In this document: positions 1 through 64,000 of the stretch, in pieces
Numbering within the stretch: position 1 is the stretch's first letter
Layout of the letters: each line of letters starts with the position of its first letter
Assembly (NCBI GenBank): GCA_963924565.1
Contig: OZ004611.1
Location: 20,646,001 to 20,710,000, forward strand
DNA: 64,000 bases
Direction of reading: 5' to 3'
Source: Ascidiella aspersa
Lineage: Eukaryota
Program-made: the position numbers and the translations under genes
The notes under the pieces: generated by a model
What the model saw: the letters and a program-made list of their open reading frames with translations, nothing else
Told to the model about the DNA's origin: nothing
The model's database searches: none

Positions 1-215
1 GCGAAACGTTTTTGAGTGCAGTCAGGTCTTTGGTACCAGTAGTTTTAGTACTAGAAAATTTAAACTCCTCATTATAGAAAGAAATGTGCTTTATATATAA
101 CTTGCAGAATGATAATAAACACCAAAGAATAGCTACATGGTGGATTAAAATATTTGCTTAAGAACTGTCTGTTGAATGTGTTATTGTTTTCAAATACCTT
201 GGATTGTACAAAGGA

Positions 216-20863
<20,648 letters not shown>

Positions 20864-20916
20864 AGTTTCAATTCTTTGTTCTCTTTCCTTCTTATTGGTA
20901 GAGGTGTATTTGTTTC

Positions 20917-20922
20917 AATAAA
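20917..20922 (+). promoter_or_regulatory. Probable polyadenylation signal of the ANKRD11/12-like gene
   Basis: AATAAA 54 nt after the TAA at 20861-20863, with a T-rich tract downstream. Confidence 0.55.
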
Positions 20923-21290
20923 AACACAATAATTTCTAGAACATGCCGTTATTTTATGTTTTTTTTTTAATTAGGACATAACTAGGTATTTCTGCTTCAG
21001 TGAGCATAATTTTCTACCATCGCATATAATTGGGAGTCCCCATTGTATGTACGTATGGAAACGCGCGTTTTGGTAAGGTGGCAATTTATCGCCACGTCAA
21101 ATATATGGATCCCACAGTTGAGGTGAAATCAAATATTTCGATGAATGGGGCAATTTTTTTTTTTTTTTGTGAAATGCGCATGTTTCGTTAAATTCGTAAA
21201 TTTAATAGGCAAAATTTACAGGAAACCTACGCATCTTAAACAATTTTAGGCTAAGTTTAGACAAACGTGAGAGGTTGGCTCACACTATAG

Positions 21291-21580
21291 CAGGGGTGGG
21301 CAAATGTGTTCAATGAAAGAGCCATGTTCAGAAAATACAATTCTCAGAGAGCCTCAAAATTAGCAAATGAAATTCCGTTGACTCGCTTATAAGTATAACT
21401 CTTCGGACTCTATGTCTCGTGTTACGTCAAAAACGAAATGCTGGCCTAAATAAAGAAAAGAAAAAGAGAGAACCTTCATAAACGGTACTCTTGGTAGCAT
21501 TTCCAATTTTTTTGGAATTAACGAATCGACTAGAAGAGCCACAAAAAACATGCCGGCGAGCCGCAGTTTGCCCGCCCCTG
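21291..21580. mobile_element. Non-autonomous hAT (Buster-type) MITE
   Basis: TIR CAGGGGTGGGCAAA / TTTGCCCGCCCCTG; perfect TSD cactatag. Confidence 0.9.
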
Positions 21581-23588
21581 CACTATAGGCTCGTTTTGCT
21601 CTGGTGTCCAGCAGTAGCGTCACTTTGTTTACGTATAAGGCGTGACCAGCGTTCATGGCAAATTTGCATGTACGTTTTTGATTAATTGTCTATAATTTTT
21701 TGGTGAAAAGACTTATGTGTAAAAATATTGCTTCACTAAATAGGCCAATGCTCTGTCGAAAAAAAGGTACGATTATTATGTTTGCTGAATAAATCAGACC
21801 TACGCCAAAAAAACGACCCAACCAAAAGGTGCTTGAATGTCTATTGTTGCCCCAACACCCGGGTAAGTTCAAACATGCTCGGAGTTATCGCGGACAACTT
21901 GTTTGCAACATAAAACACATTCCGCTTGTTCAACAAATTGACAAAAATATAAACGAAATACACAAAAAACGCTTATTTAGGCATGTAATTGCCTACAACT
22001 GTTGTTCTCAGCCTTTTATGGCTTGCGGAACGCCTGAGAAATAATAAATATATTGCGGCACCCCTATAAGATTTTTCCGTTGGTAAATCACTTGAATGTA
22101 ACAATAAACGGAACGGGAACAACACACATTAACTCTCACAACGTAGGAAGTTTTAATTGGATTAATTTAAAGGACAGTTTCAAGGTTTCTTCAAGTCTCA
22201 ACGCACAAAATGAAAGCTTTGGTAGTTAAATTAATTGAGTTTTCTCGTTGTGCGTAAACCAAATATATAGTATTTGTATTAATCAGACCCGCCTTTAAAA
22301 TCCATTAAACTTGGTCAAATATCGTCGGTCAAGTGATGTTTATAAAAGAAAAACTGCCTATATGCCTACAAATGCCTACCCACTTCATAAAATACAAAAT
22401 ATGCTTCTCCAAGTATTCCCATCTCTTTAACAACTGTACCACAGAAACAATGGTGAGGTTATCGTTAACATTGGTGAGGTAACCGCTTTTCCTATTGTAT
22501 CTTAACCAATCTTAACAATTGCACTATCAATTGAAGCAAACACCATAACATGGCAAATAGACGAAGGCAATGGCAATCGAAAACCTCTTTAATAGTATTA
22601 ATTAGATAACTTAATTAAACGTTGATAATTAGATATATTTAAACGCTGTTTATACACGTAACCTTAACCCGAAAACGTAATGCACTGTCGTCACGCCACT
22701 CCAATACAAATGCACCTCGTCCATTACCACGTCTCGCGCAAAATATGGTTGACTCAAGAGCAATCGTTTTCCTTGAGAGAGTCGGCATGTACGTGTGAAG
22801 TCTCGCTGTCTCGGACCGCCCACTTTGTTTGAACACTGACAATGCCGCAGTGCCCTCAGGATAAATAGTCGGCTGAAGAAAAGCATCTCCCATTGCGGCC
22901 AGACAGCATACGGCTCTTATAGCGCGCGTGTTGTTATCAACAAACTGCGTGCTGCGAAGCGTCAGTAGTTTCAGATGTACAACATGCTGAACACTTTATG
23001 CCGGAAGATTTTCAACCTTAGCAATGCAGAATATATAGTGCACTATATAGAAAGCTGAAAACCTAATTTAGTAGAGGTGTTGTTAAATCAGCTAAAAGGT
23101 CCTCGCAAAGCATACAAAAAGTAGAAGTGAATATCAGCTCTTTCGTTAAAGTTAGGCCTTACATTCATATTTTTACTCGTTCTGTTTAGGTCGCCGAGAC
23201 GTGTTGTCTAATCTAAACTAAACTATCATTTATTTGGTGCAAAACGCGAAACCTACATTGTCCAAATTATTGAAATGGTATAATTGGCGGGAAGTTGATT
23301 GCTCATAATTGTTGTAGAAGGAGTAAGTCCTGCACAGGCAAATATTGATGCAAGTGTGCGACATTACGTTACTTGTCAAGATCCTGGTTCATCGTTTGAA
23401 AATCTTGAGATTTTCATGGAATTTGATAGTTTTCAATTTAAAACTCATGAAACTCTCTAGTTTATACATAAAAAATGGTATTTTTGCAAACAGCAAAAAC
23501 AGATTTTAATTAAATCAAATAGCAATCTGCTTGCTGCTGTTCACATGATGGACAAAATGTTATACTGACTGGTTGCACATATAAAACT

Positions 23589-26500
23589 ATGTCTTTGTGG
23601 CACAAAGCAAGAAAATGGTTCACCTTGTTGTTCAGAGGCTTGGCTGTTGCACTTTGTATATTTGTTCTTCTCCATGTGGTACTGTTTAGGTATGTTGAAC
23701 ACCATTATTTATAGATAATAGTTATTAAAGCTAATCAAAGATAATATGTATGATGAATATGTGATAACTGCTAACTAATCTAGTGTGTTGGGTCCAATAA
23801 ATATCTATAAGGTTTTTATTAGTAGTATACAATATACATACACTGAAAAACAGTCATTGTAACTAGAATCAATAATGTTGCTAAAATGAATTAACTTCTT
23901 ATAGCAAATCATTGCCATTATTATGCTGACTATGTGTATAATAATTAGATAACATAATTAATTTCTAGGAAAAACAATAAAAGCGATCATCCTCCATTGC
24001 ACAACCTAAAATTGTATTTTTCGAATAAAAATGATCAAATTGAGTTACCCGTAAAAATCATAACAAGGCCACCTAACAGAGTTTGCAAAGGTATGTGTCT
24101 AAGTTTACATACATACTGTTTTCTATATTTTAAGTATGTGTTATTCATGATTTGTAAACCTATTTGATGTTTCAGATGTAGATTTGGTAATTTTAATCAA
24201 AAGTTCAGTAAACCATTCCATACAGCGCAATTCTATTCGTGAAACTTGGGCAAGCTATTACAACAAGACAAACCATGTTGTAAGTTGTTAATGTGGAAAT
24301 AAAAGAACTATAGTTTAAAATCTTTCATTTTTACATTTGTGCTTCTTTTTTCAAACAGACCATTTTTGTGATGGGCAAAAGTCACAATATGAAGGAATAC
24401 ATGTCAGCATTGGAAGAAAGTGAAATTTTCAAAGATATCGTTGTTGGAAACTTCTTGGACACTTACGAGAATCTTACTGTAAAATCTCGCACAGCTATGG
24501 ACTGGTCTGCAAAATATTGCAGGTGTGTTTTTTTGTTAAATTGTAAAGTTTACAATTCTTGTTGTTTTTAATTACCTAAGCTAAAGGTCATTACTGCAAA
24601 AAATTAAAATTTATAAGCCAATATACAAAGACAGTATGCATGTATTAAGATGTGTCTTATATTCGAAACCTTTTATTTGTATGTGTAGTGAATCAACGGT
24701 TTAAACTTAGTTATTGTATATTGCATTAACATGGCAGTGAGTTTGCCTTGGCACTTTTCGTAGTTCATTTTTTCTAAATCAAACAAATCCGGCATTTTAA
24801 CATGTTGTTAGTTCTGTGAGTGGATCAAATTCTATAAACCCTAAAATTAATTTTTTTTATAAAATTATTACTATACTAATTTAGTCGTTACCGAGTATGA
24901 CAAACTATGCCTTTAATTTTGCAGTTCTTCAAAGTATGTGATTCTTGGTGATGATGACATATTTATGTCGATACCAGAAATACTCAAGTACTATATGTCT
25001 GGTCAGCAACTTGAGAAAAGTGACATTTTGCATTGTGGGGACAAAGTTATAAAGATTGCAAGGGTATGGGGTTCTAGTGTATGCTGTGTTACTTATATTA
25101 CTCTTTATTTTACTTCTGTAAAATTAAGTAATGGTATTAAAACAAAGTAATTTTCCTAAAATAGGCTTGTTTGAGTCCTTCACGTTCACTTTCACGTTCA
25201 TCAGCGATAGTAAAATGGTAATGTCTTGAAAATTTGGACACCTTTACAATATTAAGTATCGATCAACAAATCGTAATTCTGTATGCCCGTTCCAGTATTT
25301 CCACCGGACTAAAAATCTAAAACCATAAAAAACTTAAATTTTGCACATCACAACTCACAACACAAGGAATGGCTCCGGGATTATTTTGTTTATATCACGC
25401 CTGCAATGGCTTTAGTGAATATTGGGCAGTAAATATGACGTCTCGAAACACTGTTTGTCGCACTCGCAATTTTTCTAGGTAAAATGTGCAACTCTGGTAT
25501 TTACCGTCACGCCAAGCTGAAGCCAGCAATAAGGCTTTTTATTGGCATTGTTCGGACTCCAGCAACCAAAGTTTGAATACAACACTTTTCGGAATAAGAC
25601 AAAAATAGGACTTATGGCTAATAATCGGAATAATGACCTAAAGCCGTCGGAATGACTCTAAAGTCGTCAAAATAAGACATAAACGACTAGAAGATTTAAC
25701 AATCCCTTACCAAACCCCAAACCCGACCCTAACTTTATGATTACCACTCAATTACCCGCCCCTTCAACCCAACAAGGGCAAAAGGTGCAAAATAGCCTGT
25801 TGGCGTCGTTTAATAAACTAGGCCGCCTAAATGGCGATACAAATGTCCCACACCCTCTCCTCACGAACTCAGGCGTTTTTATTTTCTTATTTATGTATTT
25901 GATTAGTTTAGGATAGGGACGGCAACTTTTTTAAATTTAAAAATGCATCTAATTGTCCTATTTATGTTGTAGTTTAAATAGGACTGTAAAACTCTCGATA
26001 TTATGTTTATATTTAAAACACACAAAAACAATAGTGCGTAGCACAATAAAGCTTTTGAATATACTGTACTAAGTTTGTGAAAATTCTAGATGTGTAAATC
26101 AAGTTCATGTTTTTCAATAACGTGGTTAAAATAGGCCAAAAAGGGAAAAAATTCTTGCCCAGTTTGCAAAAGTGGTGGCGGGCCGGATATTTATTGGCAC
26201 GCCGTAGGTTTCCGACCACTGGTTTAGGACTTAGTCCGACGATTTTACGTGATACTCTGTCGTATAAATTACAACGTTCGACATACGATTGACAGGTCAA
26301 ACGTCGTGGCAAATGGAGTGTTCCCCAGCACCTGTACCCGCGCATGTATTTCCCCCAGTACTGCAACGGTCCGTGCTTCATCATGTCGCAAGGTGTCGCC
26401 CAGGCGCTGCACCGTGAGTTCGAGAAGTCGCCCGTTCATATTACGGTCGACGACGCGCTCATTACCGGCATCTTCCGCGAAAACGTGAGTCCGAATCGAC

Positions 26501-27300
26501 GTTGTTTTACGCACAATCTTTTAAAGAATTCGCCATTCGGACAGTAAAGGGAAATATGACAGCTCTCGCTGGGAAATTTTGTCAAGTCAGACTCGGGAAA
26601 CTAATTTATGTCGAAATGAATTATTTAGGAACTGTATGTAATCCCATATACCTTAGCATGTTGTTTTTTTATAGGCATCCAACATGTCTAGTGTGCGTGT
26701 GCCTACAATTCAATTTGGTATTTTTTTTTTGTAATTTATTTAAAAAAAAAAAAGATAAATGCCAATGCCGCACTCATGTCCATTTGTCGTGTCTGCCGTG
26801 TATGTTGTCCGACAAGCGTTAAAAACTATTTGTGCAACTTTTGCCTTTTTAATCTATTAACGGTTTGACACTGTCACGTTGGCAAATAAAACGTCTTTCT
26901 GGAGTCTGCGTCGGCACTCAAATTTTTTATCCAAATAAATTACAACGCAAAAGCATTTCGTTTTGCATTGGCCTAAAAGGCATTTGTATATTAAAAAAGG
27001 CAAAAAAATAGCATATTATTCATATAAAGATGTTAAACTGTGTGTAAAAGTGATAGGCCTGATTGCGGCCACTACAATGATTTGCGACCCCAATTTTGTA
27101 ACCTCGGAAACGTCACACGGGCCACATGCGAATTACCGTGGCACACGCAGACCTTAACTTATACTTTATCTTTCGTTCAGGTCGGCTTGTCGCTACGCAA
27201 CATGCGCAAAGGCCTTTGTACGCACCTCTTCAATTCGCCCGACATCGGTCAAAAAATCAAAGGCGCATGGATGCACTCTCTCGGCAAACTCCCGCCTTGA
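23589..27300 (+). CDS. Glycosyltransferase family 31 (beta-1,3-galactosyl/GlcNAc-transferase-like), type II membrane protein; exons 23589-23689, 23969-24090, 24176-24279, 24359-24522, 24925-25063, 26296-26484, 27181-27300 (312 aa)
   Basis: All introns are GT-AG and in phase. N-terminal signal anchor (WFTLLFRGLAVALCIFVLLHVVLF); GT31 motifs RNSIRETW, FVMG, DTYENLTVK, DDDIF (DxD), KW...YP...FPQYCNG, DDALITG. Confidence 0.9.
25914..26221. mobile_element. Degenerate hAT MITE in an intron of the GT31 gene
   Basis: Right end GTTTCCGACCACTG, decayed left end tagggacggcaac; perfect flanking 8-mer gtttagga. Confidence 0.6.
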
Positions 27301-28027
27301 AGTTTGCCCGACGTAAAGTAGTACAACGTCTTTCACGACTCATGAGAACTCGAATATTACGAGTCACGCGCGATTTAAGGAGCACACGTAAATGGATGGG
27401 AGATGAAGTGTGACGCTCCAAGCGTGCAGTAATGCGAGCTGTATTGTTCCGAGACCAATCGTGAGATAATATTGCCCGATAGTGTGTTATGTACATTTTT
27501 TCATTTATCAATGAAGAACACATTTTTTTTGTCGAACAAAGTAATTTACCTGAATCCAAAATGTTATGATTAACCTACATAACTCACCAATTTGCTAACA
27601 TTGGAAGATTACCATATTTCACTTCTCAATGAGCGTTATCACTATCGAAACACACAACAAATATTAAAGCAAGTCTTGCGTTGTGTTCAACCACTAACTT
27701 TATGTAAAAAATCGTTTCGATCTCATGTAGAGTTATTTCAGTTATACTTGGCATTATATTCTTGTTTGCTTTACGACCTTTTACAAAATCGACTTTTCCA
27801 TTGGCTACACCAGATACAACTCAATGGCATTGGTTCGTGACGTATGACGACATTTCATAATATTTTTTAACATTTTTTTCATTATATTTTTTAACATTTT
27901 TTTTTATAGGTCAAATAAAAATTGTATGCAATATATGAAAGATACATACACACACAAATGTGTTAAACAACTTTAGAGCCCTTCTGAAGCTGCTTTTTGA
28001 CCAGCGATTACGGCTTACGTATCATTA

Positions 28028-28068
28028 GTACACCGAAAGCCATCGCAGACTCACCGAATATGTTGATC
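28028..28068 (-). mobile_element. 3' fragment of the tRNA-module repeat
   Basis: The reverse complement gatcaacatattcggtgagtctgcgatggctttcggtgtac matches 11314-11354 with one mismatch. Confidence 0.8.
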
Positions 28069-29780
28069 AACGATAAAACCTGCCATGGCTTTCGCTATGC
28101 TATATTTGGTCGAATTTTTAAATGTTAACTAGAGGAGAGAAAATTCCATGACAAAATTAGACGGATCCAGAAGAACACCAACTTTTACACGTATTTTACT
28201 TGTTTTAAAATATACTCAGTATTTCTTTTTCTATGTTAAGCGGTATTTTACGGTTTTCTTTCTATTACGTCTTTTATTTTTTTACGTTGTACTTATTTTT
28301 AAATGATATACATTTTCATTTCTTTTTAATCAAAGTAAATATTTACATATTAATTTTTTTTATAAATTTGTTCCTCGATACATGGTTCCTGAAAGCATGT
28401 AAATTGTTAGGGGAAAGGGCAGCAAAAATTTTTGTTGTAAATAAATCGAGCAAATGAGTTCAAGTCAAGAGCAAATGAGTTCAAGTCACAAATCTGCACG
28501 GGTTTATCTCGATTTATTTTGTTCAAAAAACAAGTCAAGTAAAAAATGACCTAAATGCACTTTGTAGATTAGTACTGATTATAACCCTAAATATATAGTG
28601 AACCGCCAGTGATACTTCTCATCAAGAGTGTCGATCACGGGTATTATAATAAGGAAGTGCATTGGTACAACGCAACAGCGAGCAGGAAGTGCCTCTGCAG
28701 CATTTTCGCGTATTCTGCACGCATGTGATTTGGCTGCAAATTGGTTTTCGTTCAATGGCAATGTCCCGAGAATTGGCATTGTCATTTCCAATCCACAAGC
28801 TTTCCTTTACTGCTGCAATGGTGTCGCGTTCTTTCAATACTTTTAAGATATGTCTACTTTGGTAAAAATTAAATTGGAAAGTAACTATAGGCTAAGCTAA
28901 AACATGCATTTAATGCATAATTATTCGTGTTTCAAAACAGTGGCTCGGAAAGCCTTATATTTAAGCTCGGTAAAATATATTTCGAGTAGAGTTGACCAGG
29001 TTTATTATTGCTATAAATCATAACTTATTTCAGTATTAATAAAACAATGTTGGTAAAACGTAGTCATTCGGCACGCTGTGCCTACGAACAGGTAAATCAG
29101 CATGGACAGGCTGCTGCTATCAATGCTGTGATTGTAACAACCTATTGCTTTTGAAGTATTTTTTGCAAAATCTGTTGTTCAACAATTTCAATTTTGTTTT
29201 GCCTTTCTTTCCAACGTCATCACCCAAGATACTTGACAGTTTATTCCGATACCCCAGAGTTTATTCGAAAACTATCGCAATCTGATTCAAAACCAAATGA
29301 CGCCATTACTATGCTCAAACAAGCATAATTACGAAATTGGACGTTTAAAGTTATTTTTAAGTTATAAAGTCAATATTTGCTGTAGCGTTTATGAAGGTTT
29401 TGTAAATTGTGGTTGAAAAGGCTACACTAAACGGATGGCCACCGTTACCACCCTAGTAATGAACCAGCGTCAATACTTCCACTCGGCGTTGAGCTTCAAT
29501 CCGTTATTATACTTAACCAACGCAAATTTCTGCGGACATCACCCAAACCAAATTGATTAAAGTTACATGAGGTATCGTGCCGGAGTGATGTTATACCGCG
29601 ACAACAAAATATAACACATTTTATAACTGCCTACGCACGAATGTTGGTGATGCGGTCAATTCTTGCACGTTTTGGTGTCCAGTTTAAACATCTGTGGCTT
29701 ACAAAAGAGTTCATCGTTCGGGTCGCACTATTCCGTTAACTATACATACAATATTGGTGGTTTGTGACATTGTTATAGCA

Positions 29781-30036
29781 CAGGGGTTCTGAAACTGGAG
29801 TCTATGGACCCCTTAGGGGTCCGTGAGCAAGTTTTAGGGGGTCAATGAAGGCCTAATTAAAATGCTAGTGTATATTTAAGAAGTAATCAATTTTTCAAAA
29901 AATTCAGTTTTCTTAAAGTCTATTTGTATTGTGATTGTGAATTTACGACGTCATCTCTGAACATTATTTGCCTAACGTGGTCCGCTCGAAGCAAAAAAAT
30001 AGGGTCCGCTGTAAAAAACAAAATTATGAACCCCTG
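29781..30036. mobile_element. hAT (Buster-type) MITE, inverted relative to 42746-43085
   Basis: CAGGGGTTC / GAACCCCTG termini; TSD ttatagca / ttatagcg. Confidence 0.85.
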
Positions 30037-30680
30037 TTATAGCGTATTTTATAGAAGAGGCGCTTTTTGATCAACTGCTGAGATCTAGATTCTAAATGAA
30101 ATAGGTGGACGTTTTTTTGTAAGGCAATGTGGGTTTAAAGGGGACTCGACCCACATTTTTTTAATATTTTATGTAAAGTCATTACTAATTGGTTGCATTG
30201 CCAGACTTCCGGTTAGACTTGCTTTAAATCGTTTCGAACTAACAAGTGATGTAAGTGTTTACTTTTACATATTAGCAGCAGAAGTGTGAGCCAACACAGG
30301 ATGTTTTGAAGGGCCAACCCGACTATTCGAATTACACTTTTTGAAAGGCAACTTTAAATCTCTATCAGTGCGACCGCTCGCTGATGACCAGGCAATTCGA
30401 AGTACTCACGTCAATCTTTCAATCAAATCAGGGCCACGAACGTCCACCAGTAATGACGACACAAAAGAGTTAACGCGGCTAGTACGATTTCGCGGAATCT
30501 TTGCGGAGGTTTCGCAAAGCCAGTAGTTGCGCCCATTCCGCGCTACGCGTATTTCTCCCGGATGCCTGCCGCCGATTTCAAGTTCCTCAGAGGATGTTCG
30601 CCGTGCTAGCCTTGTTGACGTTCAGAACAAGTTCGGGTACGGGCGTTTGCGCCAGGAACATTAGGACCTTTTGATCCGCT

Positions 30681-30690
30681 TATATAAAGC
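30681..30690 (+). promoter_or_regulatory. Candidate TATA box for the MS4A-like gene
   Basis: TATATAAAG at the end of a CpG-rich patch, ~200 bp before the tentative first coding exon. Confidence 0.35.
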
Positions 30691-30883
30691 GCAAGCAACC
30701 GCATGCCTAACCAGTTGGTGTTCCCCGCCTAACTTTTACTGATTCAGAAGACTGTTTAGGCGACTACTGCGCAAAATAGGCAAATCGTTGAGCTAGTCAT
30801 ATTTGTTTAGGTCGCATGATACGAAAAAACAACACATAAATAATCGGAGTTTAGAAGTTCAATTCAATCGGTTTCTATAGGGC

Positions 30884-33800
30884 ATGGCACGTTTATGTAT
30901 GTGCTGTCAAGTAACGTGTATTCTGTAGCCCAGTGGTCTCCAAGCTTTTATTAACCGACCACGAATTACATATAAAATGGAATCAGCATTTACATGCGAC
31001 CCCAGTTTGTTTTTTTAAGTAACTTTTTAGCTTATTACACGAGCTAAATAAGGCATATAGGCTACAATTTCGGAGAATTGTGGCTACATATATGTAATGA
31101 AATGAGGAGTTCAAATTAACACATGGATTTAATTTTAACACATGTAATTGCGCTAGTTTAAATCCCGAGCGCAATGAAACCACTAAACTGCTCGAATTGG
31201 TAAGTGATGACGACCCCAGAATAGGTTTAGGCGACCCCACATGGGGTCGCGACCCAAAGGCTGAAGATCACTGCTGCAGCCAGTAGCAATACTTTTGCAC
31301 CTTGCCTTCTTGTGGATGCACAAGGGATTTCCCATACTGAAAGGTCATGATTTAGTAATTACTTAAATAACGATGTTAAAGCTGATTGATTCTTCGATAG
31401 CTGACTGCTGCCAGGTTTTGGCGGTTTTGTCAACTTTCGAGATGAGGTTCGAAATTCGTTGACAACCGTGCAACGGATGTACTTAAGCACCCAGTGAAAC
31501 AAATAAATTTGCTGACGTTATATGTTAAGAGATTTGTATAATTTATTAACAACGAATTGCAGCAAAAATGCATATTTCAGATTGTTAAAAATTTGTGATT
31601 TCGAAATGCAACTTTCGTACTGCATTTCGAACGTAAAAAGTGTGTTTGGTAATGTATGTACATTACCGTTTCGCATAAGTAATAAGGTCATGGTGTTGAT
31701 ATCACTGAATGGGCAATTTGCTACAGTCAGAAAATAATAAAAAGATGAAATTATAAATCACCATTTGTATGCACTCCTTGAAAGTATACTGGAATATTGT
31801 TTGCAGTGGAAGTACCTTACAAAGTTTGGTTTTATTGTTAAGTGTGTTACGTATCACAAGCGAGGCGTAGTTGAGTATTAAGATTTACTGATTTCCACGA
31901 CAGATTTTGCAACTTAGAATTTTATTTTTTATTTTCACCAAGCACCCTACATAGCTTACTCCAATGAAACCCCTGGTAGTTATACTCGACCGAAGCGTCA
32001 CGCATCCGGGTGAAAAGTACGTGCACACTTACAGCGGTCTTGGGGTAAGTTTGTAGCTAGAATGCATAGCACTTTTAAAGATCCTATGTATGTGCACCCT
32101 GTATATCAATACTGCTACCACTTTAGAAATTGGCACGACGCTACACGATCTGGAATGTAGAATAGACACTTAAATAAAGCTATCGAGTATTCCTGTGCAG
32201 TAAGTCATAGAAATGTAACAACATCGACTGTCGACTGTATCGCAAAAAAGCCGTTTGACAAAACACCCATAAGGTTGGCCGTAGTTGTAGTTTCGTAAAT
32301 AGTATTTAATCGAATTCGTTGTAATATTTCAATCGAATTCGTTGGTAAGTCGCTGTAATGTGCGACGACTGCTATCACTTTATTTACTTCATATTTTTGG
32401 GTACACTATGCACGGATCTGTAATGTAGCTTAATAATAAATTTCAAAGCCAAAAAGGTCGAGTAGATCGACAGCATCTTGATTAAGACGTTTCGATACGA
32501 ACTAACCGAAAGTTGAAGAAGATGATACAAGCTCGTATCGAAACGTCTTAATCAAGATGCTGTCGATCTACTCGACCTTTTTGGCTTTTAAATTTATTAT
32601 TAAGCTACATTACAGATCCGATTAATTAAATGGTGACGGATAAGGATGTCCGATACTTGACATCTTTATACGAAACCGTTACCCGATATTTTAGGCAAAA
32701 AGTAATGTGATTCGATAAAGGAATAAATCGCTCCGTTGTATCGCAAATCATAGCTAAAACATTCATATTTATTTGGTATCGGATCGGCACCCATATCACC
32801 CTAGTATCGGACGGGTAGCGATACTTTCATTTGGATCGGATATCGACTCGATCCGATATTATCGGACATCCCTAGTGATGGATTAAGATGCTAACACTGT
32901 ACGAATACTGTGCACCATGGCATTTGTTTTGTTACCACTTAGGCGATACAGCTTCTTATTGGAATAATGATGGTGATTTTGGCCGTCGCCACAATGGTAA
33001 TTGCAGGGACCTATTTCGACTACGCCTACGGCCTGACGAATATTGCGCCGGGAATATGGTGCGGTGCTTTGGTGAGTTCAGGTCGATGTTTAGGATGTAA
33101 AAAGGCGTAATGATTTTTTTTGTCATTGGCTTGTTTGCACAGATTTGCAAATTACAGGGTGGTTTCCAACAACTTCCGATCGCATACCACCAAAAGCAAT
33201 GGTTCTTAACCTGGGGCGCCCCCTAGCCGCGCCAACCCGTTCTGAGCGGGGTGCGAATTTACTACAATATTTAAATTTTTGCATAGTTAATATAATGGTT
33301 TAATGCGACGCTTGTTGTTAATTTTTTCTTTAGGGCTGTTTTATGCTTAATCTCTTAAAAAAGTATATGGTTCATGATGTTGCGATTTGCATGTTTTTAA
33401 ACTTTATTTTGAACAGTTTCTTGCTGTTTGAGCCCTTTTTATATTTTTCTACTCTTTACATCCTATTTATAATGCTTTGTAAAAACTATCTGTTACAGTT
33501 GACGGAGATCTATGTTGTGCACAGGCAGGATTGCGCACAAGGCTATTACCTCTTCCACAAACTGTATTTTTTGCCAATTTGAACAATCAGGTTTACTGCG
33601 AAATTAATTCGAGCCTCGCTAAATCTTGCAATTAATGTTTTTTACCTGTATTACGGACAGTTTCAGCTATCATCTCTGTACATTTACCATTGCGCGTTTT
33701 CTGTATTTTAAGATACACGTTTTATCGCACATTTCGTATGCTACATGCAGCGAAATCGGGTTTTCAAGTTACAATTTTTTGCAAACTACATAAACGTTTT

Positions 33801-36800
33801 ATTATTTCGCTCCCCGCACCTGCTAGAATATACTTTTATTTACTTCAGATTGAGCACCACCATAAAACGTTCGGTTTTGAGGCATTTTTGTTTGGTGCTG
33901 TTTATTTTTGTTTGCTGTTTAAAATAAATTTAGTATGATTTTTAAAGATATTTGAAGTCAAGTGAATGGCAGTTATTCTTTAAAAATAATTTTTACGCTT
34001 TGTAAATACGGGGCATGGTCTTGATTGACATTTCACATAACAGACACCCTTCATTACAATTTACTAGCACTGAATTGCATATTTTTTTTTCTTTTCAGAC
34101 CATAGCGTCTGGTGTACTTGGGATCGAATCTAGCAAAGAAGGAAAAAACATATACGTACGTCAAAACCGCCAGCAACACGTTTTGTATTTCTAATTTAAT
34201 CGCTTTATTGTTTTAATTGATTTGTGCGTTTACACTGTAGGTGGTTGTATCTCTTGTATTATGTATTTTCACGGCCCTATCTGCGATTGCAATGATTCTT
34301 ATCGAAGCCTTTGCTATCGATGTCGTCTGGGTGGTGTCCGGCATTGATCCGCAACCTTCTTCTGTAAGTTATTGTCTTTCTAAATTATAAAGATATTTAT
34401 TCTTTAGTAAAACAATTGAGAGATGGCGCTGTAGATTAGTTTATTTGTTGACTGCCTTTGCCTTGTCCGTTGGCCACGAGCTGCTGTTAGCAAACTACTA
34501 GACAACTAAACTCTGTGAAATTGTTATTAATTTCTATGCTTCGTTATTTTGTGTCTTCTGTCAGGGTTGTATTTTGTTTGAGGGGTGGGGATAATTACGT
34601 CACAGGTTCGTGACGTCATAATTTTAGTATTTTAAAGAAGTGTACCGTTCTGAAACGTACTGATGTGCGAATATGCGACGCGTGTAAAAATAAGTAAAGT
34701 TAATTCGATCGAAAACAAATTGCGTTCATTTGCTATAAATTTGACAAAATTTTAAGGAAACGTTTCGCAGTCGGCAAATACATTGTTCGATATTTACGAA
34801 GGTCGTCAACTCCCTAGCTGCTAAATGGCTACATTTCAATTGCGTAAAAATCACAGGAAGCAACAGTAAATAAGTTGCATTGATGTTTTTTTAAGTCAGG
34901 TAAATGTTACTCACGATAGAATTGCAATATTGCAAAACTTCAAAGATTTGCTGAAGCGGCCAAAAATGCATTAGCTATAGTATTTTGGCAGAAATGGTGT
35001 TCTATAGAAATCTCCAAAGCGCCAGGCGTTGGACAACATTTAGAAAACATGAAAGTATCCTACAGCCACTTTAAGCTGATAATGAGAAGAACATTTAATT
35101 GAATGAATTTTGCATATAGACAGACATGAATGTTAGCAAAATAAAATTTGGGCGCATGGCTAAAAACTCTTTTTTTTTAATTCATTTACCTTAGTTTTTG
35201 TTTCCTGATAGATTACATACTATAGATTGTATCATTGGTGACAATTTTCTTCGTTACGTTTTTGCTTTACTTTTATTGCAGTACGGAATGCTGATAATCC
35301 ACTTCCTTCTTTGCTTTCTGGCGCTTTTTGAACTGGTTCTTTCTATTGTTCAATCTGCAATTAGTTGCAAAGTCAAATGCTGTCAGGTGCGTTGCATACA
35401 TATTCATGTGAAAACTTTGTAGCATAACACAGCAGGTGAAGAACAGATATTTTTTTCCTTATGTTTGACATGCGATACGAGACAAAGGTCTAGCCAACCT
35501 GAGTCGTATTTTCTGTGGTGTGCATATAGCTTTTATCGCTACTGTTTGACTCCGCATATCACAATCAGTACTATAAACTTTGGGATGAGCCGTTTAAACC
35601 TCACTAATGAGGAATTACACCCGACTAACTTACAATTCATGAACTAGAAGAAAAAAATATCGACAACACTTATGGAGAATGAACGTATAACAATGCCTAG
35701 AAACGGGTTTACAATGCTTATCACCATGTCCTTTTTGCGACCAGCACTTCACAGCCTCTATTTATAATTTATGTTGGAGAAACAAAATTACACCACGCCT
35801 TGAGTTACAATATTGTTTAAAAAGATTTTAAAATAAAATAGAACCCGAGAATAAACGAGACCTTCATTTTAATCTAAATGCGAATGTGGCGGGTATTGAC
35901 GATTACATTTTTCGAACCTGTAGTACCCATGATGATAAAAAGGCAAAGGTCGCGCTCAACTAACGTCTATCTATTAAGGACCTAATTCGACGAAATGATG
36001 CTAACATTATTCGACGAAAAATCTGCAGTTGTATACATATTCAATATAAGTTCCAGTTTGGTGTTAAGGCATAATTTGTATTTTGAAAACTAAAAGGAGT
36101 TGCTATTCAGTTCCACGCCTGTTGATAAACGTACATCAGAATAATGGATCTGTGGACTTCTTCCTGCTAAACGAAACAGGGCTAAAAAGCTAGCTTGCGA
36201 TAAGATTCAGACTCATGACCTCCGCCGTACTGTACAATTTTACACTTGTGTATGAATCTGAAAAAGCAAAAGGCTGGGAGGCTGCGTGCCTGGGGCTTAT
36301 AGTTTACCGTCACCCCGACAACCTTTCTGCTAGTAAAAGCCACCGCCCACTGTTCGCTTTTCTACAACTGTTTTTAGCCACCCAAATCCCAATTACCCGC
36401 CGACGCCTTCCTTTCGCAGACCACCGATACCCTGAAGTACATGCCGGAAGGCCATCCGCCGATTTCGCTGTCGCCCACCGAAAAGCATCGTAAGTTTTTA
36501 GGATTGTTTTCGACAGTGCTGCAACTACCTAAACTCATTTTTTTTTCTGATTATAGGTGTCTAGTTATTTTGTCTTGCAAACTCGGATCGTGTGATGTGT
36601 TTTAAAATGATACTAAAATCCGACCGATATTTTTTTGCTTTGTAGGTTTAAGAAGGAAGTCGATAATATAGCATAAAAACCGATACACCATCTTTGCCAG
36701 CGGTTCTTAACCTTTTTTCAGCTGCTCCCCCCTTTGCTAATTTTCCTATGCCTTGCGCCCCCTACGAAAATCAATTCGTAAATACTACTGAGACAACACA

Positions 36801-38184
36801 AAACAGTGAAGTGCATTGTTGGCCGCGGGAACGCGAAAATAATTGAGTTTTATTTGGTTGAATTAGCTAAACCGTAGGTAATTCAGAAGGCTTTACGAAT
36901 TTGGCACACAACAAATTGCTCGTGCTCGACACGACCTGATTTTGCTAACGTTTTGTGAGGGCATTGACTCCATAGCTATAAGGCTGTGATGTCGAGCGCA
37001 AAAATTAAACATTGTGTTATCGTGATTCAAAAGATATTACACCGCAATACAACGGGAACATTGCAAAAACATTATAGATTCGTGCAAAAAAGTTTAGTTC
37101 CCCCGTTTCTAGCCTGTTATCATATACAAAACATTAATAAAAACAGTTCGAAAGGGATGTAACTTTTATCGTTTATCTATAAGTTAGCAAAACTGTAATT
37201 CCCACATTTGGCAAGCGTTGTTGGACACCCCGGATTTAGACTGATGCCGCTTTGTACATATCGCGTTTTCATGAAATATTTTTATTTATTTAAACTTTTG
37301 ACCGTAAAACAATTTCTTTGCTAGAAGTTGCGTGTTTGTTAATTTTTTAGTTGGCATATTGGTCATACTCGGACGAGTTTGCCAATTTTTAATAGATATG
37401 TAAATTACTCTTCTGGAAAGTGAACTTGCTTTAATCATTTCTGGGACTCGACTATGGGCAATTAATGACTTGGCCCGGGACTTAGCTTGTTATTTTTTTG
37501 CAAACCAATTGACTTGGACTTAAGTTTTCTTTTAATACTTTGACTGAGACTTGAGTTATTTTAATATAACCTTTTACCAACAATGAACATCATGTGATCA
37601 ACTTAGACTTTAGAGCTTAATAATATATGTTTTTGCTTACGTCATGCCACATCAATTAAGTAATTGTTTATTTCTGGTTTTGTATTGAACAAATATAGTT
37701 GCTCTAAACCTGTATAAATATGCGTTTTGTTTTGCAGCTCAACCGGAATATGGAGGATATCGTTATAAGGTTGGCTAAGATAATACTTTAATATTGTTAT
37801 TGCCTTTATCAAGCATAGGAAAACAAACAGAGAAGCTTATATTCTGTTATGGGGAGAAATTTAGGTTTAAACAGGACATCTAAACATGCTGTCCAACTCA
37901 TGGGTAATGTTGTAATTTGGCCTCTATTTACCAGATAAGGTTCCCAATAAAACCACAGATTTTGTGTGACACTCCCTTTTTACGTAGTGACAAAAACAAA
38001 ACTTCATTTTTACGCTACATATTCTGTCCAAATTACAAGAGTACATGTCCTGTATATCTATAGCTATAGCCTATATATGTGCGGCGAATATCGTGGCCTG
38101 CGAACCTAACTTTATGCGAGATACGTTTGATAATTATTTAATCAATTATTGATTTTTATTGTTTAGAAACGCGAAGACGTGTAA
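30884..38184 (+). CDS. MS4A/CD20-like four-transmembrane protein; exons (30884-30910 tentative), 32943-33071, 34099-34155, 34241-34363, 35282-35386, 36378-36489, 37738-37769, (38167-38184 tentative); about 200 aa
   Basis: In-phase GT-AG exons encode AIQLLIGIMMVILAV (TM1), APGIWCGAL|TIASGVLGI (TM2), VVVSLVLCIFTALSAIAMILI (TM3), LLCFLALFELVLSIVQSAISCKVKCC (TM4) and a Pro-rich tail, the CD20/MS4A pattern. First and last exons are uncertain. Confidence 0.78.
30931..31273. mobile_element. hAT (Buster-type) MITE
   Basis: CAGTGGTCTCCA / TGAAGATCACTG termini; TSD ctgtagcc / ctgcagcc; GGGGTCGCGACCC motif shared with 4453-5643. Confidence 0.75.
32413..32620. repeat. Fold-back inverted repeat (88-bp arms, 32-bp spacer) derived from a hammerhead-bearing Penelope-like terminal repeat
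   Basis: Arms 32413-32500 and 32533-32620 differ by one base; homologous to 39710-39830. Confidence 0.85.
32641..32874. mobile_element. Non-autonomous hAT-type MITE (TAGGGATG termini)
   Basis: TAAGGATGTCCGAT / ATCGGACATCCCTA; TSD gtgacgga / gtgatgga; many ATCGG/CCGAT subterminal motifs. Confidence 0.8.
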
Positions 38185-39702
38185 CAAGTCAACATATTCC
38201 GCAGACCATCCACCAATGAGCCCTCATTGCTGCTGATTGCTGATATCTTTTTAAAAATGTTACCAGTTTCTCCAATCAAATGCAATTTGACACAGCATGA
38301 CAAAAAACTGAGTAAATCTAAAAAAATACTATGGCACAATATCAAGCTATTGCATGCATTGATAATAATGTGACACATACTTTTTATTTTTAGTTTACCT
38401 CGTAAAATATGACCTCAAACGCCTTGAATAGAAAGTTCTAATTGGGAACTTATGTACAGTTGTGTCTTCAATATAATTACCTGTTGCTGTGAGGTTGACA
38501 TTTGCACAGCTATCATTTAACCTCAAATAATCGATTAAATGCAAGGGGTTGGGCAGAATGAAGTCAATTACATCACGTATTGACATGCAATTGTTGTCGT
38601 TTGCCTTGTGCAATTCATTCAGACTTGGACGACTATCATATCTTAAGTTTTCCACGTAAAATTAGAATTAAAATATGAGCTTTTGATTTTTTAACAACTT
38701 TAACTAGAATTATTGAAGTTGCCAAAACTAAAAAGTGACTTAAAATCGGAAGTTCCATTTGGCTTTGCATTTTTTGTTGAAGCACCTGTTTCTCCTGGTC
38801 GCATCGCATAATTGTACCTTTTTTAAGTTTATTGACATTTTTGTCGTAATAAACAAACAAACCAATTTGCACGTTTTCATAGTGGTGTGACCTAATGTGT
38901 AATACGGGTTCATAGCTGAAAGATGATTATTCGTCTGGTTTTAGAAAACAATAAAGAACGTGACTCCTTGCCTAGCGGAAACAATGTGGGAAATCGAAGC
39001 GTAAAATTAGGCGCACAAATTCTGGTGACCAATGCAATGGATTTTCTCTTTGTCGAACTTAGGCGAGTAATTCGATACAGGCGGAAAAACCCGTCGTTGG
39101 CCCTTGCTTCATCCTACAGCAAATGGATGACGAAAAATAATTCCAGTTAAATCCAGAGTGCATACGGCAATTTGTTGATCGGCCAAACAAGAAATGCCCT
39201 CAGAGCGACTATAATGAACTTTTTGTAGCTGATCTACTCGCGATATTTTCTGTGGGAACTGTTTTTGTTTAAATCGGCAATGGAGTAGGGCATTGTTAAC
39301 CTTTTTATCAAGGTGATTTAAATTATTATCGAGTAATATATAATTGTATTTAAAGTTGTAAAGGGCCACAGTAACATAGTTTGTCTGGGCGATGAACGAA
39401 CAAACGTATACTTTACATCAAAACAGAACTTAAGTCGCGTTTGTAGATTTGAGGTTTTATGTTGGCTCGCTTTCAAGCTCGCACCCCCAATCTACTGACA
39501 CAGTCGAAAAAAGAGGAGCATATTTAAAACAACTGTGTTCTACTCGAGTCGTTATCTATCCTAGACTGTAGCCCTAAACTGAACGTCAAAGACTGCAGCC
39601 CTGAAGTGAACGTTTGGTGCTAAATAATAGTCCATATAGAGAAACTCAGAATGATAACAATCCCATCATTTATAAGTGATGCTTGAATTACTTCTCAGTC
39701 AC

Positions 39703-39744
39703 ATTAACTGAAGATGTTACAAGCTCGTATCGAAACGTCTTAAT
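39703..39744 (+). ncRNA. Minimal type-I hammerhead ribozyme motif (family B)
   Basis: ATTAA-CTGAAGA-T-GTTAC-aagctc-GTATC-GAA-A-cg-T-C-TTAAT: 5-bp stem I, intact core, stem II with one mismatch, palindromic ACGT at helix III, GUC cleavage triplet. Confidence 0.75.
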
Positions 39745-40423
39745 CAAGATGATGTCCATCTAATCGGCCTCTTTGGCTTTGCCATTCACTTTGTCATGCT
39801 ACATTGCAGATCCGAACATAGTGTACTCAACTGTGTTCTTTTTTACAAAATAATGTAAAACACGAAGCGCAGTGGAAAACACGTAAATTTTATACAGTTT
39901 AGAAACGAGCAAAAATACGCATTTTGTTTCTTTTTGTGTATATAGTTTTTTTCCTTGGGTATTTCATCGATTTTAAACATTCACAAGTGCTTGTAAACGC
40001 CAAAAGTGCCGTACATTTGAATTTAAGTGGAAAAATCGCATTTAAAATTGCTTCAGGTTGCAAATTGCCCCGATTGCCTTGCCATTCTCCCTTCTTACCA
40101 GCATCCCCTCATCCAGTAGTCGTAAAATGCCCAGGCCTGATCAGTCTTCCCTACTGAGTCCACGACTGGTTTCCCGTCCCAATTGCTAATTTTGGCGCCT
40201 ATTTTGGAACGGGTCGTCATCCGTGATCAACTTCCCGCGCGTTACCGACTGCAAATCGCGTGACGTCAGCATCATCGTGACGTCAGCGTGATGTCGACGA
40301 CCGACTATTGCTAAACAGTGAGCTGGATTTAATGCAGTTTTTTTCTCGTTGATCACATCGATTTATGCCGGGCAGGACTTAGCTTTAGGTAAGTAGTAAA
40401 ATTAACCTCCCAAGTAGTAAAAC

Positions 40424-40727
40424 CACTGGTTCACTTTTTTCTTTAAAACTTTTTTAGCTTGCGGCACACTAAATAAATCTTAAATATTACAAGGCTTACT
40501 TTTAACAAGACAGCAATAAGAGTAATTTTACAATACTCTTTAACACATAACAAACTATATGTAAATGTCTCGATAAAAATGATTTGTAATTAAAATTGCG
40601 TATTTGGGTCTAAAATGCTTGCTTGTATGCCTATTGGTACTACAAATAACTTATTTTTTTTAAATTACAAAAAGTTTTGCGGCACACTTGACGATCACTG
40701 CATTGGCACTCCGTTTGATAATCACTG
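40424..40727. mobile_element. Decayed hAT MITE related to 10946-11510 (opposite orientation)
   Basis: GCGGCACAC motifs, right end gtttgataatcactg, flanks agtaaaac / agttaaac. Confidence 0.65.
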
Positions 40728-41655
40728 AGTTAAACCGATCTGCTGTAAAACAGCCATGTGGAACCATCTCTTATTCACAGGTCTGATTTAGGCTGAGGAG
40801 GCAAGTGCATAACAGTAATACTTGTTTCCGGTGACTTGCCCTCGGCCATAAAACAACCTCGAGTGCACTTCCGAGGGGCATGTAGCAGACCTGCCCCTCC
40901 CCCCTATATGCCGTTCCTCGTGACTTTGAATCATAGGGGAGGTCGTTGGTCGCCTTACAGTTGCGCCCGGCGTTAAATAGGCCCGAGTGCCCCGCAGATT
41001 GCCTTGATTTGCTAAGGTCGCCACGACAGGTGCTGGCAGCCCGCCGTTTGTTTTTGTGCACTTTCGCAATCGGATTACGTCGCTATTTCGCGTTTGCGAG
41101 ACGCCGCGCGAAACCATCGATCGGGAGCCTTTATTGGCCGCCTTTACTTATTTATGAAGTGCCGAGCGACGGGGTTCGCTTGTTTGTTTGCCGTTGTTGC
41201 TTTTTAGCTGCAATTTTTTTCTAGTTCTCGTTCGATGTTTGCAGGGCGTCGACTGGTTCATTAATGAGCCTGTTGCGCCTTCAACGAGCCTTGTTGATTT
41301 GTTGTTCAGATGTGAGCCGCAAAAGAAATTGTCGTTTTAGGGAAACTGAAAAGTCGATTGCTTTAAAGTAAGATGCACTATTTTATTATGGGTCGAAAAT
41401 TTATTTTCGGGACTTTGCCGTTAAATGTTTCAGACCGATTTTTGTCCGAAGCTTTACAGAAAAAGTATACATCGTAGAATTCTCAAATTTTTATAGACGT
41501 AGAGTGGTAAGTAGGTGTGAATAAGACGTTTGTGAATCTGCACCCCCGGGGGCCTTCGATTGGGGGATAAAAAACCTAAAAGATTGTGTCGTCATCGTTT
41601 TAGCTCTATGTAGCTATCGACTCCCATCTAGTTTATAACTTGCTTTCATTTGTAC

Positions 41656-41695
41656 TTTAACCTGATGAATCACGATAGTGCGAAAGCTTGTCGAG
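41656..41695 (+). ncRNA. Degenerate minimal hammerhead ribozyme motif (family C)
   Basis: tttaac-CTGATGA-A-tCAC-gata-GTGc-GAA-A-gc-T-T-gtcgag. Core intact with palindromic AGCT, but the first stem II pair is T.C and stem I is weak. Confidence 0.5.
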
Positions 41696-41860
41696 ATTTT
41701 AGTGCAATTTGTCGTTAAACAATAGGGCGTATCTTTATAGAATCGAAAACCATCGGCGGCAGGTTTTAGCCAGTCGATCACTGCTCCGCTCACGCGTATA
41801 TTAACAAGTAAACTCATAGTTAAAAACATGAGTAAAAACAGGATCAGACGTTTTGTTTAA

Positions 41861-41899
41861 AGGAAAATATATTTCGCCAAAGTGGCATCATCAGTCCCT
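41861..41899 (-). ncRNA. Minimal type-I hammerhead ribozyme motif (family A, minus copy)
   Basis: AGGGA-CTGATGA-T-GCCA-ctt-TGGC-GAA-A-tata-T-T-TTCCT. Confidence 0.8.
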
Positions 41900-42042
41900 G
41901 TAAGGGTACAAATAAATAAAATCAAAGCGCAGCCATCAACAAACCAATAAAAGTAAACAATAAAAATGTTTTAATATTTTATTTTTTACTTTTATTGGTT
42001 CGTTGATGGCTGTGCTCTGATTTTATTTATTTGTACTCTTAC

Positions 42043-42081
42043 AGGAACTGATGATGCCACTTTGGCGAAATATATTTTCCT
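42043..42081 (+). ncRNA. Minimal type-I hammerhead ribozyme motif (family A, plus copy)
   Basis: AGGAA-CTGATGA-T-GCCA-ctt-TGGC-GAA-A-tata-T-T-TTCCT: perfect stems I and II, one A-U pair plus a palindromic tetraloop for helix III; predicted cleavage after 42076. Confidence 0.82.
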
Positions 42082-42745
42082 TTAAACAAAACGTCTGATC
42101 CTGTTTTTACTCATGTTTTTAACTATGAGTTTTACTTGTCGTTAAACAGTAACGCCTGATTACCATATTTAGAATTAGAAAGCGATTATTAACAAAGATA
42201 TTTTACAATTTATTTCGCGCTGACATAATGCCGTTAGACTTCTTTGGAAAGGCAAATCGACAGCAGCGTCTTTTCAGGAATTAGATTAAATATCCAACCG
42301 GAATGTGAAAGGGTTAAAATTTGAACCAAAAAGTTTAGCTAATATTGCGTTAAATTCTTACTACAGGCTGGCCTTAGCTGACTTAATGGCGAACTGACAA
42401 ACTTAGTTTTATTTGTTTTCGAGTCAATTATTGTGGATTTCGTTTTTTACCGTTAGCTTAAAAGAAGCATTGTTGGTTTTCAAATTAATTTTGCTTTCCA
42501 AAAGCAACGTCCGAAAAGCACAAGTTAGAAATTTAGGTGCTGCAAGAAACATAAAAGAATAAATTGCTTGAATTTAAAGTAATAAACTTCACAATAAAAG
42601 ATCAAATAAAACCAATATGTCTCACAGTAATTAATAATTTACAGAAAACTGTTTTGTCATACATGTCGCGGCGTCGAACAGACCACTGGATAACGCCAGT
42701 TATATTTGACACTAGGTGGCAACATAGAGTTTTATTAGGTTAGAA

Positions 42746-43085
42746 CAGGGGTTCTTAAACTTTGTTTTACCGCGGACCCCTAAATTCTCTTTTTGCCTCG
42801 CGTGGACCACGAAAGGCAAAAAAATCAAAATGACGTCATAAATTGACGTCATAGTACAAATAGACTTCGTAATCTGCTGATTTCGGTCCAAAAATGTGAA
42901 CGTGGAATAGAGTCTAAATACATTCAGTGCAAAACCGTTTTATTTTTAATCAAACTGTTTTCTTTAAAAAATTGATTACTTCCTAAATATATTTACACTA
43001 ATATTTCAATTTGACCTTCATGGACCCCCTAAAACTAGTTCACGGACCCCCAAGGGGTCCATGGACTCACGTTTAAGAACCCCTG
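42746..43085. mobile_element. hAT (Buster-type) MITE carrying two TGACGTCA palindromes
   Basis: Perfect 15-bp TIR CAGGGGTTCTTAAAC / GTTTAAGAACCCCTG; TSD ggttagaa / ggttagac. Confidence 0.9.
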
Positions 43086-44268
43086 GGTTAGACGTTAAAC
43101 AAACTTGCTGTGACGTATGGTAAAAAAACTTGCAGTGACGTATTACATTTAAGGTTACTCTAAAAATATAGGTTACATGTCTTTGCCATATAGTGAATAA
43201 GTTCGAAGACACAGGTAGAAAACAAATCAAATTGAAAATATATCGTAGAATAAATAGGTTTGGTGATCAAGCGTGATTCGAACGCCTTAAACGACATTTT
43301 GTGATATCAACATTGTATAAGCGACGGTATACTTCGTAGATCGATTTCTACACGTTTGCGCCCAAGCTTACATAAAAGTGCGAAGAAAGTGTGGCCTATA
43401 CGCAGCGCGCCTCGATGTCCTAAAACAGACAAGTTCGCATGATTAATTCATGCAGTCGCACAAGGCCAGACTGGTCTCGATGGGCCTCTAACTAAATTCA
43501 GGCATCTCTGATGTTGATTCATTCCATATTAAAGTGGTTCATTGAGAATCTGTGGGGATTGTGTATGTTTTGTTTTTAAATGGTTCACTTTACGATTAGT
43601 CTCTGTTAGAATAAAACAAGTTTTTTTACCAATAAGGTAATAAAAACATTTTTTCACCAATCTAACGATAAAGTCAGTTGACTAAGATCAATAGTTTTGG
43701 CCTAATATAAGCTATAAATGCACTTTTTTTCTAGTTTCGCTTTCCGCCGGCGAGCGAGTGATGTTGACATTGCATAAAATTGTAGTTTTGAAAGTTCGTT
43801 TTTATTTTAATCGCAAAAATCGACAATGCGTTGCTTGTTATTTTTTTGTTAGATAATACAAAAAATCCGTTGTTCGGCCAAAATCGTTATTTTATTATAG
43901 AATAAGCATAGCCATATCATTGCTTCTCACCACTTATATAAAAGAATGATTCAGATAATTAACATAACTTAATAACAAAAATATTTACGATGATTTGAAT
44001 TAAAATTTGCACCGAAATTGTACCGCCCCGCTAATATTTTTGTGGAAGTCGAATTTCTCCTGTATTTGTTAATCAACTTTTCTCCTGTCGTACAAACGGC
44101 ATCTATTTAAATTAGGTCGATGCAAACATCGTTGTTTATGCAAATCGTGCTTGCTAGGCTTGCGCGTAATACTATCAGACAGCAAGTTGTTGCTAGACGC
44201 CATTTCCTTATTAGACGCTATTTCCGGACAATACATTTTTTTTAATAATAAGGGTAATCATTGTAAAG

Positions 44269-45046
44269 CAGGGGTGGGCAATTATTTTTAGCCGCGGGCC
44301 GCATGAGAAACCTAAAATATTGTGGCGGGCCGGGTCAAATATAGGATCTAAAATACATACAATATGACGTCATACTCTGACGGTGTAAAACAAATAATCA
44401 ACCAATTTGTTATTACGTTTAGAGTGGTGCGAAAATGTGCAATTTAAGTCGGATTTAAAGAAGGTCACCGAAAAATTTGCGACTATGTTTGTTTGAAAAT
44501 GCAAACTTTAATTTAGATTTAGATGGTACGTGAAGCATTGAGCACCGACTAAAAATGTATTTGATATATTAGCGTTTATTAAGTTATGGGGCGCGTTGAC
44601 CCAAAACTTGAGAAGAAAGTACGTGAAAATTTCGTACGAAAAATTTACCTATATGTTTTTTCTTCTTTTTTAAAACTTAAAGTTACCGATGTGTTACAAA
44701 GTTTAACAAACTTAGCCTAAATTTATATATATTTTAAATATTAGGCTAAGTTTGTTAAACTTTCGTTGGAGAGAGTGCCACTGAGCAGGACGCTATTTGT
44801 TTGTAAAGATGCAAATCGCGTGAAACATACGAGAAAGACAAGAGATTTGCGCGAAGCGCGAAAAGAATTTCCGTTTTAGCATTTAGAACATGCTAAAAAT
44901 CGAATTTTGGCGGGATCTTGACAAGATCTGTCAACTTGCTCTGATTTTCGCTTAGCCTATGTATTTTATTGAAAATAAGCCGCGGGCCGGATTAAACTGC
45001 TTGGCGGGCCGGATCCGGCCCGCGGGCCGTATGTTGCCCAGGTCTG
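44269..45046. mobile_element. Non-autonomous hAT (Buster-type) element
   Basis: CAGGGGTGGGCAA / TTGCCCAGGTCTG termini; GCGGGCCG subterminal repeats; perfect TSD ttgtaaag. Confidence 0.88.
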
Positions 45047-45065
45047 TTGTAAAGAAACCAACTTA

Positions 45066-45283
45066 TGTGAACACCTCTTTAATTTGGAGTTGCTTGTACT
45101 AACAAAATGTAGCAAGCAATGGCGTTTGGTTGTTCCTCCAATCGCTTCTCTCAGAGGCTCAGTTGGTAGAGGTAGGTCCCGGGTATCGTTCAAAACCACA
45201 CTACAGTCTATTGTTTTTCTAGCCTGCCCTGATTGCATCATTGATTGACAGATTCAGTAAGTCTGTGATGGCTTTCGGTGTAC
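45066..45283 (+). mobile_element. Second, decayed copy of the tRNA-module repeat
   Basis: Collinear with 11120-11354 (ttgcttgtactaaca, agcaagca, gctcagttgg, ttgtttttctag, gatggctttcggtgtac), with deletions in the tRNA part. Confidence 0.75.
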
Positions 45284-48200
45284 TAATTATTATGTGAGTT
45301 TTTTTTAGGGGCAACATAATTACAAACACAGAAATGTCGATGAAAGTGAAGGGCGACCTATTATTTTATCTCCTAGGAAAATTTATATTGCACCAGTTGC
45401 AAAAATACTGTGATCTATCGGGGCTAAACAGTGAATTTTCGAGATGCTTGCTTCCCTTTGCTCTAAGTTAGAGATTCATAACCTTTTATGATTGGTGGAT
45501 TTCTTCCATAAGCTCTCAACGCTTTGTGGCCCCCTTACCCAAGCCTTGGATAAAGACGTAAAGGAACGTCTAAAAGTAGGACTTTCAAGCCATGATAAAA
45601 CAATTGTACGAAGTTTATGTGGCTCATAATCCATATAATATATGCCTGTACTATATGCCCGAAGACTGCTGCGCCCCCACAACCCAAGTAAAACCACTTT
45701 ACACTAATGTGTTACTAAGGTGTTAATTTGCTGTGATAAACTAGGCAATAATTACAATATTTTGCGATTCATAATCATGGGGTGGTAATTGAAGATTGTC
45801 CCTCTTCCCGCGCCACACCGCTATAAAAGGGAGGTTGTCTGTAGGATCGAAAAAGTGTTTTAGAAACCAGATAATTTACAGGATTTCTTCAACTTTCGTG
45901 AATACAGTATCGTAACTTAAACAAGGCAGAGCTAAAAGGATAACGCTTGTGAAAAAACTTTAAAACAAAAAAAAATGAATTGTTATGTCATTTACAATAG
46001 CGTGGAAGCACCTTCTCCTAAATTTTAAAACATCACCTAAACTTGTGATTCGCGAACTTGATTCATGGGACCTGATATGGTAAGCCTACTTATGGGGTTT
46101 TGTAAGATTATTCAAAGTTATATATATATTTTTAATTTTGGGTAATATGAATCGGATTTTTTAATTCAATGTGATACTGCAACATCTGGCCACAGTTCAA
46201 CCTTAAACACATAAAAACCTAGGTCCTACCTAAGTTTGACTTGAACGTTGTCTGTGCTAAACCAAGTAAGCTGAAGCAACCCTTCTCCCTATGTCTGGCT
46301 TCGCGAAAAAAGAGAGGAAGGAAAAAGGTAATTCAATCGTCTGCGCGAGGCTGTGCTTATCAAGCGAACAACAAACGCTGAACGCGGCTAAACGCGCCGT
46401 GGCAAGCAGATATCGACCAGTTTTGCTTTTATGCTCATCAGCTTGAGTGATTTACAGCGGCAGAGTTTTCGGGTTGCTCAGCAGAAATCGACTGTAAACT
46501 CGCCATATTGCCAGTGTTTTCACGTCGAAAAGGCAAACTGTGATGTTAGGCAGACTGCGAGGCCACATTCAGCAGATCAGTTTTTGAACAAAACGCTGTA
46601 CGCCATTGAATGTGAGCTTGCAAGTTGGTAATAGACAACTAGTCTGCCTCAGCCTGAGCACATATTTACGCTCTTAAACACCGCGCTGGTTAGTGTCGGA
46701 CAATCAAACATTGCTACGTGTATATGTGCTGAACAAACGACTTAGCTCACCGTCAGTGGCTTGAAATATTTGAACATTCCGGTAGACTTTAATAGCTTAG
46801 TCGCGTCGTTAAATTCAGAAGTGAAAGAAGTAAGCTATTTTGTCAGCGCTGTCATTTTCATAAGCACCTCGGCGGTGTTTCGATTTTACAGTGATTTCTG
46901 CTTCCATTTGCAGTTCGACCGAAGCGGTGGTATAATCCGCTTCCGATATGTCAAGCGAACTAATCCGCTTCGTTTGATTAACTATCGTCCAATTTGTTTT
47001 GGACACGATAAGCGCCAGGGACCGGCGTGTAATGAGGGCTGCGCGATTATTTGTTTACAAGCTTTGCTATTTGTTTGCTTTTGTGGGTCACTTTCTCAAT
47101 ACGATGGTCGGCAATGCATAAACCAAGTTATTGTTAGCAGTTATGACTTGCCTTTCGTTACGGCTCGTTTGTGCTTGCAAAAGAAAGTAGAAGGGTTCTA
47201 ATTCAGAGCTTAACGACTTGAGGCAACCTGTTAGGTACTTCGCATGGTGCGATAATTTAGTGCTGTAAATGCTGTAATGTAACGGCGGTGCGTCGTATTT
47301 TAAGCTTGTTTGTCTTGTATATTATAAAAAAAACAAAAAAACATTCAACTAAGCATTACAAACTGCGGCAGCCTAACGTTGTAATCGTTATTTATGGAAT
47401 TCGGTGCTAGACTACGACTGTATTATTTTACGTAACCTTTTTATTGAATTGTGGCGGTCATTTATCCGGCGGTAAAGTAAACAACAAACTTTGTATTTCG
47501 TTGGCAAGAAACAGTTGCTAAGCATAAAATACCACACTTTATAGTCTTTAAGTCAGTTAATTTATGCAAGCTAGCGTTTTCCTCAAAAACAGAAAAAGTC
47601 CGAAATAAGAGTGCATATATTTAGGCCGCAGTGGGACTGGTACATCTGCTATAATACTAATGTGACAAGAGTATATAAACTGATCACGGAAATATATGTT
47701 TATGCCATGCCGCAAATCCAGCAAAAGCTTCGCGTTAATTACGTTATAACCTATGTTTATGGATGCGATTGGAATTTCGTCGTTTCGCGTATTTGCAATG
47801 CAGGCCGGTGTAAAGAACATACGCCTCCCGGAATGTTACAGCCACGGATATTGGAGACTGCACTCAGTGCACAGCGCCTACACAGGCTTCCTGCGCGCCC
47901 TGTGAGTGAGTCAAAGGGCCGCTTTTTATATTTCTACATACAGCACAGAGCAAAGCATTGTGATTTCCTGCTGCGTTGCTCTGGCCCGACGGGACCCGAG
48001 AGTTTTTCTTGAGCAAGCAAGTGTACTGCAGTGGCCCGGAAATACTCGGCGCGATCGGAGATGGCCCGGGAAGTCTCGCAAGCCAATCGTGCACCTGTAG
48101 CTGCAGTCCGGCCGCTGGCTCCTTTATTAGCTTGGGTGGAACGAATATTGGGAAGAAAGGCTCGATTTAAGTTGGTCAGACAGGCTGGACAGAGCAGGCT

Positions 48201-48786
48201 GCGACTGTCCGACCGTTGTGGCAGCTTGTTTTATTCTATTTCTGTTGCCAGCAAAGAGTTTGCTATGTTGCTTGTTGAGCGATTAAGGATGTAGCATAGC
48301 GGGAGATCTATTTTTTATGTAAACTAGGAATTTAACGTAAATCTAATACAGCTCTTTTTGCACTTTAAACGTTCCCAATCGGTTCTTCTACGATGCACAT
48401 TAATTTGTGTTTAAAATGTGTCAGCCTTGTTTCGAGCAAAGCTTAAACGTTTCTTAAACGGAGATTTCTTGAGGTCTCGCGTTTAATCCTTAAATGCGCA
48501 AAAAGCTAGGTTGTAAGATGTTTGGTTGACTTAATCGTTTAACTTTAAAAAACAATAGAAGACTGAAAACCTGTGTATTTCGCCCGTAACTCAATTTGTT
48601 TTCTTATTGCAGAGATTTAGCAACTTACAGATTCGTCCGACGTAATTTAACTTATAATAATTGGCGATGTATGTAATCGGCGCGTGCGCCACGCCATCAC
48701 GGCAGAGGAGTTCGACATCGACCTCCACAAAATCACAAACAAAATCAAGTAAAACGACGACGGCCGTCCAAACCGTCAAGGCAAGA

Positions 48787-48966
48787 ATGCCCACGAACGC
48801 TGCTGCGCTTTTCATTTTTCTTCTATTTATTAACGTTGCCGACGTTGTCGATGCGACGGAAAACAGCTTTAACCTGAAGGTGCTGGGAAAACTGGCGAAA
48901 CCATTCAGCAGCTTGGAGGAATCCAAATCACGTACACGCCGCGAAGCGGAAATCTCCTTTGCAAGG
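48787..48966 (+). CDS. First coding exon of an unidentified secreted or membrane pre-pro-protein (continues beyond the window)
   Basis: MPTNAAALFIFLLFINVADVVDA resembles a signal peptide, followed by a short pro-region ending in the furin-type site RTRR. Acceptor ttattgcag at 48612 and phase-0 donor AGG|gtacgt at 48966/48967. No convincing next exon found. Confidence 0.65.
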
Positions 48967-51900
48967 GTACGTTTTTATCTGTGTAATAATAGGCTAAAGC
49001 TAGACTTTTCAGGCATGCTTTTATTTCCAATATAACAAACAGTGCTACTGAGAATTGGGAAAAATAATTTGGCCATTTTGTTAAAAGTTATTCTTTAAGG
49101 TTTGAGAAAATTGGTTTTCGCTCTACATGATAGTTAGACATATAGCACAAAAATAGATTTGAATATGAAGTTATGAACCTTTTACCTTTTATTGGCTGCG
49201 CGTTTGTGCTGTTAAAAAATTTCCGCTAAAATTCGCTCGACGTGATGCCGCCTTTTTAGGTTCTTTCTACACAACAAGTCGAAAGGGCGCAAATTCCGGT
49301 TTCGTTCTATTTACAGATAGGTAAATTTGTAGGTCAAGGAGGATAGGCGTTCGTCAGCTCTAACTTAATTTGTTATCTCTTTGCTAATTCAACGATATAA
49401 ACTAGAATTTTTGCGTTTATAGCGCTGAATGTGACTGACTACGTATTCGCAATCCGGTTTATGGCGGCTGTAGGTAACAGCGGTTCAAATACGTAAACTA
49501 TAAAGGCTTAGTGAGAAATTCAACTCTGGGGCAGTTTATTGGCCTACCAAATTCCTGATCGTTAACCAACACCCTAATAAAACGAAATAACTCCGGTAAT
49601 TATTTGATCGTTTATGGAGTTCGTTGGATGCGTTAGGAGATTTGTCGGGATCGAAAAGTTATAAAACTTCTGAACAATGCACGGGGGTTTTTAAAACAGT
49701 TTATTGTTTATTACACCGTTTCGCAGAAGTGTTAGACCGCGTTGTCCCAATAAAACATAATATAGGGAAATGAATGATTCACGGTGTATCAATCTTTGAC
49801 AAAATAAAAATAGCTCATTAATGTTTATGAACCTATATTTGTTTTCGGGAACTGTAATCACATTTTAGAGATAAATAAAATAAAAAAAACGAGAGATTCG
49901 TTATACACGTATAGAGGGGAAATGTTAAGCATTAAAGTCGAAAATCAGCTGCAAAACGTGAAGCACGCTCAGTTTTGAACTTCTAAACTAAGCTTCCGTT
50001 TGCCGTTTTTCGACGCCGTTCGGCGAAAATATTTAGCGAGGGCTATTGTAACCGGCACGACCCTCGGGTTTCGCAAAGCTTTTTGTATACGTGCTTAATG
50101 AAGCAACAAGGGCTCGGTTGAATAATTGATTACGACCTATATGAGCTACACAGCTCGCGGCCAATTGGTTTATCTCTCAAGACGACAAGGCAGCTCCAAT
50201 TCCTTCCGCCTAATTCTGCCCCATCTATGACGTAATGACTACCTGTGGCATTGTGACGTCACGTGCACGGGCTCTGCAGTCGGCAGTTTTTGCTTACCAG
50301 GATATTTACAGCAATGATAAGATTAGGGGTGCTTCACTATAGTCTTACGACATAGTATGAGGAAGTTGCTTTGTGCAACCTTGCCAAACAAATTTGCAAA
50401 CTTGCCAAACAAGGATACGATAACAGTCTTGGAAATCCCGATATTTTTTCATGGCTTACTGAGTGAGTGACTCGAAGGTGTTTTAACTGAGTTGAACAAA
50501 ACAGTAGTTTCATTTCCTTGTGGGGTCGAAACGTGATGTCATTTATAGAAAAATGTTGATTTTGCTCTTTGGTAAGTCAGCATTCTACAATATGTTAACG
50601 AAATGAAGTCAATGCGTAAGACTTCCTAAATTTGTACTTCTCAATTTAATCTGTCGAAGAAAGTTGACGCGACGACAAAAGTCCCTGGAAGTTCCCAACC
50701 TAGAAATCGTTAAAATCGATGCTAAAACATACAAATTGTGTCTAATTTATTCCGCATCAGTAATGGAAAATTCGTCCGCTAAGTTCCTATTGCACAAAAC
50801 GCTGCTGGAAGCATTTTGCTTCTACCAAATGCAACGATATATCACAGGTTAATATTTAGTAGAGAAGCAAAAAACACTTTTGAATTATATTTTGTTATTT
50901 CTAATTTGTTTCATGGTAATTGTAATGAATGTAGGAAATGTCCCTACTTAGTTTCCAATGTACAAAATTCTGCGATAATTTTAAAGCAGTTTAGGCGCCT
51001 GTGACCAGTAAAAAACATGCGAAAAGTTAAATCACCTTTGACAAAAGTCAAGTGTATTTTCGAACTTCTGAAATAATGGACTTAGGGTTTTTACTATTTA
51101 TGACGTAGCTGCTTGTGGCGCGCATTGTGCAATTAAATCAATAGTGTCATTAAACGCATATAAACATGCGTTTCTAGCTTGTTTCGTCCGCTGTATGAGC
51201 CTATACTTTAGAAAAGTGATACTTCACGACATGTTAGTGTAGGAAAAAGGTAATAAAATCGGATGCGCATGACCCCTGTAACATAAATGTTGACTTCCTC
51301 GTGCGCTAACACCTAAACCCCTTTAACCGCTCTTGTATACTCGCTTGTTTTTGATTAGGTTAAGTGTATTAGCGCATTACGTTATAAGCTATTTTCGTAA
51401 CAACTTACTACAGCGTCTGGCGTTGGGCACTGGTTTCTTTTAAATCTGTTCAGAAAGAAGGCGTGTCATTAATCGTGGAAACACAGACTATTTAAACAGA
51501 CCGGCCGGTGTTGGCAGCTTCCCTTCACAAAACCGACCCCTTGTAAAACATACGCAACGTCAACATATCTAAAGTTTCGCTCAAGGATAGCGATTTACCC
51601 CGGTTAAGCGCCGCCCTCGACCTCTCTGATTGGACGCTGTTTTCGTCAATTACAGGCCGTTATCGCTCAACACACATAGTCGCACACGTGTTAGGATCAC
51701 TCACGGTTGTAAAATGAATTTGCGACTTCCTTTAAATGTTTAGCGCGCGTATAGTACCCTCGCGCCTTGTCAAACAGCGGCCGGCGCCAGCGACTAAAAG
51801 TGAGAAACTCTGTTGCTAAGAATTGGCCTCAGAGTTACAGAAACTGTTATCGAGGTATAACACCGTCGAACACCACTTTTCGGTTGCGTTATCCGCCCCT

Positions 51901-53724
51901 TTAGGTTTGTAAGCCAAGAAAAACATGTCAAAAATGAACCGGAACAGGTGGATTGGTTATTTCCCACATATGGGTTGTCGCACCAATGTTGTCCACTCAA
52001 ACAGGTTCTTTCCTCTATAAATAGAAGATCAATTTGGAAAGCGGCCTAAGTAACAGGTTCAACCACTTCCATAAAACGTCACACATCCGCTGTCATTGCA
52101 ACGTCAAGATTCTCGTGAATGAAGCGGACGTTGCTGTGGCGTGTTGAAATGAAACATGCAATGCTTCCGAATATAGCACGCGCACGCCTGATGCATGGAC
52201 GCCCGCGCATCAAACGATGAGGTAACCGCAAAACAACACGCGACGTCAAAAACAAGGTCGTCATCGCGCTTCGAACCGGCGTAAACCCGCGGCGCGAATT
52301 TAAAAGCAAGGTACCCTGGATTTTCCCGATTTACCGTCGGGAATCGACCGCTGCTCTTTCGGATAAATGGAACGAGGAGCATATTAGCGACGCCGAGATG
52401 ACAGGAGACTTCTAAGCGGGTCGCATTTGACGCGTTAAAGACAAAAATGTACACACGCTGACGTGGGATGCACCTGGTGTCATTTTTACCAAGAACCGAA
52501 CACGCATATACAAAAGTGACGTGTTATTTTAGTTTCAAACGAAGATTTTCGGGATGTGTTTGTCCTGCATTTCTTTCATTCTATTTTGGGCGCTGGAAAA
52601 CCCATTTAAAATAAAACAATTGACATATTAATAGGACAGCATTACATTATACAAGTCTTAACTTCCCCAGAAAGGCAACGATGACTTCATCCTCCCTATA
52701 CGTGACTTATCAAACTTACTTTTCGGCGCAATCGAAATAATTCCCTGTCGAATTCATTGATCTCGCACGAATTTAAACGCGAGATCGACGACCAGGGAGA
52801 CTCGCTTTCCGCGCTAGGCTTGACAAAACGTATCGACCGCGCAAGTAAAAGTCAAGGTCGTGGCATTACGGGCCGCTTGTCGTCGTTAATGGACCCTGTT
52901 TTTCGTGCGTCGATAAATTAGATGTTGTCCGGGATTGTGTTGGTTCGATTCGCGTTCTGTGTTATATATGCGCACGCAATGCGCCGGAACTGATGTGCAA
53001 TGCTTGCCAACGCCGAGCCGCTTGTCTTGTTAATATTTCATGAGCGCTTCGCTGCGTTTTTTCTGTTGCTGGTCTGCCTTTGGATCGGGAGTCCTAAACG
53101 TAACTTACATATGCGGAGTCGGGAAAGCTTCGCAGCTGGCCTAACACATGCGGAAAATTAATCTAAATAATGTTTTGAATGATTTAGTAACGTTAATGGA
53201 CGCTCCAACTGGATAATCAATTGTGAGCCACAATGCTCTACACAAGGACCACAATGCTCTACACAAAATGGCAGAAGTTTGCACAAAAATATTTCAAAAG
53301 TCAATAAATAAATGAATATTTCTTAGCTTTGGTTATAATGTAGAGTAAGTGTGTCACAGGAATGTATTTGTTTTTAGAATAAAATATTTGAAGCATGCCA
53401 CCTCTATCGATTTTAAAATGTTAAGGTAGTCACACAACTCCTGTAATGTAATGTACCGTAAATCGTAAACAAACCGGTCGAAGAAAAGTGACTAAACTTA
53501 ATTAACCGAAGCGCCAATGGGACAAACACGACGGTCGGACGAAAAGCGAGCGACCCAAAATTTGAGCGATCCGAACTCAGATAACGTCGGCGCGAAACGC
53601 GCGATGCATTCTCAAGTTGCTCGAATGCGCTCGCTTTTGTAAACAGTCGCTTAAAATCCGAATTCGCGCCGACTGTTGTTGGTCGTTAACCGGTGAAGTA
53701 GGCGTCATTTCTGGCACTTCACAG

Positions 53725-54173
53725 CAGTGTTGAAAACAAGCCAGTTTGGAATGACTTACCCCAGTAAGTTATTTAAAAAATAACTCAAGTCCAAGTGAAG
53801 TCTTTTGCAAAAATAACAAGACAAGTCCCACAACAAGTCATCGGTTACCCAAGTCATGTCCCAGTCAAGTCATTATGGTTTTCAAGTCATGTCATTGACA
53901 TATAAGTAAACTGTTAAACTATTAAAATTGGTAAACTCGTCCGATTATAAGCAACAATTTAACTAAAAAAATAACTCAAACGCAATATACAGCAATAAAA
54001 GTGTTTAATTTGCATGACTTGAGATAAATTTTAATCCCAAAGTTACTTGACAAAATTGCTTAAGTCTAAGTCAAGTCATTTTGATCAAATGACTTAAGTC
54101 GAGTCAAGTCATTTGAAAACAGTGACTTAGGTGGACTTAAGTCAAGTCAACGACTTAAATCATTACAAAACTG
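53725..54173. mobile_element. Non-autonomous hAT-like element rich in AAGTC/GACTT pentamers
   Basis: CAGTGTTG / CAAAACTG termini; perfect TSD cttcacag; same family as 19809-20194. A decayed inverted relative lies at ~37380-37585. Confidence 0.85.
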
Positions 54174-57100
54174 CTTCACAGTCAGTCGTGTGCAGCTTTG
54201 CTGGTGGGCAATAATGGCCTCTGGGATTGAATTAGCGATCGGGCTGTCTGAAATGGCGGCCACAAAGATGGTGACGGTTGTGTGGTATCCTGTCGGTAAT
54301 TTGTGATTGCGAGACAAGTAGAACGTCTTTGCCTGACCCGTCTAGCAATGGGAAGCGTTTAACACGCTTGCTTTTTAAGAATTTGTGATTCTTTAGACCT
54401 TCGTATGTAATATTCAACATAAAAAAACTTCTATTTTACTAGAATGCAAAAGAAGTCCCTATGTGCATGGTTGTGTGCAACCTTTATGAAATAAATGTTT
54501 TCAATGTGTCTCGTATTATTTAGAATGTTTTTGATCCAAGTTTATTGTAGTTATTTATATGACCTAATCCTCTATTTTATTTAATTATATCTTTAGGCCC
54601 ACGCATAGGCGACGGAAAATAATTGGAGGTGAAATTTTAAAATAGTCCAAAGCATCCATTTTAAGCTCATAGTGGTTGTTAATAGACACCTTTAATTACA
54701 CATGCCCGCACTTTACCACCTTATAAGACACAACACGCGTTTAGGAGCCGTGCTTACTGGCGAACGTCCGTATATGCCGAGCGGGCATAGCCTTGTTGTG
54801 CTCGGTCGTAAACGCAATTACGGATTGAAATAAGTTCGGCCAGTCGCCTGTGCGCCCGTATTTTCACATAGCCGCCCTTCTAATTAACTCGTAACTTTGC
54901 GTAATTACGAGTCATTCAGAAGCGGTATTTCTACTGCCCACTACGCGCGTGGGCAAAACGCTATGAGGATGTACGCCAACGTACGCGAGCCGCATTTGAG
55001 AAACTTACTGCGCGAAAGCGTCTCGTGACCTGAAGTTTCCGCTTGACTAAAATGGCGTGTTCACGCTTTTTATACCCTTGCTGGCGTTGCAACTTGACGT
55101 GTGAAGGCAGAAGGGCCTTTCTCAATATTTGGGACAAAAACTGGCATCTGTGTTTGCCGCCAATTTACAAAGAAACCCCTATATCAGTGTTTTTAAGGTG
55201 TTTTAGTGACCGAAACGGATATCTTACTTGTCACCAAGGGCTAACATTGAAAAAATGTTTAGCAGGGACTAGTGCTAAAAATGGTTTGCAGAAATTATAA
55301 CATAATTATCGCTCTTCTCACCATAATTTATATTTTTTAGGCGTAATACGTCTTGTAATAATTCCAAAGTACAATTTAAAGGCTTTTCCATTCACTTCAT
55401 TAATTGGTCCATTTTTTTACCGATTTTCTGTAAACTTAAAATACTGTGCGTGAACAAACGACACTTTCGTTGACGTGGTTCTGATTAATCCAAATAACTG
55501 TTATTAATACGTTGAGTGTTACTCAACTCAACAAAGACCCACGCATTATTTTTCTGTTGGGGTCCACGTGAAGTACTGAGAAATAGTCAAAAACTATTTA
55601 AAAAATTCCTAATAACCAGTGTTGGCTTGGCCGAATCATGCACATGGCCCTGCTTGAATCACCAGGATTTGAACGTAAACTTGGACAAACGAGCGATTGT
55701 TTCGCAACAACTGACGCACAGCCGTGACGCGTTACACATGAGCAACGAGCTGGATAAAAGGAATGCGGGGATTTGCTTTTCGCCTGCCCGATTTACGCGG
55801 AAAGTTTGGGTCAAATCGAGCCAAACGTTTCTGCTGTGCAACGAGAAGTAACGCAGCATAAAATGTAATCTCCTTGTTGTTCGATTCTCCAGCTGGCAAA
55901 AAATTCGCCTTCGGCCGTTTATTGCACTCCTATGCCAATTCTCGTGACGCAATACCGTCGCATTTCATTGTTGACGACGTCAGATTTACAGGAAATGCTC
56001 CAATGTATTCAATTTACCAGTAGCACATATGACACACTGGACACCAGTCATTTTCAAACGTACGTACACACACCGCAACCAAGGCATTGTGATGTCATAA
56101 TTTGTTGACTTGCCTGGCGACTTAACGGCTTAAAGAGTTTTGCCTTTCGGGTTAATCGCCGAGCGCTCTGCGGTTAGTCGAAGTTTATTGTTGGTCTTTG
56201 GAAATCTGAAGCTCATAAATCTTCTCCAAAAGGCCAGTCGCTGTTCGTCGAAATCCTCCCGGGATTAAGGCCGACCATGGCGGCAAGAACAAAAACTTAA
56301 CAGTTGCGCATATAGTCAGAAATCACGACAAGCGCTAGCTTCTTGACAATTTTAAATCAATCCACAAAAAACCGACGACGAGATCACGCGCAGTTTTTAC
56401 TGGACATCGGTACTTTTGCGATAGCACCTGTTGGGTCCTGCTTCGATCTTCATAAACTTTCGTTGCAAATTCGAAAAATGGTCAAAAATATTTTTTTTTA
56501 AATTAATTATTTCCTGAATTTAGTATTTTTTTTATTGAAATTACAAAAAAACGTGTATTAGGTTCCAAAGTTTACTGGTAGCCACCACAAAAACATAGTT
56601 TTATCCAATATAATGGCCTTAGCATTTTTAATAAAGTTTGTCACAATGTTAGTAAGCGTCCAAGAAACTGCATTAATAGACTCAAACATTGCCTTTTACG
56701 GAAATCAACAAACCCTTGTGTCATTGTTTTTGTTTTGAATCATCCTCGTTCCGATATCACAACAATGCTGCGATTAACTCGTTTGCCACGAAAAGGAAAG
56801 TGAAGAGACGTTTTGTCTCCTTGACATGAATCCGATCCAACTGTCGCCGCCGTGAAAAAATATGAGTCACATCGATATCGCTGCAGTTATGAGCTCGAAG
56901 GTTTTCATTTGATCAAATCTCTCGCACATTATGAACTATTTGCGATCCGATTTTGAATCGTGTTTGCGAAAACAACCACTCGGTATAAATTTCCCTTTGC
57001 TAATGCTGCGTTATGTAAGTCAACAGCCCGAGAACCACGCGATTTTATTTATCAAAAACACGAAAAGAATATTTTGCATTACCCAAACAAATGACAAAAA

Positions 57101-60100
57101 AACGCACCCGTCAAATAACTGACAGGCTATATTATCAAATCGGCAAACTGTTGTGCAGCTTTGGGAGTAACATAGTATCCAGATAATTAGAAGACAATTC
57201 CTAAAGCATACAAAGGCAATATATAAAAGAAAAAAATCCTTGTCATCCTTGAAACTTCATCAAAAATCGATTAATGTTTTACTTGAATCAATTCCCCAGC
57301 AAAACCTCAAATAATTCAAAGTATATTGGAATGGAACCTTTTCATGTCTAAGTTAATCATCGTAATGGATCGTACGGGACCCTTACTTTTGCAGCGAAGC
57401 GAAACACCACACGAGATCTTGCTCAGCCAAAGACAAATAAGGTTTATTCGATTGACAGAATGCGAGATTAGCCCCAAATCGTGAAACGCGACACCTTTCG
57501 TGGGTTACGGGGTGAAAACGAGACGCTCCCACCAATGAATTATCAAGTTGAGAAGTGGAGAGACGAACAATTGAATCTGTGAGTGTCCGATGACCAATGC
57601 CTGGCGCGAATCACGGGTAAATAAGATGGCCGATCGGCGAAACGCGTCACGCCCGAACGGACGCGCGTCACTTGCTTTCGCTTGTTCGTTTGTGACTCAA
57701 CAATCGAGTCGATTTTGTGTGCGAAATCCTTAAACGACGCCAAATCCGCGATTTCGGCTCTTTCTCTTGGTTTCTGACTCAGCCCAGGATAACGGTTCCG
57801 GTTCGGAAATCACCGTTCCACTTCAGACGTCTGGGGAGTCGCGGTCCCCCCGGCAACTCTCCCCTCCCCCTGGCCCGCGTGACGTCACGATGTCCGCCGG
57901 CGTCGAGTTAATGGCTCTGCTGGCGTCGCGAGATCGACCTTTTGCTAGTTTTTACGACGTGTGATGGGAAAAGCTAATAATATTTTATAAGTTCGCGAAA
58001 ATTAGCTGCTTTTGCCGGTTCTGTCCCGAACCTCGGCGTCGCGAAGTCTTACAAATTGTCGATGCAAGATGATGTCAACGGTCATTACGTAACGCCAGCA
58101 AACAATGTGACAATTCTCCAGTTTATTTTCGCCAGACCATTTAGTGTTTTAAAAGCCGGCCATTTATAACAATGCGAAACTTCGCCATCTGCGAGGAAGT
58201 TTTCTTCATAACATTGTTCAAATTAAAAGCGATGTTTTTGTTTGGCGGTTACAAGGAGTCGGATGGGCAAGGCAAAATATAGTCTCTCAGGCACCTCGCA
58301 ATTCTTCTGTTTTTGCGGTGTCCTGAATGTAGCAGACTTGACTCTCTCTCGCCCGATCGCTTAAATCGGATTATGATGTCATATTAGAGGCAAGTGACCT
58401 TACGAAATATTGAGCGAACAACTTTCTTTGCAAACTGCTGATAAGAATTCATCTTTTATTGTAACGTTATGAATGTGTTCCTCATCGTTTGTAAACAATG
58501 TCGTTTTGCCGTTAAACGCTGTATGGACGATTGTAAAACAGGCGAAAAATAATAGATTGTAACAAATTGCGTTTTATTGTTACTCAATAGATCTGAGAGT
58601 TATTCATTAGAGTGAAAACATTAATTTCTCGTTTTCACGGTACGATTGGGAAAATAACCACGAATATTTAGCGGTATTTGCAATACCTTTCAAATGTCAA
58701 TGGCGATAAACGTTTGATGTAACTTGTCATATTACTCAATTAATGGCGTTGCGCGCGAGCTATTCAATAATTAATCATTTAGGTAACGGCATAGCCGAAG
58801 CATCGTAGAAACTTGAATGGGTTCTCGAAGCCCAAAAAATCTAAAAAAAACTCTAGATTTCTGGTAAGCGTGCTGCTGTGACTAAACCAATGACAATCAC
58901 CTCAAAATAAAACAAAAAACGTTCGGTCTTAACGCCGCCTCTGTATCGATTTCATCTTACAGCGACGAGTCAGCGGCGCTCTATATTAATCAAATATTGC
59001 CGGTCGATGGCGGTGCATTACGACGCGACTGACGTAACCCCGATGCAGGTATCTCTCTGCCAAGTCGGTCGTTACGACCACGGCCGAAGAATTTTCGACC
59101 ACTTTTCTTATGCGCGTTCGCGACTTGCCTCGGCCGACGCTTTCTAATTGCCTTGGGGCCCCTATCTAAATATTGACCTTTTTCGATCGAAAAGTGCGAT
59201 TGATATAATGAATAAAATTTTGAGAACTTTTGCTCTCGTATTTAATATGTATAAAGTAAAACTGGAGCAAAGTTTAATGCCCTAAAAACATTTTCAAAAA
59301 GTACTTTTCGATTTCGATTCTGCAACCCGATGTCAAGTTCTGCTTAAAATCCTGTTGGACCAAGGGTACAGAGTCGTACACCTGCTTATCACAGCCTCCC
59401 AAAACTGGTCGTCATTACTTGGGTGTATAAATCAGCGTCGAGTGATATTAGACTTACATTCGCACGACAAAAGGTTCGCGGCAGTTCCCCCAAAGCATGT
59501 CAATTGTGGCTATTTTTCAGCCCGTCTCCGAAATGACAGGTCGTGGTCTTCCAAAGTGGAACAGGCTTCCCCCCCTGCAATACTGGCTATCGCGTCTTGT
59601 GTATGGACGGCACAGTCGATCCATTAAGCGAAGCAAGGGGCGTTAAATTGCAGCAATTCGCCTCTCGTCGTTATGAATCACACGGAGGCTGTTGTCGCCT
59701 GTCAACCTGTTATCTTTGAGCTTTGGAGCTTTACGACTTTAACTGCCCCATTATGTGTGCTCCAATTAATGTCGAGTTTTATAGTTTCGCAGAACACCGT
59801 AACGCCGGTTTATGTCGCGTTTAAAATCTTTTGCATTTTCCTACAGTTTTCCGATTTTAAAAGAATGCATCTTTGAAAGATGTGTTTTGTGTGGTTGTGT
59901 AGCCTAAAAACTCGTGTTTGCTTTGATTTGGCAATGTTTTGAGTACAATTTTTAAAAGTAAGGTGTGAGTATGTCGGCCACCGGCATGGACAAATCATCA
60001 CCGCCCACCGACCTAACAGTTTTCCAGGATAAATCAGCAAGTCCTCGTTCTTCTATCTGCCTCTTGTAAAAAAAATCAAAGCCCTAAGTGTTGTTCACGC

Positions 60101-63100
60101 TGTCTGAAAAGTCGTAGTGACTACTGTCCTTGGAAGCAGAGTCACTAGAGTGCTTGGTGTTTGCTCAAGGGGTGTGTGCGCGGGCAAAGACTGACTTTCA
60201 CATTGCGTAGGGTTTCACGGGCTCGCAGCAGCTGTTGCCAAGTGCTTCACGGGCGCTATCTAGATCCTTCGTAGTCGAAGTAGGCGATAAAGTACACTGC
60301 AGCTTTGGCGGTGATGCGATGTCAAACCGAACTTTTCGATACCAACTGGGACGCTATATTTACGTAGAGACAAGCGTTAAGTGTCACCACTCCATAGCGC
60401 GGTGTCTTATTTCTTTGTAAATTTTAGTTCGCGCCCTCACGGCGTAAACACTCCGCCCTCGCCGGCTTTCAATTAGTACGATGTTTATGCCAAGACAGCG
60501 GGTACGCGGGAAAGGACTGCCACATTTGAATATTGCTTTCGTTTTTGAGTGCGCTGGCACGCCGCCAGGGTTTTAAATGTCGTCTGCCCTCGTAAAGGCA
60601 GATGCCATCAAAAGTCTCCTGTTCGAAACGTGAGTGCTGGGAAAGGTTGACTAGAAGAGGGTGAAAGCCAACCATTGCATTTGCAGACTACTTGCAATAT
60701 AATCTATACACTCGTTAATAAACAGTAGCCAACGATTTTTTTTTTAATTGTCCACTTTATTTGTCAGCAAGTGTTGTTTGCAAAAGTGTATAGAATTGAA
60801 ATTGAGTGAAAGCGCACACCTTTAGTTTATTTATAAAACAAACAATAATATCTCATCTCACATTTGCTTAAACCGAATGATTAAAATCAATGTTTATATT
60901 TACACGACACATGACATCTAAACAACAAAAACAGAAAACAATCTTATGAACGCCTTGTTGATGAACGCCCTGAGCGCGAACGCAATGCTCACCAGTTTAA
61001 CACCTAATGCATCGCGCCGGTCTAATTGCTTGTCAAATGGCGCATCGTAAATAACGCTTGTTTACGTCGCGACGCAAGTTTACGGCGGGATTTAGCGCCG
61101 TTCAGTGTCGCGTGGGTTCTTTCCCGTTTGTTCACCTTCTATTTGACAAGTCCATCGAGGCGAGTCGGACACATAAAGCCCAAGCCGATATAGTCGCTTG
61201 AAGATTGACGGTTTCGGCCATCGGCCTAATTGGCAAAGGTGATTGAGCTTGTACTGTTGGTGTTATAACCTAACGGCGATTTGGAGCTGATGAACCAAGG
61301 TTGTCGTGCTTGACCTTGACAAATTAAACCTGTTGTGGTGTAGATGATGGCGGCATATACGGTCGATCGATTAAATTCGTGTATCGATTCATACCTTCGG
61401 TAAATTACTTCGTGGCTGTTTTACTGCGTGTAGGTAAATCGGGCATCAAAAGGACTAACAAGCAGGCGGTTGAGCATTCTTACTGTTGCGCTAAAATGAC
61501 AAAATACCTCACTATCCCATTTTTGAGGTTATGTCAAACAGTCCCTAAGGGAATGGGAAAATCAATGGAATATTGCTTCATTTGTCAATGCTGGTTGTTT
61601 TTGTTCTAATTTAATAGTTTTAATGCACGAATACACCGTTGCTGCTTTTACCGTCGTAATTCCCTCGACTATTTGTAAACCGTCAAACTGGAATGGTATT
61701 TTATTAGTTTAAACCGGAGAAAAGCGACGGCAGAATTCGTTCTTTATTTGTCGCACAGTTTTAAAGTTATGTTTTAGTTTTCTGTTCCGTTTGTGTGGTG
61801 TGAGAATGGAGGGCAGTTAAATTAAATTGTGTGTTAAGAGCACGGAGGCAGTTAAATTGAAAGGTCCTAATTTTAAGAGACAAACGCGCGGTTACTTCCT
61901 TTGTTGAGCAATTAGGAGAAAATTCGGGCGCAGACAGAGCTAAAAAACAGAGCCGGTATTTCAAAAGCGATCGCATGAAACCTACGTTTCTCCAGCGCTC
62001 TGATGAAAGGTCTGGTGTTCTGTCGCCTTGTAGATTCTGCGCGGCGCAAACGGGACTTCTCCTTCGCAGCCTCCATCGTTTCGTTTAATACACTAATACA
62101 GTCGCCAGGGCCGACTTCAAATAGTCGGACCGAAAGCATGACTCCCCACGGTCAAATCAGCCGACTGGGATCCGACTCCCGCGGGTCCATTACGATGTTA
62201 CAACATAGCAGAGCCAGCCAAACAGGCCTGCCTTTTGTCACTTGGCATCCTGTCTCTCCCTTTCTCTCGCATCTAGCGGGCTTCTCGTTCATCCGAATCT
62301 CTGACGAGACGAGGCGAGGCGCTTTGAGGTGGTAATTTGTCAAGATAGGCTTTGGCCGTTTTATCGACCCCTGCTTTGACCCGACAAGGCGGAAAAGCGT
62401 TAGAAAGTGTCTTGGTGATAAATTTTCCCAGTTTTTTGTAACTCGTGGTGTACGGCCAAAGTAATACTGCTGTTTGTAAGTTCAACTTATCGTATTGAAA
62501 GTTATACCTTTTGCTTTGTTTTAAATTGCCCGGAAACTGCAGAGCACAATAGGCATGTGCGTTTTTTGAAGTTAACCAACTTCAGAAAGGTTTCTAAAGG
62601 CATTCAGCTGCATCGGCGAACAGCTTATCACACTAGGATTCGTTGTATACTTCTTCTCAACACTACATCAAATCTGAACGCAAATGTCATGGTCAAGTTT
62701 CCCAGGCCAATACTCTAATCCATTTGTCACGTTTCGCAGCCGTTAAAACTGAAGCGCCGACCGCCTTATTTAAGGGCTTGTTTTTAGATAAAGTAACAAA
62801 CAAAAGCCCCAAATCGATGCGCCAACTTTGGCCAAATTCGAGATTAATGGATACTCTGCGTAGCCAAGGTAATGTCAAAAGCCTGTTGACATTCACGAAC
62901 CAAAACCTGGTTTCCGCGCCGTATCACACAGTGGTCAGCGCTGTTGTTTTAACGACCACAAAGCGAAGCAATTAACCAAGAAGATACGATCCGCTTAGAA
63001 TAGTGGCCAAAAACGGGATCCAATCTGGAATTTTGTGTATTGTTTTTTTTCTATGGAAATAACCTATGTTAGGGAGATAGTACAGCATAAATTATAGGCA

Positions 63101-64000
63101 TTTGAACGCACGGAACAAGGTTTCTGTTCTTGCATTTACTTCATTTTGTGTAACTCAAGCCACTCAAATGCCCATGTGAGCGGAGTTTTTTATACATTGC
63201 TCCAAAAAAAGAGATAGCGTTCTGCAGTTATCATCGGGTCCGTCCCCAATGCCCTAAGAAGAAAATAAGTTGTTTGGTTGCATTTTGCTCTCCAGCAAAC
63301 AGCAAAACATTCCCTTTGTGTTTGCTCTTTACCCTGCGTTTTAGGAAACAATCTTTTGAACTAACTAATGCAAACAACAAGGGCATAATCTAACAAACTC
63401 TATCTGAGCCGCCATCCTAAAAGTGTCCGAAGCGTAGTTGTGTCCGAAGTCCTTTTCCTGGACAGAAGAATAACTAAGCAAAGTGGTACAAAGGAAGAGC
63501 CCAGCAGATTGCTCATTAATTCCTCAATACGCCATGCACTCACGCACAGGAGAGTATTCATGCTTGTCATGCCGCTTATGCAAGGAACGACCGCCGTCCG
63601 TGTTGCCGGAGAGACCGATAAGATCGCGTAAGCTGTTTAAGACCCGGTCACTGAATTATTTAACGGCTCTTGATGATTCTGCAAGCAAGCGCCGCGGCGA
63701 AAGGTGTCTGGTCTTGTTTCACGCAAAGCGGTCCGAAACAAATGGAAGACCCAAAATCGCACACCTGTTTCGCTTGTTTATTCTTTCCTCTCATGCTTTC
63801 AGGTGTCCCGCCATAGGTTTTCGGTTTGTTTATCTTTTAATGAGACAACTCGTCGAACAGCGACTGTTCTGTCCCTAAACCTATAGTGTAATTGGATTGC
63901 CGCACCTAAGAGTTTCAACGCTGTTTCGCTCGAAATGAAAACAGCGTGTTTTTTTCGGTCATGCTCGATTTGAAGCTGAACACAAACTACTGCATGACGA

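Follow-up and report, generated by a model that had tools for sequence, protein, structure and literature searches.

A minimal hammerhead motif in a truncated Penelope-like element of Ascidiella aspersa

The insertion and its hammerhead motif

We analysed a stretch of 64,000 nucleotides of Ascidiella aspersa (assembly GCA_963924565.1, contig OZ004611.1, positions 20,646,001 to 20,710,000 of the forward strand), hereafter the window. It contains a 5'-truncated, decayed copy of a Poseidon-type Penelope-like element (PLE) family, referred to as family B, and this copy carries a hammerhead motif. The features, in window positions, are as follows:

39530..39541, + strand: left target-site duplication, 12 bp (this 12-mer occurs in the window only at 39530 and 39828)
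39542..39827, + strand: 5'-truncated PLE of family B, 286 bp, delimited by copy alignments and the flanking target-site duplication
39543..39587, + strand: last codons of a GIY-YIG endonuclease ORF (LESLSILDCSPKLNV, matching LESLSIQDCSPELNV), then a small local duplication and deletion
39588..39702, + strand: stretch upstream of the ribozyme, made of the rearranged ORF end and pseudo-LTR and common to family copies
39703..39744, + strand: minimal type I hammerhead motif, from sequence and cross-family covariation
39703..39707 and 39740..39744, + strand: stem I, ATTAA and TTAAT
39708..39714, + strand: CTGAAGA box (CUGAAGA in RNA)
39715, + strand: extra unpaired T (U)
39716..39720 and 39727..39731, + strand: stem II, GTTAC and GTATC, with one U-U mismatch; loop II (AAGCTC) lies between the strands
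39732..39734, + strand: GAA
39735..39738, + strand: helix III palindrome ACGT (ACGU)
39739, + strand: C17, with the predicted cut after it
39714..39743, + strand: translated 9-codon dead-end upstream ORF, its AUG made of core A9, the extra U and G10.1
39749..39827, + strand: the tail, consisting of the opening ~26 codons of the element's ORF; intact sister ORFs have homologous N-termini
39828..39839, + strand: right target-site duplication, repeating the 12-mer
32397..32503, - strand: inverted family-B fragment with the tail and the 3' half of the hammerhead only (83% over 109 nt; inverted repeat I3)
32518..32621, + strand: family-B fragment with paired stem II, CTGA box missing (85% over 106 nt)

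The endonuclease remnant corresponds to the end of a 202-aa frame in family copy L012. Over 304 columns the insertion is 78% identical to L069/L119, and over 222 columns it is 85% identical to L017/L107. The upstream ORF is out of frame with the main ORF, whose AUG lies 9 nt behind the cut; the tail has decayed in this copy, its fifth codon being a stop. Two runs gave DNA contigs that span the insertion junctions and no empty-site joint is listed among them, so the insertion is not private to this assembly.

The motif displays the core boxes, the extra base after A9, the G10.1-C11.1 pair and the palindromic helix III of minimal PLE hammerheads, and it is a real member of this published class (PMC4209133). 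A preliminary description of the window had placed a hammerhead core here, with a GUC site, a palindromic ACGU helix III and a cut after 39739. Every one of these elements is seen in the sequence, and the cut coordinate is the correct predicted site. Its term 'intact' overstates this copy: all boxes are present, but stem II forms 4 of its 5 pairs, with T39717 facing T39730. Folded alone, stem II has an energy of 0.0 kcal/mol in the window copy versus -3.1 kcal/mol in a typical copy. A generic hammerhead scanner that required two contiguous stem II pairs passed over the motif, and this brought the U-U mismatch to light. Stem I of the window copy consists of A-U pairs throughout. An extended stem I (CAG-CA with TG-CTG) is indistinguishable from a competing UCAGU/ACUGA hairpin.

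The marks of a canonical type I hammerhead (a stable helix III, contacts between loops 1 and 2, a score at the Rfam gathering level) were not found. Helix III is just a 4-nt palindrome, with the ACGU self-duplex predicted at -3.1 kcal/mol, and Rfam at its gathering score did not report the motif. The self-cutting motif is likely inactive in the window copy. The sole Rfam match in the window is of tRNA type (11206-11280, 49.2 bits); it is followed by repeats of ~150 bp at 11780-12240 and may be a tRNA or a tRNA-derived SINE.

Two further pieces of family B form a hairpin at 32.4-32.6 kb, where the plus-strand fragment and its inverted partner make up a head-to-head PLE insertion. The homology of these arms to the motif region, as previously proposed, holds (plus arm 85% along 106 nt, minus arm 83% along 109 nt, E about 1e-27), as does the paired stem II of the plus arm. 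The hammerhead there is incomplete: the plus arm begins only at 32518 and so lacks both the CTGA box and the 5' strand of stem I, and the minus arm ends inside stem II.

Conservation, covariation and folding

Conservation within family B was assessed on 55 copies that fully cover the motif; they were not chosen by the core pattern and overlapping loci were removed by flank, but the set was chosen by similarity, leans to good copies and may retain a few duplicates. The core is intact in 38 of these copies, which answers the question of whether copies keep it, and 28 of the 38 also have five stem II pairs. The 5-bp stem I announced earlier, ATTAA/TTAAT, is present in the window copy, but it is all A-U and only 22 of the 55 copies pair it fully; ACTAA (12 copies) or ATCAA (7 copies) stands opposite TTAAT, and these mismatches are fixed in two subfamilies. 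Conservation is 95.7% for the core, scarcely above the 93.2% of the tail, with 95.3% for stem II, 91.2% for stem I and 89.0% for loop II. No compensatory change was found among the 55 family-B copies.

Comparison across families provided the covariation. In a gap-free alignment of ten motif types, 8 of 9 pairs vary on both sides and 85.6% of cells pair. The covariation score is 0.652, versus at most 0.158 for slid controls; 0/500 shuffles reached this score and 9/500 reached the pair count, a tally that should not be read as a probability. A smaller set of eight rows, four of them from family B, displayed covariation at 9 of 11 pairs. Two rows of the ten-type alignment have U3-A8 in place of C3-G8. 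The ten types are related and were picked with the core pattern, which builds in the invariance of the core; what the covariation supports, at the level of sequence, is the stems and not that invariance.

The motif is also abundant. Exact matches to the core with paired stem II and ACGTC number 590 in the genome against 0 for the reversed pattern, a family-B count far beyond chance, and a looser pattern found another 1057 cores of ACGU type, where its control gave 18. The idea that an AT-rich repeat matches the hammerhead consensus by chance, which would be in keeping with the lack of an Rfam match and with a fold that is not the most stable one, is exceedingly improbable: it is refuted by covariation across families at a position anchored to the ORF, and the motif agrees with the published PLE motif.

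Thermodynamic folding was less favourable. In all four family-B copies folded, the best fold is lower in energy than the hammerhead by 11 to 12 kcal/mol, stem I has a probability below 0.001, and a UCAGU/ACUGA hairpin is predicted to cover the first box. Of the three copies other than the window's, two have a second predicted hairpin, CGUCUU/AAGAUG, which takes in both the cut and the start codon; for the window copy a different misfold is predicted. Fold z-scores were not significant. Meanwhile, stem I is favoured in families D, F and H (0.74-0.90) and not in E and G, with a value of 0.007 in family E.

These results bear on the possibility that the family-B ribozyme is a vestige, inherited from active sisters and no longer cutting, and that the family spread without it. 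The stem I mismatches fixed in two subfamilies and the competing hairpins predicted in all B copies folded, set against the well-folding D, F and H, are consistent with such a loss; so are the in vitro insertion by ribozyme-dead mutants (PMC11167929) and the success of Naiad PLEs, which thrive without hammerheads (PMC8557442). We nevertheless regard this as unlikely. Compensatory changes in both stem I and stem II separate B from its sisters while every core base is kept, a pattern that requires the fold to have been under selection in the B lineage, and family E, which has intact tandem ORFs, folds poorly too.

Family B, its protein and its neighbours

The genome search returned 2232 first-look candidates, and among the 40 scored, the listed best matches were 85-89% identical. 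The 3' ends are sharp, with 78 of 80 copies ending within 19 nt of the tail anchor and 26 at one site. The 5' ends vary, and inverted 5' pseudo-LTR pieces, which have been described for PLEs (PMC8557442), are common. Duplications of 7 to 15 bp surround many of the first 30 loci, some of the shorter ones probably by chance. Neither a full-length or intact family-B copy nor a direct tandem pair was found in the genome search; tandem pseudo-LTRs are present in sister families D and E.

An RT/GIY-YIG frame, which the preliminary description had suggested looking for, lies upstream of the hammerhead on the same strand in family copies. In L061-L069 the motif follows the end of the RT-endonuclease ORF. 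The 202-aa frame of L012 has a GIY-YIG-type VVY...SYIG segment and ends just upstream of the motif. Family-B frames match RVT_1 (E 2.4e-10 and 1.2e-7), the sequence KPDKGNG, with the DKG motif that precedes the RT core, occurs in L066, L068 and L081, and pieces from family B jointly cover residues 241-848 of a sister ORF, intact at 848 aa, with ~50% identity. Pfam found nothing in two short L012 frames, and its GIY-YIG model did not match the B piece and matched only the E-family protein, below the cut-off (E 7e-4), so the B endonuclease rests on its motif and on homology. Similarly, no family-B piece was found for ORF residues ~40-240, so it is homology that connects the tail with the RT.

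Taken together, the tiled pieces and the sister ORF place RT together with a GIY-YIG at the C-terminus in one ORF, and the 5' truncation, inverted 5' copies and tail make up a pseudo-LTR structure; both, like the DKG motif, are marks of EN+ PLEs. By inspection, the L012 frame has no CX2-5CxxC linker between RT and endonuclease, and C-S-C, KEH and CRH residues are present. Absence of the linker and a CCHH motif in the endonuclease are criteria for Penelope/Poseidon elements (PMC8557442) and point to this type for family B, an assignment made by motif criteria and not by a tree, with the 120 listed homologs lacking clade names.

The ~90 bp of shared sequence noted earlier downstream of the motif are the start of the element's ORF. 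Typical copies have a frame that opens at the AUG 9 nt behind the cut and is homologous to sister ORFs at their N-termini. The continuation predicted for rarer, longer B copies, K-Y-x-x-x-H-Y-G, had three exact matches, all of them family B, against 0 in the control; with up to two mismatches there were 40 matches, some from sister families, again against 0.

Most family-B copies are short and non-coding. Locus L022 (G000 C4:30177201-30177812) displayed a family-B tail and a short inverted piece in about three repeats with ~170-bp spacing, a retrozyme-like arrangement, and also a family-A-like motif at 2881. A retrozyme or SINE that is non-autonomous and multiplies through a small circular RNA could have these properties, and a preprint derives animal retrozymes from PLE pseudo-LTRs (10.64898/2026.07.22.740005). 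For the window copy, the remnants of the ORF refute this very improbable reading: it starts within the endonuclease ORF, and its end is again ORF sequence. Likewise, 5' ends vary in the family, and longer copies extend into RT. A non-LTR retrozyme, made of non-coding tandem units that each hold a hammerhead, is ruled out by the single unit, the ORF remnants and the target-site duplication, and the motif is of the minimal type.

The preliminary description had called this a second retroelement family, unrelated to and independent of family A at 41.8-42.1 kb. The two are distinct, and, as claimed, nothing is similar outside the core: blastn of the family-B motif region against family A gave no match at E<=1. 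The terms 'unrelated' and 'independent' are not supported, since both are PLEs: their RTs are 24% identical over 128 aa (E 3e-8) and their endonucleases 41% over 34 aa. In the window, family A forms an inverted pair at 41810-42132 with 156-nt arms (96%), and ORF pieces occur in L147 and L148. At two loci, RT and GIY-YIG frames joined by a CGHCCLCGH linker lie between inverted family-A ends that are 2.5 kb from each other; by this CX2-5CxxC linker, the sequence makes family A a Neptune/Nematis-type PLE. It shares with family B the PLE RT, the GIY-YIG domain, a minimal hammerhead, a palindromic helix III and inverted pseudo-LTR pairs, and differs from it in the linker, the ATATAT helix III, the 98% identity of its young copies and the divergent RT. 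Canonical hammerheads have been reported as general in pseudo-LTRs of PLE clades with a C-terminal endonuclease (PMC8557442), so shared descent is the simpler reading. By sequence, families A and B are distant, divergent clades of one class.

Several hammerhead families side by side are ordinary in this genome, as the 1057 further cores and a third family at 41661 illustrate. This third family (window 41654-41722) has CTGATGA at 41661 and a palindromic AGCT helix III, and its relatives L154, L161 and L164 have a GAC/GTC stem I; a 13-mer at 41709 recurs at 42136, and this family, C, and family A may share an insertion site or an end sequence. Elsewhere, family E (L072-L075; G000 C3, C4, C9) displayed intact frames of 816-843 aa in tandem arrays with 2.67-kb spacing, and its hammerhead has U3-A8 for C3-G8 and only a 2-bp stem I. 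Family D (L070 and L071; G000 C3, C7) has intact frames of 848 and 880 aa, tandem pseudo-LTRs and a well-folding minimal hammerhead. The window also holds identical 248-nt direct repeats at 14467-14714 and 19025-19272, 4558 nt apart, a layout of a recent LTR retrotransposon.

RNA reads came from one run of the same species label (X5), of which ~6% was read. Copy L012 drew 1129 reads, nearly all on the pseudo-LTR and tail and on both strands, and 94% of them continue into unlike sequence. In this 6% no place on L012 gathered many ends and depth showed no dip at the cut, weak evidence because a standard RNA library can lose cleaved ends. The window copy had 50 reads, placed only on the shared core, with 26 of 30 bins at zero depth and unread flanks; at 39717, 34 of 36 reads carry the family base. 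The empty bins and the family base indicate that these reads come from other copies, a result from 6% of one run that does not demonstrate silence.

The probable start codon behind the predicted cut and the relation to known elements

In nearly all copies, core A9, the extra U and G10.1 spell an AUG, and among the studied loci 111 of 117 distinct motif copies have an ATG no more than 14 nt behind the cut, with the conserved start AUG at 4-13 nt. The core AUG is fused to the downstream one in 12/15 copies of D/H and 15/18 of E, where one more copy is in frame without the core ATG, versus 0/60 in B, 0/7 in F/I, 0/11 in G and 0/6 among copies outside the groups. It is thus a dead end in three of five family groups (B, F/I and G), these groups being set by a crude pattern and their copies not being independent.

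Homologous proteins tell a similar story. Among the best 120 of 170 database homologs passing, 93 align at a conserved Y-G and 27 do not. In 77 of the 93 the Y-G falls at residue 25-36, matching the downstream start (33 in B), with eight longer and eight shorter; the starts of these homologs are gene-caller predictions. The Y-G position and the downstream ATG together suggest that the conserved N-terminus begins behind the cut, and by sequence the element's protein likely starts just behind the predicted cut. Read by hand in the ORF frame, the six common tail variants (at least 11 copies each) are three synonymous, three missense and no nonsense. Most homologous PLE proteins of ~830 aa (P0003-P0122) begin with a strongly hydrophobic stretch of ~15 residues, followed by a basic patch and R/H-Y-G.

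Could the cut serve translation? In the same element, cleavage would strip the core AUG; the resulting 5' end, 4-13 nt ahead of the real start, would permit translation of the RT-endonuclease to begin without a cap. The downstream ATG in nearly all copies, the unfused core AUG in B, F/I and G, the Y-G position in most aligned homologs and the absence of nonsense among common tail variants are consistent with this. There is also precedent, since viral type I hammerheads drive cap-independent translation and one cuts 7 nt before the start codon (PMC13725137). We hold this reading doubtful: the position marks where the ORF starts and not that cleavage matters, and leaky scanning past the first AUG would suffice. 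Both families with intact 840-aa ORFs, D and E, have the core AUG in frame, the annotation of the anole ORF begins at stem II, 26 nt before the cut, no RNA-seq reads begin or end at that cut (PMC11167929), and ends do not pile up in the 6% of run X5. The counts further depend on non-independent copies, crude grouping and gene-caller starts.

A stronger form of this idea, which we consider quite improbable, is that the hammerhead of Poseidon-type PLEs acts as a translation switch. Protein-assisted cleavage of dimers would remove a decoy AUG, so that only tandem transcripts make the transposition protein, and an RNA with a 5'-OH, starting 4-13 nt before the true start codon, would be handed to the ribosome. 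Our literature search found no translation role stated for PLE hammerheads, although supplements and Lunse et al. (RNA Biol, on dimers) may already note one; the available part of the preprint 10.64898/2026.07.22.740005 contains neither 'start codon' nor 'translation'.

Based on the observed anatomy of the element (ORF end, pseudo-LTR, tail and target-site duplication), the size of the family, its link to RT and endonuclease and the covariation with sister families, we postulate that the motif is very probably the minimal hammerhead of a PLE terminal repeat in a 5'-truncated copy, whose parent would likely cut its tandem transcript and which is itself likely inactive. In the parent, the tandem transcript would be cut after GUC as a dimer with help from protein. 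Two motifs would pair their ACGU palindromes into helix III and cleave weakly, as minimal hammerheads show no cleavage as monomers and low cleavage as dimers (PMC4209133). By analogy with the anole element (PMC11167929), the ribozyme may need the element's protein; in family B two local hairpins are predicted to mask both core boxes, which fits the need for a chaperone. Reverse transcription would start inside the first ~90 nt of the downstream ORF, leaving copies that end in a tail of coding sequence. The tail end within the 5' part of the ORF fits such internal initiation.

In this light the find is an ordinary one: a motif class that was published in 2014 gains another family, here in the form of a decayed copy. 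What PLE hammerheads do has yet to be settled (PMC8557442, PMC11167929). This genome provides a natural series of related families that keep the AUG behind the cut and have a core AUG either fused to the ORF or blocked, and with it the question of processing, translation control or passenger becomes testable by a simple reporter. The layout of the start codons hints at a putative role in translation, and it suggests that annotations which place the ORF start within the ribozyme may set it too early.

Viral type I hammerheads and the R2 HDV-like ribozymes cited with them (PMC13725137) cut a few bases before a start codon, as predicted for family B. The viral motifs cleave efficiently and are reporter-tested, whereas family B has a weak, dimer-type motif known from sequence.

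Poseidon of Anolis carolinensis (PAc; Frangieh et al. 2024, PMC11167929) shares with family B a C-terminal GIY-YIG after the RT, a hammerhead that overlaps the junction of pseudo-LTR and ORF with an AUG at the start of stem II, insertions that end in a tail of 5' ORF sequence, and no RNA ends at the cut. The PAc ORF is annotated from the stem II AUG, which places the cut 26 nt inside it, whereas in family B this AUG leads into a dead end of 9 codons, and it is 9 nt behind the cut that the ORF frame begins. The family-B tail covers ~80 nt of the ORF, compared with initiation at 111-118 in PAc.

The closest likeness is to the minimal hammerheads that metazoan PLEs carry in their pseudo-LTRs (Cervera and de la Pena 2014, PMC4209133), which have the same type I topology and CUGANGA/GAAA boxes, the extra base after A9, G10.1-C11.1, the palindromic 15.2-16.2 and a short helix I. 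All four non-descriptor traits of that work are found here, namely covarying consensus families, the extra base, G10.1-C11.1 and the palindrome. As there, this genome has many consensus families, a U3-A8 variant (here in a sister family), and mostly solo truncated copies with inverted pairs. Stem II has 5 bp in family B versus 7-8 bp in schistosome families, and in the window copy it has a mismatch. The relation of the cut to the start codon seen here is not discussed in the available text of that paper.
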